From positions 16,692 through 80,691 of the forward strand of contig CAZABS010000001.1 in NCBI GenBank assembly GCA_964483635.1: a stretch of DNA of 64,000 nt. The letters run 5' to 3'. The notes under the pieces were generated by a model that saw only the letters and a program-made list of their open reading frames with translations, ran no database searches and had not been told where the DNA came from. Origin of the DNA: an uncultured Bdellovibrionales bacterium (GTDB taxonomy: Bacteria > Patescibacteriota > Minisyncoccia > Moranbacterales > UBA1568). The translations under genes and the position numbers were made by a program. Of this stretch, positions 1-64,000 are shown in pieces; positions within the stretch are counted from its first letter, which is position 1, and the number at the start of each line of letters is the position of its first letter.

Positions 1-180
1 GCAAGAGTGCGAACTTGCAAAATCCCTCGAAATGCGAATACAACAGTAGGACGATTGCTCTACGAAAGCGATCCTGATTGGCAGTGTCTGGAATTGCCTC
101 ACATTGATTGTGGAGGAACCGGAGCTCCTCAGTACGCCAGGCAAGTTCCTCTTCCAGTTGCGAGCGGAACTCGGAGAGTT

Positions 181-1368
181 TCATGCTCCAGGAAGGACCC
201 GTTCACGAACAAATGCGATGCGCTCATTAAGTGGGCCAGGACTATTCTTCCCACCACCCGATGTCAGCTCGACAAAGGCAGCATCCATCTTCACTTCTTT
301 CATGACCGTTTTGAGTTGTTCCAGCTGCGCCTCCGAATCGAGATCCACAGCATCGAGACCCCGCTGAATGCCGACGGTAAACGCTTCGAACTGATAGATT
401 CCGAACCCACGAACGAGGCCAGTCCGCGTCTTGTTCGCTCGACTGAAAGCAGTGTCGCCGAGCGTTTTCGCGAGCACGTCAAACGTCTTTTGAAAGACCC
501 GCTCCTCACGCTCGTAGTCGAACTCAATGGGAGCATCTGGATCGGAAATCGCCTCCATGTATTCCGTAAGGAAGTCCGTGACGTCGTGCCGGAAGCGGTG
601 GCGCCAGTTCTTCAAAGCAAAGAACCGCAAAACCAGCTCTTTGTCGTAGGCCCCATAAAGCTGTTCTTCAGATATCGTTGAAATGCAGAGTTTGAATGAC
701 TCGGATGTATCGGCCAACCGGTTGATGAAGTCATTGAATCGCGGATCCAGCAATCGAATCGTGCAGTTTCTCAATTGCTGGGCGGTGAGCGGCTCACCAC
801 CAGTATTCAGTCGCTTGAACATGTGGTACTTGAACTTGGGATTGCTGCCCCGACGGATTACTTCGACACGCACAAACGACCGGCGCAGCTTTATCTGTAG
901 CGCGGTACCAAGATCGTCATACGTCTTTCCATTGAGTCGTGGGAGGATATCGCAATCCTGCAATATAAGTTTGTCACCCCTTTGAACCGGTGGGCGAAGG
1001 TGAGCAGCGTCCAGCATCCCGCGGAAGTGGAGATAAGAAGAGAGTCGTTGTAGACCGTCGATGAGGAGCTTCTTGTTATCTTCCTCTTCGACCATGTAAA
1101 TCGGAGGAACAGGCATTTCAAGAAGCAGTGATTCAATGAATCGGGATCGGGCACCCTCCGACCACTGAAAGAGCCGTTGATAGTCAGGGCGGATGTCCAA
1201 TTCGCCAGTCTCGACCATATCCGCAAGTTCGTTGAATGAGATGTCGAGGCTTTGGGTGTGGACACTCTTGAGCTGGACATCGAGATCTCGGATGAGATCA
1301 ACGACGCTTTCATCGTTCCCTGGAACCGGCATTGCTAACCTCGCTTGCAAGTGAGTGGTGTACCTCAA
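181..1368 (-). CDS. DUF262 (GmrSD N-terminal-like, ParB/Srx-fold) domain protein; last gene of the RM operon
   Basis: Motif IRPDYQRLFQWSEGARSRFIESLLLEMPVPPIYM matches the DUF262 (D/E)xQR...W signature. No HNH/DUF1524 half is recognisable. The gene lies 34 bp downstream of the REase on the same strand. Confidence 0.6.
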   Translation of the reverse strand: MRYTTHLQARLAMPVPGNDESVVDLIRDLDVQLKSVHTQSLDISFNELADMVETGELDIRPDYQRLFQWSEGARSRFIESLLLEMPVPPIYMVEEEDNKKLLIDGLQRLSSYLHFRGMLDAAHLRPPVQRGDKLILQDCDILPRLNGKTYDDLGTALQIKLRRSFVRVEVIRRGSNPKFKYHMFKRLNTGGEPLTAQQLRNCTIRLLDPRFNDFINRLADTSESFKLCISTISEEQLYGAYDKELVLRFFALKNWRHRFRHDVTDFLTEYMEAISDPDAPIEFDYEREERVFQKTFDVLAKTLGDTAFSRANKTRTGLVRGFGIYQFEAFTVGIQRGLDAVDLDSEAQLEQLKTVMKEVKMDAAFVELTSGGGKNSPGPLNERIAFVRERVLPGA

Positions 1369-1401
1369 GGCAGTCCATAGCTTCGTCCAAATACCGATTG
1401 G

Positions 1402-2268
1402 CTATTCGAAGCGCGCTTCATACGCCTTGGCCAAGTTGCTGATGAACTCGTCCCAGCGCAATCCGCTTCCAACCGGAGGTACATCGCTCTCTATTTGTCC
1501 TGTATTTGGGTCATATGCGACGACTGAGATGCCTTCGAGCAGATGCGCAGCGTCGGCCTCAGTCTCTCGGCCACCTGCACGGATCAGTCGTTTTACGGCA
1601 CGGTCGATGAGGTGACGGGTGGGTCGCTGGGACGGCAAGTGGGAAACGGGCGAGGGCTCGACTCCTGGTGGCACAGCTGAAATTGGCTCGCGATCCAGAT
1701 CAGCAGCCAATTCGGACGAATCACCTTTTTCCGCAACCTCTGCTTCCGCCTGCTCCGCCTCTATCGCGTCTTTGCTTCCGACTTCTTCGTAGGTCGGAAT
1801 CACCAGCACTCCCCCTACGACAGCGAAAGGGAATTTGAGGTGCAAGTTAACCGCAAAGGTCCGGAGATCGCCGAACCGGTTCCAGATTGCCCGCCCAACG
1901 GCGAGGTTCACGGGCTTGAGTTCAATGGCAAGGCGCAGGCCATCGAGTTCATTAGTCTCGGAGACGTCAGCATTGGTAGTGCGAAGCGCGCCGGCAACTT
2001 TGCGTTCCCCGACGATTGCGCCTGCGAGACTGGGGAGTTTGGCTTTGAGGTCATGCAAGAGTGCTCGGCCGAGTGCGTTCGATAGTCGAATCTGAGCCGC
2101 CTTCTTTGGCCCAGCGGCGAGCCCGCGTTGCTCGCGGACGTAGGCACTAACAGCGACAATGTAGTTTGATATGACACATGGATCGAGGGATGCGAGCCGA
2201 TCGATTGGTTCGATGCCCGTAGGCTCCGGGTCTTTCTTCTTGCGCGGCGACTTCCTTCGCGTAGCCAT
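1402..2268 (-). CDS. Putative Type II restriction endonuclease (PD-(D/E)xK-like)
   Basis: DGLRLAIELKP fits a D-x(n)-E-x-K catalytic motif. The start overlaps the MTase stop at 2268, implying translational coupling in an RM operon. Confidence 0.4.
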   Translation of the reverse strand: MATRRKSPRKKKDPEPTGIEPIDRLASLDPCVISNYIVAVSAYVREQRGLAAGPKKAAQIRLSNALGRALLHDLKAKLPSLAGAIVGERKVAGALRTTNADVSETNELDGLRLAIELKPVNLAVGRAIWNRFGDLRTFAVNLHLKFPFAVVGGVLVIPTYEEVGSKDAIEAEQAEAEVAEKGDSSELAADLDREPISAVPPGVEPSPVSHLPSQRPTRHLIDRAVKRLIRAGGRETEADAAHLLEGISVVAYDPNTGQIESDVPPVGSGLRWDEFISNLAKAYEARFE

Positions 2269-3164
2269 TACCGCCCAATTGCTTGCGCCCTGGACGCAGG
2301 GGTCTGCGGTAGGGTGCGGACGATCTTTAGATCGACGGTCAAACTCCCAAGAGCAGCCAATCGCGCTTCGATCATCTGAACATAGGCCGGCTCGATCTCG
2401 ACACCAATGCTGTTGCGTCCGGTCTCGACCGCCGCGAGTGTCGTGGTACCAGTACCGAGGAATGGATCTACGACGGTGTCACCCGCAAAGCTGAACATCC
2501 GAATGAGGCGGCGGGGAATCTCGATGGGATAGGGTGCTGGATGACCCTTGCGAAGCTGGCCGGTGACATCCGCCCAGACCGGCGCATACCATTTCATGTA
2601 GTCCTCGGTTTCGATGCGCGATCGACGCTCCATCTCTTGAGTGGGCTTGCGGTAGCCGCCTGGTTTCCGGAAGAAGAGAATATGCTCAATGTCGTTCTTG
2701 ACGATTCCGTTCGGGAGATTGGGTTTGCCGAGGAAACGAGAAGACCTGGAAGCCTCAAGTTTGATGTTGGCAACCTTGAGCCATCGAATAGGGGTCAAGT
2801 TGTCAAAGCCCAGCTTGCGTGCCCGTACTTGAAGATCGCCGGAGAGTGGCAAGACGTAGTGACGCCCACCAGCACGGCGTGAGACACACACGTCACCGAC
2901 AACACATGCGACGCGACCACCTGGCACGAGGATGCGCAGACATTCCGCCCACACCTTGTCGAGCTCGTCGAGAAAAACCTCATAGGAAGCGATATTCCCG
3001 AGCTGAGCGTCGTGATCGGGATAGGTCTTCAGTGAACCATACGGAGGACTGGTGCAAATGAGGTGGACACTCTCAGTAGTAATGGCCGCGAGCGAGCGAG
3101 CATCGCCCTCGTAGACCATGTGGTGGGTGAATCCAGCAGAGCGGCGTTTTCCCTGGTTTGGCAT
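2268..3164 (-). CDS. DNA methyltransferase, beta-class N4-cytosine/N6-adenine family
   Basis: TSPPY catalytic motif IV precedes DPFLGTGTT (FxGxG AdoMet motif I), the order typical of beta-class MTases in the N6_N4_Mtase family. Confidence 0.85.
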   Translation of the reverse strand: MPNQGKRRSAGFTHHMVYEGDARSLAAITTESVHLICTSPPYGSLKTYPDHDAQLGNIASYEVFLDELDKVWAECLRILVPGGRVACVVGDVCVSRRAGGRHYVLPLSGDLQVRARKLGFDNLTPIRWLKVANIKLEASRSSRFLGKPNLPNGIVKNDIEHILFFRKPGGYRKPTQEMERRSRIETEDYMKWYAPVWADVTGQLRKGHPAPYPIEIPRRLIRMFSFAGDTVVDPFLGTGTTTLAAVETGRNSIGVEIEPAYVQMIEARLAALGSLTVDLKIVRTLPQTPASRAQAIGR

Positions 3165-3182
3165 CAGGTTCTTCCTGGTGAA

Positions 3183-3386
3183 TCAGACTCGGTTCTGTTG
3201 CTCCAAGAGCGGCCACTGATCGGCAACGTACCTCTCGGCAGCGTCCCGCACCACCCAGGCCACCGAGACCTTCTTCTGCCTAGCGATCTCTTCGAGGGTT
3301 CGATAGAGGTCGGGCGGGAAGGTAACTGACGCACGCGGTGCGCTCGTCGTTTTGGCTTCGGGATGCGGTTTCGTGACTCGACTCAT
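3183..3386 (-). CDS. Ribbon-helix-helix (CopG/Arc-like) small regulator, putative RM controller
   Basis: It is 67 aa. VTFPPDLYRTLEEIARQKKVSVAWVVRDAAERYV is the beta-strand plus two-helix RHH pattern. It is the first gene of the minus-strand RM operon. Confidence 0.5.
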   Translation of the reverse strand: MSRVTKPHPEAKTTSAPRASVTFPPDLYRTLEEIARQKKVSVAWVVRDAAERYVADQWPLLEQQNRV

Positions 3387-3467
3387 CGGGTGCAGACCTC
3401 CAGACGCACCACTTTACACCGCCGTGGTGCACTCGTAAACTAAAAGCTCTTTCTTCGAGGACTGGTC

Positions 3468-4964
3468 ATGGGCAAGACCGGTTCCACCAAGCGTGTCGGC
3501 ATCTGGATTCGGGTCTCTACCGAGGATCAGGTGCGGGGTGAGAGCCCCGAGACCCACGAGCGTAGGGCTCGGGCGTACGCCGAAGCCAAGGAGTGGTCGG
3601 TCGCCCAGATCTACCGCCTGGATGCCGTTTCTGGGAAGACCGTCAAGGAACACCCCGAAGCCAAGCGGATGCTCCAAGACATCCGAGCAGGTCATATCAC
3701 CGGTCTCATCTTCTCGAAGCTCGCCCGCCTCGCACGGAACACCAAGGAACTCCTGGAGTTCGCCGAGTTCTTCCGGGAAGAGGAAGCCGACCTCGTGTCT
3801 CTCGCGGAATCGATCGATACGTCGACTCCGGCCGGTCGGCTCTTCTACACCATGATCGCTGCCATGGCTCAGTGGGAGAGAGAGGAGATCGCCGAGCGGG
3901 TCGCCGCCTCCGTTCCGGTACGCGCCAAGATGGGGAAGCCCTTGGGCGGAGCCGCTCCCTTCGGGTACCAGTGGCTGGATGGCAAGCTCCTCCCGGATCC
4001 CAAGGAGGCTCCGGTTCGGAAGCTTCTCTACGAACTCTTCCGAGAGCATCAGCGGAAGAAGACGGTCGCAAGGCTCTTGAGTGAGAAGGGTTACCGCACC
4101 CGGAACGGCTCAGCCTTCTCCGATACCACGGTCGCCCGGCTTGTCCGTGATCCAACCGCCAAGGGAGTCCGCCGCGCCAACTACACCAAGACCACGAACA
4201 GTAAGAAAGCCTGGGAGCGGAAGCCCGAGAGCGACTGGGTACTCCACGAGATTCCCGCGATTGTCCCCGAGGATCTCTGGAACGAGTGCAATGCCATCTT
4301 GGATGCCCGGAAGGACACCGGGAAGCGTCCGGCCAAGAAGGTGACCCACCTCTTCTCGGGAGTGACCTATTGCCAATGCGGTAGCAAGATGTATGTACCC
4401 TCGAATACCCCGAAGTACGTCTGCACCCAGTGCCGGAACAAGATCCCAATCATTGATCTCGACGCCGTCTTTCATGAGCAGCTGAGGGGGTTCCTCTTCT
4501 CTCCCGAGGAACTGGCTGTTCATCTGCGGGCAGCCGACGGTGCGCTCCGGGAGAAGGAGGAACTCCTCCAGGTACTCTCCCTGGAACGCGGGAAGCTCAC
4601 CGGAAAGATCGAGCGGCTCCACGAACTCTACGAAGTCGGCTCCATCGACAAGCACGGCTTCGGGCTGAAGTACCGCCCGATGGCCGAGCGCCTGGCGCAG
4701 CTCGACGACGAGATCCCGAAGACCCATGCCGAAGTGGACGTCATGAAGATCGCCCACCTCTCCCAAGAAGAGATCCTGGCCGAAGCAAGGGATCTCTTCA
4801 CTCGTTGGCCAACCCTCCCGGGAGACGAGAAGCGCCGCATTGTCGAAACCATTACCGAACGGATCACTATCGGTAAGGATGACATTGAGATCGACCTCTA
4901 CTACGTCCCGCCGGGACTCGGTGAAACCAAAGCCCGTCCCATTTCTACTCCTTCTTTCAATTGA
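3468..4964 (+). CDS. Large serine recombinase (integrase type)
   Basis: N-terminal resolvase catalytic domain (VGIWIRVSTEDQ with the Ser nucleophile, and LIFSKLARLARN). A recombinase domain follows, then a C-terminal zinc-ribbon (CQCGSKMY...CTQCRNK) and a coiled coil. Total length is 498 aa. Confidence 0.9.
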   Translation: MGKTGSTKRVGIWIRVSTEDQVRGESPETHERRARAYAEAKEWSVAQIYRLDAVSGKTVKEHPEAKRMLQDIRAGHITGLIFSKLARLARNTKELLEFAEFFREEEADLVSLAESIDTSTPAGRLFYTMIAAMAQWEREEIAERVAASVPVRAKMGKPLGGAAPFGYQWLDGKLLPDPKEAPVRKLLYELFREHQRKKTVARLLSEKGYRTRNGSAFSDTTVARLVRDPTAKGVRRANYTKTTNSKKAWERKPESDWVLHEIPAIVPEDLWNECNAILDARKDTGKRPAKKVTHLFSGVTYCQCGSKMYVPSNTPKYVCTQCRNKIPIIDLDAVFHEQLRGFLFSPEELAVHLRAADGALREKEELLQVLSLERGKLTGKIERLHELYEVGSIDKHGFGLKYRPMAERLAQLDDEIPKTHAEVDVMKIAHLSQEEILAEARDLFTRWPTLPGDEKRRIVETITERITIGKDDIEIDLYYVPPGLGETKARPISTPSFN

Positions 4965-4974
4965 TGGTGAATAC

Positions 4975-5280
4975 GCGATGAATCCTCATGGCCGCGTTGC
5001 CTTTTTGCCATTCGTCCTGATCAAGCTTAAGTGCCAGAAACCAAAGGGTTATTCCGAGAACCCTAAGACTATCGGCGAGCACGTGAGGAAACGCCGGATG
5101 GAGCTTGGGCTGACGCTTCGGGAAGCCGGGAGGCTTATGGGGGTGACTGAGTACACAGTCATCAATTGGGAAGGCGGCCACTGTGAGCCCTCCGTCAAGA
5201 GCTCTCGGGCGATCCGATCCTTCCTGTACTATGACCCATTGCCGGAGCCGGACACCCTCGGCGTCGACCGGACAACCTGA
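4975..5280 (+). CDS. XRE-family helix-turn-helix transcriptional regulator
   Basis: IGEHVRKRRMELGLTLREAGRLMGVTEYTVINWE is a canonical XRE HTH. The gene starts immediately 3' of the recombinase. I chose the internal ATG at 4975; the ORF track's longer 4840 start overlaps the recombinase. Confidence 0.6.
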   Translation, partial: AMNPHGRVAFLPFVLIKLKCQKPKGYSENPKTIGEHVRKRRMELGLTLREAGRLMGVTEYTVINWEGGHCEPSVKSSRAIRSFLYYDPLPEPDTLGVDRTT

Positions 5281-5430
5281 CGGGTCTGGGAAGGAGGCCG
5301 ATTAGTCCGGTTCTGTCGCCACCGCGTCGCCGTGGCGAAGCTTCTCGGCCTGGATCCGGCGTTCCTGACTGTGGAGTTGCGAAGCCGCCGGAACAGTAAG
5401 CTCCCGTTCCACGTTCCGACGTCTCCAGCG

Positions 5431-6327
5431 TCACCCGCACACGTACGCGTACGGACTCCCTCCGCCCATGCAGTGGCCAGGACATTGATTGAGGCGAACT
5501 GCACCACTTGCGCAACGCGGCTCCGGAGCACTGACTGGCGGGTTGAAGCCCCAGCAACCGCACGCTTGCATTCCGTAGCCAGGAGGATATCCAGACTGCG
5601 CCGGCGTGAAGCCGTCTCGAATTGACACCCACGATCCCTGATTCAAGAACTGCGCGATCCGAGGACTAACCTGGCTTTCGAAATCGTAGGCCTCCCGCTC
5701 GAAACGGTTCCGCCGATCCTGGCAGCCGCCGCACTCTACGTACTGTCGGCTGTAATCACACTTGAACCGATCGGTTCCGCTTGCCCGGTACTGGCGAATA
5801 TGAACGACCTCATGAGCAAGCGTTGAGGCTGTCGCCAAGGTATCCCCTTTGAGGGAGACATCAAGGTAGATCCGTCCGCGATCGGGAGCCATGCCGTGCG
5901 CTCCTTGGAGCGGGCACCACCGTGTCTGGACGCCGTTGAGCTCCCCAAGCTGGATGATGCCGGCCGAGGTCAGTGTGTTGATAGCCTGCACGATGAGGTG
6001 CTGATCATCGAGCCGTCCGTCCCAGTTCGAGCATCGGGCAATGACGATCCCCGTGACGGTTTGATACGGTCCGGTACAGGCCTGGGTGCCGTACGTCTCG
6101 ATCTGCTCCCGTGGTGTCAAGGGGATGTTGGGAACATTGGATCGGGTGACACAGGCGAGTTTCTTGGCAGCCTCACACTTGGCGTGACAGGTCGGCTCGA
6201 TGAACTCGACCGGCGGGAAGTCGGTGCGTATCCGGCACTGTCGGTGACAGTCGGTATCGCAGGATTCAGCCTGTGCCACCGTAACAGCGCCCGCAAAGAG
6301 CAGAGCGAGAGCAATTCGACGAAGCAT
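5431..6327 (-). CDS. Secreted cysteine-rich protein with an HExxH zinc-metallopeptidase-like motif
   Basis: Signal peptide MLRRIALALLFAGAVTVAQAES. Many Cys residues and an AHEVVHIRQY motif are present. Start is set at the internal Met; the ORF track extends to 6399. Confidence 0.45.
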   Translation of the reverse strand: MLRRIALALLFAGAVTVAQAESCDTDCHRQCRIRTDFPPVEFIEPTCHAKCEAAKKLACVTRSNVPNIPLTPREQIETYGTQACTGPYQTVTGIVIARCSNWDGRLDDQHLIVQAINTLTSAGIIQLGELNGVQTRWCPLQGAHGMAPDRGRIYLDVSLKGDTLATASTLAHEVVHIRQYRASGTDRFKCDYSRQYVECGGCQDRRNRFEREAYDFESQVSPRIAQFLNQGSWVSIRDGFTPAQSGYPPGYGMQACGCWGFNPPVSAPEPRCASGAVRLNQCPGHCMGGGSPYAYVCG

Positions 6328-6564
6328 GAGTTCCTCCAGTCGTGCGTTGCCGCCTGAAGCACCCTCTGCTGCCCTGACTCCGAGCAGTGTCACTGGCAAA
6401 TCTAATGCATTACCTCACGTGCTGTCTGCAGAAAACATGTGTCTGAACCCGGATCGCATCGCCGCGCTCGCCGCCATGCGACGCCTCCCTTGCGAAATGC
6501 ACTCGATGCGATCCCCGGACTGAGAGTAGAGAGGCAGGGTTCTGAACTATTCGCGCCTGACCCG

Positions 6565-7203
6565 TCAAGAAACTGCGGCGACCTGACCAAGTTGCTCGTG
6601 AAACAGCGAACAGTTCTTGAATATCGCGTAAAGGCCAAAGTATCCGAAATTGTAAGCCTCCTTATCGTCCACCATCGTCTTCGCGAGCTTAGAGATCATG
6701 AAAGGATGCAGCTCGAATGATGTTTGACGATCAAGCTGCGTATTCAACAGCAGAAGTCTCGCAATCCGAACCGTGGGAAGGTATCGACCGGGGCGGTTAG
6801 ACTCGCATTGCACAAAGTCTGCAAAAGCCCACCCGAATCCATAGGCGTACTTAAACAGATCTGGCTCTTTAGGCGTTATTTCGTACTCAAGGATGTAAGT
6901 CTTCACCCACATATTAACGCGCTTCCAGAACTGTGGCGGCTCTTCCTTCACTGAAACCGAAATTGCTACAAAGCGGTCAAGCATGACCATTAGTTCGTCA
7001 ACCAGCACACGCACATCATCTCGTTCCAATAGGATGTATGCGTCACGTGGGGAATACACGGATCCCGTTGATCGGCCGGCCGCGAGATCCTCCCCAATCT
7101 GCGTCGCAAGCGATGCTGCATCTGCTAGGGTGTCGGCAAAACCAGTAAACATGGCTTGCCATCGAATCTTTTCTTTTTCGGGTGTCATAAATAAAAAGGG
7201 CAC
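6565..7203 (-). CDS. Hypothetical protein
   Basis: Long ORF with protein-like composition; no recognisable motif. Confidence 0.35.
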   Translation of the reverse strand: MPFLFMTPEKEKIRWQAMFTGFADTLADAASLATQIGEDLAAGRSTGSVYSPRDAYILLERDDVRVLVDELMVMLDRFVAISVSVKEEPPQFWKRVNMWVKTYILEYEITPKEPDLFKYAYGFGWAFADFVQCESNRPGRYLPTVRIARLLLLNTQLDRQTSFELHPFMISKLAKTMVDDKEAYNFGYFGLYAIFKNCSLFHEQLGQVAAVS

Positions 7204-8012
7204 AGGTTCGTCTGCGCCCCTTAAGTTAGTTGGCGTTGTGCGAACTACGGTTGTTCGGGAGTCTTGCTCTCCGGTAGTCGCGCATACTTACTGCAAAGAT
7301 CCATTGGGCCAAGCACCGCATCCTTTAGTGGCTGAGGATTATGATTGGTGATTGGTGAACATTCACCCGCGCCGCCAGGCGGATGATGCGCCCACTTCCC
7401 CAATGCGTTCACGGCTTTTTCACCAAATGCTGCGGCTCGCGCGCGATGCGCTTCTCGCCATGCAGTGGAGTCTAGTCGATCTGTCATATTGATCCTTGGA
7501 AAGAGCGTACGTGTTAGAACGCTGCATGCACTACGGAAAAATCCTCAGGAACGAGATTTCTCAGGACAACGAACTTTGTGCAATGTTGGAGTAGGGAAAG
7601 CAACACATCACCCACCCTTGAGGCGCCGATAGCCTCAAGCAATAAGAGCGACTAAGCGCACCGCACGCTGCCGATCAAGCGCTCGACGATCGAATCCGAT
7701 TCGTTCGCCCCGATCGGTTGAATGCCATTTCCACCCGTCGGCACGACAGTCTTTTCAAAGTGCTATGTGTCTTCATTATGGGGGCATCATAAAAAAAGTC
7801 AATGCCATCAACAACATAGACCCGTGCACGGCGCGGTGAATGCGTCATTGCAGCACACCACTGGAGCATTGAAGAAAAACGAGGTAACGAAATTCATTTG
7901 ATTTCATCAGCATAGTTGACAGACTGGCAATCTTGACGAGATTGCGAAGCTGTTGCGGCTGAGCGACACAACGTAACCACCAACTCCCTTTCTGAACAAT
8001 CGTTCGAGCTAA

Positions 8013-8026
8013 TGCGCATATGCGCA
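8013..8026. promoter_or_regulatory. Perfect 14-bp palindrome TGCGCATATGCGCA followed by a T7 run, 37 bp upstream of the regulator gene. It is a candidate operator or a small terminator.
   Basis: Read directly from the sequence; the half-sites are TGCGCAT/ATGCGCA. Confidence 0.3.
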
Positions 8027-8062
8027 CTGACCTTTTTTTGTGATAAAGTGTGACTCCTCGCA

Positions 8063-9007
8063 GTGGAGGCACCGGTGCCGCGTCTGAACGTTTTCGTGTC
8101 GGAAGAGCTGCACGATCTGATCGACAAGTGGCGCGGGCGCTTCAATTTGTCCGAGATATGTGCACGCGCACTGGAAGCAGAGCTTCGTGCCGTCGATATT
8201 GGAAAGGCAACCGACACACTCTTGAGTCGCGAAGGGCCGCGTTCTGAGTTCAGCAAACAGCTTCGGTCCCGACTTGGGTTGAGAGATGTCCTCATTGCCG
8301 AAACGGAACTAGTTGGCGAGCGGCTTCGGGAGCAATTGGGCAAACTGGCTGCAGCGTATGTAGACCAGTTCATCTCTGAGGGTGCGACGTTAGCTCTTGC
8401 AGGAGGAAAGCAGATTTGGGCGGTGGTGAACCAGCTACAACCGCGCAACGTTCTTGTTGCTCTCGCTGGAGTCGGATTCGCGAATGATTCGGAAGTTTTT
8501 GAAGCACACCCGAATACGAGTGTCACCATTGCGTGGCTCCGCTACCGCTCTGGATCTAAGGCGTATCGCGTGGGAGCAGCCGAGTTTTCCCAGTTGCTGT
8601 TTCCAATGGAAAATACGAAACAGAAGGTACGAATTGTTGTTGCGTCCTGTGCGCCGTTTGACACGAATTCGCCGTTCAGCGAACTACTCGGAACGGCAGC
8701 AGTCCGTTCGTTGGTAGAGGCGGGAGCAGTGGGTGACTTCTGTTACAACTTCTTTGATGCCGCTGGCGAATCCTTATTGCCGCCAATTGTCCCAGGGCTC
8801 GCGCGGTCACTAATCGACACAGAACACCTCCGCTCATTGGTCAATGATGACTCCGCGCATGTCTTACTTGTCGCCGGTGGTCGCGAGAAACATGACACGA
8901 TTGCACACACCATTCGGGCTCGACTGTGCAACGTACTTGTGACTAATAGAGAAACCGGAGAGTTCTTAATGTGCCTCGATCCTGATAAAGGTGTCGCACT
9001 AGCTTGA
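8063..9007 (+). CDS. SorC/DeoR-like regulator (putative sugar-binding effector domain) with an RHH-like N-terminus
   Basis: VLIAETELVGERLREQLGKLAAAYVDQFISEGATLALAGGKQIWAVV and a later LLVAGGREK resemble the SorC-family sugar-binding domain. The N-terminal 45 aa look RHH-like. Confidence 0.45.
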   Translation: MEAPVPRLNVFVSEELHDLIDKWRGRFNLSEICARALEAELRAVDIGKATDTLLSREGPRSEFSKQLRSRLGLRDVLIAETELVGERLREQLGKLAAAYVDQFISEGATLALAGGKQIWAVVNQLQPRNVLVALAGVGFANDSEVFEAHPNTSVTIAWLRYRSGSKAYRVGAAEFSQLLFPMENTKQKVRIVVASCAPFDTNSPFSELLGTAAVRSLVEAGAVGDFCYNFFDAAGESLLPPIVPGLARSLIDTEHLRSLVNDDSAHVLLVAGGREKHDTIAHTIRARLCNVLVTNRETGEFLMCLDPDKGVALA

Positions 9008-9513
9008 CAGTCGGAAGCCCATACGATATATGCAATCTTATGACTCGTCCTGCCGCCGCCGTCTATCGAGAAGTCGTCCACTCGCCGCCATGGTGTTCGG
9101 AGGCCTTGCCATAACCGGCAAGCAGGATCAAAGGAACAAGGGGCGGCGCAGATACAATAGCCGCCCTTAGTTTTTCTTGGTACGTAGACAACGACAACTC
9201 GTCAATACAAAAGGAAAGCCGCCGATCGGGATTTACCCAACCAGCGGCTTGTTACTACGAAGAGGAGGATCCAATCATGTAATCAGATCACCCTGCAACG
9301 CTCCGTTTGAACCACACCGATTGCCACCAGGCCTGAGAAACCAGAGCAATCGGGAGATGGGAGGAGCAGCCCACCCACGTGCGCGGATACAACAATCGGG
9401 AATTCTACCCCGATTCATGCTGTGCCAAGGAACCGCCTTAACTATTGCATGACGTTGGCATAGCCGTCAAGCGCGCGTGACCCCGTTCCGTTGCTCGCTG
9501 GAAAGGTGTCACG

Positions 9514-9729
9514 ATGACCAAGAATGCTCTTCTCGTTGCTGCCCTTGGTGCGCTTACCGCACTCGGGATTCCGGCAAGTTCCGAAGCCAAAGCGAAGCGC
9601 TCGAAGCATCAAATTGCGCGCACCCTGAGGTTGCCCGGTCCACTCCTGGATCGAATCATCCGACGGTTGCCGCAGGAGTGCTTTGTCGTAAGCAATTGCC
9701 GCGATCGATCGAATCGTCGCGTCGCGTAG
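9514..9729 (+). CDS. Small secreted protein (signal peptide), hypothetical
   Basis: MTKNALLVAALGALTALGIPASSEA is a signal-peptide-like N-terminus. Confidence 0.3.
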   Translation: MTKNALLVAALGALTALGIPASSEAKAKRSKHQIARTLRLPGPLLDRIIRRLPQECFVVSNCRDRSNRRVA

Positions 9730-9790
9730 CCATCCCCTCACTGTAGCGCCAGTCGAGGGGGAAACCCCTCGACTCATCGAGGAGGTAATC

Positions 9791-10522
9791 ATGAAGTGTT
9801 CAAGAGACCTGAACGGAGTCGTCGATATACCGCGCCGCCGCCTCATTCGCGCTATCGCTGCATCAGGTGCTGTTCGATACGGAGGGCGCGTCGCATTAAC
9901 GGGAGTTGCCACTATCACAGCGAATGGCATTGCAATACATCCGGCAACTGCCGCTGCACCGATGGCCATAGTCTTTCTGACCGGCTTGCTTGGTGCACTT
10001 GGTCAGCTCGTTGCCGAGCTTCTCGGCGAAGTCTTGGGGCGAAGTGTGACATCGCACGACATCAGGACTCACGTAAACGAAAGCCCCGGACTCGACTCTC
10101 GACATCGCGCTTACCGCGACCCTGAGCGTGTTGTACGTATGCCGCGTTCGGACTGGTTTTCCACTTGCGCTGCCGACGCGCTCCAAGAACGCGCCGATGA
10201 TGGGCAATTGGATGACGATCGGAACGACATCAATCGATTGGAACTCGTTGCATTGACGAAGGCTCGGCGGTCGTCCGGAGCTCTCTACACCCCCACGAGT
10301 GAACGTCTCGGTCTCTCGCGAGAAACTGCGACCGGCCTCTTGCAACGGATGGTCGGTCGCCCATGGGTAAGGGAGGGTGACACCTTCTATGCGCAATACG
10401 GACGGCACTTCACCGGGCGATATGGTTCAGCTGGGCTCTTTGTCCTCCAGAAGGAAGGTGAGGCTCGTTTGCGCGCTACCATGGTTGATGCACGTACCGG
10501 ATACGTACTTGCTGAAGTTTAG
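9791..10522 (+). CDS. Hypothetical protein with a Tat-like signal (RRRLIRAIAASGAV)
   Basis: Twin-arginine motif followed by a hydrophobic stretch; no other motif. Confidence 0.4.
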   Translation: MKCSRDLNGVVDIPRRRLIRAIAASGAVRYGGRVALTGVATITANGIAIHPATAAAPMAIVFLTGLLGALGQLVAELLGEVLGRSVTSHDIRTHVNESPGLDSRHRAYRDPERVVRMPRSDWFSTCAADALQERADDGQLDDDRNDINRLELVALTKARRSSGALYTPTSERLGLSRETATGLLQRMVGRPWVREGDTFYAQYGRHFTGRYGSAGLFVLQKEGEARLRATMVDARTGYVLAEV

Positions 10523-10611
10523 GCCATGTCCTTAGTCAAGCCGTGCAGGGCGGCTTGATCAAGTCGATCGAAAGAAGAAATCCGTGACTCATCGCCACGG
10601 ATCAAAATACT

Positions 10612-11178
10612 TCAGAGCAATCCTCGCTCCGCAAAGCTCACGCATGAGGGTCCAGCGACCACGAAGTGATCGAGCACCCGGATGTCGACGAGGGCGAGGG
10701 CTTGCTTGAGAGATTGAGTGAGAAGTTCGTCGGCTCGGCTCGGTTCAGCCACGCCGCTCGGATGATTGTGAGCGAAGACGACCGCTCCGGCATTGCGCTT
10801 GAGCGAGTGCTTCACCACTTCTCTTGGGTAGACGCTTGTCTGAGCGAGGGTTCCGCGGAAGAGTTCTTCCGAAGCGATGAGCCGGTTCTGTGAATCAAGG
10901 AAGAGGGCATGGAAGGCTTCATGCTCCATCCCGGCGAATACCGAGACGAGGTAGGAGCGCACCGCCACGGGTGAGGTGAGGATCTCCCTCCCCGAGAGCG
11001 CTTCGGCGTAGTAGCGCTTCATGAGCTCCCGGGCGGCGAGGAGCTTCCTCTGTGAAGGCGAAGCTTCGCCTCCGGCTTCGAAGAGATCTCCAAGGGAACG
11101 GGTAAGGAGGATACGTGCCCTCTCCATGCCTACGAGCTGTCCCAAGAGTTCGACGTTACTCATGCGTTCAAGATCCAT
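10612..11178 (-). CDS. radC: RadC-family JAB/MPN domain protein
   Basis: HNHPSG JAMM motif plus [13 protein letters not shown], typical of RadC/UPF0758. RadC genes are frequent in integrative and conjugative elements. Confidence 0.85.
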
Positions 11179-11316
11179 GTCGGTCTCCTTCTCAGTGATG
11201 AAAGTACCGACTTCATCTTGGAACGCAGTGCGCTTCTTGCCATGACGCGGAAAGGTGCTCGGGGTGCACCTCTCCCACGGCTATCTCACTCTCGTGAGAT
11301 TCCCTAGTCTGAGTGA

Positions 11317-12498
11317 ATGCCTCCCTCTGACATTTCTTTCTTCGCCAGGACCAACGCTCGATCGTCATCGCAGCCATTCGGCCTGAGACAACCCGACCGA
11401 CTGCTGCATGTCTACGTGATCGGAAAGACCGGCACGGGGAAGTCAACCCTCTTGGAAACCCTCGCTCGTAGCGACATCTTGGCTGGCCGAGGTTGTGCTG
11501 TCCTCGATCCACATGGAGACCTGGTGGATCGCCTCATGAATGCTGTACCCGCAGGGCAGCGAGAGCGGATCGTCTTCTTCGATGTCACCGATCTCAAAGA
11601 GCCCTACGGCTACAACCCGCTTCGGAGAGTCAGACCGGACAAGATCCCACTGGCGGCTTCTGGTCTCATGGAAGCCTTGAAGAAGCTGTGGAGCGAAGCT
11701 TGGGGCGTACGGATGGAACACATTCTCCGGAACGCTCTCTATACTCTCCTCGAATACGAGGGTGCGCGGCTTCCCGACATCCTGCGGCTCATCTCGGACG
11801 CAAGCTTCCGAGCGATGGTGGTGAAGTCGATCACCAACGAGCAGGTGAAGCGCTTCTGGCTTACCGAGTTTCCGCACTACAACCCGCGCTATCGCCAAGA
11901 GACGATTGCTCCCATCCAGAACAAGGTGGGCGCCTTCCTCGCTGACCCACGGCTTTACCGAATCTTCACCGGAGGAGAGGAGCTGCGTTTCCGGCGGATC
12001 ATGGACGAAGGCCGGGTGCTCCTCGTCAACCTCTCCCGGGGTGAGCTCGGTGAGGACAGCTCGAATCTCCTGGGGAGCCTTCTCGTAACGACTCTTTCTC
12101 TCGCGGCGTATTCACGTGGAGAGTGTCCCCGAGAAGAGCGCACCCCGTTCTTCATCTACCTCGATGAATTTCAACTCTTCACCACGCTCTCGACTGCCAA
12201 CATGATCTCCGAGATGCGAAAGTTCGGGATCGGACTGATCCTCGCACATCAACACTTAGGGCAGCTTGCTCCAGAGGTGCGACATGCTGTCCTGGGGAAC
12301 ATGGGGACATTGGTGACGTTCAGGATGGGCGGAGAGGATGCTGAGTTCTTTGCTCGTGAGTTCTCGCCCGAGTTCACGGCTTACGATCTGCTCTCCCTTC
12401 CCAACTATGACTGCTATGTCCGCCTCATGATCGGCGGTAGCCCCACTCGTCCCTTCAGTGCGACGACCCTTAACCCAGATCAAAACTTGCTGCCCTGA
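11317..12498 (+). CDS. FtsK/HerA/T4CP-superfamily P-loop ATPase (soluble, 393 aa)
   Basis: Walker A VIGKTGTGKST, then VLDPHGDL (DUF87/HerA-like DPHGEY block), Walker B FFIYLDEFQLF and a sensor ILAHQHLGQL (T4CP/TraG-D-like). No transmembrane segment. Confidence 0.7.
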   Translation: MPPSDISFFARTNARSSSQPFGLRQPDRLLHVYVIGKTGTGKSTLLETLARSDILAGRGCAVLDPHGDLVDRLMNAVPAGQRERIVFFDVTDLKEPYGYNPLRRVRPDKIPLAASGLMEALKKLWSEAWGVRMEHILRNALYTLLEYEGARLPDILRLISDASFRAMVVKSITNEQVKRFWLTEFPHYNPRYRQETIAPIQNKVGAFLADPRLYRIFTGGEELRFRRIMDEGRVLLVNLSRGELGEDSSNLLGSLLVTTLSLAAYSRGECPREERTPFFIYLDEFQLFTTLSTANMISEMRKFGIGLILAHQHLGQLAPEVRHAVLGNMGTLVTFRMGGEDAEFFAREFSPEFTAYDLLSLPNYDCYVRLMIGGSPTRPFSATTLNPDQNLLP

Positions 12499-12541
12499 GT
12501 TGTGGAAGCGTCACGGGAAACAAGAGAGGGAGGAGTGAACC

Positions 12542-13054
12542 ATGGGATACGTTGCAGCGACCACCGTCTTGTCGCATTGGAACCATCGCATCGACGGAAT
12601 GCAGCAATCCGCCAATGAGTTCTACACCGAGGTCGAGAGGGTGCTCGCGGTCCAGAACGTCGACAAGATCAAAGCCGAGCGGGTCAATCTCTCAGAAGGT
12701 GGCATCTTCACCGGGAAGCGCGAGTATCTCCAGATTAGAAGAGGTGAGCAGCTCTTCCATGTGTGCGCCGCTCCCTTTGGGAACGGTTTCTTCATCTCCT
12801 CCTGGCTCGGCGTGAAGGAGTCCGGCTTCTGGGCCTGGCTTGCCATGCTGCCCGGTATCGGCTTCTTCGTGCAGCGCTTCCTCAAGCCCCTCACGTACTA
12901 CAAGATCGATACCTCGCTCATGTTTCAGTCGATCACCCATGGCGCCATCATGGAAGTAGTGGACGCTCTCACTAAAGCCAAGGGACTGCGCTCCCTCACC
13001 GAGAATGAACGCAAGCCCGTGATGCGCGACTTCTTCGCCAATATCGGCGGGTAG
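12542..13054 (+). CDS. Hypothetical protein (170 aa) between the two ATPase paralogs
   Basis: ORF with possible hydrophobic segments; no motif recognised. Confidence 0.35.
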   Translation: MGYVAATTVLSHWNHRIDGMQQSANEFYTEVERVLAVQNVDKIKAERVNLSEGGIFTGKREYLQIRRGEQLFHVCAAPFGNGFFISSWLGVKESGFWAWLAMLPGIGFFVQRFLKPLTYYKIDTSLMFQSITHGAIMEVVDALTKAKGLRSLTENERKPVMRDFFANIGG

Positions 13055-13063
13055 AAGGCTCCC

Positions 13064-16000
13064 ATGATTCCGACCCTGGCTGAAGCCGTTACGGCGAGCT
13101 TCTACGCTTGGGAGATTCGGGGGAGAGGCTGGTGGCTCTCGGACTATCCGGTGGTCCTGGAGCCACCCTTTCGCCACTGCTTCATGCTGCCGTCTCTCGC
13201 CTCACCCCGCCACATCATTGACGACGGGAAGCGCCCAACCTTCCTGAGTTCGCTGGTCGAAGGAGTCAAGGACACCCTGGTCGGGAAGTCTGCGATCTCA
13301 CAAACGAATGAGGAGCCATTCGAGGAGCCCGAACCAGCAAGGGCCGAGAGGGCGAACTCGCGCGTGTCGCTCCGGCTCACAGTTCCGGTCGATTTCCGGC
13401 TGCGGCCTGAGGCCATCGCGCAGTTTCTCCGATCGCTTTCGACCACACTCTCACCTGTTGCCTTCGAGATCGTTGGACGCGCTGGAAAGGTCGCGATCCA
13501 AGTCACCTGTGCCGAGGTTGATGCCGCCCTCGTCGGAAGCCAGCTTGAAGCCTCAATCCCCGAAGCAGTGGTGCTTCATGATGATGATCTTCTTTCTGAA
13601 GCATGGGACGAGGAGGCGAAACATCTCGTGGTCGATTTCGGACTCTCGCATGAGTTCTTCCTCCCGCTCGGATCAGTGAGCGTTGGACTCGATCCGTTCG
13701 TCACTCTCATCCCAGCCCTGGCGGCGTCTAAAGAAGGCGAGATCCTTGTCTACCAGGTGCTCTTCGAGGGTGTACGCAATCCGTGGTCCTCGGCGATTAG
13801 GGAGGCGCTCGATGACGGAACAGGCGGCTCCATCATGGCGGATGCACCTGAGTTCCTGCCGCTCTCTCGGGAGAAGCTCCGTACTCCGCTTCATGCCGTC
13901 TCGCTGCGCGTCGCCGCTCAAGCAAGGTCGACGTCACGAGCCTGGGACTTGGTACGTTTGACCGGAGCGTTCATCAGGCAGTGCGGACGACCGGGATCGA
14001 ATGAACTCCTCCCCTTGGAGAACACGGACTTTCCGGATGAACTGCATGCAAGCTCCGTCTTGTGGCGCGAGACCTATCGCTCAGGGATGCTCCTCTCAGG
14101 AGAAGAGCTCGGTCTCTTCGTCCATCTCCCTGACGCGTCGGTGAAGCATCCGGGACTCATCCGGAGTATCGAGCGTACCAAAGCTCTTCCCAATGAAGCT
14201 CGGGGAAGGGAGTTCGTCCTCGGCGAAAACGTCCACCGCGGAGAGCGGATGGCCGCGACCATCGGCGAAGCCGAGCGGCTTTCGCACACCTGGATCATCG
14301 GCGCTTCGGGAGCCGGGAAGTCAACCCTGCTTCAGAGTCTCATCCTTCAGGATCTCGAACGAGGAAATGGGATTGTGGTGCTTGATCCGCATGGCGATCT
14401 CATCGACGACGTTCTCGCGCGGATGCCGAAGGAGCGCATTGACGACGTCATCCTCTTCGATCCGAGTGATACCGAACATCCGATCGGCTTCAATGTCCTC
14501 TCTGCGGGAAGCGAAATCGAACGCACTCTCTTAGCTTCCGATCTGGTCGGAGTGTTTCGACGGCTCTCGACGTCCTGGGGCGATCAGATGTCGTCGGTCT
14601 TGGGAAATGCGGTCCTCGCCATCCTTGAAAGTGAGCGAGGCGGGACACTGCTCGATCTACGTCACTTTCTCGTTGACGATCGATTCCGGAGAGAGTTTCT
14701 CGGGACAGTCGACGACGATGAGATCCGCTTCTTCTGGGAACGTGAGTACCCACTCATTGGTTCACGCTCGATCGGACCGATCCTCACGAGGCTTGATACC
14801 TTTCTCCGGCCCAAGGTGATCCGGCATATCGTGGGACAACGGGATGGAAAGCTCGATCTCGGAAGAGTCCTCTCGAAGCGCCAGGTGCTCCTCGCCAAGC
14901 TCTCGCATGGAGCGATCGGCGAGGAGAACAGTTACCTCATGGGAAGTCTCATCGTCGGGAAGCTCCTGGAGCTTGCCCTCGCGCGCCAGCAGCTCGCCAA
15001 GGAAGAACGCGCCCCATTCTTCCTCTATGCCGACGAATTCCAGCATTTCCTGACGCCTACGGTCGAGACGCTTCTTTCCGGAGCAAGGAAGTACGCTCTC
15101 GGCGTGACCCTGGCTCATCAGACCCTTGGTCAGCTCGCCCAAGCGCCGAAAGTTCTCTCAGCTCTCTCAGGGAATGCCTACACCCGCATTGCATTCCGGA
15201 CGAGTGAGGAAGATGCGCGGAGAGTAGCTGAAGGGTTCTCCTTCTTCGAAGCTTCGGACCTCGTCAGACTCCGGCGAGGCGAAGCCATTGTCCGTATGGG
15301 TTCGTCGGAGAACGACTTCAACCTGAAGACACTACCGCCGAAGCTGATTGCGTCCAATGAACGAGGTAACCGGCTAGCGCGTCTCTCGCGCGAGCGCTAT
15401 GGAATACCGGTAGCCGAAGTACGCGAGGCGCTCGCCAATGCTCGTGAGCCGATTCGTTCGTCCGAGGACGCGGTTCCGCAAGCCACAGCAGAGGAAACGC
15501 CGCCTGCTCCGACACCGATGAGCATCGAGCGGAAGCCGCTCGCACGACGCAAGGTGCTCGCTGACACTCCGCCGGAACCTCTCGGCCACGGAGGTCAGGA
15601 ACACAAGTATCTCCAGCATCTCGTGAAGCGCCTGGCTGAGGAGCGAGGCTTTCGAGCCATCATCGAAGACGACGCTGGCGAAGGAAAAACCGATGTCGTC
15701 TTGAAGAAAGACACGCTCACTATCGGTTGTGAGATCTCGGTGACGACCGATGTCGAGCATGAACTCGGGAACCTCCGGAAGTGCCTTTCGGCTGGATTCG
15801 GGGGGATTGTCGCGATCGTCCCAGACAAGCGGCGCCGCGAGAAGTTGGCGAAGCGAGCTGCCGAGGAAGCGATTGCCGCTCGGGTTATCTCACCCGAGGA
15901 GATCGTGAGCTTCCTCGATGAAGTGGCGGTCGGCTCCGCGACTGCCGAATCAACCGTACGCGGCTACAAGGTCAAGGTGAAGCGGCAGGCGATGAGTCAG

Positions 16001-16072
16001 GGTGACCTCGCCGGCAGGCGCTCGGCTGTGGCCGAGGTGATCGCGCGGTCAATCGGGCGGAGCGAGGGTTGA
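13064..16072 (+). CDS. Large (1002 aa) FtsK/HerA/T4CP-superfamily ATPase with a ~370-aa unknown N-terminal domain and a C-terminal YraN/Hjc-like PD-(D/E)xK nuclease-like tail
   Basis: IGASGAGKSTLL, VVLDPHGDL, FFLYADEFQHF and TLAHQTLGQL are paralogous to the 393-aa ATPase. The C-terminus (ERGFRAIIEDDAGEGKTDVVLKKDTLTIGCEISVT) follows the E...G-x-D-hhh...hhh-E-h-(K/S) layout of YraN/Hjc-like nucleases. Confidence 0.7.
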   Translation: MIPTLAEAVTASFYAWEIRGRGWWLSDYPVVLEPPFRHCFMLPSLASPRHIIDDGKRPTFLSSLVEGVKDTLVGKSAISQTNEEPFEEPEPARAERANSRVSLRLTVPVDFRLRPEAIAQFLRSLSTTLSPVAFEIVGRAGKVAIQVTCAEVDAALVGSQLEASIPEAVVLHDDDLLSEAWDEEAKHLVVDFGLSHEFFLPLGSVSVGLDPFVTLIPALAASKEGEILVYQVLFEGVRNPWSSAIREALDDGTGGSIMADAPEFLPLSREKLRTPLHAVSLRVAAQARSTSRAWDLVRLTGAFIRQCGRPGSNELLPLENTDFPDELHASSVLWRETYRSGMLLSGEELGLFVHLPDASVKHPGLIRSIERTKALPNEARGREFVLGENVHRGERMAATIGEAERLSHTWIIGASGAGKSTLLQSLILQDLERGNGIVVLDPHGDLIDDVLARMPKERIDDVILFDPSDTEHPIGFNVLSAGSEIERTLLASDLVGVFRRLSTSWGDQMSSVLGNAVLAILESERGGTLLDLRHFLVDDRFRREFLGTVDDDEIRFFWEREYPLIGSRSIGPILTRLDTFLRPKVIRHIVGQRDGKLDLGRVLSKRQVLLAKLSHGAIGEENSYLMGSLIVGKLLELALARQQLAKEERAPFFLYADEFQHFLTPTVETLLSGARKYALGVTLAHQTLGQLAQAPKVLSALSGNAYTRIAFRTSEEDARRVAEGFSFFEASDLVRLRRGEAIVRMGSSENDFNLKTLPPKLIASNERGNRLARLSRERYGIPVAEVREALANAREPIRSSEDAVPQATAEETPPAPTPMSIERKPLARRKVLADTPPEPLGHGGQEHKYLQHLVKRLAEERGFRAIIEDDAGEGKTDVVLKKDTLTIGCEISVTTDVEHELGNLRKCLSAGFGGIVAIVPDKRRREKLAKRAAEEAIAARVISPEEIVSFLDEVAVGSATAESTVRGYKVKVKRQAMSQGDLAGRRSAVAEVIARSIGRSEG

Positions 16073-16170
16073 TAGACGGCGGATAGAGCTATTCAGCAAA
16101 TGAGAGCACCTACACGCCTTCAAGCCCGGTGCGTCAGACGCGGGTTCCTGTGCCTCATACACCCCTCCTA

Positions 16171-19100
16171 CTATTGAACGTACGTACGAAGGAAGTATCC
16201 GTAACCCGCGTTATGCCATGTCCCCGCAGGTGGAAGTCGTTCGAAGCGCGTAAGGTATGTGCCCCCCTGTGGTCCAACGCCACCCGCCAGCCCGGGTTGG
16301 GTGGCCACATTCGTCTCATCTGCTCGGAACCCAACGAGGAGGTGCTGACCAGCAGTTACCGCCAATCCATCACCCGGCAAGTGAATGGTCGTCCATGGAA
16401 CATTCATGAAGCCGGATGGGCTGATGTATTGCGACGTATTAGGCGGGAAACTGAGGAACGGAGTCGATGTCGTTACGAGCGACGATGTGGCTGGCACGTC
16501 GAATCCTGGGCCCGGAATGCCGTAGAAACTGACGGTCACGCTTCCAGTCGACGAGACCGTCGAACCCGTCAATATTTTCACGTCGATCTGCTTGAGCTGC
16601 CCGCTATGACCAACCTGGAACGCCTGTGCGATCTCTGTACCGTCAAACTTGTATGTCCCCGTCGTCACGTCAAAACCAACATTGAAGCCCTGCGCTATAT
16701 AGGCGGTTTCAGAGGGTGATGGTGAGTAGTTGAAATCCACCGCAAGAGGCGCAGGTGATCCACTGAGCGTCACGATCCAAGCTTCCGTCTGTCCGCTTGG
16801 ATTCAATCCCCAACCGACGATAGTCCGGCCGTCATCTGAAATACCCGTCGCCGCCGCCAGGAACCACCCCGCGAGACTGACGCCGTGATCGACTTCCAGA
16901 ACGTCTTTCAGACGACGTACGCCAATGCCCTCGATCCACATGAAGGCTTCGATACCAGCCGGCGTGCCCGGAGCACTTCCCTCTCCGACGACGACCTTGC
17001 CGTCGGCGGAAACGCCGTAGGCGATGCTTTGAGTATGTCCACTGGCGAGTCCCAATCCTTGCATCCCGCCCGCTGCAGTCCAGCGGAAGGCTTCGATCGA
17101 ACTCAGCCCGCTTCTGCTCCATCCAACGACGGTGTTGCCGTCAGCAGAGACGCCGTATGCCGTTGCATCATAGCCGCCGCCGGGGAGTTCGCCTAGAGAT
17201 TGCATACCGCCAGCCAGAGTCCAGCGAAACGCCTCGCTTCCCAGCGCAGTAAGCCCCGCGCCAACCACAATCCTCCCGTCTCTCGATACGGCACGGGCCT
17301 TACTAGAGAAACCTCCACCACTGAGATCGCCCAAGCCTTGCATGCCAGCGTCCTCAGTCCAACGGAAAGCCTCACTGATGCCCGTGTATCCCACCACGGC
17401 TTTGCCGTCGGCGGATACGCCATACGCCTCGCTATATGGATCGCCTCCGACAACGAGATAACCCAGGCCCTGCATGCCACCGCTCTCGGTCCAACGGAAA
17501 GCTTCAAGCCCTGAGCCTCTGTTTCCTCGTCCTACGACGGTCTTTCCATCCGACGATACGGCGTATGCCACTGTGTCGAAATACGCGCCACTGAGTTGCC
17601 CTAGTCCTTGCATGCCACCGCTTTTCGTCCAACGAAAGGCTTCGTTCCTTCGGCCATCGATTTCGCTTTCGCCCACGACCGTTTGACCGTCGCTTGAAAC
17701 CCCGAAAGCCCGGCTAAACACATTCCCTCCGGGCAAGTCGCCGAGTCCCGTGAATACTGCGATCTTCGGTATGCCAACTCCTGGCGGAGTCAACATAAAT
17801 CCGCGCGCCTGCCCATTGAGGCGACCGACTCCCACGATGTGGCCGACATTGTTGATCGCAGCCGCGCTATCGAGCAGCCATCCACTGCCTACGTCGATCC
17901 GCGTGTTGAGCTCGATCATCGTGCCGTCTTGCCAAACGAAGGCGCCGCCACGTACCGCATTCCCATCAACGATCCCCGTGTATCCAACTACCTGACCGAC
18001 GTTGTTGATCCCGTAGGCATAGCTTCCATAGCGAGTCGCACCAGCGAGCGAATTGATATCGCGCGTGACGCCGTTCTCCCAAAGGAAGGCGTGCTGGTAG
18101 TCGCAGCCGGTGGCCGCGTCCGTCGTCGATCGCGCATACCCCACTACTTGGCCGCGCTCGTTGATGGCGGTCGGGACGATGTCGGCACCGGCTACCAATG
18201 GGGTGAGCTTGCTTACCACTCCGTTGCGGAAGATAAAGCCGGTGATTCCGTCGAATCCATAGACACATCCGAATGGAATGAACTGCGAGCCGAATCCGAC
18301 CACGTTGCCCCCGCTGTTGACGGCGGTCGCGCTTCCAACTGGAATGAGGGGCGAGAGGTCGCTGAGGTCGGTGACGCTCCCACCATGAAAAACGAAAGCG
18401 TGGTCGCGACCCGTCGTCGTTGACGTAAGGGAGCCAGCGATATGACCAGCGTTGCTGATGCTCGCAGCTTCCGCGTGACCATCTGGATTGATGCGTAGGT
18501 CTGACATCGCACCGTTAACGTACAAGAACGGGCGCCACGCCTGATACACCGGTGTTGTTGTCATGACGTGCGATGACCCGACAACCTGACCACTGTTGTT
18601 GATGCTCGTTGCCATGGTTCCACTATTCGGGGATTCGAACCCAAGCTCTCCGAGGTCGAGGAGTATTCCTCCGCTCCAGAGAAAGGCTCTGCTTCCTCCG
18701 TTCAATATGTAACTGCCAACGACTTGCCCTCCGTCGTTGATTGAAGCCGGAGTGACGTCGCCCAAATCGGTGACGGTATAGCGCGACGGGATCACAAGAG
18801 GAGGTGGTACGACCGCATCGACCGTGACCGACCGTGTCGTCGTTCGCGCGCTGCCGCTGTTGTCGGTGACGGTGAGCGTTATGGTGTAGGTTCCAGGGCT
18901 CCCGTAGTACACGTCATGCGATGGCAGTGCGGTGTAAGTACCCTCGCCCTTTCCGGCATCCCAGACGTAGCTGACGATGGATCCATCAGGATCAGTGCTC
19001 CCGCTTGCATCGAGGTGTACTGCCTGATTTGCACTGATGGTCGACGGGATAGCCGTAAACGATGCGACAGGTGGGTGGTTGACGGTGATCGTTCGCGTGA

Positions 19101-20280
19101 ACGGATACGAAGTGGCACCACGGTCGTCGGTGACCCGCAGGGTGACCGCCTTGAGACCGGGGGACGTGTATGCGAACGCGATCGGCGCCGAGGAGGTGGT
19201 GCTGAACGGACCACCTTCACCGAGATCCCATCCATAGCTCTTGATGGTCCCGTTTCCGTCTGGGTCGGAACTTCCCGACGGGTCGAAACTCACCTCCTCG
19301 CCGACGTTCACCGTAAACGTGTTTGCGGATCCTGCACTCACCGAGAAGGAGGCGATGGGGGGTAGATTTGCGTGGCTACACCGAGCGTTGGTCAGAGCAA
19401 GAATGGATGAAGCGATGTTCTCGTAGACACGTTGCTCCACTACGCTCGGGTTGAGATACTCGTCTCCCGGAAACAGGTACGCCTCTAAGAACCCATGCCG
19501 CCAAGAGTCTGCCACCTTGAGTCCGTAAAAGTCCAGCCATGGATCGGTGTAAGGATCCTCTGTGTTTGCTCGCAAGGAAGGAGCTAGGAATTTGATTACC
19601 CGCTTGAGTGAGGCGTTGAAGATCACTTGGTCATCCGGGGTTCCGAGGGGCATACCGTCACCAATGCGAAGGTGAGGCACGACCGACCTCGAGATCCGCC
19701 AGTCAGGACTGGCAACAGCAACGATTGCAATCGCCGACTTGTCTGATCCGGGGATGCGATCGACAGCTGGATTCACAAAGTAGTTTCCTTGTGAGTGCGC
19801 CACCACAACAACAGTGCGTCCGGCGTTGATGAGCTCGATGTACTTGGTCTTATGATCATTAATAACTTGTGCGGTTTCTATTGGTGGAACTGCCAAGGCG
19901 TCCGTGATGAGATCAAGAACCTCGCTCAGTCGCCCGGATTGGATTGCCTGCAGCGATCGAATGATTCCCCATGGAGACGCCAGGCTGAAACCTTCCTGCT
20001 TCCCTACCTCCTGAATGTCAGAAATCAGATTATCTTTGGGGTTGTAAGCGATAACGGAGAAGTCAAGTCGGCTGGAATCCACTCCGAGATCGGCACGTTC
20101 GTCTACCCACGCCTTGAACCGCGCTTCGAGCTCGTCTCGTGTTTTCTCGGCATCGTGTCTTCTGTTAGCCACACCATTGCCGAACACAACATTCGTCACA
20201 CCGCATCCGGCAGGGACCACCTGAGCCGAGACCGAACCCAAGAGCGTTGTGAGGACAACCAACAGCACCAGTCGTAGCAT
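16171..20280 (-). CDS. Giant secreted multidomain protein: lipase/esterase alpha/beta-hydrolase, PKD-like domains and tandem HAF-family extracellular repeats
   Basis: Signal peptide MLRLVLLVVLTTLLGSVSAQ. Nucleophile elbow VVAHSQGN (GxSxG). PKD-like PDGSIVSYVWDAGKGEG and PDGNGTIKSYGWDLGEG. At least 5 tandem ~45-aa repeats EAFRWT..GGMQGLG......AYGVSADG..VVG, with earlier HAFLW/GAFVW-type units (HAF repeat family). Confidence 0.8.
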   Translation of the reverse strand: MLRLVLLVVLTTLLGSVSAQVVPAGCGVTNVVFGNGVANRRHDAEKTRDELEARFKAWVDERADLGVDSSRLDFSVIAYNPKDNLISDIQEVGKQEGFSLASPWGIIRSLQAIQSGRLSEVLDLITDALAVPPIETAQVINDHKTKYIELINAGRTVVVVAHSQGNYFVNPAVDRIPGSDKSAIAIVAVASPDWRISRSVVPHLRIGDGMPLGTPDDQVIFNASLKRVIKFLAPSLRANTEDPYTDPWLDFYGLKVADSWRHGFLEAYLFPGDEYLNPSVVEQRVYENIASSILALTNARCSHANLPPIASFSVSAGSANTFTVNVGEEVSFDPSGSSDPDGNGTIKSYGWDLGEGGPFSTTSSAPIAFAYTSPGLKAVTLRVTDDRGATSYPFTRTITVNHPPVASFTAIPSTISANQAVHLDASGSTDPDGSIVSYVWDAGKGEGTYTALPSHDVYYGSPGTYTITLTVTDNSGSARTTTRSVTVDAVVPPPLVIPSRYTVTDLGDVTPASINDGGQVVGSYILNGGSRAFLWSGGILLDLGELGFESPNSGTMATSINNSGQVVGSSHVMTTTPVYQAWRPFLYVNGAMSDLRINPDGHAEAASISNAGHIAGSLTSTTTGRDHAFVFHGGSVTDLSDLSPLIPVGSATAVNSGGNVVGFGSQFIPFGCVYGFDGITGFIFRNGVVSKLTPLVAGADIVPTAINERGQVVGYARSTTDAATGCDYQHAFLWENGVTRDINSLAGATRYGSYAYGINNVGQVVGYTGIVDGNAVRGGAFVWQDGTMIELNTRIDVGSGWLLDSAAAINNVGHIVGVGRLNGQARGFMLTPPGVGIPKIAVFTGLGDLPGGNVFSRAFGVSSDGQTVVGESEIDGRRNEAFRWTKSGGMQGLGQLSGAYFDTVAYAVSSDGKTVVGRGNRGSGLEAFRWTESGGMQGLGYLVVGGDPYSEAYGVSADGKAVVGYTGISEAFRWTEDAGMQGLGDLSGGGFSSKARAVSRDGRIVVGAGLTALGSEAFRWTLAGGMQSLGELPGGGYDATAYGVSADGNTVVGWSRSGLSSIEAFRWTAAGGMQGLGLASGHTQSIAYGVSADGKVVVGEGSAPGTPAGIEAFMWIEGIGVRRLKDVLEVDHGVSLAGWFLAAATGISDDGRTIVGWGLNPSGQTEAWIVTLSGSPAPLAVDFNYSPSPSETAYIAQGFNVGFDVTTGTYKFDGTEIAQAFQVGHSGQLKQIDVKILTGSTVSSTGSVTVSFYGIPGPGFDVPATSSLVTTSTPFLSFPPNTSQYISPSGFMNVPWTTIHLPGDGLAVTAGQHLLVGFRADETNVATQPGLAGGVGPQGGTYLTRFERLPPAGTWHNAGYGYFLRTYVQ

Positions 20281-20301
20281 CTGACCAACCCCCGCGGTTT
20301 T

Positions 20302-21168
20302 CTACGGCAAATCGGGATCAAAACCAACACAGTTTTGTTTGCTTTCTGACGGAGGCAGGCCGGCAGGGTCGCCAATCACCTGGCCAGCGAACAGATCGTC
20401 GAAGCGCTGGGATGCGTCAATGCGATTGGATGTGTTGAAGAAGATTGATTCCATCCAGTCATCTACCCCTATCCACCGCGGACCACTGACAACGTAGCGC
20501 AAACACCGGCGGGCCATTGCGGTCAAACGCCTCGCGGACACAACAGCGGGATCAGTGACTGCCGTAGCGCCGTCAACCATAAGAATGCTCTGGTCCGCCT
20601 TGCTTGATTGCATGAGGGCGGACCTGAGCTTGGGAGTATCCGGGTAAGTAAGAGCGATCAGTCTCTCCACATCGTCCCGCACCCCGTTCCCGTTCGAGTC
20701 AATCCCTGCGACCGTTGCTTTACCTGCCTCACCTGGATCAGGCGGGAGTCCGACCGCTGCCTCGGGAATGTCGGCGCTAACAGCGATTGCCGGTGTGAGC
20801 GACACCCGCGAAGGATTCGCAAATTTGAGCACGATCGGCGTGACGATCTGTCCGGCGATGATCGTATTGCCCGGTACTGACACATTGACGTAGGGCTTGC
20901 CTTGACTGGTCGTTCCCGCAGCGTTGGCCAGGGTCACTCCATTGGGGAGCCCGCTCACCGCAAGCTGCACCGGTGCGTTCACGGTGAGGGGTGAGGTGTT
21001 CTTGAGCGTGACCGTCGTATCGTAGGTATTGGTCGTCCGATTGAGGACGAAACCAGTCTTGGTGATCGCGAAGAGATTGGTCGCATCGGAGACGACGGCT
21101 AAGGCTGGTGAGCCGATCGCCAACCCGGCCAACGCTAGTACCAAGGTGAGGAAGCGACGAGAGGTCAT
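20302..21168 (-). CDS. Secreted hypothetical protein (signal peptide)
   Basis: MTSRRFLTLVLALAGLAIGSPALA signal peptide. Probably co-transcribed with the flanking surface-protein genes. Confidence 0.5.
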   Translation of the reverse strand: MTSRRFLTLVLALAGLAIGSPALAVVSDATNLFAITKTGFVLNRTTNTYDTTVTLKNTSPLTVNAPVQLAVSGLPNGVTLANAAGTTSQGKPYVNVSVPGNTIIAGQIVTPIVLKFANPSRVSLTPAIAVSADIPEAAVGLPPDPGEAGKATVAGIDSNGNGVRDDVERLIALTYPDTPKLRSALMQSSKADQSILMVDGATAVTDPAVVSARRLTAMARRCLRYVVSGPRWIGVDDWMESIFFNTSNRIDASQRFDDLFAGQVIGDPAGLPPSESKQNCVGFDPDLP

Positions 21169-21176
21169 AGGCGTTA

Positions 21177-21821
21177 TCAGACAGGGTTAAGCGAGGTGGG
21201 CTTGCGGAACCGCCGGAGCCCAATGAGCACAACGCTCAAGATGAAGAGACTCGTGACAATGAGAATGAGCGTGTTCGGCTCCGGGACAGCGTTTGAGCCT
21301 CCACCCAAGCGGACGGTATCCGAATAGATCGAGAGGGGATCTGTCTCGCCCACGTTGTAGAGGAGAAGCGCATTGGCTCCCGTTGGATCACTGGTTGTTG
21401 GTACCGGCATCCCGCTGCTGTCGAGGAGGAAGAACGAGAAGGCATCAGGAAAGGAGGTCGGATCAGCCGGGCTCCCTGTGGTATCGAAGGTGAAGGAGAG
21501 CGAGCCGCCAAAGGTGAAGCCTTGGAGGTACTCGTTGAAGAACTCACTGTCACCGAGCGTGACGGTCCCGGGGAGCGCCCCGCTCACATCTCCGGTTGGA
21601 GTCGATGTTCCGAGGGTTCCATCACTCGTGAAATCGGAGAGCGTTACCGTATTGGCCGGCGTCCCTCCATCGAGAAAATCGAAAGCCAGGCTCCCCGTCG
21701 TACCCGAAAGTGCCGAGGTGTCGACGGTGACGTGAGTCGGGGCAGCGTACGAAGTGGTTGGCAGAGTAGCGACGAGGAAGGCGATCACACGGATCATCCT
21801 TCCCAAGGTATGGGTATACAT
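21177..21821 (-). CDS. PEP-CTERM sorting-signal protein (putative exosortase substrate)
   Basis: N-terminal signal peptide (MIRVIAFLVATLPTTSYA). The C-terminus VPEPNTLILIVTSLFILSVVLIGLRRFRK is VPEP followed by a TM helix and basic tail, i.e. the PEP-CTERM architecture. Start is at the internal Met; the ORF track extends to 21863. Confidence 0.7.
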   Translation of the reverse strand: MYTHTLGRMIRVIAFLVATLPTTSYAAPTHVTVDTSALSGTTGSLAFDFLDGGTPANTVTLSDFTSDGTLGTSTPTGDVSGALPGTVTLGDSEFFNEYLQGFTFGGSLSFTFDTTGSPADPTSFPDAFSFFLLDSSGMPVPTTSDPTGANALLLYNVGETDPLSIYSDTVRLGGGSNAVPEPNTLILIVTSLFILSVVLIGLRRFRKPTSLNPV

Positions 21822-22162
21822 GATTTCTCCCTCGCGGCCGCCTGAGTGTCTGCGGTGCTTCAATGACTTACCGGTATCCGTCAGCTTTCAAAAGAAAGCA
21901 ACGAATGTACCTAGATAAAATATAGAAAGAAAACAAGAAACTGTCGAGAGAGGACTTAGTGACGTGTCAAGTATCTCGACACTTCTTCTTTGATAGTTGA
22001 GGCTGACAGTGGGAGATTGATGGCGACTGATGCGACGAGGCGCCACAGCGGACAGGGCGTCGACTCTAGGCTTCTCGCTCCTCAGATGAATAGCCGCACT
22101 GTCGGGCACATCGCTTCGCCGTTAGACTCATCGCGGAGTTCACCAAGAACGAGGAGGAGCCC

Positions 22163-23059
22163 ATGCAACATGCCCTGAGTGCGCGCAGTACGTTTCATCC
22201 GATTCGCATCGAGGATACCGGCCACGATCTTTCCGTCATTCGAGAGGCACTCGCCGAGCACTCCTTCGACCGCCTCGTACTGGCCGAAGGCGATTCCTGG
22301 TTCGATCTCTTTACGCCTCTCTTTGCCCGTTATCAACCGAACCTCCTCTCTGCTCTGCGGGTGCCGCGGCCCACGGTACTCGTCGATCTTTCGCGCATCG
22401 GCGACACCGCCAAGGACATGACGTCGGGTTGGCAAGCGCTCCGCACGGCAGAGATACTTGACGAGATTCCCTTTAACGCGTGGCTCGTAAGTGCCGGTGG
22501 GAATGATCTCATTGACGTCTTCGGAGGTCTCTTTGCTAAAGCCGCGCTCAGCAAACGCTCCGGATTCGCCAGGCTGACTTCACAGGAGGAAGGCATTCTC
22601 AAGGCACCCGCCAGCGCTCATGACGTGTACGACGAGATCATCGCGAACATCTTGAAGCTCGTCGCGATGCGCGATGCAAGTAGGAGTAATCAGAAGACAC
22701 CGATGATTCTTCACGGCTACGACTATCTGCAGCCGCGTCCCGCACCGGCGGTCGTTGTCCCTGGTATTGCCGAAGGGCCTTGGATTCACCCCGTCCTCAA
22801 GGCGCATGGTCTCAGTGCGGCTGAGATGCGCCAGATTGCGCATGACGTGATCAACACGTTCAATGATCGCCTCGGTAAGGCGCTTCATGGAAAGCCAAAC
22901 GTGTATTTCCTGGATCAACGCGGCAAGCTTACCCTGGCTGCTCCGGAGACGACTGCCGCGTCCAATGATTGGGCAGATGAAATCCATCCGCTGCCGGGAG
23001 GGTTCGACAAGTTGGCCAAGCTGTTCTGGAATCCGCTCTTGGCACAGTTGCTTGCATGA
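22163..23059 (+). CDS. SGNH/GDSL-family hydrolase
   Basis: Block I LAEGDSWFD, block III SAGGNDL and block V DEIHP (DxxH) match the SGNH catalytic blocks. Confidence 0.55.
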   Translation: MQHALSARSTFHPIRIEDTGHDLSVIREALAEHSFDRLVLAEGDSWFDLFTPLFARYQPNLLSALRVPRPTVLVDLSRIGDTAKDMTSGWQALRTAEILDEIPFNAWLVSAGGNDLIDVFGGLFAKAALSKRSGFARLTSQEEGILKAPASAHDVYDEIIANILKLVAMRDASRSNQKTPMILHGYDYLQPRPAPAVVVPGIAEGPWIHPVLKAHGLSAAEMRQIAHDVINTFNDRLGKALHGKPNVYFLDQRGKLTLAAPETTAASNDWADEIHPLPGGFDKLAKLFWNPLLAQLLA

Positions 23060-23613
23060 GCACGACGGTGTGGCAGTTGAGGAGCACCCAACGCTTGCGA
23101 ACTTCGGTTCAACGGGGAGCTGTGATTCTCACGACGCTCCTCGTCGGCTGTGCGGCGCCGCCCTATCGCTGCGTCGACCGCTCATCGATTCCCGAGGTAC
23201 CGACCGAGATCAGTGTTGGCGACGAAAGAACCTTCTTTGTCGACGCCAAGCTTCCCTGGAATCGGAGCGGTGTACGAGTGAGCGCCGGACAGATGTACCA
23301 GATATCGGTCGGCGCATCGGATCCACCCTGGATGGATTGGTTTATTCCCGCTACACCAGAGTCCGGTTGGTCACCGTGGTGGCAGCCACTCGGCGAGGTT
23401 CTCCGCTCTGCGGCTCGGGTACCAACCGCCAAGATGTCCGCGCTCGTTTGCAGCGCCGGTCAGGAAGATGGGAATGCTCTTCCCGTTGGAGAGATCGACG
23501 GCCGCCCGTTCCCATCAAGTGGCGAGCTCCTCTGCTTTGCCAATGACTGGGCGGGGCACTATGACAATAACCGGGGGTGTGTTCCCGTGACCATGCGCCG
23601 ATTGGAACCGTGA
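23056..23613 (+). CDS. Putative lipoprotein, hypothetical
   Basis: Lipobox-like LLVGC after an N-terminal hydrophobic region. The start overlaps the preceding stop (ATGA). Confidence 0.45.
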   Translation: MSTTVWQLRSTQRLRTSVQRGAVILTTLLVGCAAPPYRCVDRSSIPEVPTEISVGDERTFFVDAKLPWNRSGVRVSAGQMYQISVGASDPPWMDWFIPATPESGWSPWWQPLGEVLRSAARVPTAKMSALVCSAGQEDGNALPVGEIDGRPFPSSGELLCFANDWAGHYDNNRGCVPVTMRRLEP

Positions 23614-23623
23614 AGCGCGAACA

Positions 23624-24688
23624 CTACGGGAGTTCTTCCTTGTGGGTGTACCGAACGTCGGGGGCTCTCCCGAGGTTGATGCTCACCCCGCGTAGATAGG
23701 CGGACTTCGACGAGCGCCGTTCGCCGGCTGCGTCAGTCCATGCGTATTCGATCCGATCGAGTGCTGCATCGGTTGATTGTCCGGTGCTGATCGAAAAGCC
23801 ACATTGTCCTTCAGCACAAAGCTCCAGCTCGTTCCGCTGACCATCCTCTTCGAGATCAATGGCTTCGAGGACGAGACGAAACTGGACGGCCAGCATGTCG
23901 TGATTTTCTGTAATGAAGGGGGAGATCTCAGATTCAACGAGGCGTCCGAGCCGCATAGCATAGCGTGCAGCATCAGTCGCAACCTCCGCTTGAACGGCTG
24001 CATAGGCGGCTTCGGCGATCTGATGACGATCGATGTCTGGCATATCGGCGCGCAGCGCATCAAGGAGCGGTTTGAGATCGGAGTAGATATGGAGGGACAC
24101 CTTCCGCGCGACGCAATCTTGTTCCAGATTGACGGCCAGGCGGGTCTTCTCCTTGTCTCTATAGAACCCGCCGTCTTTCGTTACGAAATGAATGTCATAG
24201 CGGCTCCCGAGATCGAGGACTGCTTCCCAGATGAGGGAGTCCTTGAACTGCTGATTCTTCAGACTGTTCGGCGGAGTCTCGTCGTTGACACGCCCGAGCG
24301 CAGACTGAGCGTGCGCCAGCGTCATCGGCACGCGAACGAAAAGTGGAGCGAGCTCCTTAAGCCGCGTTCCGATGGCTTTCGTGATTCCGTCCTCGAAGGG
24401 TGCCTCGTACGGCCGATGGGCTCCCAGAATGAGACGCAGTTCGCGAAACCGGCGCCGGATTTCGTCAGCCGCTTCAAGCCCGGCTTTGAGGATCTGCTTT
24501 TCGATCTCTCCTTCAACCACTTCCGGCAGGCCAATCCGTCCCTGGTGTCGATGGATGACATGGAGAAGTGCTGGCCCGAGCCCGCCACGGAGAAGCAGGG
24601 TCTCGCGCCAAATATTCGTGTCCAGGACGACGCAGGGTTTTCGATCAATCGATTCCATACGGTATCGCAGCCGCCTTCCGTAGACCAA
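23624..24688 (-). CDS. PIN-like domain protein (N-terminal VVLDTNIW motif), hypothetical defence-associated
   Basis: N-terminus KPCVVLDTNIWRETLL resembles the first acidic strand of PIN/PIN-like (DUF4935-type) domains. The remaining ~300 aa have no recognised motif. An alternative start MESIDRK lies near 24658. Confidence 0.4.
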   Translation of the reverse strand: MVYGRRLRYRMESIDRKPCVVLDTNIWRETLLLRGGLGPALLHVIHRHQGRIGLPEVVEGEIEKQILKAGLEAADEIRRRFRELRLILGAHRPYEAPFEDGITKAIGTRLKELAPLFVRVPMTLAHAQSALGRVNDETPPNSLKNQQFKDSLIWEAVLDLGSRYDIHFVTKDGGFYRDKEKTRLAVNLEQDCVARKVSLHIYSDLKPLLDALRADMPDIDRHQIAEAAYAAVQAEVATDAARYAMRLGRLVESEISPFITENHDMLAVQFRLVLEAIDLEEDGQRNELELCAEGQCGFSISTGQSTDAALDRIEYAWTDAAGERRSSKSAYLRGVSINLGRAPDVRYTHKEELP

Positions 24689-24987
24689 TCGCCATCTCTA
24701 CCCCATTTGTTCCAATCGCGCTAGGCTATGAACGTGGAGATCGAAAAATGCCATCGATACATTGTTGGAAGCGTCTCGACGAAGCGTTAGGTGATCTGGT
24801 CATCCTTGGCGAAGCGCGCTAGCCGTTGGAAGACCCAGTCGATCTCCCAACCTTGCTGTCGCGACCAACGCCCCACAGCATGTCCCGCGATACGGAGCGC
24901 CACTTTGAGAATCAATGTGCGTCACCGTCCTTGAGGGAATCGATAACTCCAAGCCTCTCATCGTCAAAGTGATTTGCGCCAACACCT

Positions 24988-26280
24988 ATGCACGGTAAAG
25001 ATCCTCACCAAGCGCTCAAGACGACCGTCCTCGCGAAAGCCCAATCTGCTCATGCCGATCTGGTACTCGTGAAACAGCAGTGGGGCAGGGAGGACGTTGC
25101 TTTCAGTGTCCACGCGCATCCAAACTCCTTTAGTAGCTCGGGCATTCAACCTACCGATTTTCTCGAAGTGCTCGGCTTCGAGAGGAGTCCCTGTGTTCAC
25201 CTTGGCGAGTGCTTTGTACGATGGGTAGCCGAGGGCTTTGATCTGACTTCATTTGCCCAGAACTTCGATCAGGCGCTCGCCGAACTGCGGGAGGCGGAAC
25301 GTCATCTTGAGCCGTGCGGTATTGTTCTCAGGCAGTCAGAGGGGTGGGGTTTCTACTTCGGGAAGCCTTCCCAAGAAGTGCATCGTTACTACGGCATGTG
25401 TGGGGATGGGCACACGGGATCCAAAGTTACTTCGCTCAAACAAACTGAAGACGAGAGCTTTCTCTTCCGATTCTCCTGGCTCGACACCGGGCACGAGAAG
25501 GGGTGGATCACCCACTATCGTCCGAAGCATCCACCTTTGTCATCGGAGATGCGAGGTGTCTTTTCATTCCTGGGCTTCGCAGAGTTCGACGGGTGCCCAG
25601 AGTTTGAGTTCGAACCATGCTATTGGCGATCGATCGAGAAGCGCGGTGACGGCATCATGTTTGATCCCGCCACGGATTATGCCCACCGCTCCTTCGATGC
25701 CCACGCGCAGGAGTTTTCACAGGGCGTGGAGAAGCTTTTGGCAGCCAGTACGACGGTCAAAGCGTCTGGTCTCTCTTTCCTGGGAGCGTCATCGACGTTC
25801 GTCGCGATCGAACCGACCGCCGTGAGCGTGGTTTCATCGAGCGTACGGGATGCCCGCGTCGATTCCGATTTCGATGTGGCCATCTCCTTTGCCGGAACAG
25901 AGCGAAAGTATGCCGAGGCACTTGCCAAGTTTGTGCGAGACGCTGGTTTCGAGGTCTTCTACGATAACTTCTACCCGGAGCAGCTCTGGGGCAAGAACTT
26001 GATTGACTTGTTCGACCAAATCTACCGAAAGCAATCCCGCTACTGCGTCATCTTCGTCTCAAACGAATACAACGACCGGATCTGGACCAACCACGAGCGT
26101 AAGAGCGCCCAGGCGCGAGCCATCAAGGAGAAGGGGGACGAATACATCCTTCCGATCAAAGTAGACGAAGCGGAGCTTACAGGCATGCCTCCGACTGTCG
26201 GATATCTGCCGATCGCTCTTGGCATCAAGAAGATTGCGGAACTGCTCGTGAAGAAACTGAGTACAACGTCGAGGCGATAG
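24988..26280 (+). CDS. Unknown N-terminal domain fused to a C-terminal TIR-like domain
   Basis: C-terminal ~140 aa: DVAISFAGTERKYAEALAKFVRDAGFEVFYDNF...SRYCVIFVSNEYNDRIWTNHE...YILPIKVDEAEL follows the TIR/TIR_2 pattern (DVFISY(A/S)GEDR ... F.D ... vviSpnYl.S.WC..El). The ~290-aa N-terminal region is unrecognised. Confidence 0.55.
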   Translation: MHGKDPHQALKTTVLAKAQSAHADLVLVKQQWGREDVAFSVHAHPNSFSSSGIQPTDFLEVLGFERSPCVHLGECFVRWVAEGFDLTSFAQNFDQALAELREAERHLEPCGIVLRQSEGWGFYFGKPSQEVHRYYGMCGDGHTGSKVTSLKQTEDESFLFRFSWLDTGHEKGWITHYRPKHPPLSSEMRGVFSFLGFAEFDGCPEFEFEPCYWRSIEKRGDGIMFDPATDYAHRSFDAHAQEFSQGVEKLLAASTTVKASGLSFLGASSTFVAIEPTAVSVVSSSVRDARVDSDFDVAISFAGTERKYAEALAKFVRDAGFEVFYDNFYPEQLWGKNLIDLFDQIYRKQSRYCVIFVSNEYNDRIWTNHERKSAQARAIKEKGDEYILPIKVDEAELTGMPPTVGYLPIALGIKKIAELLVKKLSTTSRR

Positions 26281-26382
26281 GCGCTTTTCCTTTGGCGGCG
26301 ACAATATACCGGTGGACGTGTGTTGCAGGGTAGTCGCTGCTCGGCCGTTGTGGCACCGCGAGCTGCGTATGGTCGTGCGCAA

Positions 26383-27075
26383 TCAACTCTCTCCACCCCC
26401 AACCGCCTGTTCTCGTCTTTGGCGCAGCATTTCAGCCTCGCGCGCGCGATCCTCTGCGTTGAACACGTCGACGCTGAGTCTCCGAAAACCCGTACTGAAC
26501 GAATGAACGTCCACCTGCAACTTCTCCAGGCTCTGTGCGATCGCGTACAAATGCGGTTTACCGAGCTGATAGTCTCGCTTCTGCTCGGTCATATCAACGG
26601 TTGCCGGGTGCCGGTATACCTCCCCGGACGCGCTGCGGTAGCTCAGGTCGATCGAAAGTACCGCATCGAGCTTCCCCTCGCCGTCCTTTGCCATGTCGGT
26701 GTAGAGCGAGAAGCGCTCCTCACCCGGACCGAGATATCCGAGTCCGGTCGTGAAGAACGATGAAGCTGTGAAATCCTTGAGGAGCGATTCCGCCGGAGCG
26801 CCACCCTTCACGACCTGAGGGGTGAATGCTACATCGAAGGCTGGACCGAGGCCGATATTGCGAATCCGGAGGCGAACAATATTTATCGCTATGTCCAGCG
26901 ACTGAGCCGTAATTTCCACACGCGGTTCTGTCTGTACCCTCCGCAGCTCTCTCGTTTCGGACACCAGCCGCGCCGTGAGCGCAGCATAGATGATGGTTGC
27001 AAGCGTAACGGCGCCAGTGAAGACGACGTTGAGGCTGCCGGAGTTCGTATTGAGAAACGTCAAGAGATCACTCAT
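26383..27075 (-). CDS. Single-pass membrane protein, hypothetical
   Basis: N-terminal TM helix VVFTGAVTLATIIYAALTARLV. Convergent with the TIR gene, and the last gene before the GC drop. Confidence 0.4.
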   Translation of the reverse strand: MSDLLTFLNTNSGSLNVVFTGAVTLATIIYAALTARLVSETRELRRVQTEPRVEITAQSLDIAINIVRLRIRNIGLGPAFDVAFTPQVVKGGAPAESLLKDFTASSFFTTGLGYLGPGEERFSLYTDMAKDGEGKLDAVLSIDLSYRSASGEVYRHPATVDMTEQKRDYQLGKPHLYAIAQSLEKLQVDVHSFSTGFRRLSVDVFNAEDRAREAEMLRQRREQAVGGGES

Positions 27076-27506
27076 TTGTCAGTCCTCAAGTTGTGCCAAG
27101 TCTGTGGACGCATGCGATGTCTCCACCGAGTACTGTGCGCACTTGGGACCTCTTCGCGTCATGCACGCAGCCCGTGAACACGCGAGCATGAATGCATGGA
27201 TATTAGCCAAGACAAGGTGGAACGATTTCGCGAGCGCTTGAAGCACGAGTTCGGCGAGGAGCTATCGTTCGAGGAGGCGAGCAAGCGCTACATGAAGTTC
27301 CTTCATCTCTTCTGGATACTTTCTTACCGGCCACCGAAGTCGGGGGATGCTCCCTCCGAGCCTCCTCCTCCACCATGGCTTTGACGGCTCGCACCTTATC
27401 CAGTAACTTGAGAAGAGCAGGATCCTGACGCTCATACCTGGTTCGAACATCGTTGAGGAATGCCGACACGAACAAGAATAGATTGGGAACGCGTTTTGAT
27501 TCCATC

Positions 27507-27818
27507 ATGAAATTTCAACTCGAAAAAATACAAGAATCACCCGCTAGTCTCTTGAGACGTGCTGGCTACGTATTTCAGCATGACCGAGATGGAGAAATGA
27601 GTTTTGTGCGAGTACTCGCTCGAGCTGGATATCCACGATTTCATATCTACCTCCACCTCAAGGGAACAACGCTCATGGGAAGTATCCATCTCGACCAAAA
27701 AAAGGAAACCTATGGGAGGGATACTCGACATCATGGTGAATATGCTGACGAGGGCGCACTCAAAGATGAAATCACTCGTATTCAAGAGATCGTTCCCACT
27801 ATTCGTTTCTTTGCATAA
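27507..27818 (+). CDS. Hypothetical protein (low-GC side), ends 4 bp before tRNA-Leu
   Basis: ORF starting MKFQLEKIQESPASLLRRAGYVFQHDRDGEMSF. No motif. Confidence 0.3.
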   Translation: MKFQLEKIQESPASLLRRAGYVFQHDRDGEMSFVRVLARAGYPRFHIYLHLKGTTLMGSIHLDQKKETYGRDTRHHGEYADEGALKDEITRIQEIVPTIRFFA

Positions 27819-27822
27819 TCAG

Positions 27823-27906
27823 GCTGTGGTGGCGGAATTGGTATACGCGCTAGCCTTAGGAGCTAGTACCCGCAAGGGTTTGAGAGTTCGAGTCTCTCCC
27901 ACAGCA
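27823..27906 (+). tRNA. tRNA-Leu (anticodon UAG), class II with a long variable arm
   Basis: Acceptor GCTGTGG/CCACAGC. D-arm GCGGAATTGGTATACGCGC is nearly identical to the E. coli tRNA-Leu D-arm. Anticodon stem CTAGC/GCTAG with loop CTTAGGA gives anticodon TAG. Variable arm ACCCGCAAGGGTT. T-arm GAGAGTTCGAGTCTCTC. Discriminator A; CCA is not encoded. Confidence 0.9.
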
Positions 27907-27956
27907 CACGAAAGCACCCTGATACTCCGAATAGCAAGGAGAGAGCAGGCAAGAAT

Positions 27957-30900
27957 CTAGTTTCGGAAACTCTTTCCCCGTGAGAAGATCCGAGTGGATG
28001 GTTGGGTATTTGGAAGCCAAGCCATGACGAGACCAGCCACAAAGAGAATAAAAGCAACACTAAGAAGCATCCTGAGACCAAAGAGTACGGATGCCGGGAG
28101 ATAATTCGAAAGTAAAGCAAGATATTTTTTTGTCCCTTGTTGTTGATCCAAAAGATCCTCTGAAGGATGCTCGAGCTGAATACTTGCACCAAAATACTGT
28201 TCACTCGCATCAAACACTGAAATTCCCCAAATATCAGCAAGCGCCTTCCGACTCGCATCGGTCGGTCGATATACGGCATTCAAAACCACATTATATACGG
28301 AGCCTGCAGGTTTCTGCGTATCAAAAATAATTTCTTTGGTTCCACTTCCACCAAGCTCCGTATCATCTACTTTCCAAGAGAGCTCAACCTTTGGCCAACG
28401 AGCATCTGTTGGCACGTCCAAATTCCCGAGAAAGTCAGGAATAAACTTCGCTCGAAGTTTCACTGAGGAGTCGGGAAGTGCCTGAAATGTATCTTTGCTC
28501 TCATCAAGAAAGGCATTTCCATCCGCATCGCGATACTGTCCAAGTACTTTCGGCCAAACAAGAGTTTCATCACCCGAAATAATTTCCACTGATGGATCCG
28601 TGATTCGGAACAGTCGAGAAAGTGAGATGCTTTCATTGGTCGAGGTACGCGCAGCAATCTTATTGGCCGTCACACTAATCGTTAGTGAATCACCCACCTC
28701 TCCCATAACTGGAAAGAAGGCGATATTCCCCTGACGATCATCAAAACACTGTGGAGAGACTTTCACATTACAGATGAGTGGTTTTCCATTAACGGTCCAG
28801 CTAAAGTTAGAATAGGTCTCCTTTCCGGTTGCCGCGTCAATTGGGTTATCGAGTTCAACAGCAATAATTTCATTCTTGAGCACTCGACACACTTTCGCTT
28901 CAAGTTTATCCAGTGCTTGTTTTGCGGCTGCTTCAGGATCTGCAGCTGGTGGAGCCGCCACATTACCACCGAGACAAATTTCTGTATCACTTCGACCCAA
29001 ACGTGCCACACTCCCGGTGCCCGAAGGAATCTTCTCTACATCCACCAAATACGCATGAATTTTTTCTGTCGAAGACGAAAAACGAATAATCACCGAGCTT
29101 CTCCCCTTGCGCGTAACTCCAGAGGCTTCAAAGTTTTCTGCTGCATCAAGTCGAAAACGGAGATATCCGTTCTTATTGCCATCCAGGTACGTTGCAAGAG
29201 CTCGGCCAGCAAAGAGATCTCCGTCCCGAAGGTTCAGCTTCAATCGCACTGTATTTACCCCATTTCCACGTACCAGCGAGAGCAGTTTTCGATCATCAGA
29301 GAGTGCGTTGAGAGAAGAGGTAATGTTCACCCAGCCCGTCGTTGGATTTGCTGTTCCATTAGAAGAAAGTTCAACCCGCCAATCGAAGAACGTTTCGGTT
29401 AAATTCTTGGCGAGATTATCAATCGTTGCCGTGACTTCTACTGTATCGCCATCATCTCGTCCCGTGCCATCATTTTGTGGAAGATCAGGCGTTGAAGCCA
29501 GATGAAGTTCAAGATTGGTCGCCTGACCACCAACGGTCGGATCGATCAAATTTCGCTCGAGACATTTATTTAAATCGATATTGATGGTGGGAAACGTGAC
29601 ATCATACCCCTTGATTTTTTGACGATACTCACCTGTCCCCGATGCTTCACTCATGGGACAATTTTTCTTTGAGAAAGCCCACATAATCATTCCGGAAGCA
29701 TCAGCATGTTTCGTTGGATTCATTGATATTCCCTCAACTACCACCCCGACCATGTCTCCCGCGGCATAATTCCACCGGAAACGCGATTGCCCGAGTCCAG
29801 CAACATTCGCTTCATCCTTATTCCCATTACTCGCCGTACTTGGATCATTAGGGTCTGTCTGCCAAAAATTCTCCTCCTGGAGATTGAAAGATCCATTACC
29901 CGTCACCGCCCCAGGAGCATTTGGAAACAAGTGTTTGCACATTGGCTCCGCATCAGAACGATTTGATGCCTCACAGGAAGTCAAAACTGGCCCGCCACCT
30001 GAAACATTGAGGGTATCCGTCACACAAGCAGGCGTTCCAACATAACAGCTGGGGGTACCACCCGAACACGTTGGAAAACCAGCCAGCGCGTTATCAGCCG
30101 ATCCAGTCACAAAAGTATCTCCACTTACTGAAGCATCCCCACCAGTGCCGCCGCTCCCACCCGTACCACTTCCTCCACCGCTACCCCCATCGCCGCCAGT
30201 AGCTTCAGCATCAATCGTCCCAGGACTCACGGTCACATTCGTAATGAGACAAACCGGCTTTGCCGTACAGTCCACAGGGTTCCCACCGCTTGTATATCGA
30301 AAAGTAATATCTCCTCCTTCTGCGATTTCATAGAACGTCCCGTTCACAGAATCCTGGTAGTAGCAGTAATCTGTTTTGGAACGCAAATTATCACCACTCC
30401 CATAGGGCGCTCGAAAACCATCGTTATCATTATCAACCAGTCCATTGGCCGCATAATCAACTGGACCATCAAAATCATTGGAGGAAATGCTTCGCATCGC
30501 CTCGATTTTCCAGTCCTCCACAGTAATCTTGCTATCATTATCCCGATCGCACTGCTCAATAACGGCAGCTGCTGGACTATTACTCAGATTACAACCCGAG
30601 CGCTTGATATACCACGTGTAATACAACATGTCCTCAGAAGTGGTAAAAAAGGTGGGGAGTGCAATCGCGGTAATCTTTTCCCCCACAACAGGATCTGTCG
30701 GTGTAAACTGGATTGTGACTTCTGGCGCATTCTTCTTGAGATTCATCACATTGAATTGCTGCCCTTGTTCACGAACCGCTTCTGTATTGACGTTGTAGCG
30801 CTGTTCAATATCTCCCGCCACACTCGAAGCTGATGGCATCTTGAGCCCTCCTCCAAACAAACTGAAAGCAGAGGCTGGCAGTACTCCCTGAAGAAAAAAG

Positions 30901-30962
30901 ATACAACTGACGACACCACTGAGGATTCGCCACGTCATTTTGTGATGTGCTTGATGCATCAT
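27957..30962 (-). CDS. Large (~1000 aa) secreted surface protein with Gly-rich linker and C-terminal membrane anchor
   Basis: Signal peptide MTWRILSGVVSCIFFLQGVLPASAFS. GGDGGSGGGSGTGGSGGTGG low-complexity linker. C-terminal TM LLSVAFILFVAGLVMAWL. Start set at the internal Met to avoid overlap with the upstream gene. Confidence 0.6.
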   Translation of the reverse strand: MMHQAHHKMTWRILSGVVSCIFFLQGVLPASAFSLFGGGLKMPSASSVAGDIEQRYNVNTEAVREQGQQFNVMNLKKNAPEVTIQFTPTDPVVGEKITAIALPTFFTTSEDMLYYTWYIKRSGCNLSNSPAAAVIEQCDRDNDSKITVEDWKIEAMRSISSNDFDGPVDYAANGLVDNDNDGFRAPYGSGDNLRSKTDYCYYQDSVNGTFYEIAEGGDITFRYTSGGNPVDCTAKPVCLITNVTVSPGTIDAEATGGDGGSGGGSGTGGSGGTGGDASVSGDTFVTGSADNALAGFPTCSGGTPSCYVGTPACVTDTLNVSGGGPVLTSCEASNRSDAEPMCKHLFPNAPGAVTGNGSFNLQEENFWQTDPNDPSTASNGNKDEANVAGLGQSRFRWNYAAGDMVGVVVEGISMNPTKHADASGMIMWAFSKKNCPMSEASGTGEYRQKIKGYDVTFPTINIDLNKCLERNLIDPTVGGQATNLELHLASTPDLPQNDGTGRDDGDTVEVTATIDNLAKNLTETFFDWRVELSSNGTANPTTGWVNITSSLNALSDDRKLLSLVRGNGVNTVRLKLNLRDGDLFAGRALATYLDGNKNGYLRFRLDAAENFEASGVTRKGRSSVIIRFSSSTEKIHAYLVDVEKIPSGTGSVARLGRSDTEICLGGNVAAPPAADPEAAAKQALDKLEAKVCRVLKNEIIAVELDNPIDAATGKETYSNFSWTVNGKPLICNVKVSPQCFDDRQGNIAFFPVMGEVGDSLTISVTANKIAARTSTNESISLSRLFRITDPSVEIISGDETLVWPKVLGQYRDADGNAFLDESKDTFQALPDSSVKLRAKFIPDFLGNLDVPTDARWPKVELSWKVDDTELGGSGTKEIIFDTQKPAGSVYNVVLNAVYRPTDASRKALADIWGISVFDASEQYFGASIQLEHPSEDLLDQQQGTKKYLALLSNYLPASVLFGLRMLLSVAFILFVAGLVMAWLPNTQPSTRIFSRGKSFRN

Positions 30963-30963
30963 A

Positions 30964-31626
30964 CTAGGTACCAACAATGAGAATAAGAGCGTCCGCCAAA
31001 AACACAAAAAACCAGGAAGCTCCCCAAGATGCGAGGAGCGAGCGCGATTGATAGGCAATCAGCCCCGCCAAGGGAGAAAACAGGAGGAGCGGGATCATCG
31101 CTGGAGTCATATCATCCGTGAGAAAGAGAAACCCAGCGAAGAGCGCCGCCTGAATGAACACTGAAAAAAATCCAAACCTGCGGAGCCAAACAAACATGAC
31201 CAACCCTCGAAAGAACACCTCAATAAGCAAGGTAACCCATCCATTGAGCACCACTTCGTAGAGAAGAAAGAGGAAAAAATTTTCCTCAATTGACCGTGGC
31301 AAGTGTACCTCGTGAAACAACGGGGTAAAGTGCATCAGCCCAAATAAGAAGATGAGTCCCGAAACCAGTGCTATGATCGATCCGCCAAGCCCAGCCCAGA
31401 TGGATCCCTTCTGCAACCCAAGAACTGACCATGGTTGCTTTAGTATTATTTTACAATAAAGTAAGGGGAGTACCAAGAAGAGGACAGCACTTGCGATGAG
31501 ACTTTGAAAGACGGGATTGATGGTCGAGTGCTGCTCCAAGGATGGCAAGAACACCAACGTCGTCAAGACAACTCCACCGGTCACAAGAAATTCTTTACGC
31601 TCCCCGAGCCACTGTACCATATTCAT
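30964..31626 (-). CDS. CPBP-family (CAAX/Abi) intramembrane metalloprotease
   Basis: Polytopic membrane protein with motif 1 LLYEVVLNGWVTLLIEVFFRGLV (EExxxR) and downstream FxxxH-type residues. Confidence 0.7.
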   Translation of the reverse strand: MNMVQWLGERKEFLVTGGVVLTTLVFLPSLEQHSTINPVFQSLIASAVLFLVLPLLYCKIILKQPWSVLGLQKGSIWAGLGGSIIALVSGLIFLFGLMHFTPLFHEVHLPRSIEENFFLFLLYEVVLNGWVTLLIEVFFRGLVMFVWLRRFGFFSVFIQAALFAGFLFLTDDMTPAMIPLLLFSPLAGLIAYQSRSLLASWGASWFFVFLADALILIVGT

Positions 31627-31687
31627 ACCTTTCTATTATAGCGCATCTCTCGGACTGCTGTCTGCGTCCAATATCCTTTTATAAACC

Positions 31688-34600
31688 CTACTCTTCAATA
31701 TTCTCTCGAAATATCTCCAACATTTTTTCTTTCATCTTTCTTCTTTTTTCTATCCTCTCACCAAGAACACGCTTACATTCCTCAACTGTTTGTTGGTTGT
31801 TAAAAAGCTTCTCCGCATGGTTGATTGCCCCCTCTTTTACCCCCTTCTCTCTCATTTGCGCTATAAACATTTCCTTGGAACTATCAATTAGTCCCTGTTT
31901 CTCAATGAAGTTCCACATTCCATTGTCCATGGATGTCTGTTTCTCATCAACGAGATCAAGAAGCTCGCTCGCTCGATTCGCTATTCGAGAGTTTTTCTCA
32001 GGATCTCCCCCTTGTTGTGATTCTGCCATTTCGATTGTACGTATTTTTTCCCTTATTTCCTTTTTTATCCCTTCATCACGAGCATATTGCATTAACATTT
32101 GTGCATCTTTAATTTTCTGTTGAGCAGCCATGACTGGTTTTTCGCGCATAATTGAAGCTACATCCACGGGAGATAGGTTTTCATCCAGGAGATCAATCGC
32201 TTGACCATTATGTGTAATAAGATAGGCAGGGACTCCGTATTTTTCTGATATTTCCAAAGTACCCTTCATGTTTTTGAGTGTTTTTTTCATTTCCCAATCA
32301 AGATATTCATTGTAGCCTCCTCCATTGGTCATTGTGACATTCCCTTCTTTCTTGAGAGACGATATATAAGCGTATGCCCCAGAAACTTCTGGTTGCTCTA
32401 CCACAATCTCATTGGTTCCTCCATAAACTGCCGGATTGTCCTTCTTTCGTTCAATGGCCATGGACATATTCTCTTCAATACCGCCCTGGATAGTTGACTG
32501 AAGTGCTTTGTCATACTTTGAATATTTTTGACGCATCCCTTGGGTAATTGTCCCAGCATCCCCCCCATAAGCTGAAAGTACTCGGCCGCCACCCAGAATT
32601 ACACCAACGGGATAAAAGCTTTCCTCCGCATGTAAAGGTTCTTTCTCTCCCATTTTTCTCGTAAAGACTGATATTGTAGGCTGCACAGCCATAACCCCGC
32701 CAGCTCTTTCCAAATGACCCATTTTTTCAGATTCAAAAAGCGGGTTATTCATAGAGGTATTTCGACCGGGAACAGTTGTCCCATCGTTGTACCGCGTCAA
32801 TATAGGGACACCGTGTAAGAAGAGTGCCTTATGTTTATCAGACAACTGTTCTATATCTCGCTTTCCCGCAGCGATATCTTTCTGAAACTCATTTGCTATA
32901 CCTCGTTGGGTTGCATAAAATCCGCTAGCTATGGCTTGTTGCGATTCACGCGAACCGCCAGCCTTCCGTTCGATTCTCATCTGTTCTGCAGTATCGCGTC
33001 GCCATTTTTGAGAGTAATCTTTAGAAAACTGGTAGCCCTCATTTTGAGCACCCCGAGACTTGCCGAGATCTCCTTTCCTTGCATTTATGAGAGACTCCTT
33101 CTGTAGATTTTCGAAGAATTGATACTCTGTATTTCCCATGGGTTCAATACCAACAATATATTGGATAGGAAGACCATCAGGAACCTCAATGAGTTCCTCA
33201 CCTTTCTCTCCTCTGCTCGTCGCTGATCTGTGCTTATATCTCTCAAACGCCTCTTTCGAGATACCAATCACCACACCGCCGTTCTTCGAAGATTTTGTTA
33301 TTTTTCTTGCTTTTTCAATTTCAGCTACTGTTACTTGGCGACCTACCCTATTAAGCTCGCTTATAATTTGTTCATTTTCCATATCTGGAACAATGCGTGC
33401 CATAGTCTCCGCATTTGCATGAGGGTCGAGTCCCAAGGATCGGGAAAATGTAACTATCTCTGCGGATGCCCCTGCATAGCTCGATGCTCCCTCAAGAGCA
33501 GTATCTCCACCAAAGCCAACACGCGCTTCATAATCTGTTGTAGCAGAAATCGGAAATACCGAAATTTCTGGGTTTCCTTCTTTTGTCGTAGCAAGTCTGT
33601 TTCGCGTTGCGCCAGGCATCTTTCCGTGTTCAAGAAGATATTGAATAGTATCTAATGTGCATCCGTGGTAAGCAATAATATTCGGATCATTCAAACCCTG
33701 AGAAAAACCGTTTGAAAGAAACTGCATACGCTTGTTTTTTTCAGATGTGTTGGTAGAACTTTCATCTGTTAATGGCGCGTTGGGAGTTGCAGAATATGAA
33801 GGGTTTGATACTCCATTGGTCTGATCTCGGGATGTACCTACGTCTTGTGAGAATTGCGAAGACGCCAAACTTCCTGACTGCATAGCCACTGGAGGACTTA
33901 CCATTGAAGACTTCGCTTGATCTTGATTTGATTCAAGAGTCTGAGATGACTGTGGAACAGGATGGGCAGGAGCAGCGCTAGAAGTGATTGTGCTACCAGA
34001 AAGGGCTGTGTTACTCGACCGAAAAGCAGATTGCGTAGAAGGACGAGCTATCACGATATCACTCCCACTTACCACACGCTCACGTGGCTGCTGTGGCGCA
34101 TCGAATCGAGCGTCGTTGGCAGCTTGACCACGCATTTGAATCGATGCGTTTTGGGGCGCAGCTGGTACACCGGCTACCCCATCCATCGCCTTCGATTGCG
34201 GTGACATTCCTTGCCCGGGAAACGCTCGGGTGGGAGACGAGAGAGAAGCAGCCATCATGGCGTTCCCTAGTGCCATTCCCCCACGATTCATCTCCGGCGC
34301 AGATCCTCCTTGGGTCACTTTAGCCTCAGCTCGCATCGCCGTCTCTTGCTCGGCTTCCATCCGAGCCCGTTGAAGCTCGATTTGTTCTTTCCGAGAGAGT
34401 CCTCGCATGGTAGCATCGAGCTTGGCAAGTTCATCTCGGGCTACATCAGCCGCCTCTTTGGCCAAGTGACGAGCATAGAGAACGCACACCGTCGTAAATG
34501 GAATCAGATCAATAATAGGAACGATATCTAATAGACTGACGAAAAAGAAAAGCACTCGCATCTTCCATTTTCCTCGACCCCACATGAAGATAAAAAGGTA

Positions 34601-34831
34601 GACGGCAATTGGAAAGCTTAAGAGAATATCAAGGACTTGTCCGACAATGGGAATATCCGAGATCGGATCCACCAATCCATCTTTTACAATCGCAACAATG
34701 AGAGGGAGCAAAAAAACTGAGAGGTCACCCTCTTTGACCCGTCTTCGAGCATCAAAAGCAAGCTTCGTAGCAAGCTTCAATCGCTCGGTTTGACTTCCTC
34801 TCACAAACTTCGTCACCTGCTCAAGCTCCAT
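31688..34831 (-). CDS. Large (1047 aa) membrane-anchored hypothetical protein of the T4SS-like cluster
   Basis: N-terminal TM helices (LLPLIVAIVKDG..., IAVYLFIFMW...), a long low-complexity Ser/Ala/Gln-rich linker, and a ~650-aa C-terminal domain with no recognised motif. Confidence 0.55.
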   Translation of the reverse strand: MELEQVTKFVRGSQTERLKLATKLAFDARRRVKEGDLSVFLLPLIVAIVKDGLVDPISDIPIVGQVLDILLSFPIAVYLFIFMWGRGKWKMRVLFFFVSLLDIVPIIDLIPFTTVCVLYARHLAKEAADVARDELAKLDATMRGLSRKEQIELQRARMEAEQETAMRAEAKVTQGGSAPEMNRGGMALGNAMMAASLSSPTRAFPGQGMSPQSKAMDGVAGVPAAPQNASIQMRGQAANDARFDAPQQPRERVVSGSDIVIARPSTQSAFRSSNTALSGSTITSSAAPAHPVPQSSQTLESNQDQAKSSMVSPPVAMQSGSLASSQFSQDVGTSRDQTNGVSNPSYSATPNAPLTDESSTNTSEKNKRMQFLSNGFSQGLNDPNIIAYHGCTLDTIQYLLEHGKMPGATRNRLATTKEGNPEISVFPISATTDYEARVGFGGDTALEGASSYAGASAEIVTFSRSLGLDPHANAETMARIVPDMENEQIISELNRVGRQVTVAEIEKARKITKSSKNGGVVIGISKEAFERYKHRSATSRGEKGEELIEVPDGLPIQYIVGIEPMGNTEYQFFENLQKESLINARKGDLGKSRGAQNEGYQFSKDYSQKWRRDTAEQMRIERKAGGSRESQQAIASGFYATQRGIANEFQKDIAAGKRDIEQLSDKHKALFLHGVPILTRYNDGTTVPGRNTSMNNPLFESEKMGHLERAGGVMAVQPTISVFTRKMGEKEPLHAEESFYPVGVILGGGRVLSAYGGDAGTITQGMRQKYSKYDKALQSTIQGGIEENMSMAIERKKDNPAVYGGTNEIVVEQPEVSGAYAYISSLKKEGNVTMTNGGGYNEYLDWEMKKTLKNMKGTLEISEKYGVPAYLITHNGQAIDLLDENLSPVDVASIMREKPVMAAQQKIKDAQMLMQYARDEGIKKEIREKIRTIEMAESQQGGDPEKNSRIANRASELLDLVDEKQTSMDNGMWNFIEKQGLIDSSKEMFIAQMREKGVKEGAINHAEKLFNNQQTVEECKRVLGERIEKRRKMKEKMLEIFRENIEE

Positions 34832-34839
34832 AGAGTTCC

Positions 34840-36771
34840 TTATGCGTGGCTCGCGTCAAACTCCTTTTTGGCATCTTCGATTTCGAGAAGCTGACGTGGA
34901 TCAGAGGTGATAATCTGATCCTCGCTATAAGAAGCAATCACTTTGATGGCCGCATGCTTGGTTCCAGCGAAGAATATCCCCTCTCCGACATTTGACTCCA
35001 GAAGAAGAAATTTCTCGTGATCAGTAAGATAGAACGTCTCCGTCACATAATCAATTGATGAGGGTGACTGCCGCAGGAGAAGCTGCATCGAAGAGTTCGT
35101 GATAATTGGTTTCCCAAAACGGGACGACATAAAATCACTAATATCTTGGGTAATGGTGGTCAGCCCAGTATAGTATTTCCGGCAACGCTTCGCGATGCCA
35201 AAGAGGAAGGTAGCTGCCTCTTCGTTTTGCATCATTACCCACGCCTCATCCACTACAATAATGCGCTTCTTCATTTCAGAGCGGATGGTGTTCCAGATGT
35301 ACTGGAGGACTATATACATAGCAATTGGACGCAGCTCTTCCTCAAGATCACGGATATTAAAAACAACGAGCTGATTTTTTGTTTCAACATTCGTCTGATG
35401 ATTGAGAAATCCCGAAAATATACCAGTTGTGTAACGCTCCAATCGAGCCGCTAATGATTCTGCCCCTTCCATATTCTTCAGTACCGCGTAGAGATCAGAC
35501 ATGGTTGGAAACGAACTCGCAGTAAGATTGACGAAATTTCCGTCTTCCTGAATATCTCTTACGGCATACGTCTCACGGATTGCCTGATCGAGAATCGAAT
35601 CTTCCTCGGGAGTCACTGCGCCGAGCATAATATGCAAAAGCCCAATCAGGTTGGCCACCGAATTCCGATAGATTCCTTCGTCATCATCCTCACCACTCAT
35701 GTTGGGCAAATCAAATGGGTTGAGGTGAACATCTGAATTCAGCGAGATCTTCATGAATGACCCCCCCACGGTTTCACAGAGATGTTTGTACTCGTTTTCT
35801 GGATCGATAATAATTACATCTGTCCCCATCATGAGCGAACGGAGAACCTCGAGCTTTACCGTATAACTTTTTCCGGCACCGGACTTCGCGAAGACCACCA
35901 TGTTGGCGTTTTCCATTTTGAACCGATCAAACAACACCAGTGAGTTATTGTGACGGTTAATCCCATATAAAATCCCCTCATTTGAAGAGAGATCCGAAGA
36001 AACAAACGGAAAGGTTGTCGAGAGTGGTTCCGTATTGAGATTGTTGGCAACATCAAGCGTATCAGTCGCGAGAGGGCGAGTCGCTTGGAATCCAGCATCC
36101 ATCCGCAGTACCGCTGGCTTCGTATAGACGAGTTGAGCCTCGAGAAGTGCCGAAACCGATTGCGTTTTTTGATTTAAATCCCGTTCATCCGAACCATAGA
36201 TCATCATATAAATTCCGAAGCGAAAGAACTTTTCGGTTCCTTGTTGGAGCTTGTCGCGTAAACCTTCTATATCCTGGATGGCTGTTTCAAGAACCGGATC
36301 ACGGATTTTCCCCTCCTCAGCTTCAATAGTCATTTGAGACTGAACTTGTGTAGCCGATTTTCGTAAATTCTTGAGAATTTCTCCGGTCTCGATAGGATGG
36401 ATGAAGAGAGCCGTGTCCATCGGAAAATCCAGATTGATGATGGGAGAAAACCAGTTGGTCGAAAGATACCGAGGGTACGCAATGATAAAGAGACAGCGAG
36501 CCAAAACTTCACCAACCTGAATATTGGTTGGAGATAACCGAATGGCCGGTGGAGCGATAAGATCCTTGATGGTAGCCAATCCTTTCTGATATAGCGCATC
36601 GCTATTATTGGCACCTGAGCGTTCCTCAGTTTCATGATGGAGAATACGATCCATCAACCCCGTTGAAACTTTCTTGGGATCCTCTGGTTTTTTGGCCGCG
36701 CGTGACACCACCGACTCAACCGCTCGAGCCTTTTCCTCGTCATCGTTAAAAATAACTAGTTTTTCTTTCAT
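34840..36771 (-). CDS. VirB4/TraE-type conjugation/T4SS ATPase (C-terminal ATPase part)
   Basis: Walker A VVFAKSGAGKSYT, Walker B RIIVVDEAW, TTITQD and overall VirB4-like order. Length 643 aa. Confidence 0.85.
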   Translation of the reverse strand: MKEKLVIFNDDEEKARAVESVVSRAAKKPEDPKKVSTGLMDRILHHETEERSGANNSDALYQKGLATIKDLIAPPAIRLSPTNIQVGEVLARCLFIIAYPRYLSTNWFSPIINLDFPMDTALFIHPIETGEILKNLRKSATQVQSQMTIEAEEGKIRDPVLETAIQDIEGLRDKLQQGTEKFFRFGIYMMIYGSDERDLNQKTQSVSALLEAQLVYTKPAVLRMDAGFQATRPLATDTLDVANNLNTEPLSTTFPFVSSDLSSNEGILYGINRHNNSLVLFDRFKMENANMVVFAKSGAGKSYTVKLEVLRSLMMGTDVIIIDPENEYKHLCETVGGSFMKISLNSDVHLNPFDLPNMSGEDDDEGIYRNSVANLIGLLHIMLGAVTPEEDSILDQAIRETYAVRDIQEDGNFVNLTASSFPTMSDLYAVLKNMEGAESLAARLERYTTGIFSGFLNHQTNVETKNQLVVFNIRDLEEELRPIAMYIVLQYIWNTIRSEMKKRIIVVDEAWVMMQNEEAATFLFGIAKRCRKYYTGLTTITQDISDFMSSRFGKPIITNSSMQLLLRQSPSSIDYVTETFYLTDHEKFLLLESNVGEGIFFAGTKHAAIKVIASYSEDQIITSDPRQLLEIEDAKKEFDASHA

Positions 36772-37460
36772 ACATTCGATTGAAGCTCTATGGATGAGAT
36801 GTTTTTCACTATCGAGGTTGTAAAGAGCGAAGGATTGTAACTATTATAGAGGAGCTCAATCACTTCTTCGGTACCGAGTAGCGTTGCTCTGATTCCAGTG
36901 GGAGTCAGCGCCGCCATAACATGTTCGACACGCTGGAGGAGCTGTGTTCGATAGGTGTCAAATTGTTCTTCCTGAAGACCTACCGTTTGTTTTTGATGAA
37001 AGATGTCTGTGATTTTCTGAAAAAATCCGCCTTGTTCATTTTCTACCGGAGAGAACGGTACGACAACATAAAAAAACTTTGACATAATATTTGAAACTTC
37101 GGTAAGATTTTTTATAAAATCGCGATACTCACCGATTTGGAATCGCAAGAGTTCGTTGGTTTGTTGCGCTTCACGATTCTTCAAGAGTGAGAGATATGGA
37201 TCAATATTGAAACGTCTGGATTGAACAACAATCTGAACTGGAAAATCCAAAGAGTTCAAAAAGTTTTGGTACTGAGCAATAATCGCATCTTGTTCCTCGC
37301 TTGATTTCAAATCAAAGTTAATCGACGAGACCAAAAGTACTGAGCGGAGCGCGCCACTTTTGAGAACAATTACGCCCTCGCGGATTTCTTCAACGTCCAC
37401 ATACCGCTGAGTACTTGCCGCGCCGGTCTTCTTTTTTGGAGTGAGGAGTTCTGTCAGCAT
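36768..37460 (-). CDS. VirB4 N-terminal domain-like protein, separate ORF overlapping the ATPase start by 4 bp
   Basis: RYVDVEEIREGVIVLKSGALRSVLLVSSINFDLKSSEEQDAIIAQYQNFLNSLDFPVQIVVQSRRFNIDPYL matches the N-terminal region of Gram-positive VirB4 homologues (TrsE/PrgJ type). Confidence 0.5.
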   Translation of the reverse strand: MLTELLTPKKKTGAASTQRYVDVEEIREGVIVLKSGALRSVLLVSSINFDLKSSEEQDAIIAQYQNFLNSLDFPVQIVVQSRRFNIDPYLSLLKNREAQQTNELLRFQIGEYRDFIKNLTEVSNIMSKFFYVVVPFSPVENEQGGFFQKITDIFHQKQTVGLQEEQFDTYRTQLLQRVEHVMAALTPTGIRATLLGTEEVIELLYNSYNPSLFTTSIVKNISSIELQSNV

Positions 37461-37462
37461 AT

Positions 37463-37867
37463 TTATATTCGTCCGTGTTGATCAACGATATTCGCCAAAC
37501 GCCGGAGCTCTTCTAGAGTAACACGTTTCTCTTTTGGTTGGATATCGGCTTTGACTATCGGCTCAACGACTTTTTTCGGTAACTTGCTCACCGGACGTTC
37601 CCACAGTGCCAGTTTTGGTCGAAAAAGGAACAGAAATGCATAAGCTACGTAGACGATAAGCGGCTGATTGTGTGGTCGATAAAACGCAAGGGCAACAAAG
37701 AGAAGAATTACTGGAACAGCGATCACCATAAAAAGGCTCTTCTCTACCACATTGAAGAGTACAAGCAGTACTGCCCCTAATCCGATCATCCACAGCAGTT
37801 GGCGCCAAGTCAGCGGGCCTGCGATCTTGTCCTCGACATCGATAAATTGTGGGACATTGAACATCAT
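37463..37867 (-). CDS. VirB3/PrgI-like small membrane protein
   Basis: Two TM helices (LLWMIGLGAVLLVLFNVV; MVIAVPVILLFVALAF) in a ~135-aa protein immediately upstream of VirB4, the usual VirB3 position. Confidence 0.45.
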   Translation of the reverse strand: MMFNVPQFIDVEDKIAGPLTWRQLLWMIGLGAVLLVLFNVVEKSLFMVIAVPVILLFVALAFYRPHNQPLIVYVAYAFLFLFRPKLALWERPVSKLPKKVVEPIVKADIQPKEKRVTLEELRRLANIVDQHGRI

Positions 37868-37935
37868 AGCAAGAGAAATACTTTGAAATGAAACTCGCAC
37901 GCGTTCTCCATCAAACCACACTGAGCCGACTTGCC

Positions 37936-39201
37936 CTACGGCTTATCGCTCCGTGATCGAAATGGACGGATTGAATATGGAGAGCGACTTTGATTGGCAG
38001 GATTCGTAATTCGTTGTCCAGTCCCAAAACGAGTTGCTCCGGTGCTGGCAGCGACTGGGACACTTGCGACTGGTGGTACTACTTGAGTCTCCTGACTCGC
38101 CTTTTCCGCCGGTAACACATGACCAGTTGAAAATTGGACGGTATGATTGGCAATATTTTCAATCGGCTTCATATTTCCTACCAAAGACGGTACAGCTGAT
38201 GCCGAAGACGTAGACACAGGACGAGATGCTCCTCCAAAGCTCGCCTTTGACTGAGCTGCGATGGGTGGCCGCGAGGCTAAAGAGGTAGGTGGCTGGATAA
38301 CCCAAGGATTGACTCCGCGAGACGAGACTCCTGAAGGCTGATTCATCCCCCCTTGAAATATCGGAGCAGAAAACGCCTGAGCCTCCGGTTTTGATGCGCT
38401 AGACGAAGCCTGGGGTGTCGGAAAAGATACCGCTCCCCTCAAAGGAGCTCCTCCGCCCTGATTGGATTGAGGAATGGTGACATCTGGAAAAACGATTTCT
38501 TGACGCGCCGTATCAATATCTAATGGAAACTCTTCTTCAATCGACTTCAGAATAAGATTGAGTCGCTCGCGTTCCTCCCCTGATAGACGCTTTCCATTTT
38601 CGGACTGAAAGAGAAATTTTCCACGCAAAACCTGATCATGAAACCCAATCCCAAGTTCATCGCGATAATAGTGAATCCAATTGGTAAGCGATCCCCTAAC
38701 TGGTTCCGACGATTGCTTCGTCTTGATCCGATTCGCGGTAATATTTTGCTCTCCCAATCGCGGATACTCACTCAACGCCTTGAGAAGTGGCTTCTTAATC
38801 ACTCCAATCACCTTGGGTTGCTCAACAGATTCCACCTCTTCATTCACCGGCTTTGGAATAAGATGCAGTATCTCTCGATCAATAAACGAAACGATATCTT
38901 TGGCCCGGTTTGGATCACCACCCGGTGTCTGCGTAAGTAGAGATACGATCTTCGCCTCAGCCCCAGGTAAATCTATCTCCTGAAAAATTATCTCTCTGAC
39001 GAGTAGACTCACTTTTGCAGTGATGTCTCTGCTAAGATTAAATTTATCTTGTAAGATCTTCAATTTCAGGGGGAGTTCATTTGCTGTCAGAATATCTTGA
39101 GCCTTATGATCAAGAGTATCAAACTTCTGCCACGCCAAAAACAGCTCGTCTTGAGAGCCACCATCACTTCGTACCAACATTGGCAAGTATATGGGATCCA
39201 T
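37936..39201 (-). CDS. Hypothetical protein (421 aa) with Ser/Pro/Ala-rich C-terminal half
   Basis: Long ORF in the T4SS-like operon; no motif. Confidence 0.45.
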   Translation of the reverse strand: MDPIYLPMLVRSDGGSQDELFLAWQKFDTLDHKAQDILTANELPLKLKILQDKFNLSRDITAKVSLLVREIIFQEIDLPGAEAKIVSLLTQTPGGDPNRAKDIVSFIDREILHLIPKPVNEEVESVEQPKVIGVIKKPLLKALSEYPRLGEQNITANRIKTKQSSEPVRGSLTNWIHYYRDELGIGFHDQVLRGKFLFQSENGKRLSGEERERLNLILKSIEEEFPLDIDTARQEIVFPDVTIPQSNQGGGAPLRGAVSFPTPQASSSASKPEAQAFSAPIFQGGMNQPSGVSSRGVNPWVIQPPTSLASRPPIAAQSKASFGGASRPVSTSSASAVPSLVGNMKPIENIANHTVQFSTGHVLPAEKASQETQVVPPVASVPVAASTGATRFGTGQRITNPANQSRSPYSIRPFRSRSDKP

Positions 39202-39216
39202 TATTGAATAAGTGCC

Positions 39217-41316
39217 TTAGGAGCGTTTTGAATAATTCCCCTGGGGAATAATTATTCCTGCAGGCGTGACCTGTTCACCAGACTTTTCTGTTACCCGACT
39301 TTTTCCACCAATCCAGACTTCACGATCCTTGAGTGACATTTTTTTAAGCATTTCCTGCATATATTGAGAGTCCTCATTGAAGCGACCTTCAAGATACGCC
39401 CGGAGCGCCTTACTGTCTTCCCCTCCTCCGAGTGTCGATTGGTGCATATTGGACTGAGCAGCCAAATCATCAGCTTTAAGGCCCTTCAGTAAACTGTCGT
39501 ACGCTTTATTCCTTGCGGCGTCTTTTCCGAGTGTTGGGGTAAATTGATCTATCTCATAGGCTATTCGAGCATCCAACTTACCCTCTTTTTTCATCTTATC
39601 ATTCAATGCCTTATAAACATCACTCTCAGCATCAACCGCTGGTTTCCCATTCACCATGACAATCTTGTTATCTTGATCGCGTTTTGTCAAAGCTGGACTT
39701 GCGAGAATTGCAGCATAGATATCTTTGTTCATCCCATCAAATGCCTCCGATCTTGCCCCATCCAAAACCTTATCAGCAAGATCCAGATTATCTCCGGCTG
39801 CCGCCATTGCCTGCTGGAGCACTTCCGCGCTTTTAATTTCTTTTGCTTCTGCGAGAGAGAGGGCATTTGCAGCTCGAGTAATTTCATCATTCTTCGTTGG
39901 GTCAAGCCCGGCAATAAGAGCTGATCGATTTACTCGATTCTCCTTATTTTCCTTAGCTTTCTCATTAATTTCTTTCCACTTCAATTTCTGAAGTTCTGTT
40001 TTCGCTCCCGCTAATCCCTTACCGGTACGGACTGTTGCTTTAGAAAAATACCCCTTGAGAGCCGCCTCGCTCTTACTCGGGGATGTTATAAACTTCCCCA
40101 TCCAGGTATTAGACAATCGCTTCTTGACACCACCGCCGACACCACGTGCAATTGGATTCTTATATCCTACCCATTTACCACCACGCAGAGCTTGATTTCC
40201 ACCCCACTTGGCAAATTTCTCGCCCATGCCGGTCACTGCTCCTGCGCCAGCAATACTAAATTTATTTGCAGAACCAATAGCCATCCAAATCAAAATAATC
40301 GGCAAGAGAAACATCACCATAGCCGTCATAATACCAGCACCACTTGAATCTGTAGCAATGTTCACAGCGGTCTTTTGAAGTTCGGCGCTCATTGTTCCAG
40401 ATATTTTCACCGCTGACATAAATTTTACAGCAACCAAGAGCATAAGTGCCGCTGAAGGTCCAAACAAAGCATAACTCCAAAACTTTTCCCACCATTGGCT
40501 ACTGTATTTACTCAAGCCTGGCATAAAACTTGCAGCAAAACCGACTGGAGAAAAAATTAGTAAAAGTACCAATCCAATCACTCGGATAAAAAGCATTACA
40601 GATAGTACAACTACTGAGATGGCAAAAATAAACATGAATACAATCCCGAGGAGTAATGCTTTAAATGAAGTGTCTCTCGCTTTTTGATCATCAGGAATAA
40701 TAATTTTGGTCAATTGTGAAGCACTCAGAACCTCTCCAAGTGCTGTTTTCGATGCTCCATCAACGCTTCCATTAGGACTGAGGGTGTTGACAAAGTAATA
40801 CATCGGAACATTGGTCATATCCACGAGAAATCTCGTGATGGGGAAACTGAAATTGACGAGGAGAGCCCCGAGCAAAATACTGAGAAATAACTTTTTTAAG
40901 CTATACTGCTCTACCTGAAAAATTGTAGCAAAGGCAGAGAAAAGAAGTATAAGAATAAAGAAAAGGTTGAAAAAATCCCGAATAAACTGCCAAAGTTCAA
41001 GAGTTGCTTGAATGTTTAATAGCCCTCCAGGACCAGATATGTTACTCGGTTGTATAACAAATTGAAACAGTACAAGTGCTGCGCTCGCAATAACCTGCAT
41101 GACAATAAGAACAGCATAGAGAATCCACTTCGCTCCAATACAAAAAATATTGACAACACTACATTTGTCATCATCGCCAGCTGACGATTCTGCGACTTCC
41201 TGAGCAAACACATCAAACGAATAAAATGGGGAAAAAGAAATCCCCTGTGAAAGCACTATCACCAAAAACAGACTTACAAGAAGTTTTTTTATATTTTGTT
41301 TTTTCAGCCAACGCAT
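39217..41316 (-). CDS. VirB6/TrbL-like polytopic membrane protein with a ~330-aa hydrophilic Lys/Ala-rich C-terminal extension
   Basis: Signal/TM N-terminus followed by at least 6 TM helices in the first ~370 aa, then a charged extension. Its position relative to the hydrolase, VirB3 and VirB4 matches monoderm T4SS loci. Confidence 0.5.
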   Translation of the reverse strand: MRWLKKQNIKKLLVSLFLVIVLSQGISFSPFYSFDVFAQEVAESSAGDDDKCSVVNIFCIGAKWILYAVLIVMQVIASAALVLFQFVIQPSNISGPGGLLNIQATLELWQFIRDFFNLFFILILLFSAFATIFQVEQYSLKKLFLSILLGALLVNFSFPITRFLVDMTNVPMYYFVNTLSPNGSVDGASKTALGEVLSASQLTKIIIPDDQKARDTSFKALLLGIVFMFIFAISVVVLSVMLFIRVIGLVLLLIFSPVGFAASFMPGLSKYSSQWWEKFWSYALFGPSAALMLLVAVKFMSAVKISGTMSAELQKTAVNIATDSSGAGIMTAMVMFLLPIILIWMAIGSANKFSIAGAGAVTGMGEKFAKWGGNQALRGGKWVGYKNPIARGVGGGVKKRLSNTWMGKFITSPSKSEAALKGYFSKATVRTGKGLAGAKTELQKLKWKEINEKAKENKENRVNRSALIAGLDPTKNDEITRAANALSLAEAKEIKSAEVLQQAMAAAGDNLDLADKVLDGARSEAFDGMNKDIYAAILASPALTKRDQDNKIVMVNGKPAVDAESDVYKALNDKMKKEGKLDARIAYEIDQFTPTLGKDAARNKAYDSLLKGLKADDLAAQSNMHQSTLGGGEDSKALRAYLEGRFNEDSQYMQEMLKKMSLKDREVWIGGKSRVTEKSGEQVTPAGIIIPQGNYSKRS

Positions 41317-41543
41317 AGAAATTCACTTTCCGATATGGAAATGGAAGATGCATTTAGTATATCATAAGTATCAACCAATCAAGTACTGTTTCACGAAAAG
41401 AAAAGCGAGTCATGAAACCTCTTTTCTCTCCATTAAAAAACGGGGGCTTCCCCCCATCAGAGTCAACTAGCATTTCTACTGATCGTGGTTTTTTTAGTTG
41501 TTTTGATTCCAAATGGAAGGGAACGTCGAAATGTAGAGTGGCA

Positions 41544-42785
41544 TCAGTAAATGTACCCCTTAATCACTCGACTCGTGCGAGCGAGTTGACGAGTGCTCTT
41601 CTTCCCCCAACCAACATAATTCATTTCAGAAACCGTAATCGTTGAGGCAGAAACCTTTTCGACGTACGCAACGTGGCCATAGTAACGATTTTCGGTCGTC
41701 ACCACAATTGATCCAACCGTGGGCGTCTTCCCGGTCTTATACCCAAGGGCGCGCGCATTAAAAAGCCACGTTCCAGCATTCCCACCCCAAGGAACAAAAC
41801 GTTTTTGGGCGACATACCAGGTACAGTACCCGTATGGAAAACGGTGCCCGGCTCCAACTTTCCCTTCCTTGGGACGTGAAAAGTCTGGGGTTATATCCGT
41901 CGCTGCCCCCCCGCCAGCCGTTGCATATTGACGGCGTGCCAAACCTGATGCATCCGGAGTACTCGATGGTGGAAGCGCTTTCTGCCCATCAGGAATCACG
42001 ATCGTCTCCCCAACCGAAAGTTCCCCATTCGCTGGAAGACCATTAAAAGCGATGATTTTCCCTTTATTCGAATGATATTTTGCTGAAATTGAATCAATAG
42101 TATCTCCTGCTGCCACGGTATAGGTAAATCCTGCCACTGGTAGGATGAAAATCTGATCACCTGGCTTTATCGAATCAACATTATCGAGATCATTCGCCCA
42201 GAGGATAGTATTAACACTAATCCCATTCTTGGCAGCAATCCCTGAAACCGTATCTCCGGCCAAAACAGTATATATCCGCACCCCCCCATCTTCCTCAGGA
42301 TCTCGAGCAATATTACTCGAAACAGCTGCTGCTAAGAACATCTGATTTTCTGGGCTGAGAGCCGTTTCTTCAAAGACACTCGCATCTGACTTTTGATTTG
42401 GATCAATACTATTCGGGGCGCTCGCAAGAGAAACCAAGCTCAAATTCTCCTGTTTGCTTTCTTGAGCAGCCAAACGTGGGGCTCGATGCTGCCCGGCTGC
42501 CACTACTACCCCAGAAAGAAAGCCTGGTGTGCCTCGTCCATGGGTAAAATTTGTGAGTGAAACGAGAAGCGCTGTCACCACGACCAAAGAAAAGGCTGCA
42601 TAATTTCGAAAAAGACGTACCGGAAGATATCCAGAACCCTCTTTTACCCAAATAAGAAAACGCGACTGCACGTGATGAAACGCCGTATTCCAAAGAACCC
42701 CCTTCTCTTGAAAACGGAGGAAGAAGGTGGCCACCAATTGAGTCAAACGCGTAAAAATAACTCGGGTCCTTTCTGGGAACAGCAC
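41544..42785 (-). CDS. Cell-wall hydrolase with 2 LysM domains and a C-terminal CHAP domain (VirB1 functional analogue)
   Basis: LysM 1 YTVLAGDTVSGIAAKNGISVNTILWANDL and LysM 2 YTVAAGDTIDSISAKY. CHAP domain FPYGYCTWYVAQKRF (Cys) and YGHVAYVEKV (His). Confidence 0.8.
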   Translation of the reverse strand: MLFPERTRVIFTRLTQLVATFFLRFQEKGVLWNTAFHHVQSRFLIWVKEGSGYLPVRLFRNYAAFSLVVVTALLVSLTNFTHGRGTPGFLSGVVVAAGQHRAPRLAAQESKQENLSLVSLASAPNSIDPNQKSDASVFEETALSPENQMFLAAAVSSNIARDPEEDGGVRIYTVLAGDTVSGIAAKNGISVNTILWANDLDNVDSIKPGDQIFILPVAGFTYTVAAGDTIDSISAKYHSNKGKIIAFNGLPANGELSVGETIVIPDGQKALPPSSTPDASGLARRQYATAGGGAATDITPDFSRPKEGKVGAGHRFPYGYCTWYVAQKRFVPWGGNAGTWLFNARALGYKTGKTPTVGSIVVTTENRYYGHVAYVEKVSASTITVSEMNYVGWGKKSTRQLARTSRVIKGYIY

Positions 42786-43020
42786 GTAAGCCTTGAAACA
42801 AAAGGTGATCCTTTTGACCCTTCGGCATCAGTGCTACCCCTTAGAGTTACAGTACTGAGGATACCCGAAAACCCTCATTCAGTCAATCAAAAATTAGTGA
42901 TAAATCTCCATATTAAGCTTTAGATAAGGCATTTTTGGATATTTCATCTTGCAGCATCTCTCCTCAATGAGAGCATTCAAGTCGCCACGCGCTCCATGGT
43001 ACAATAATGTCGCAGAACCT

Positions 43021-43980
43021 ATGATTCCCTTTGAAAAACCCAAAACCGAATTGGAACGTCTCGCGAAACGTTATTGCGAGCACCTGGAAATCGAACTCGG
43101 GCGCTCTGTCCGTACCCTCGAAAGCTACGCACATACGCTTTCGGCCTTTTTTTCTTGGGGAAATCTGAGGCATCCAAGCGAAATCACTGCCGAACGCGTC
43201 CGTGAATATCGCATTGCACTCAATCGAAAAGTCACTCGTTCGGGCGGATCCATGAAAAAAAATACCCAAGCCTACCATGCCATTGTGCTCCGTTCATTCC
43301 TCAAATACCTGGCCAAACAGGATATCAGAACACTGGCCGCCGAAAAAATTGAGGTGGGGAAGGTGCCTGATCGACAAGTAGACTTCCTCGAATTTGAGGA
43401 GGTAGAACGACTCCTCGAAGCCGCAACTGGTGATGACCTTCGAAATTTGCGAGATCGAGCCATCCTTGAGCTTCTCTTTTCTGCTGGCTTACGGGTTTCC
43501 GAACTTGTTTCACTGAATCGAGAACAGGTAAACCTCGGGAAAGACGAATTCAGTGTCCGAGGGAAAGGCTCAAAACTGCGTGTCGTCTTCCTCTCCCCCG
43601 GAGCCAAAAGCACCCTCAAAAGATACCTTGATCATCGAACGGACATCGATCCGGCTCTCTTTGTTGCTCACGGGAAAAAGGGGCTCATCAACCTATCAGC
43701 CAAGAAGCGTGAAAGCCTTCGTCTCACTCCCCGCTCGGTCGAACGACGTGTCAAATACTATGCTCAAAAGGCCGGAATCACCAAAGATGTCCATCCGCAT
43801 ACGCTGCGTCATAGTTTTGCCACCGATCTCCTCATGAATGGGGCAGATATTCGAGCTGTACAGTCAATGCTCGGGCATGCGTCAATTACCACCACTCAAA
43901 TCTATACCCATGTGACCAATGAACGACTTCGGGAAATTCACCAAAAATTCCACGCTAAAAGAAAAAAAGAACTTAATTAA
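43021..43980 (+). CDS. xerC: Tyrosine recombinase XerC/XerD family
   Basis: C-terminal catalytic region HPHTLRHSFATDLLMNGADIRAVQSMLGHASITTTQIYTHV (R..H.. and the Y nucleophile). Start set at MIPFEK; the ORF track extends to 42949. Confidence 0.85.
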   Translation: MIPFEKPKTELERLAKRYCEHLEIELGRSVRTLESYAHTLSAFFSWGNLRHPSEITAERVREYRIALNRKVTRSGGSMKKNTQAYHAIVLRSFLKYLAKQDIRTLAAEKIEVGKVPDRQVDFLEFEEVERLLEAATGDDLRNLRDRAILELLFSAGLRVSELVSLNREQVNLGKDEFSVRGKGSKLRVVFLSPGAKSTLKRYLDHRTDIDPALFVAHGKKGLINLSAKKRESLRLTPRSVERRVKYYAQKAGITKDVHPHTLRHSFATDLLMNGADIRAVQSMLGHASITTTQIYTHVTNERLREIHQKFHAKRKKELN

Positions 43981-46214
43981 AGTTTTTGGAGCGGTGCCAC
44001 ACCCAGCATCATTTTTTTCACTCCCCGTTTTTTGAAGGCTACGGTCACCAAAGTACCGTCAAGCGCAATCACGAGACCATTACCAAACTCTGCGTGCTCT
44101 ACCATATCACCCGGACGGAGATCCTTGGCGGGTTCTGGAGCCTTCCCCTCGAGCGTAAGTTTGGGAGTTCGAACTTGCCTCGGATAGGCAGCCGTAAAGC
44201 GTTTTGGTTTTTGAAAGAACGCACTTTCCTCTTGCTGTGCTCGTGTCTCCAAGAGGTGTTCTGGAATTTCCGCCAGAAAGCGCGACGGCGGATTCATCTG
44301 GGTTGAACCAAAAATAGTCCGGGTTTCGGCATGCAAAAGATAGGCTTGCTCTTTCGCCCTGGTGAGACCGACGTACATGAGCCGACGTTCTTCCTCGAGC
44401 TCATTCGGCGAGAGAGCACTTCGTGCATGCGGAAAAATACCCTCTTCCAGTCCTACGATGAAGACGACGGGAAACTCGAGTCCCTTGGCACTATGAATGG
44501 TCATGAGATGCACCGCGGCACTTTCTTGATTGATACCATCCGTATCAGAGGCGAGCGCCACTTCTTCAAGAAACATTCGGAGAGCATCTTCAAGAGAAAA
44601 ATCATCAAACTTCCGAGCTACCGAACAAAGTTCTCGGACATTTTCTTCACGAGCTTCACCTTCCGAAGTACCGTCTCGCAGAGTATTGAGATAGCCACTT
44701 TCGCGGGTGATGATATCGATGAGCAGAGCAAGTTTTAAACTGGCATCATGCAGTATTGATTCGCGCCAATGATAAAACAATTCTGCAAACTCATCGAGGC
44801 TTTTGAGTTTTCGCTCTGGCACCACTCCTGTTTCACGCAAGGCTGTAATGGCTTCGAGAAAATTAGATCCACTTTCCCGAGTAGCCGCGACCCAATGCTC
44901 GAGTGTCACCTCGCCTATTCCACGTTTTGGCTCATTCAGAATCCGTTCAAGCGCTAGGAGATCACGTGGGTTCTGGAGAAAGCGCACATAGGCAATCACA
45001 TCCTTCACCTCTTTGCGCTGATAAAATTTCAGTCCACCAACAATTTTGTACGCGATATCCGCCCGCAAACAAGCTTCTTCGAGAGCGCGCGACTGCGCAT
45101 TGGTTCGATAGAGAACCGCAAAATCACTGAAAGAACGTCCGCACCCGATGAGTTTTTTAATTTCCTGAGTGACGATTTTTGCTTCGCTCTCCTCGCTTGC
45201 CGCAGGTGAAAGAATGATCTTGCCTCCTTCCTTTTTCTCGGTCCACAATTTCTTGTGACGTTGATGTACATTGTTGCCAATCACTTCACTTGCCGCATCG
45301 AGAATCACTTGGGTTGATCGGTAATTTTGGTCCAATGTAATCACTGTTGCTTCCGGGTAATCTTCTTCAAATGAAAGGATGTTTCGGATATCTGCTTGGC
45401 GCCAACTATAAATTGACTGATAATCATCACCAATCACAAACAGGTTATGATACTTTCCCGCAAGGAGCGTCACAAACCGATACTGTAGTGGATTCGTGTC
45501 CTGATATTCATCAACCATGAGGTATCGAAATTGTTCCTGATACCGGGCAAGCACTTCAGGATGTTCCTGAAACAATTTTACGGTGAGCGCAATTAAATCA
45601 TCAAAATCCAGTGCATTGATACGTCGAAGCTCATCTTGATAGCGGGCATACGCTTTCCCTACGAGTTCTTCGAAATAACTTCCGGCTCCAACCTGAACTC
45701 GCTCAGGAGAAAGTTCTGAACTCTTCGCTCCAGAAATAGCCTCAAGGAGTGAACGTGGACGGACTTGATCGGGATTCATCTCGAGTTCCTTCATGACCTT
45801 TTTCATGAGTGAGAGTTGATCATCCGCATCGATAATATTGAAATTGCGATCATATCCCAGCACCGCAATATCCTGACGCAAAAAGCGTGAGCACAAACTA
45901 TGAAAGGTTCCAATATACCGTGGAGGATACCAGGATTGCCCCGTATCACGTCCTCGTTCCAAGAGTGCATTCACTCGTTCTCGCATTTCTCCGGCTGCTT
46001 TGTTGGTAAAGGTGACCGCCAAAATTTGTTCTGGCTTAACGCGTTTCTCGGCAATGAGGTACGCGATGCGGTGTGTCAGCGTTTTGGTTTTACCGCTCCC
46101 CGCACCAGCCAAAATAAGGACCGGCCCCTCAGTGGCGAGTACGGCTCTTTTTTGTTCTGGATTCAGTCCAATCTCCCAGAAAGCGTTCCCGGTGCCTTTA
46201 TGTGTCGGTGTCAT
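43977..46214 (-). CDS. pcrA: ATP-dependent DNA helicase PcrA/UvrD
   Basis: LILAGAGSGKTKTLTHRIAYLI (motif I), VDEYQDTN (motif II), and the overall 1A/1B/2A/2B order including GLEFP and VGLTRA motifs. Confidence 0.9.
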   Translation of the reverse strand: MTPTHKGTGNAFWEIGLNPEQKRAVLATEGPVLILAGAGSGKTKTLTHRIAYLIAEKRVKPEQILAVTFTNKAAGEMRERVNALLERGRDTGQSWYPPRYIGTFHSLCSRFLRQDIAVLGYDRNFNIIDADDQLSLMKKVMKELEMNPDQVRPRSLLEAISGAKSSELSPERVQVGAGSYFEELVGKAYARYQDELRRINALDFDDLIALTVKLFQEHPEVLARYQEQFRYLMVDEYQDTNPLQYRFVTLLAGKYHNLFVIGDDYQSIYSWRQADIRNILSFEEDYPEATVITLDQNYRSTQVILDAASEVIGNNVHQRHKKLWTEKKEGGKIILSPAASEESEAKIVTQEIKKLIGCGRSFSDFAVLYRTNAQSRALEEACLRADIAYKIVGGLKFYQRKEVKDVIAYVRFLQNPRDLLALERILNEPKRGIGEVTLEHWVAATRESGSNFLEAITALRETGVVPERKLKSLDEFAELFYHWRESILHDASLKLALLIDIITRESGYLNTLRDGTSEGEAREENVRELCSVARKFDDFSLEDALRMFLEEVALASDTDGINQESAAVHLMTIHSAKGLEFPVVFIVGLEEGIFPHARSALSPNELEEERRLMYVGLTRAKEQAYLLHAETRTIFGSTQMNPPSRFLAEIPEHLLETRAQQEESAFFQKPKRFTAAYPRQVRTPKLTLEGKAPEPAKDLRPGDMVEHAEFGNGLVIALDGTLVTVAFKKRGVKKMMLGVAPLQKL

Positions 46215-46353
46215 GTTGTACGTATGATTAGATATGTATTGTAGCATTGGGAGAAAAATCACTCTACTCCGGTATTACAACGAGGCCACACAAGTTTTCT
46301 TGCTCATACCACATCTCACATATTTTCCCTCAAGAGTGCTATAATGGAGCACT

Positions 46354-47988
46354 ATGCAGCAACAAATACGCTCGATTATCAACTCTATTGAGGGTCTCCC
46401 GTTCTCCCTTGGAACTTGGGTCATAACCTACACCGCACTCGTTGCTGGGAGACTTGGGATTGAGCACGTGCTCAATGATATGATCCTGCAGACACCCGGC
46501 TATTATTTCTATCAGTCAGCGCATCATTTTTTTACGTTTCTCTGCATTTTTCTCGTGATTCTCATTGCCACCACCTGGCTCGCTCGTGTCAAGCTTCGAG
46601 AAGCAGCCAATATCCTCACTTTTGGATTTCTGCTTATCTGGATCCCCCCCATCATTGACGAGATTGCAACTCATGGAAAAGGTACGTGGAGTTTCTATGC
46701 CTTTGACAGCATCCTTGGTCTTTGGCAGCGCTACCTCACTTTCTTCGGTGATCAGCCGGAAATCGGTATCACCTACGGTATTCGAGTCGAAATTGCCATA
46801 GCAGTGATTGCTCTCGGACTCTACACCTTTATGAAAACCGGCAACCTCCTCCGCGGACTTTTCGCAACTTGGGTTACCTATACTCTTTTCTTTTTTCTGG
46901 GAGCACTCCCATCCTTTGTTACCATTGCACTCCTTGGTTGGGAAAAAGGTTTCCTTATGGTGAGCGAGAACGATATCGCCGGACTCATGCTTTCACCAAC
47001 AGCTCTTTTTGGTCTGATCCCACCAAGTAGCCTCTCCAGCCTCAGTGTCAAAATGAGCCTCGTTTTTGCCAGCCTCGACATCATCCTCATCGATATCATC
47101 CTCTTTTTCTTTTTTCGAACGTATTTTATCGCGCGCTGGAAAAATGCCAGAATTCCTCAAGTCCTCTTCCATAATGGTCTCTTACTCCTAGGCGGAGCCC
47201 TTGCTCTCGTGTATGCACCCGGATCCTTCGCACCCGATCTTTTTCATGGACTGGCACTTTTTATCTCCTGTTCGAGTGTTACTCTTGCCTGGCTTGCTTC
47301 AGTTGTTATCAACGATTTCTCAGATCAAAAAATCGACGCGCTCACCAACCCGACCCGACCTATACAAAGCGGTTCCATTCCACCAGATCTCTACCAAACC
47401 TTTGGAATTCTCTTTTTTCTTGCTTCCCTCCTCCTTATGGCGCTCGTCTCTACGCAAGCAACAATTTTCCTCGCTATCTACCAAGGAATTGCCTGGCTCT
47501 ATTCTGCTCCCCCTCTACGGCTCAAACGATTCCCGCTCGTCGCTACTGGACTCGCCAGCGGTGCTTCCCTCCTAATCCTCTTGAGTGGCTATCTCGTGTT
47601 CGCTGCCGAAAAAAGTATTTCCGCCCTCCCGTGGCAAATCCCCGTCTTCTTCTTCATTGCCTACACCCTCCTCATTCCCATTAAAGATTTCAAGGATACT
47701 CCTGGGGACCGCGCGGATGGGGTACTGACCCTACCAGTTCTCCTCGGGGAAGTACGAGCCAAACATCTTATCGGCGCTTTTTATTTCTTCTTTTTCATCA
47801 CGAGTATTTTCATCTTCCATTTGGAGCATCTGTTTCCGCTAGCACTGTTCTATGCCACTGGTAGCTACTGGCTCCTCCAAATTTCTGGAACGGGGAACAA
47901 ATATTTTCATTACCACAACCTTCCCGGCTGGGAATTCGTCCTCGTTGCCAGTTTTATTCTCTTCCTCCTCCGAACACTCATTGGATGA
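46354..47988 (+). CDS. Polytopic membrane protein with a C-terminal UbiA-family prenyltransferase domain
   Basis: VINDFSDQKIDALTNPTRPIQSGSIP matches the first UbiA Asp-rich motif (NDxxDxxxD....RP..SG). About 300 aa of additional N-terminal TM helices precede it. Confidence 0.6.
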   Translation: MQQQIRSIINSIEGLPFSLGTWVITYTALVAGRLGIEHVLNDMILQTPGYYFYQSAHHFFTFLCIFLVILIATTWLARVKLREAANILTFGFLLIWIPPIIDEIATHGKGTWSFYAFDSILGLWQRYLTFFGDQPEIGITYGIRVEIAIAVIALGLYTFMKTGNLLRGLFATWVTYTLFFFLGALPSFVTIALLGWEKGFLMVSENDIAGLMLSPTALFGLIPPSSLSSLSVKMSLVFASLDIILIDIILFFFFRTYFIARWKNARIPQVLFHNGLLLLGGALALVYAPGSFAPDLFHGLALFISCSSVTLAWLASVVINDFSDQKIDALTNPTRPIQSGSIPPDLYQTFGILFFLASLLLMALVSTQATIFLAIYQGIAWLYSAPPLRLKRFPLVATGLASGASLLILLSGYLVFAAEKSISALPWQIPVFFFIAYTLLIPIKDFKDTPGDRADGVLTLPVLLGEVRAKHLIGAFYFFFFITSIFIFHLEHLFPLALFYATGSYWLLQISGTGNKYFHYHNLPGWEFVLVASFILFLLRTLIG

Positions 47989-47993
47989 GGGGC

Positions 47994-48824
47994 TCATCCC
48001 CGCACTGAGGTCTGTTTTTCACGTTCAAGATTTTCAATCACCGGAACAAGGCCTCGCCATTCTGCCACAGAAAGTGCCTGCGCTCGAATATCCGCGCGCA
48101 AACCAAGTGAACTGAGCGCTTGTTCAATTCGCATCCGTTCAATCTGAAAACTCGACGCGAAATTGTTGGCAAGTGTTTTACGGCGTGCTGCAAAACCAGC
48201 TCGCGCAATTCGAAAGAGTCGCCGATCTTGTTCATCGTCATAGACGCGCATCGGTCGTAGCTCGATGACAGCACTCTCAACCGCTGGAGCTGGATCAAAA
48301 GCAGTCGCAGCAACAGTAAAAGCGATCCGCGCATCTGCATAGTATTGCACCATGAGAGACAGCAAACTCATCGAACCGGGTTTTGCCGTAATTCGTTCGG
48401 CTACTTCTTTTTGCACCATAAGGATCAGGCTCTTTGGAGTTATCTCAAGACTGAGGAGCGTTCGAATAATTGGTGCCGTAATATAATACGGGAGATTAGC
48501 AACGATTTTATATCCTCGACTTTCAAAACCTGCCTGAACAAGGAGTTCGTTCAAATCAACTTCGAGAACGTTTGCTTCAAGGAGAGAAAATCCCTGACTG
48601 GCTTCCAAGGTTTGTGTGAGGTATTCCACCATTTGATGATCGAGTTCAATAGCAATCACTTTTTTTACTCTCTCGATGAGCTTCTCGGTCAGGGCGCCAG
48701 TTCCCGGACCAATTTCTAAAATTTTTTCTTCGGGAGCAATTTGGGCCACGGCTAAAATATGCTCAATCACCGTTTGATCTTTGAGAAAATGTTGGCCGAG
48801 TGATTTTTTCGCTCTCGTCTCCAT
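47994..48824 (-). CDS. rsmA: 16S rRNA (adenine1518/1519-N6)-dimethyltransferase RsmA/KsgA
   Basis: KKSLGQHFLKD, EIGPGTGALT and ANLPYYITAPII motifs. Confidence 0.9.
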   Translation of the reverse strand: METRAKKSLGQHFLKDQTVIEHILAVAQIAPEEKILEIGPGTGALTEKLIERVKKVIAIELDHQMVEYLTQTLEASQGFSLLEANVLEVDLNELLVQAGFESRGYKIVANLPYYITAPIIRTLLSLEITPKSLILMVQKEVAERITAKPGSMSLLSLMVQYYADARIAFTVAATAFDPAPAVESAVIELRPMRVYDDEQDRRLFRIARAGFAARRKTLANNFASSFQIERMRIEQALSSLGLRADIRAQALSVAEWRGLVPVIENLEREKQTSVRG

Positions 48825-48846
48825 ATTTGATACAATACCAGGTATT

Positions 48847-49599
48847 ATGTATTCCCCCTTCCCTCCTTATCACACAGTATCACGAAGCCTCAATTTGTTC
48901 ATCCTCATGGTGGCGCTCAGCGTCAATTACCTCGCCGTATGGCTCTGGTGGCAGACACCCTATTTGGCTACCTTTCCTATTCTCCTGACTGGAATCCTCC
49001 TTCTACTGTATGCGAGGAGCCAGAAGCTCTGGATAACCTATATCCTTTTTGCTCTCGGTGGTGCCGGACAAGAAATCCTCTTCATCTCATCTGGTATATG
49101 GGAATATTCTTCAACGTCATTTTTCGCCATTCCGATTTATCTCCCTTTCATTTGGGGAAATATTGCACTGTTGGTCGTTGGACTCCTTCGCGGAATCCTT
49201 CAATGCCAGGAACAACTTCACTTTCCTCACCATCCACCCCGCTTCTCTCGAGTCTTCCTCTCAACGCTCTTACTTATAGTATTCGTTGTCTTGAGTATTT
49301 ACTGGTTTGCCGAAAATCCAAAACTCCTCTTTGCTCTTTTTCTTGCCGCTGATATTGCTTACCTGATCGCGCAGAGGAGTGTTCCTCTTGCATTCGTCGG
49401 TCTCGTCGCACTCTGCATGGGATCACTCGCTGATCTCATTGCGGTACCCGCAGGCATTTGGTTCTATCCACTCCATGCACCCACCACTGAAATTCCGGCA
49501 TTTATTTTTCTTGGTTGGGATATTGTTGGTCTTTTGGCTGGTGGCATCTACCTCACCCTAGAAGCGTGGGAGACCCCGCCGACAAATCCCCTTTCTTGA
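48847..49599 (+). CDS. Hypothetical polytopic membrane protein
   Basis: At least 6 predicted TM helices. The start is chosen after the rsmA start to avoid overlap. Confidence 0.45.
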   Translation: MYSPFPPYHTVSRSLNLFILMVALSVNYLAVWLWWQTPYLATFPILLTGILLLLYARSQKLWITYILFALGGAGQEILFISSGIWEYSSTSFFAIPIYLPFIWGNIALLVVGLLRGILQCQEQLHFPHHPPRFSRVFLSTLLLIVFVVLSIYWFAENPKLLFALFLAADIAYLIAQRSVPLAFVGLVALCMGSLADLIAVPAGIWFYPLHAPTTEIPAFIFLGWDIVGLLAGGIYLTLEAWETPPTNPLS

Positions 49600-49639
49600 T
49601 GCACCCCCTTTCTGAGAGCAACACCCTCCCACAAAATGT

Positions 49640-50584
49640 CTAGTTGATAATTTCTTCCATTTTGATATTGATCACTCCTGCGCCAATTGAAGCAATTTTT
49701 TCAAAAGCTACTTTGTCGAGATCAAGAATTCTCCCAGGCACAAATGGGCCCCGATCATTAATAACCACGATCACCGATTTTCCATTATCGAGATTGGTTA
49801 CACGAACATAACTCCCCTTCGGAAGCCACGGATTTGCAGCTGCCAGAGTTCCTGTCCAGGCATACCATGAAGCTGCTCCTTTATGGGTTTTTCCCACTTT
49901 GACCAACGTACCCTGTACGACGATTTCTTCTGTGGGAGATTCGATGATTTCAGTCCGGAGCACTTTGCGCGAAATTTCCTTTCCATTATGGTAACTCACG
50001 CGAAAGATTGTTCTCTTTACTCCCTTTTTCCCTTTCTGTCTGACTTCTTTTTTTCGCCACGAAAGGTCGCCATCCTGAAGAGTTTTGGTGGTATAGGCTA
50101 TATCTGTATCTTTCACTTCTTCTTGCACCAGCACTCGAGTGACGGTGATGATACTCCCTCCACTCACCGTAGCTCTGCGGGATGGAACAACCAGATCATC
50201 CTCATCGAGCGTCACGCCCATCTCTTGGAGAATGAGCTCAGCAGTTGGCAGGCTGGTTGTAATTTTTTCATTGCGTCCATCAACGACCAACCCAATCGTT
50301 CGAACTGGTTCAAGAATAATAATCGTCCCGGGTAGGAGTTTCGCTGATCGTTCTGGAAAAATTTGTTCTCCAACTTGCACGTCATACCCTCGTGCCAGCA
50401 AAAAGGATCCGACGCTCTCCTCAATTACATCCCGAAAAAAGAGGGTCTGTCCCGAGATCAGCAATGTAACTGATTTTTTCTCGACGAAAAGAATCTCCCG
50501 ATCATCATGAGGAATGAAGAGGAGTTTGTCCCAAAGGATCGTCAACACGAGAATGATACCGATCCAAAAAGAAAAATATCGCAT
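49640..50584 (-). CDS. RlpA-like double-psi beta-barrel (DPBB) domain protein with an N-terminal membrane anchor
   Basis: C-terminal GAASWYAWTGTLAAANPWLPKGSYVRVTNLDNGKSVIVVINDRGPFVPGRILDLDKVAFEKI matches the RlpA/DPBB consensus (ASwYG..., vrVtNl.NGksvvvrvnDRGPf...R.iDLS..af..l). Confidence 0.7.
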   Translation of the reverse strand: MRYFSFWIGIILVLTILWDKLLFIPHDDREILFVEKKSVTLLISGQTLFFRDVIEESVGSFLLARGYDVQVGEQIFPERSAKLLPGTIIILEPVRTIGLVVDGRNEKITTSLPTAELILQEMGVTLDEDDLVVPSRRATVSGGSIITVTRVLVQEEVKDTDIAYTTKTLQDGDLSWRKKEVRQKGKKGVKRTIFRVSYHNGKEISRKVLRTEIIESPTEEIVVQGTLVKVGKTHKGAASWYAWTGTLAAANPWLPKGSYVRVTNLDNGKSVIVVINDRGPFVPGRILDLDKVAFEKIASIGAGVINIKMEEIIN

Positions 50585-50659
50585 GCATGTAGATTGAGAA
50601 AATTTTGCCGCAAACACCTTTTTCTCCTTCTTAAAATATGGGAGGGAACTCAACCGAAT

Positions 50660-52177
50660 TTAATCACGAAAGCGATACTGGAGTGCCTCAGCAATATGTG
50701 CCGAACTAATCTGCTCTGAAGCTCCAAGATCCGCAATAGTTCGTGCGAGTTTGAGGATTCGGGTATACGCACGTGGTGAGAGCTTGTAGACCGTGACAGC
50801 ATTGCGCAAGAGTGCTTTCGATGCCTCATCCAGAGCACAATAGGTCTCCAGTGAACGATTATCCATTTCTGAATTGGAAAGCCAGCCAACTTCACGATAG
50901 CGTTCCCGTTGCAGGAGTCGAGATTTCTCAACTCGCTCACGAATCACCCGACTTGGCTCCGCGGTAGCCTTGGCTTCGAGCGCTTCAAATTTAAGCCGAG
51001 GAACATCCACGTGTAAATCAATTCTATCAAGAATCGGTCCAGATACCTTCTGGCGATACTTTTGGATTTGGTAGGCACTGCATCCACACAAACGCTCGGG
51101 ATCACCATGATGCCCACAAGGACATGGGTTCATAGCCGCCACGAGCATAAAACGCGCGGGAAAAGTGAGAGTTCCTTTGGCTCTTGAAACCACCACGATC
51201 CCGTCCTCGAGTGGCTGCCGGAGCATTTCCAGAACTGCCCGAGGAAACTCAGCAAACTCATCGAGAAAAAGAACCCCGCGATGAGCAAGACTAATTTCAC
51301 CTGGCTTCGGCAAAGTACCACCTCCAATGAGTGAAACGGCGCTGGCACTATGATGTGGAGAACGTAGTGGCCGTTCGGAGAGCAATCCGATATCTCGAGA
51401 GAGACGTCCGGCCACCGAAAAAATCTGCGTTATCTCAAGTTGCTCTTCAAAGGAGAGTTTGGGCAAAATTGACGGAAGTGTTTTAGCAAGGAGCGTTTTC
51501 CCGGATCCAGGAGGACCCACCATGAGGATATTATGCCCACCAGCAGCAGCGATTTCAAGAGCTCGCTTCGCGTGCGCTTGACCCTTGATAAACCCCATAT
51601 CGTAATCATACTCTACATCATGAGGTTCTGCTTCTTGGAGAATCGATGGCTGAATGGTCTGCTTCCCTTCCAAATGGAGAATGAGATCTTTCAAATTCTT
51701 GACAGGATATAAGGTAATGCCGCGAACCAAACTCGCTTCTTGCTGGTTATCTTCCGGAATAAACACTTCGGTAAATCCATGCCGTTGTGCGAAAAGAACG
51801 AGCGGGAGCACCCCCTGAATACGCCTCACCGACCCATCGAGTGCTAACTCTCCAAGAAAGAGTTTGTGTTCTATTGGAAACGCGAGTTGTTTCGTCGCAA
51901 GGAGAAATGAAAGAGCGATAGGAAGATCGTAGAGCGTCGAGTTTTTCGGAAGATCAGCTGGGGCAAGATTGATCGTGACCCGCCCATTTTGGTGCGGAGG
52001 ACGAAAACCACTATTTTTGAGAGCAGCACTCACCCGGTCACGAGATTCCTTCACGGCGGTATCAGGAAGACCCACCACAGTAAACTGATGGAGTCCCCGC
52101 AACAAAACATCCGCTTCGACTTCGACGAGCATTCCTTCAAGACCAATCGTGGCTCCAGAAAAGACTTTGGCAGACAT
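50660..52177 (-). CDS. comM: YifB/ComM-family Mg-chelatase-like AAA+ ATPase
   Basis: GPPGSGKTLLAK Walker A, LFLDEFAEF Walker B, a ChlI-like core and a C-terminal domain. Length 505 aa. Confidence 0.9.
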   Translation of the reverse strand: MSAKVFSGATIGLEGMLVEVEADVLLRGLHQFTVVGLPDTAVKESRDRVSAALKNSGFRPPHQNGRVTINLAPADLPKNSTLYDLPIALSFLLATKQLAFPIEHKLFLGELALDGSVRRIQGVLPLVLFAQRHGFTEVFIPEDNQQEASLVRGITLYPVKNLKDLILHLEGKQTIQPSILQEAEPHDVEYDYDMGFIKGQAHAKRALEIAAAGGHNILMVGPPGSGKTLLAKTLPSILPKLSFEEQLEITQIFSVAGRLSRDIGLLSERPLRSPHHSASAVSLIGGGTLPKPGEISLAHRGVLFLDEFAEFPRAVLEMLRQPLEDGIVVVSRAKGTLTFPARFMLVAAMNPCPCGHHGDPERLCGCSAYQIQKYRQKVSGPILDRIDLHVDVPRLKFEALEAKATAEPSRVIRERVEKSRLLQRERYREVGWLSNSEMDNRSLETYCALDEASKALLRNAVTVYKLSPRAYTRILKLARTIADLGASEQISSAHIAEALQYRFRD

Positions 52178-52180
52178 ACG

Positions 52181-52588
52181 CTATTCTTGGTGCTCAGGGC
52201 GAACAAAAAGATAGAAGAAAAGGAGGCCAACCCCAAGACAGAGCATCATATCAGCCATATTGAAACTTGGGAAGAGCGGAAGCTGGAGATAGTCCCGGAC
52301 ACACCCAAAGATGATACGATCCATCAAATTCATGACTCCCCCAAAGAAAATAAGGCAACAAGCCACTCGAATTCGCCAATGTTCTGATTTCCACCAATAC
52401 CAACTCACACCAATAAGGGTAAGAGGAGAGATCACGAAGATCCATTCTTGGGGGGCGCGAATCCCCCACCCAATACCGTGATTACAGAGAAATACATCGA
52501 AGCCATTCCCACTTCGAAAAAAGAAATCGATTCCAGAGAAAATAAATATCAGGAGAAAAACAAGTTTCTCCTGATACGTAAAATTCAT
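52181..52588 (-). CDS. lspA: Lipoprotein signal peptidase II
   Basis: NHGIGWGI (NxGxAFG-like) and FNMADM (the FN.AD block) in a 4-TM ~135-aa protein. Start chosen at MNFTYQ to avoid overlapping the upstream gene. Confidence 0.75.
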   Translation of the reverse strand: MNFTYQEKLVFLLIFIFSGIDFFFRSGNGFDVFLCNHGIGWGIRAPQEWIFVISPLTLIGVSWYWWKSEHWRIRVACCLIFFGGVMNLMDRIIFGCVRDYLQLPLFPSFNMADMMLCLGVGLLFFYLFVRPEHQE

Positions 52589-52598
52589 ACGGTATAAT

Positions 52599-52949
52599 CT
52601 AAGCCGCAATTTTGGTTCGTGCCTCGGGATATGCCCGCAAACGATCGAGGGGGATTTCTTCACCCGTTTTCTCACAAATTCCATACGTACCCTTCTCCAT
52701 TTTTTCAAGCGCTACGAGCACGTCACCGAGTTGTGCCTCAAGCGATCCTTCCAGCGCGAGATTATCTGTGTAATTTTCAACCTCAGTTGCGTTTTCGTCC
52801 GGATCTGTGCCGATATTCTCAAAATTCGTTTCAAATTGACCGGCTCCTCCAGTAGGATTCGCAAAACGACCAAGCTCAGCTTCAAGACGCGTCTTCTCAC
52901 CAAGGAGTTTCTGCTTCAGTTCTTCGAGGACATTTGCATCAAGTGCCAT
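52599..52949 (-). CDS. DksA/TraR-family-like protein with a degenerate (Cys-less) C-terminal finger
   Basis: Coiled-coil N-terminus plus GTYGICEKTGEEIPLDRLRAYPEARTKI, resembling the DksA/TraR C-terminal region. Only one Cys is present. Confidence 0.5.
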   Translation of the reverse strand: MALDANVLEELKQKLLGEKTRLEAELGRFANPTGGAGQFETNFENIGTDPDENATEVENYTDNLALEGSLEAQLGDVLVALEKMEKGTYGICEKTGEEIPLDRLRAYPEARTKIAA

Positions 52950-53000
52950 AAGAAATCAATTAAAAAGTACTCTCAGTATAAAGAAAGTCAGCCCTATCGT

Positions 53001-53402
53001 CTAGAGGAAGATATGATCGAAATGGTTAAGTGAGAGCACCTCTCCCGAAGTGCCAAGAACGAGTGCCACAACATCAAAACGATAGGGAGCATCCTCACAT
53101 TTCTCCTTACGAAGCCATATTCCCGCTGCTCGCTCCATACGCTGAAGTTTATAGCGATCGACTCGAAGCTCAGGGTGAAGCTCAACCCCAGGCTTTGATA
53201 AGCTCGTTTTTACCTCAACAAAAACAATCTCTTTACCATCCCGAGCTACAATATCGAGTTCGCCGAGCCGAACACCCTTCGTATTAAAGCTATTTCGAGC
53301 CAAAATTCGATATCCAAGATCCCGGAGAAAACGCTCTGCTAAGCGCTCTCCCTCGGCTCCGATATTCAATACTCTGGTCTTTTTCAAGAAAAACATAGTC
53401 AT
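53001..53402 (-). CDS. yraN: YraN-family (UPF0102) endonuclease-like protein
   Basis: GERLAERFLRDLGYRILARN and GELDIVARDGKEIVFVEVKT, the PD-(D/E)xK variant characteristic of YraN. Confidence 0.8.
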   Translation of the reverse strand: MTMFFLKKTRVLNIGAEGERLAERFLRDLGYRILARNSFNTKGVRLGELDIVARDGKEIVFVEVKTSLSKPGVELHPELRVDRYKLQRMERAAGIWLRKEKCEDAPYRFDVVALVLGTSGEVLSLNHFDHIFL

Positions 53403-54098
53403 TCAGACTAGCAAAAAACCAAAAAAAGGCAACAAAAAAAGGCCCTGCTCGGCCAATTCACTTCTTTTCCCGGACAATTCAACAAAAGGCTGTTGGTTGC
53501 CGGGCGCTACATCTGCGCCCAAAATATTATATAAATTTGGCTGAGTGTAGCACCCGGCGGATGGCCCAACACGTTTGTTGGAGAACTGTAGCCCGGGTGA
53601 GAGGCACGTTCGGTTCTACGCGGACAACGTGTAGTTTGTGGTCATCATGGGACGTGCTGGTGCTGTGTCCCGAATCTCCGACACCGTTCTTTGGTATTAA
53701 ACCAGATTTTTTTATGAAGGTACTGCAGCAGTTTTGCTGTTTGTTTTTGTTTTGGCTACTCTGCTTTTATTATATTTCAGAGTAATTTTTGTTTTGGTTT
53801 TGATCCGGCTCCTTTTACCAGAACGGGAGCAGTCATGCGCGTTGGCATGACAGTTGAACAGTGGGAGAGTTCCCATCACAATGAGGGGGATCATTGTGAG
53901 CGGGAGCACTCCCTCTCTTCCTCAATTAGTAAATCAACAATATTTCTTCACTCACAGATCAATTATAGCAGAAAAAAACGCTCAAGTCAATCAAAAGTTC
54001 CTTTCTCTCTCAATCAAGCCACAAAATATTTTTGATTATATTTCGCGCGCTATTCAATACATTCACTCACAAAAAAAAGTCCCCTGACTTTCTTCCAA

Positions 54099-55346
54099 TT
54101 ATGGCTTTGACGAATCAATAACCGGTGAATTTCCCTGGGTTGAACCAGTAAGTGCTGCGTCTGATGTTGCTGGAGCAAGATCTGCAGCTACCTTATCCAG
54201 CAGGGCACGCAATGTCATCTGACTCGTCCCAATAAACCACTCTTTTGATGTGAGAACGTAGTCAACCGAAAGACCCAAAGTACTATCTACGTTTGCAAAG
54301 CGAGTACTAAAGCCCCTATAGCTCCCAGAGCGAAAAAGCAGATTGGATTTTGGAGCAGTGGTGGTATCGATAAACAAGGGAGTAATAGCCTGTGGAAGCG
54401 TTTTTTCCGCTTTTTGAAGCTCTTTGGTGAAGGTTGGCATATCCTTGACCACTACACTCAATCCCAAGCGGGGTCGATCGGCGTCTATAACGACATAGAG
54501 TGAGAACGCTTCATCGAGCGTCACGAGGAGGGTCTCTGGAAAAGCCACCCCCAAGAGATAGCTAAATCGCGTAAAGGCAAGTGGATTATAGTTCTGATCA
54601 CGTACCACAAATTCAAGAGCGGTCTTTGGATTTTCTCGTTTAACCTCTGCGGCCAACTTCAAAAGCTCTGTCCGAAGCCCCTCCGCCGTAGCCGTTTCTG
54701 TATCTAATGAAAAAATATTCGGTTGATCTGAAGTAAAGCGCTTCGTTTGGTCGAGAATTGGCAAATCGATTGGGACTGTCGGAGGAACAACCGGTGGATT
54801 TACCGGAGGCACCACATCATTGTTCGAGATAGGAGGCATGGGAGGCTCTGTGTCACGCCCGAACCACCAATATGTTCCCAGTCCAATGATCAATAGCACG
54901 CCGATACTCACTGCCCCCATAATAAGAAATCGCTTCTGACGATACATTGGTACAGGTGTTCCACTGGACGAAGTTCTTTCTCCAGGTACGAAAGGACGTG
55001 CGATTTCCGGAGGGGTCATCGGCAAAACAGCCGTCGCCTGAGCTTGCGTCGGAGCAGCACCCGGCAACGCCCCTTCTTGAGCGAGTGGAGCGGCATCATT
55101 CAAGAATGGACTCTCTCCCTGTGGAGCCGATTCAGAAAAATTTGTTTCAGCTGCAGCATAAAACGGCACTCCTTGAGCGGGGTTGGTCGAGACATCCATT
55201 GGAGGATCAGCAGGCACCACTTCCGTATTTGAAGGCAAAGGAACATTGGTAATATCATCTTCCATCGTTCGCATTGCCCGCACTAACTCAGGCGCCAAAT
55301 CAGTCTCAGTGGCTTTTTTTTGTTTTCCAAACCCAAACATAAACAA
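54099..55346 (-). CDS. Pro-rich membrane-anchored hypothetical protein
   Basis: Internal TM FLIMGAVSIGVLLIIGLGTYWWF with Pro-rich flanks; no catalytic motif. Confidence 0.45.
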   Translation of the reverse strand: MFMFGFGKQKKATETDLAPELVRAMRTMEDDITNVPLPSNTEVVPADPPMDVSTNPAQGVPFYAAAETNFSESAPQGESPFLNDAAPLAQEGALPGAAPTQAQATAVLPMTPPEIARPFVPGERTSSSGTPVPMYRQKRFLIMGAVSIGVLLIIGLGTYWWFGRDTEPPMPPISNNDVVPPVNPPVVPPTVPIDLPILDQTKRFTSDQPNIFSLDTETATAEGLRTELLKLAAEVKRENPKTALEFVVRDQNYNPLAFTRFSYLLGVAFPETLLVTLDEAFSLYVVIDADRPRLGLSVVVKDMPTFTKELQKAEKTLPQAITPLFIDTTTAPKSNLLFRSGSYRGFSTRFANVDSTLGLSVDYVLTSKEWFIGTSQMTLRALLDKVAADLAPATSDAALTGSTQGNSPVIDSSKP

Positions 55347-55409
55347 TAAACACTAAAGAGAGTACCCATGTACTCTCTTAGTATACCAAATATTCACTGA
55401 GAAGCTAGC

Positions 55410-57590
55410 TTAGATCTGGCTTTCGCTTTCAAGTTTCCGTTTCGCAGCTTTGAGCGAAAGATTGATTCGATTTTGTGCATCAATTTCCTTCACTAAAACA
55501 GGAACTTCGTCACCCACCTTGACAATATCTTCCACTTTTTCAACGCGATAATCAGCAAGCTCTGAAATATGAATCAGTCCTTCTTGATTGGGCAAAACCT
55601 CTGCAAAGGCTCCAAAGTTCATGAGTCTCGTAATCCGCGCTCGCGGGAAAAACTCTCCTGCCTTCACCTCTCGCGTCAAACTCTCAATCCACTCTACCGC
55701 CCGCTTGGCTCCATCCCCATCAGTTGCGGTGACAAAAACTGACCCGTCGTCCTCAATATCGATAGAGACGCCAGTTTCATCAATGATTTTATTAATCATT
55801 TTCCCACCTGGACCAATCACATCTCCGATCTTCTCGGGATTTATCTGGAGAGTAATGATGCGCGGGGCATATGGAGAGAGTTCTTTCCGAGGTTCGGATA
55901 TGGTTTCAAGCATCTTCCCCATAATAAACAACCGACTGGCTTTGGCCTGGATAACTGCGGTCGCAAGCATATCAGGCGTAAGACCGTCAATTTTAACATC
56001 CATCTGCATCGCCGTAATTCCATCCTTGGTTCCTGCTACCTTAAAATCCATGTCACCATAATGATCTTCCAATCCTTGAATATCTGAAAGAATCTTATAT
56101 TGACCATCCGTACCAGTAATCACCCCCATTGCGACACCAGCCACTGGTTTCTTGAGTGGCACTCCCGCATCCATCAGCGAGAGCGTCGAACCACACGTCG
56201 AGGCCATTGAAGATGAGCCATTGGAAGCAAGCACTTCCGAGACGAGATGAATGGTATACGGAAATTCTGCAAGGGTCGGTAAGACTGGGATCAAAGCCTT
56301 CTCTGCCAAGGCTCCATGTCCAACTTCACGCCGTCCCGGTCCTCGCATCGGCTTGATCTCACCCACGGAGTAAGCTGGAAAGTTATAGAAGTGCATATAA
56401 CGCTTCTTCTCATCGGTTTCCATCGTATCAACGATCATCTGATCACCAGGGGCACCGAGTGTCGTCACGGTGAGAACCTGTGTCTCTCCTCGAGTAAAGA
56501 GTCCCGTACCATGGGTTCGCGGCAAAACACCTACTTTACTCCAAATAGGCCGGATTTCATCAAGTTTCCGTCCATCGGGACGAGCTTCTTTGGCGAGTAT
56601 ATTGGCGTGCACCGCTGCATCCGAATATTCATCCAGAATAAGCGAGAGTATTTCGTCGCGATAATCCTCTTCGGGAAACTCAGCTGCTGCATATGCCAGG
56701 GCTTTCTCCTGAATGAGATCCACCTGGGCAGCCATCGCCTGTTTCGGACGAAGATACAGCGCTTCTTCAAGCTTTTCAACCTGAAAGAAGTCCTTCATGG
56801 CCTTTTCAAAGGCCGGCGTTCCTATCATGAGAGCAGCAGCGCGCTTGGGTTTCCCCGCTTCTTTCTGAATAGCGGCAATAAAATCCGTAATACTCGCAAT
56901 GGCTGTATGTCCAAATCGAAAGGCTTCAATCATTTTTTCTTCGGTCACTTCTTTCGCTCCAGCCTCAATCATATTGATTTTGTCGCCAGTACCCGCGAGC
57001 AAGAGATCAAGCAAACTTTCAAGGCGTTCCTCTGATTTCGGATTGAGAATCAGTTGTCCTTGAGTATTGAGTCCAATCCGCACCGCTCCAATAGGACCAC
57101 TCCATGGAATATCAGAAAGTGAGAGGGCCGCCGAAGCCGCAATCATCGCCACCAAATCTGGATCATTTTCCCCGTCATACGAGAGTACCGTCGTCACGAC
57201 CTGCACTTCATTGCGCATGCGGGAGTTAAAGAGAGGCCGAATCGTCCGATCAACCGCACGACCAGAAAGAATCGCATCATCTGATGGGCGACCTTCACGT
57301 TTTACAAATTTTGACCCTTTGATTTTCCCAGCAGCATAGTAACGCTCCTCAAAATCCACCATGAGCGGGAAATACCCGGTGATTTTTGACATTGATTGGC
57401 TCATGACCGCTGTCGCGAGGACAACCGTATCACCATATTGAACGGTCACTGCACCATTGGCTTGACCAGCCAAAAGACCGGTAGAAAACGTGAGCGCCCT
57501 TCCCCCCAGCTCCATGGACCATTTTGTGGCTTCCATATCTTTGGTATCCAGGAAGCTCATAAACACGCGGTTTGACTTGAAAAACTTCAA
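55410..57590 (-). CDS. pnp: Polyribonucleotide nucleotidyltransferase (PNPase)
   Basis: Two RNase PH domains, a KH domain (VIGPGGKMINKIIDETG) and a C-terminal S1 domain (GAFAEVLPNQEGLIHISE). The true start may be an internal Met. Confidence 0.9.
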   Translation of the reverse strand: MKFFKSNRVFMSFLDTKDMEATKWSMELGGRALTFSTGLLAGQANGAVTVQYGDTVVLATAVMSQSMSKITGYFPLMVDFEERYYAAGKIKGSKFVKREGRPSDDAILSGRAVDRTIRPLFNSRMRNEVQVVTTVLSYDGENDPDLVAMIAASAALSLSDIPWSGPIGAVRIGLNTQGQLILNPKSEERLESLLDLLLAGTGDKINMIEAGAKEVTEEKMIEAFRFGHTAIASITDFIAAIQKEAGKPKRAAALMIGTPAFEKAMKDFFQVEKLEEALYLRPKQAMAAQVDLIQEKALAYAAAEFPEEDYRDEILSLILDEYSDAAVHANILAKEARPDGRKLDEIRPIWSKVGVLPRTHGTGLFTRGETQVLTVTTLGAPGDQMIVDTMETDEKKRYMHFYNFPAYSVGEIKPMRGPGRREVGHGALAEKALIPVLPTLAEFPYTIHLVSEVLASNGSSSMASTCGSTLSLMDAGVPLKKPVAGVAMGVITGTDGQYKILSDIQGLEDHYGDMDFKVAGTKDGITAMQMDVKIDGLTPDMLATAVIQAKASRLFIMGKMLETISEPRKELSPYAPRIITLQINPEKIGDVIGPGGKMINKIIDETGVSIDIEDDGSVFVTATDGDGAKRAVEWIESLTREVKAGEFFPRARITRLMNFGAFAEVLPNQEGLIHISELADYRVEKVEDIVKVGDEVPVLVKEIDAQNRINLSLKAAKRKLESESQI

Positions 57591-57672
57591 AGAAAACCGT
57601 GTACCTATAAACTCACCCAGACAAAATAAATGTTAAGTAGCTTCAGAGTAACCTCTTTTTTGCTCTTTTGTC

Positions 57673-57775
57673 AATGAATTCTCTCCTTGCCAAGCCTTCT
57701 TACTGTGTGCTAACCTCGGAGCCAAGTGTCAAAGAAGTGCCTTACCAATCCAACAATTCAACCGCGGAGGCAATC
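57673..57775 (+). promoter_or_regulatory. Conserved ~100-nt 5' leader (copy 1): 28-nt identical core AATGAATTCTCTCCTTGCCAAGCCTTCT plus partially conserved downstream blocks, ending at an RBS GGAGG
   Basis: Direct comparison with 59193–59286. The core is identical, then gctaacctcgga vs gctagcctcgaa and ccttaccaatccaac vs ccttaccaaccaacc. Confidence 0.5.
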
Positions 57776-59146
57776 ATGAAGATCAAGCAGAATCGTCTGG
57801 TCATCATTCTTGGAACCTCAGACTTCAGCACCTCAATCGCAGGGCAACTGAACCAATCCCAGAAGGCGCGCGGGGAACCCGAAGTCATCGCCGCGCTTGT
57901 CGCACAGACGAATGGCTCCCTCAGCCAGGTAGAAAACTTCCTCGCGGCCCATCCGGAGACCAAGGTCATCGTGCTTCAAGCCCGTGTCTTCAAAGATCAC
58001 CTTCGGGATACAGCGAGGCACTTTATCAGCCGGAGGCTACAGGTTATCGTGATCATCCTCCCGACCGACGATCAACCACTGAAACATCTCGAGAAGCAAT
58101 ACCATTCACTCGGAGTGTCCGTAATTGGAGAGAATCGCGCCAACTTAATGGCACTTCTTGAGTCAACTATCCTGCGTCTCCTTAATCCATCAGCCGTAAC
58201 CCAGAGGAGGGAATTTGCCCGCCCACAGCCTGAAGATCATGACGCTGGTGCAGCGCCAAAGCGACTATACCGCAGGGCTTCTCCTCAAGATATCCCTCAG
58301 GTTCAAAGCTACGTAAACCTCCTCGGATTCGACGATGTCGACTTGGGAAATACATCCTCTCTGGATCTGGATGAGACAGCTCAAGAACCTCCCCCGCCCA
58401 CTTTGCCGTCAGGATCCCACACCGAGCGCCAAGTACACGTATCTTGGGCTCTTTCCTCTCGCGTACCGACACGCACTGCCTCTCAGCAAACGACCGCCCC
58501 GAGGAAAACTCCAACTATATCAGTGTCGAATACTTCGATCGACGCGGCCGAAGCCACAACCTCGGATCGTGAAAATACTTGTACGCGCATCGGGAGGATT
58601 GAGCATCTTGAGAGCGAACAAGATCAACTCCGGAGAAAACTAGAGGAGCTCCAGGAACAGTTCACCCAAGAACAAACCGCCATTCGCTCGGCCTTGGAAC
58701 AAGCTGGCGATGCCCTTCTTTTCGCTGTGGCGGCACTGCGGAAAATTCCCCTGACGGTTCGTCCGCTCGAAACAACGACTGCACCAACTGGGCTCTGCGC
58801 ACCCCAGTTGGAGAAGTCTACCGTAACACCGAGTGAGGGGTCTCCGGCTACCTCAGCCACCCTCCCTCTCTCCAGAGAAACTCCGGGGGAAAATCGTGCC
58901 GAAGATACTGAGGAAAAGAGTCAGTTGTCTCGTGATTCTATCTTCTCTCCTCGAGAACGAGAACTTCTCCAGATCTTGCGGAGCAACAATAGCAACATCG
59001 TCCATTACAAGGAGCTCGTGGAGCGGTTTGTGAGTCAAGGAAATATAGCCATGCTCGTAAGCAAGATCCGAGCCAGGGCCAAAAACAATTCACTCCCCGA
59101 TCCCATCAAGACATATCCTGGGATTGGATTATCGGCTCAGCGCTAG
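57776..59146 (+). CDS. Putative transcriptional regulator with a C-terminal OmpR/PhoB-type winged-helix domain
   Basis: C-terminus FSPRERELLQILRSNNSNIVHYKELVERF...MLVSKIRARAKN matches the trans_reg_C pattern (L(T/S)P+E.ELL..L......V.SR..L...VW.........V.I.RLRKKL). The N-terminus is only weakly receiver-like, followed by a long low-complexity middle. Start set at the ATG after the GGAGG RBS. Confidence 0.5.
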   Translation: MKIKQNRLVIILGTSDFSTSIAGQLNQSQKARGEPEVIAALVAQTNGSLSQVENFLAAHPETKVIVLQARVFKDHLRDTARHFISRRLQVIVIILPTDDQPLKHLEKQYHSLGVSVIGENRANLMALLESTILRLLNPSAVTQRREFARPQPEDHDAGAAPKRLYRRASPQDIPQVQSYVNLLGFDDVDLGNTSSLDLDETAQEPPPPTLPSGSHTERQVHVSWALSSRVPTRTASQQTTAPRKTPTISVSNTSIDAAEATTSDRENTCTRIGRIEHLESEQDQLRRKLEELQEQFTQEQTAIRSALEQAGDALLFAVAALRKIPLTVRPLETTTAPTGLCAPQLEKSTVTPSEGSPATSATLPLSRETPGENRAEDTEEKSQLSRDSIFSPRERELLQILRSNNSNIVHYKELVERFVSQGNIAMLVSKIRARAKNNSLPDPIKTYPGIGLSAQR

Positions 59147-59192
59147 AGCCGAAGCATTTGGGAAGACTCATCGAGTCCTCCCGTTTTTTTTA

Positions 59193-59286
59193 AATGAATT
59201 CTCTCCTTGCCAAGCCTTCTCGCGCCATGCTAGCCTCGAAACAAAGGAGATCCTTACCAACCAACCCACTACGAGAAAGGAATGGT
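59193..59286 (+). promoter_or_regulatory. Conserved 5' leader (copy 2), preceded by a T8 run
   Basis: See copy 1; the core is at 59193–59220. Confidence 0.5.
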
Positions 59287-60027
59287 ATGACTTCCATCAT
59301 CCTCTATGGAAGCAAGAGAGAGACTCAATCATTACACCTGGCACTCACGCATATCGGTGTCGGAGCTATCCTCACTGATTCAGTCTCCCCAAGCATCGCC
59401 CGCCGCTACTTTGATCGATGGCCAAAACCGGCTGGCATGGTGATATTCCCCGGGGTACTCTCCACTGACTTGCCAGACACACTCACTCCGTTGCAGGATT
59501 GTCCTGGAAACATCATCCTCCTCACCCACCTCCAAGGGCAGCGCTCGCCAGAGGGAGTCCGCAGTCTAGGCGTCGCTTATTGGTTCGTTAATCTTCGAAT
59601 TACCGAGCGAATTGCTCTTGAACCAACCCTCATCACAAGTGCTGTCGCCAAAGCAATAAGTTCGAATGATGCTGTCCAGCCGATTTTCCTGTCAGATATC
59701 CCTCCAAAGCATAAGAAGGTTTCTTTCGAGCAGCCAACTCAGCCCAGAAAAGGATTCGAAGCAATCCTCGTAGCCGGAAGAGATTGCATACCAGACTCTC
59801 CCGGTCAAGCCAAAGTGCTCCGATTCCTGCAAAACAAGAGGAATTGGAATCTTCCGTTTTCAGCGAAAACGGTGGCTATAGAGACCCGGATGGTCACCCA
59901 CCAAGCATCAACTCACCTGCATCAGCTGATGGGTACTTTGCCGCCAGGGTGGCTCGAAACTGCTACATACGGTTTCTATACCTTCAACCCAGAAGGAGCT
60001 CATGCGGTATCTTTGGCAGATTTCTAG
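59287..60027 (+). CDS. Hypothetical protein, weak N-terminal paralogue of the upstream regulator
   Basis: MTSIILYGSKRETQSLHLALTHIGVGAIL vs MKIKQNRLVIILGTSDFSTSIAGQL. No DNA-binding domain recognised. Confidence 0.4.
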   Translation: MTSIILYGSKRETQSLHLALTHIGVGAILTDSVSPSIARRYFDRWPKPAGMVIFPGVLSTDLPDTLTPLQDCPGNIILLTHLQGQRSPEGVRSLGVAYWFVNLRITERIALEPTLITSAVAKAISSNDAVQPIFLSDIPPKHKKVSFEQPTQPRKGFEAILVAGRDCIPDSPGQAKVLRFLQNKRNWNLPFSAKTVAIETRMVTHQASTHLHQLMGTLPPGWLETATYGFYTFNPEGAHAVSLADF

Positions 60028-60063
60028 TCTGTCTCAAACATATAAGGTAACCTCGCCCTATCC

Positions 60064-60102
60064 TCGCCGAGACATCTCCGTGTCCCGGTGTCTTTTTTTT
60101 AT
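60064..60102 (+). terminator. Weak hairpin followed by a T8 run, candidate terminator of the 59287–60027 gene
   Basis: cgccgagaca...tgtcccggtg is an imperfect stem, followed by tctttttttt. Confidence 0.3.
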
Positions 60103-60119
60103 ACAAAACTAAAGAAAAT

Positions 60120-60149
60120 CCCCCGCCCGGTCAGATGACCAAGCGGGGG
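60120..60149 (-). terminator. Rho-independent terminator of pyrC (minus strand)
   Basis: 7-bp GC stem CCCCCGC/GCGGGGG with a 16-nt loop. On the minus strand it is followed by GATTTTCTTTAGTTTT. Confidence 0.6.
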
Positions 60150-60169
60150 CACGCAGCGAAGTTCAGCCG

Positions 60170-61261
60170 CTACGCTTCAACTCGCCACTGGAGCGTCTTG
60201 CCAGCGCAGAGCGGGACCACCGTTCCATTGGCTCCGAGCGGATACCAGCTCGGAACTTTGAAAGGGGCTCGCTGGAGCGTGATGCTTTCCAAACCGCGTG
60301 GAACCCGGTAGAAGTCGGCCCCGTGGATAGAGGTAAACCCACCGAGCTTGTCGAGCGCCCCGGCTTCCTCGAAGACTTCCGCGTAGAGGGCGAGGGCCGT
60401 CCTGTCGGTCGTATAGCACCCCGCACAGCCACAGGCAGCTTCCTTGTCGCCACGTTCATGCGGAGCGCTATCGGTACCCATGAAGAACTTCGGGTTACCG
60501 GATGTCGCAGCCGTAACCAGCGCTTGCCGATGTGCTTCACGCTTCAGAACCGGCAGGCAGTACCAGTGCGGACGGATTCCCCCGACGAGGAGCGCGTTGC
60601 GTGAGTAGCGTGCGTGCTGAGGAGTGATGGTCGCTGCCACGTTGGGCCCGGACTCACGCACGAACGACGCCGCCTCGGACGTGGTGATGTGCTCGAGCAC
60701 GATTCGCAGCCCCGGGAAGTCACGCACGATTTGTGTCGCGTAACGTTCGACGAAGATACGTTCGCGGTCGTAAACATCAACTCCGGCATCTGTCACTTCG
60801 CCGTGCACCGAGAGCACCACGTCTTCACGCTCCATTGCAGCCAGTGCCGGGTAGGCACGCTCGAGTGCTGTCACCCCCGAGTCCGAGTTGGTTGTCGCGC
60901 CAGCCGGATAATACTTGAAGGCTAGTACGAAACCCGTGTCTTTGGCAAACCTGACGTCCTGGGGCAAAGTGTTGTCAGTGAGGTACTGCGTCATCCAGAT
61001 GGAGATGGGTTGTTCCCTTCCTTCTGGAATCGCATTCTGGATCTCCTCTCGGTACGCGAGCACCGCAGGTCCGGTTGTCAGGGCCGGCTTAGTGTTCGGC
61101 ATGACGAGGACATGCTCAAAGAGGAGCGACTCTCTCACCAAGTGCCTCAAGATATCTTGGCCTTGACGCAAATGGCGGTGCCAGTCGCCGGGCCGACTCA
61201 TCCGAATCCGATTGACCGGTGGAACAACGGTTTTTTCCAATTCACCTACTTCCATAGCCAT
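60170..61261 (-). CDS. pyrC: Dihydroorotase, class II (E. coli PyrC type)
   Basis: DWHRHLRQGQ (HxH), VLEHITTSEAASFVRESGPNVAATITPQHARYSRNALLVGGIRPHWYCLPVLKR and FFMGTDSAPHERGDKEAACGCAGCYT are nearly collinear with E. coli PyrC (VFEHITTKDAADYV...ATITPQH...LGTDSAPH...SCGCAGCF). Start set at MAMEV. Confidence 0.85.
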   Translation of the reverse strand: MAMEVGELEKTVVPPVNRIRMSRPGDWHRHLRQGQDILRHLVRESLLFEHVLVMPNTKPALTTGPAVLAYREEIQNAIPEGREQPISIWMTQYLTDNTLPQDVRFAKDTGFVLAFKYYPAGATTNSDSGVTALERAYPALAAMEREDVVLSVHGEVTDAGVDVYDRERIFVERYATQIVRDFPGLRIVLEHITTSEAASFVRESGPNVAATITPQHARYSRNALLVGGIRPHWYCLPVLKREAHRQALVTAATSGNPKFFMGTDSAPHERGDKEAACGCAGCYTTDRTALALYAEVFEEAGALDKLGGFTSIHGADFYRVPRGLESITLQRAPFKVPSWYPLGANGTVVPLCAGKTLQWRVEA

Positions 61262-61355
61262 TGCTTTTCCTTTCCCGTTTAGATTCGATTTTCCCTTCGA
61301 TTCATGAAGGGTTGTTGAGTACTTCTCCTTTTCTTTTCCTTTCTTTCGGTTCAGG

Positions 61356-62369
61356 TTAACGGAAATCGTCGGCGAACCAGTCCACGAAGCGTGAGCTTGC
61401 AAGGAAGTCGGCAAAGAAACGAGCCGCCTGGGGATGCCACACTGGACCAGAGGTGCACTGCACTGCCGAGGCACCCGCCTGAAGTGTGTCTACGACATCA
61501 TCGCCTGTGAGATTTCCACCACTTGCGACAAGGTCAACATGTTCCCACGGCGCGAGCCAAGAAACAATCTGACGGATCAGCTCATGCGAGATCTCCTTCA
61601 CGATGGGGCCAGAGAGTCCGGCTCGTCCTTCATAGGGGCTTGTCACCGGTCGGCCATCTTCGCCGAAAGCCCGGCAGCCAGGAAGTGTGTTGCAAGCGAC
61701 AAATGCCTTGATGAAGGGGTACTGAAGGAGCAGCCGTACATATTGCTTGGCGTATCCCTCAGGCACCGTGAGCGTCTCGTCAAAGTTGAAACGTGGATAC
61801 GCCAGAGCCAGCTGGTCACGCCGCTTTTCCGTAATGAGTGGGGCGAGTTTCCACCAGATCGGCTTCGTCAGATGGCCTCTCGCCACCTCGGCATGAATCG
61901 CTCTCAGCGTGTCGGCTGTCGCGTCCAGTTGGTAGCACATCGGCGGTTTGCCGGTGTTGCCACAGCTCGCGTTGGCCTCGTGACCAGCAACGCTCACTGA
62001 CTCGTCCGCCATGCACATGGACTCGGCATATTGGTTCGGACTGAAGCCAGCGTGACTCACCAAAGTTGGACGATCAAGTGGCACAGTCTCCAGGGTTTCT
62101 ATTCCCTCTTTTTCCCCAATGTTCGGCATACCCCTCGAGTTGAGCCCGCCGCCAACGTCGAGAAATTCCCTCCAGCTCAGTGGCCACTGGAGCACCGCTC
62201 CCTCGTTTTGATGTCGTGGTTCGGGAGTGAGAGAGCCAACCACATAGGCTCCCAGGGGGACATCTTGACCAATCAAAGACAGAAGATCCCGTGGGTACTT
62301 GGCAAAGCCGGCTCCAATCATGATGGGCCAGCGCATGGCAATACCACCGACAATATACGACTTTTCCAT
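61356..62369 (-). CDS. Dihydroorotate dehydrogenase family protein (class 1-like)
   Basis: GGGLNSRGMPNIGEKEG (GlN..G..N.G), NASCGNTGKP (like the N.SCPN catalytic-Cys block) and GLSGPIV...LVASGGNLTGDDVVDTLQAGASAVQCTSG (C-terminal FMN-binding block). Confidence 0.55.
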   Translation of the reverse strand: MEKSYIVGGIAMRWPIMIGAGFAKYPRDLLSLIGQDVPLGAYVVGSLTPEPRHQNEGAVLQWPLSWREFLDVGGGLNSRGMPNIGEKEGIETLETVPLDRPTLVSHAGFSPNQYAESMCMADESVSVAGHEANASCGNTGKPPMCYQLDATADTLRAIHAEVARGHLTKPIWWKLAPLITEKRRDQLALAYPRFNFDETLTVPEGYAKQYVRLLLQYPFIKAFVACNTLPGCRAFGEDGRPVTSPYEGRAGLSGPIVKEISHELIRQIVSWLAPWEHVDLVASGGNLTGDDVVDTLQAGASAVQCTSGPVWHPQAARFFADFLASSRFVDWFADDFR

Positions 62370-62407
62370 TGTTTCCTCGCTTTCCTCTGTTGTTCAGGTA
62401 CGAAAAA

Positions 62408-62425
62408 GGAACCGATTTTGGTTCC
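62408..62425 (-). terminator. Rho-independent terminator of the NYN gene (minus strand)
   Basis: GGAACC gatttt GGTTCC is a perfect 6-bp stem preceded on the plus strand by an A5 run (a T-run on the minus strand). Confidence 0.5.
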
Positions 62426-62470
62426 TCCTTACGTCCCCACCTTATCAAGATTGTTTTCGCTGGTCAAACT

Positions 62471-62968
62471 CTAAATAAGGAATCTTTTTTTGTTCAGAGA
62501 GAGATTGGTGAACTCATCTGCTTTCTCGATAAGCTTGGCACTTGCCGACTCAGCAAAAGCAATTACCTCCACCCGGCAGCCATAGGTGTTCTGGAGATAC
62601 TCCACCAGATGAACATAATCTCCGTCCCCAGAAACAAGAACCACCACATCAAGCTTGGCAGCCATCTTCACGGCATCAATCGCAATACCAACATCCCAGT
62701 CGCCTTTTCTCGAACCATCTGGAAAAATTTGAAGATCTTTTGTTTTGACATCGTACCCACTTTTCGTCAGGGCTTCAAAAAATTTTTCTTCCATTCCTTC
62801 AGTGGTCTTGATCCCATACGCGAGTGCCCGGATAAGTTTGCGCTCATTGGTCGCCACATCCAATACAGATTTGAAATTCACTTTTTTGCTATATAAAACG
62901 CGCGCACTGTAATAGAGATTCTGAATATCAACGAGCACACCGACGCGTTGTTCGCTAAATTTTGTCAT
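62471..62968 (-). CDS. NYN-domain (LabA-like) protein
   Basis: RVGVLVDIQNLYYSAR and VVLVSGDGDYVHLVEYLQ match NYN/LabA-like motifs. Confidence 0.7.
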   Translation of the reverse strand: MTKFSEQRVGVLVDIQNLYYSARVLYSKKVNFKSVLDVATNERKLIRALAYGIKTTEGMEEKFFEALTKSGYDVKTKDLQIFPDGSRKGDWDVGIAIDAVKMAAKLDVVVLVSGDGDYVHLVEYLQNTYGCRVEVIAFAESASAKLIEKADEFTNLSLNKKRFLI

Positions 62969-63006
62969 AAAAATATGTCACCCTTTAAGAAAATTATTAG
63001 AAACGA

Positions 63007-63026
63007 AATCGCCACTTGCGTGGCGA
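63007..63026 (-). terminator. Rho-independent terminator of rpsO (minus strand)
   Basis: ATCGCCAC ttgc GTGGCGAT is a perfect 8-bp stem with a T-rich tract on the minus strand (ttcgtttct). Confidence 0.55.
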
Positions 63027-63032
63027 TCTGGT

Positions 63033-63296
63033 TTACAACCCCAACTTCTTCACCAGCGTTTTGGCTGCCTTCTCATTGGTTCGTTCGAGATATGACATGA
63101 GACGTTTCCGTTTGGCCACCATCTTGAGAAGTCCTCTTCGGGAATGGAAATCTTTCTTGTTCTTCTTGAGATGAGTTGTCAGTCGCTTGATCTCTTCGGT
63201 AAAAAGGGCGATCTGGTACTCTGGAGAACCAGTATCCTTATCATGCCTCTTAACCTCACTCGTCACCTTGTCTTTCTGCTTGTGCGAAAGCGCCAT
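63033..63296 (-). CDS. rpsO: 30S ribosomal protein S15
   Basis: TGSPEYQIALFTEEIKRLTTHLKKNKKDFHSRRGLLKMVAKRKRLMSYL matches the S15 consensus. Start at MALSHKQK. Confidence 0.9.
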   Translation of the reverse strand: MALSHKQKDKVTSEVKRHDKDTGSPEYQIALFTEEIKRLTTHLKKNKKDFHSRRGLLKMVAKRKRLMSYLERTNEKAAKTLVKKLGL

Positions 63297-63457
63297 ATGA
63301 TTGTCAGCTCTCCTCTCGCTCATCTCCTTCAAGACGAACCAAAGTAGGCTCAATAAAAATTAGAATATAGCTATTCTGGCACGATTCACCTTCCTTGGCA
63401 AGCATGACGCGTTTTGTGCTAGACAAATCGAGCTGTCTCCGGTACCGTGGAAGCGCT

Positions 63458-64000
63458 ATGCCAAAAACAACACTCATTCTCAAAATTGGTGGGAGCATCG
63501 TAACCGAAAAGTATCGATCTACTCCGGCCATCAGACGCCAATTGGTTATCCAAATAGGCAAAGTGATCAAGCGCTTTTATAAGCCAAGCAAGCACCAACT
63601 CATTCTCATTCACGGAGCTGGATCTTTTGGTCATATCTCAGCAAAGAAATTTGGTCTCACACATGGGACTCGCGATTCTCTGAAAAAACTCCCGGCAGCT
63701 CTTGCAAACAAAACCCTTGATCAGCATCTCAACGTAACGCTCGCACATCTTTTTCAATCTGTTGGTCTCCCAGTAACTGGAATTAATACTTCTTCATCGG
63801 TACTGAATCGAGCAGGAAAATTTCATACGATATTTACTGAACACCTCAACGCCGCTCTTCGTATCGGGGCTATTCCCCTACTCCATGGGGATATGGTATT
63901 CGATCAAGTGTGGGGAATGTCTATTTGTTCTGGTGACGTTCTCCTTCCAGAGCTTGCAAAACATTTTCGATCAGAGCGAGTGTTTTATGCCAGTGACGTT
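63458..64000 (+). CDS. Amino-acid-kinase-fold protein, isopentenyl phosphate kinase-like (3' partial, runs off the window)
   Basis: TLILKIGGSIVTEK and ILIHGAGSFGH resemble the IPK motifs (KLGGS...; VHGGGSFGH). No stop codon before the window end. Confidence 0.55.
   Translation, partial: MPKTTLILKIGGSIVTEKYRSTPAIRRQLVIQIGKVIKRFYKPSKHQLILIHGAGSFGHISAKKFGLTHGTRDSLKKLPAALANKTLDQHLNVTLAHLFQSVGLPVTGINTSSSVLNRAGKFHTIFTEHLNAALRIGAIPLLHGDMVFDQVWGMSICSGDVLLPELAKHFRSERVFYASDV

What the first reader, a model, noticed from the sequence alone, without database searches (positions are those of the whole stretch)
57591..59290. Two paralogous genes share a ~100-nt upstream leader that begins with the same ATG-MNSLLAKPS segment
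An identical 28-nt core (AATGAATTCTCTCCTTGCCAAGCCTTCT) with further conserved blocks precedes both 57776–59146 (OmpR-type winged-helix regulator) and 59287–60027. Each copy follows a T-rich tract and contains an in-frame ATG encoding MNSLLAKPS. Thereafter the peptides diverge while the nucleotides stay partly conserved. This points to a cis-regulatory RNA or leader-peptide attenuator and a duplicated regulatory module, rather than a conserved N-terminal extension.
Basis: seen in the sequence. Interest (0 to 1): 0.55.

Follow-up and report, generated by a model that had tools for sequence, protein, structure and literature searches.

The report
Duplicated promoter before two regulator genes
The sequence shared upstream of two neighbouring regulator-like genes in this uncultured Moranbacteria (CPR) genome is most likely an ordinary sigma-70-type promoter plus a short 5' untranslated region present in two copies, and the "ATG-MNSLLAKPS" reading frame inside it is incidental.

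Summary
The repeat is real. An exact 28-mer lies at 57673-57700 and 59193-59220 (none expected by chance), inside about 100 nt of patchy similarity upstream of gene 1 (57776-59146) and gene 2 (59287-60027).

Seven distinct upstream regions from five genomes (nine rows, two pairs identical) point to a promoter. The columns invariant in all of them include TTG of a -35 box (TTGCCA), the TG and TA of an extended -10 (TGCTAACCT or TGCTAGCCT), and the last T of that hexamer. The spacer varies in sequence but stays 17-18 nt long. Copy 2 starts right after gene 1's hairpin-plus-T8 terminator. The same composite pattern marks other intergenic regions of this genome.

The upstream ATG is out of frame with the gene in 3 of 6 close copies and absent from the two distant ones. 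It shows no codon-position bias and encodes a different peptide in L002 (MNSFPLPSRLSPC*).

I found no RNA structure: fold z-scores run from -0.85 to +1.56, and Rfam gives nothing even at E<=10. So this is not an N-terminal extension, and I found no support for a leader peptide or a structured RNA.

Paralogy of the two genes is not detectable (hhalign probability 0.3-0.6%).

The finding is ordinary.

The parts
57673..57700 (+). Copy 1 of the exact 28-mer. It covers about -50 to -23 of the predicted gene 1 promoter and contains the incidental ATG at 57674.
57687..57692 (+). -35 hexamer TTGCCA of the gene 1 promoter
   Evidence: TTG is invariant in all 9 aligned leaders. Pattern hits.
57708..57716 (+). 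Extended -10 TGCTAACCT (TG, one base, TAACCT), 18 nt after the -35. The start site is predicted at about 57722-57725 (inferred).
   Evidence: TGCTA and the final T are invariant in 9 leaders. Spacer length is constant while its sequence varies.
57740..57748 (+). Conserved block CCTTACCAA in the predicted 5' UTR, 26-27 nt before the start codon in the six close copies. It is a near-repeat of the -35 region CCTTGCCAA. Its role is unknown (operator or linear RNA motif).
57766..57770 (+). Shine-Dalgarno GGAGG of gene 1
57776..59146 (+). Gene 1 (456 aa). It has an N-terminal (beta-alpha)5 flavodoxin/receiver-like domain, a disordered and coiled-coil middle, and a weak OmpR-type winged-helix match at the C-terminus. 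It evolves fast.
59159..59191 (+). Intrinsic terminator of gene 1: hairpin (-13 kcal/mol) followed by T8
   Evidence: L003 has a cleaner stem at the same place.
59193..59220 (+). Copy 2 of the exact 28-mer, containing the incidental ATG at 59194
59207..59212 (+). -35 hexamer TTGCCA of the gene 2 promoter
59228..59236 (+). Extended -10 TGCTAGCCT, 18 nt after the -35. The start site is predicted at about 59242-59245 (inferred).
59252..59260 (+). Conserved block CCTTACCAA in the predicted 5' UTR of gene 2
59277..59281 (+). Shine-Dalgarno AAGGA of gene 2
59287..60027 (+). Gene 2 (246 aa). It has no Pfam match. The model shows a (beta-alpha)5 N-terminal domain and three helices plus a beta-hairpin at the C-terminus, at low confidence. 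The family has only four members among 1.84 billion representatives.
57645..57674 (-). Divergent pnp promoter: TTGACA (57674-57669), 18-nt spacer, TACTCT (57650-57645). Its A-rich spacer is the 'T-rich tract' seen before copy 1.
   Evidence: Three-genome footprint. L164 has TTGACA-N18-TACAGT at the same place.
57545..57623 (-). Long hairpin in the pnp 5' leader. It lies inside the finding's coordinates but belongs to pnp.

Best explanation
Each copy is a sigma-70-type promoter followed by a 45-55 nt 5' UTR. The parts are a T-rich upstream tract, a -35 box TTGCCA, an 18-nt spacer, an extended -10 TG-C-TA(A/G)CCT, a predicted start site about 7 nt later, an unstructured A/C-rich leader containing the block CYTTACCAA, a Shine-Dalgarno sequence, and the true ATG (57776 or 59287).

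Gene 1 is transcribed from copy 1, back to back with the pnp promoter. Its transcript stops at the hairpin-plus-T8 terminator at 59159-59191. Gene 2 is then transcribed from its own promoter, copy 2.

The two copies share sequence because the promoter region has been inherited or copied together with this small family of regulator-like genes. The 28-mer part appears to have been kept identical within genomes, possibly by gene conversion. The ATG-MNSLLAKPS frame lies upstream of the predicted start site and is not a functional coding element.

Shown here: the motif, its conservation pattern, the frame breaks, the absence of RNA structure, and the terminator. Inferred: the start-site positions, any UP-element role of the T tract, gene conversion, and any binding of the gene products to the extra conserved blocks.
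For: (1) In the alignment of nine leader rows (seven distinct) from five genomes, the invariant columns include TTG of the -35, TGCTA, and the last T of the -10 hexamer. These are the positions sigma-70 contacts (established knowledge). A few other columns, including the base after the -35 hexamer, are also invariant.
(2) In the six close copies 9 of the 11 non-conserved spacer positions vary, yet the spacer is always 18 nt (17 in the two distant copies). Indels do occur just upstream of the -35 (2 nt), downstream of the -10 (8 nt) and near the SD (1 nt).
(3) Fourfold-degenerate sites between the window and L002 are only 50-53% identical, while these blocks are 100% identical. They persist in L164, whose PNPase is 80% identical to the window's.
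(4) The composite pattern TTGNNN-N17-19-TGNTANNNT has 7 hits in the window, and 5 of them lie in the roughly 12% of DNA that is non-coding. Other conserved intergenic regions carry TGATACAAT, TGGTATACT, TGCTAAACT and TTGACA-N18-TACAGT.
(5) Copy 2 begins 2 nt after a terminator hairpin plus T8 (-13 to -15.7 kcal/mol, z -2.5 to -4.2), so gene 2 needs its own promoter.
(6) The motif CTTGCCAAG-N10-14-TGCTA occurs only upstream of members of this gene family in 1.39 Mb of Moranbacteria loci, and only at the two leaders in the window.
(7) Against coding: the upstream ATG is out of frame in 3 of 6 copies, is absent in 2 more leaders, and shows no third-position excess.
Against: No transcription start site has been mapped. 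The -10 hexamers (TAACCT, TAGCCT) match TATAAT at only 3 of 6 positions, so the generic scan missed them. Promoter rules for CPR bacteria are barely studied.

Conservation extends beyond core promoter positions: the ATGAATTCT box, the flanks of the -35, CCTCG after the -10, and the CYTTACCAA block. A bare promoter does not explain these. Most genes here lack an SD, so the missing SD before the upstream ATG is weak evidence against its translation. Read-through past gene 1's terminator could still place copy 2's ATG in an mRNA. The sample is small: seven distinct leaders, several of them closely related.
Confidence: 0.8

Rival explanations
1. Promoter plus operator. The extra conserved blocks (the ATGAATTCT box at about -49 to -41, and the 9-mer CCTT[G/A]CCAA present once over the -35 and once at about +10 to +25) are binding sites for a specific regulator, plausibly the winged-helix products of gene 1 and/or gene 2. 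The pair would then be auto- and co-regulated. This extends the best explanation rather than replacing it.
For: CYTTRCCAA occurs 7 times in the window against 1.6 expected, and 4 of these lie in the two leaders. The second block is kept in all six close copies and recognisably in P0007 and P0008. The promoter is more conserved than the fast-evolving proteins it drives. Gene 1 gives a weak Trans_reg_C match in all three orthologues.
Against: Spacing between the two 9-mers is 47 or 55 bp, so it is neither 10-11 bp periodic nor in conserved phase. The ATGAATTCT box is absent from the P0007 and P0008 leaders, and in copy 2 it is no better conserved between orthologues than neutral sites. DNA binding by either protein is unproven. 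The structure models are low confidence.
Confidence: 0.3
2. Leader peptide or regulatory upstream ORF. The ATG at 57674 or 59194 is translated, and translation of the short ORF controls the downstream gene by attenuation or translational coupling.
For: An ATG is kept at this place in the six close copies. In L001 gene 1 the ORF ends in TGA overlapping the main ATG. The organism often initiates without an SD.
Against: The peptide is not conserved: L002 reads MNSFPLPSRLSPC*, and lengths are 13, 34, 39 codons or fused to the gene. Substitutions by codon position are 7, 7, 5. The ATG is absent from the P0007 and P0008 leaders. No alternative hairpins or terminator lie downstream. The predicted promoter lies inside the ORF.
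Confidence: 0.05
3. Structured cis-regulatory RNA (riboswitch-like leader, protein-binding RNA, or a hairpin that sequesters the SD).
For: Nucleotide blocks are conserved across frames. In gene 1 of the window and L001 the CCUU of the block can pair with the SD, with probability 0.64-0.69.
Against: MFE z-scores are -0.85 to +1.56 for the whole leaders and +1.14 to -0.64 for the predicted UTRs. The consensus fold is -4.7 kcal/mol. Rfam has no match at E<=10. SD pairing is no greater than in shuffled controls and is absent in the other four leaders. The two UTRs otherwise differ at 17-23 of 41 positions.
Confidence: 0.05
4. True N-terminal extension: both proteins start at MNSLLAKPS.
For: It is in frame and open in both window copies and in L001 gene 2. 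One gene caller chose the long form (P0005, 283 aa).
Against: It is out of frame in L001 gene 1 (101 nt), L002 gene 1 (95 nt) and L003 gene 2 (94 nt). The conserved block CCTTACCAA is read in different frames in the two copies. SD sequences sit 5 nt before the downstream ATGs.
Confidence: 0.02

Closest known systems
Sigma-70 (RpoD) promoters with an extended -10 (TGn) element, as defined in E. coli and B. subtilis
   Same: It has a -35 TTGCCA (5 of 6 matches to TTGACA), a 17-18 nt spacer, TG one base before a TAnnnT hexamer, a T-rich tract at about -52 to -70, an intergenic position, and a gene start 45-55 nt downstream. The conserved positions are the ones sigma contacts.
   Different: The start site is not mapped. 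The -10 hexamer is weak in its middle (TAACCT, TAGCCT). The host is a CPR/Patescibacteria lineage with few mapped promoters. Conservation extends beyond the core elements.
Leader-peptide attenuators (trpL, hisL, pheL; ermCL-type)
   Same: A short ATG-initiated frame lies about 100 nt upstream of a regulated gene and follows a T-rich tract.
   Different: There is no conserved peptide, no run of regulatory codons, no alternative terminator and antiterminator hairpins, and the frame and length vary between close relatives.
Autoregulated promoters of OmpR/PhoB-family regulators (for example pho boxes overlapping the -35)
   Same: Regulator-like genes with a possible winged-helix domain are preceded by a repeated short motif, one copy of which overlaps the -35.
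   Different: The repeats are 47 or 55 bp apart rather than 11 bp. The -35 is already near consensus. The N-terminal domains give no Pfam receiver match, and by my reading of the sequence they have no acidic residue at the end of the third strand. No kinase gene is nearby. Binding is untested.
Intergenic repeat families (REP, MITE-like elements)
   Same: A short exact repeat occurs in two intergenic regions.
   Different: It is found only upstream of this gene family, always in the same orientation and at the same distance from the start codon. It has no terminal inverted repeats and is not scattered: no further copy in the window, and no hits in the genome or metagenome collections.

Membership tests
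Sigma-70-type promoter | -35 hexamer resembling TTGACA | tested here: met
   TTGCCA (5 of 6) at 57687-57692 and 59207-59212. TTG is invariant in 9 leaders.
Sigma-70-type promoter | -10 hexamer TAnnnT at 16-19 nt, optionally preceded by TGn | tested here: met
   TGCTAACCT and TGCTAGCCT with an 18-nt spacer (17 in P0007 and P0008). TG, TA and the final T are invariant. The strict generic scan missed it because only 3 of 6 bases match TATAAT.
Sigma-70-type promoter | Conservation footprint: hexamers conserved, spacer free in sequence but fixed in length | tested here: met
Sigma-70-type promoter | Same motif class used at other genes of the organism | tested here: met
   5 of 7 composite-pattern hits lie in the ~12% non-coding DNA. 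Conserved examples appear upstream of other genes.
Sigma-70-type promoter | Transcription starts 6-9 nt downstream of the -10 | not testable with these tools
   No transcript data are available.
Leader-peptide attenuator | Conserved, translatable short ORF | tested here: not met
   Frameshift after codon 3 in L002. Lengths are 13, 34, 39 codons or fused to the gene. The ATG is absent in two leaders. There is no codon-position bias.
Leader-peptide attenuator | Mutually exclusive terminator and antiterminator hairpins after the ORF | tested here: not met
   No stable structure, and no hairpin plus T-run between the ATG and the gene.
Structured cis-regulatory RNA (Rfam families or a new one) | Match to a known covariance model | tested here: not met
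   Nothing at the gathering score or at E<=10.
Structured cis-regulatory RNA (Rfam families or a new one) | Fold more stable than shuffles, and/or covarying pairs | tested here: not met
   z-scores -0.85 to +1.56. The consensus fold is -4.7 kcal/mol, and its 'compensatory' pairs join non-homologous flanks. The small sample limits the power of the covariation test.
N-terminal protein extension | Reading frame kept between the upstream ATG and the gene in homologues | tested here: not met
   Distances are 101, 95 and 94 nt in three homologues.
OmpR/PhoB-type response regulator (gene 1) | Trans_reg_C winged-helix domain above Pfam's gathering score | tested here: inconclusive
   20.1 bits against a cut-off of 26.2 (E 6.6e-4), but present in all three orthologues at residues 390-451.
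OmpR/PhoB-type response regulator (gene 1 and gene 2) | Receiver domain with a phospho-acceptor aspartate | tested here: not met
   There is no Response_reg match in Pfam. The models show a generic (beta-alpha)5 flavodoxin-like fold at pLDDT 46-84, matching receivers, PurE and DHQase about equally. Read against the predicted strand positions, the sequence has no acidic residue at the end of strand 3 (my reading of the sequence, not a tool result).
Paralogy of gene 1 and gene 2 | Detectable sequence or profile similarity | tested here: not met
   BLASTP finds nothing. hhalign gives probability 0.6% and 0.3%. The only similarity is in predicted secondary-structure order.

The most novel reading that the evidence does not exclude
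The two promoters are the operators of a lineage-specific circuit. Two orphan, fast-evolving pseudo-receiver/winged-helix proteins of a Moranbacteria clade bind the repeated CCTT[G/A]CCAA 9-mers (over the -35 and at about +15), and perhaps the ATGAATTCT box, to auto- and cross-regulate themselves. The operator-bearing 28-mer is kept identical between the two copies by gene conversion. Because copy 1 lies back to back with the pnp promoter, the same sites might also affect pnp.
Probability: 0.2. Interest if true: 0.35.

Novelty: new member of a known kind. Interest (0 to 1): 0.15.

Why it matters
It matters little beyond annotation. It fixes the true start codons of two orphan genes (57776 and 59287, not 57674 and 59194). 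It warns that gene callers extend such genes into their promoters: P0005 and P0003 were called long. It gives a phylogenetically footprinted example of promoter architecture in a CPR/Moranbacteria lineage (TTGnnn, N17-18, TGcTAnnnT), where few promoters are defined. If the extra conserved blocks prove to be operators, the locus would be a compact model of autoregulation in an organism with very few regulators.

Tried and rejected
- Collection scans for TTGCCAAGCC-N11-TGCTARCCTCG found nothing in genome contigs or metagenome contigs. So I could not tell whether the motif recurs elsewhere in the source genome.
- Searching 160 Moranbacteria pnp loci (1.39 Mb) for gene 1, gene 2 or the leader found only the four close relatives and L164/L165.
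- Rfam searches at the gathering score and at E<=10 found nothing.
- RNAalifold and single-sequence folds of the whole leaders and the predicted UTRs showed no signal.
- Anti-SD idea: pairing of the CCUU block with the SD was predicted only for gene 1 of the window and L001, and was not above shuffled controls. Rejected as a general mechanism.
- Profile-profile and structure-based attempts to link gene 1 to gene 2 showed no significant homology. The AlphaFold models had low confidence (pLDDT 52 and 46), and Foldseek returned only generic flavodoxin-like matches.
- PDB profile searches were uninformative.
- The generic promoter scan did not flag the sites, because it requires 4 of 6 matches in each hexamer.
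- Literature searches on CPR promoters and leaderless translation gave no directly relevant data.
- A mobile or REP-like repeat was rejected: the copies have fixed orientation and distance to the gene start and are not scattered.
Full report
**Observation.**
The exact 28-mer AATGAATTCTCTCCTTGCCAAGCCTTCT occurs at 57673-57700 and 59193-59220 and nowhere else in the window, even with 3 mismatches. None of 100 shuffles gave a match. The repeat finder extends it to 61 nt at 80% identity. A pairwise alignment shows further shared blocks up to the two start codons. Each copy holds an ATG (57674, 59194) that in this window runs in frame, without a stop, into the downstream ORF.

**Setting.**
The window comes from an uncultured Candidatus Moraniibacteriota (Patescibacteria/CPR) bacterium. 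Its PNPase is at most 78% identical to that of any GTDB species representative, and all the best hits are Moranbacteria MAGs.

Gene 1 (57776-59146, 456 aa) lies divergent from pnp (55410-57536, minus strand). Gene 2 (59287-60027, 246 aa) follows gene 1. Both proteins are very rare: three homologues each among 5.8 billion clusters, all from Logan assemblies. A full HMMER search of 1.84 billion representatives with the gene 2 profile found four proteins in all, only two of them new.

The related loci are:
- L001, with both genes.
- L002, with gene 1 only, plus a distant gene 2 paralogue, P0007, 2.4 kb away.
- L003, with the 3' end of gene 1 and all of gene 2.
- L164/L165, an NCBI MAG and a Logan contig whose PNPase is 80% identical to the window's. 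Here a single gene 2-like gene, P0008, sits divergent from pnp.

**Is it coding?**
The distance from the upstream ATG to the true start is 102 nt (window gene 1) and 93 nt (window gene 2 and L001 gene 2), which are in frame. It is 101 nt in L001 gene 1, 95 nt in L002 gene 1 and 94 nt in L003 gene 2, which are out of frame.

In L002 a 2-nt insertion changes the peptide after codon 3, giving MNSFPLPSRLSPC*. Substitutions between orthologous leaders fall evenly on the three codon positions (7, 7, 5 for the window against L003). In the real genes the third position is far more variable. The block CCTTACCAA is read in different frames in the two window copies. The leaders of P0007 and P0008 have no ATG at this place.

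So the segment is neither an N-terminal extension nor a conserved leader peptide. Most genes here lack a Shine-Dalgarno sequence (5-7 of 20). I therefore give no weight to the missing SD before the upstream ATG.

**Is it a structured RNA?**
Rfam gives nothing at the gathering score or at E<=10 for 57400-59400. Whole leaders and predicted UTRs fold no better than shuffles, with z from -0.85 to +1.56. The consensus fold of six leaders is -4.7 kcal/mol, and its "compensatory" pairs join the non-homologous T tracts to the SD regions.

I also tested pairing of the CCUU in the conserved block with the SD. It is predicted only in gene 1 of the window and L001, and it never exceeds shuffled controls. 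Nothing supports a structured element.

**What the conservation pattern shows.**
In the six close leaders the invariant blocks are ATGrATTCT, CTTGCCAAGCC, TGCTArCCTCG, CAAG, CyTTACCAA, and the SD with its ATG.

Between CTTGCCAAGCC and TGCTA lie 11 nt, of which 9 vary. Their number never changes, although indels occur just upstream (2 nt), downstream (8 nt) and near the SD (1 nt). Read as a promoter, this is TTGCCA, 18 nt, TA(A/G)CCT, with TG one base before the hexamer (an extended -10).

Adding the two distant leaders gives nine rows, seven of them distinct. The columns that stay invariant include TTG of the -35, TGCTA, and the last T of the hexamer. These are the positions that sigma-70 region 4, region 3.0 and region 2.4 contact (established knowledge). 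The other invariant columns are a few isolated bases, including the A that follows the -35 hexamer, and the main ATG. The spacer is 17 nt in the two distant leaders.

Fourfold-degenerate sites between the window and L002 are 50-53% identical, so these blocks are under selection.

The pattern also fits the organism. The composite pattern TTGNNN-N17-19-TGNTANNNT has seven hits in the window, five of them in the roughly 12% of DNA that is non-coding. Other three-genome-conserved upstream regions carry TGATACAAT, TGGTATACT, TGCTAAACT and TTGACA-N18-TACAGT, often so close to the ATG that the mRNAs must be leaderless or nearly so.

**Anatomy of the two regions.**
Copy 2 begins 2 nt after a hairpin plus T8 that closes gene 1 (59159-59191). 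The hairpin is -13 kcal/mol with z -2.5, and L003 has a cleaner stem at -15.7 kcal/mol with z -4.2. Gene 2 therefore needs its own promoter, and the "T-rich tract" there is the terminator tail.

Before copy 1, the T-rich tract is the spacer of the divergent pnp promoter on the minus strand: TTGACA at 57674-57669, 18 nt, TACTCT at 57650-57645. This promoter is conserved in three genomes, and L164 has TTGACA-N18-TACAGT at the same place. The two T tracts are thus not homologous.

Further left, 57545-57623 on the minus strand forms a long hairpin in the pnp leader (-32.9 kcal/mol, z -4.7). So the first 60 nt or so of the finding's interval belong to pnp.

**Why the copies are alike.**
The promoter accompanies every member of this small gene family, including P0007 and P0008, and is found nowhere else in 1.39 Mb of Moranbacteria loci. 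That fits inheritance or duplication of gene and promoter together.

The similarity is mosaic:
- The 28-mer is identical between the two window copies, but orthologues differ from them at 3-5 positions plus an indel.
- The spacer and -10 part of L002's gene 1 leader is closer to the gene 2 leaders than to its own orthologue.
- The 5' UTRs are gene-specific (17-23 differences in 41 nt), apart from the CyTTACCAA block.

Paralogues being more alike than orthologues suggests gene conversion between the copies, which lie 1.5 kb apart. This is an inference. It needs the gene 1 leader of the L003 genome to test.

**The genes.**
Gene 1 has a sub-threshold Trans_reg_C match at residues 390-451 in all three orthologues. 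Its model shows a (beta-alpha)5 N-terminal domain at pLDDT 65-84 and a long coiled coil. Gene 2 has no Pfam match. Its low-confidence model shows the same (beta-alpha)5 order followed by three helices and a beta-hairpin.

Foldseek returns generic flavodoxin-like folds, with receiver domains among them. BLASTP and hhalign find no relationship between the two genes. "Paralogous" is therefore unproven, and "OmpR-type" is only a plausible label for gene 1. Gene 1 evolves fast: 59-67% identity between genomes whose PNPase is 95-98% identical.

**Unexplained remainder.**
Conservation beyond the core promoter is not accounted for by RNA polymerase alone. This covers the ATGAATTCT box, the flanks of the -35, CCTCG after the -10, and the 9-mer CCTT[G/A]CCAA, which is present both over the -35 and at about +10 to +25. 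That 9-mer has 7 matches in the window against 1.6 expected, and four of them lie in the two leaders.

The likeliest addition is an operator for a specific regulator, possibly the gene products themselves. However, the spacing (47 or 55 bp) is unlike the tandem sites of OmpR/PhoB proteins, and nothing here tests binding.

**Verdict.**
This is an ordinary sigma-70-type promoter with its 5' UTR, present before each of two adjacent regulator-like genes of a CPR bacterium. The ATG-MNSLLAKPS frame is incidental. The RNA and leader-peptide mechanisms find no support. Interest is low.

Noticed in passing
window 57545-57623 (minus strand), between the pnp promoter and the pnp start at 57536: There is a long, very stable hairpin in the pnp 5' leader (-32.9 kcal/mol, z -4.7; -41 kcal/mol, z -6.2 in L002, with a different apical stem). 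Its arms (GGTTTATAGGTACACGG ... CCGCGTGTTTATGAGCC) recur in the closest Moranbacteria, with variable tips. Across 150 Moranbacteria pnp upstream regions the median fold z-score is -3.8. In principle it resembles the RNase III-cleaved hairpin of the E. coli pnp leader (own knowledge). Rfam has no match.
   Followed up: partly
window 53403-54098 (minus strand): This 700-nt gap has no gene, yet it has a near-perfect promoter (TTGACT-N17-TGCTATAAT at 53990-53962), a 3' part conserved in L001 and L002, and a terminator-like GGCC...GGCC plus T-run near 53450. Rfam (gathering score and E<=1) and ARAGORN find nothing. It may be an unannotated non-coding RNA of about 500 nt.
   Followed up: partly
window 27823-27907 and its flanks: G+C drops from 0.54-0.59 (1-28000) to 0.44-0.48 (28000-56000) right at a tRNA-Leu gene. 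This could be an integrated element, a mosaic genome or an assembly join.
   Followed up: no
window 57776-62369; L001 10001-14599: The few genes with a clear Shine-Dalgarno sequence (gene 1, gene 2, dihydroorotase, dihydroorotate dehydrogenase) sit together in a block of higher G+C (0.52-0.58) than its neighbours (0.46-0.49). L164 lacks the pyrC/pyrD genes at this place. This hints that the block was acquired.
   Followed up: no
L001 and L002 gene starts (e.g. L001 1047/1070, 7564, 5171): Only 5-7 of 20 genes have an SD-like sequence. Many have an extended -10 box about 7-12 nt before the ATG, for example TGATACAAT and TGGTATTGT back to back in a 22-nt intergenic region. This suggests widespread leaderless or near-leaderless mRNAs in this lineage.
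   Followed up: partly
L002 11432-11587 and 13862-14662: L002 lacks gene 2 after gene 1. The terminator hairpin is still recognisable there and is followed by ATGAGTAAC. L002 does carry a distant gene 2 paralogue (P0007, 34% identity over the N-terminal domain) between pyrD and the NYN gene, with its own diverged copy of the promoter.
   Followed up: partly
window 16984-17709: Two interleaved direct-repeat families occur here, five copies each, with a period of about 138-141 nt at 62-82% identity. This is probably a protein with tandem repeat domains.
   Followed up: no
P0003 (L002 10001-11431) and P0005 (L001 11425-12276): Public gene calls for these homologues start inside the promoter or leader, at an ATG in the -10 region and at the MNSLLAKPS ATG respectively. 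These are over-extended N-termini.
   Followed up: yes
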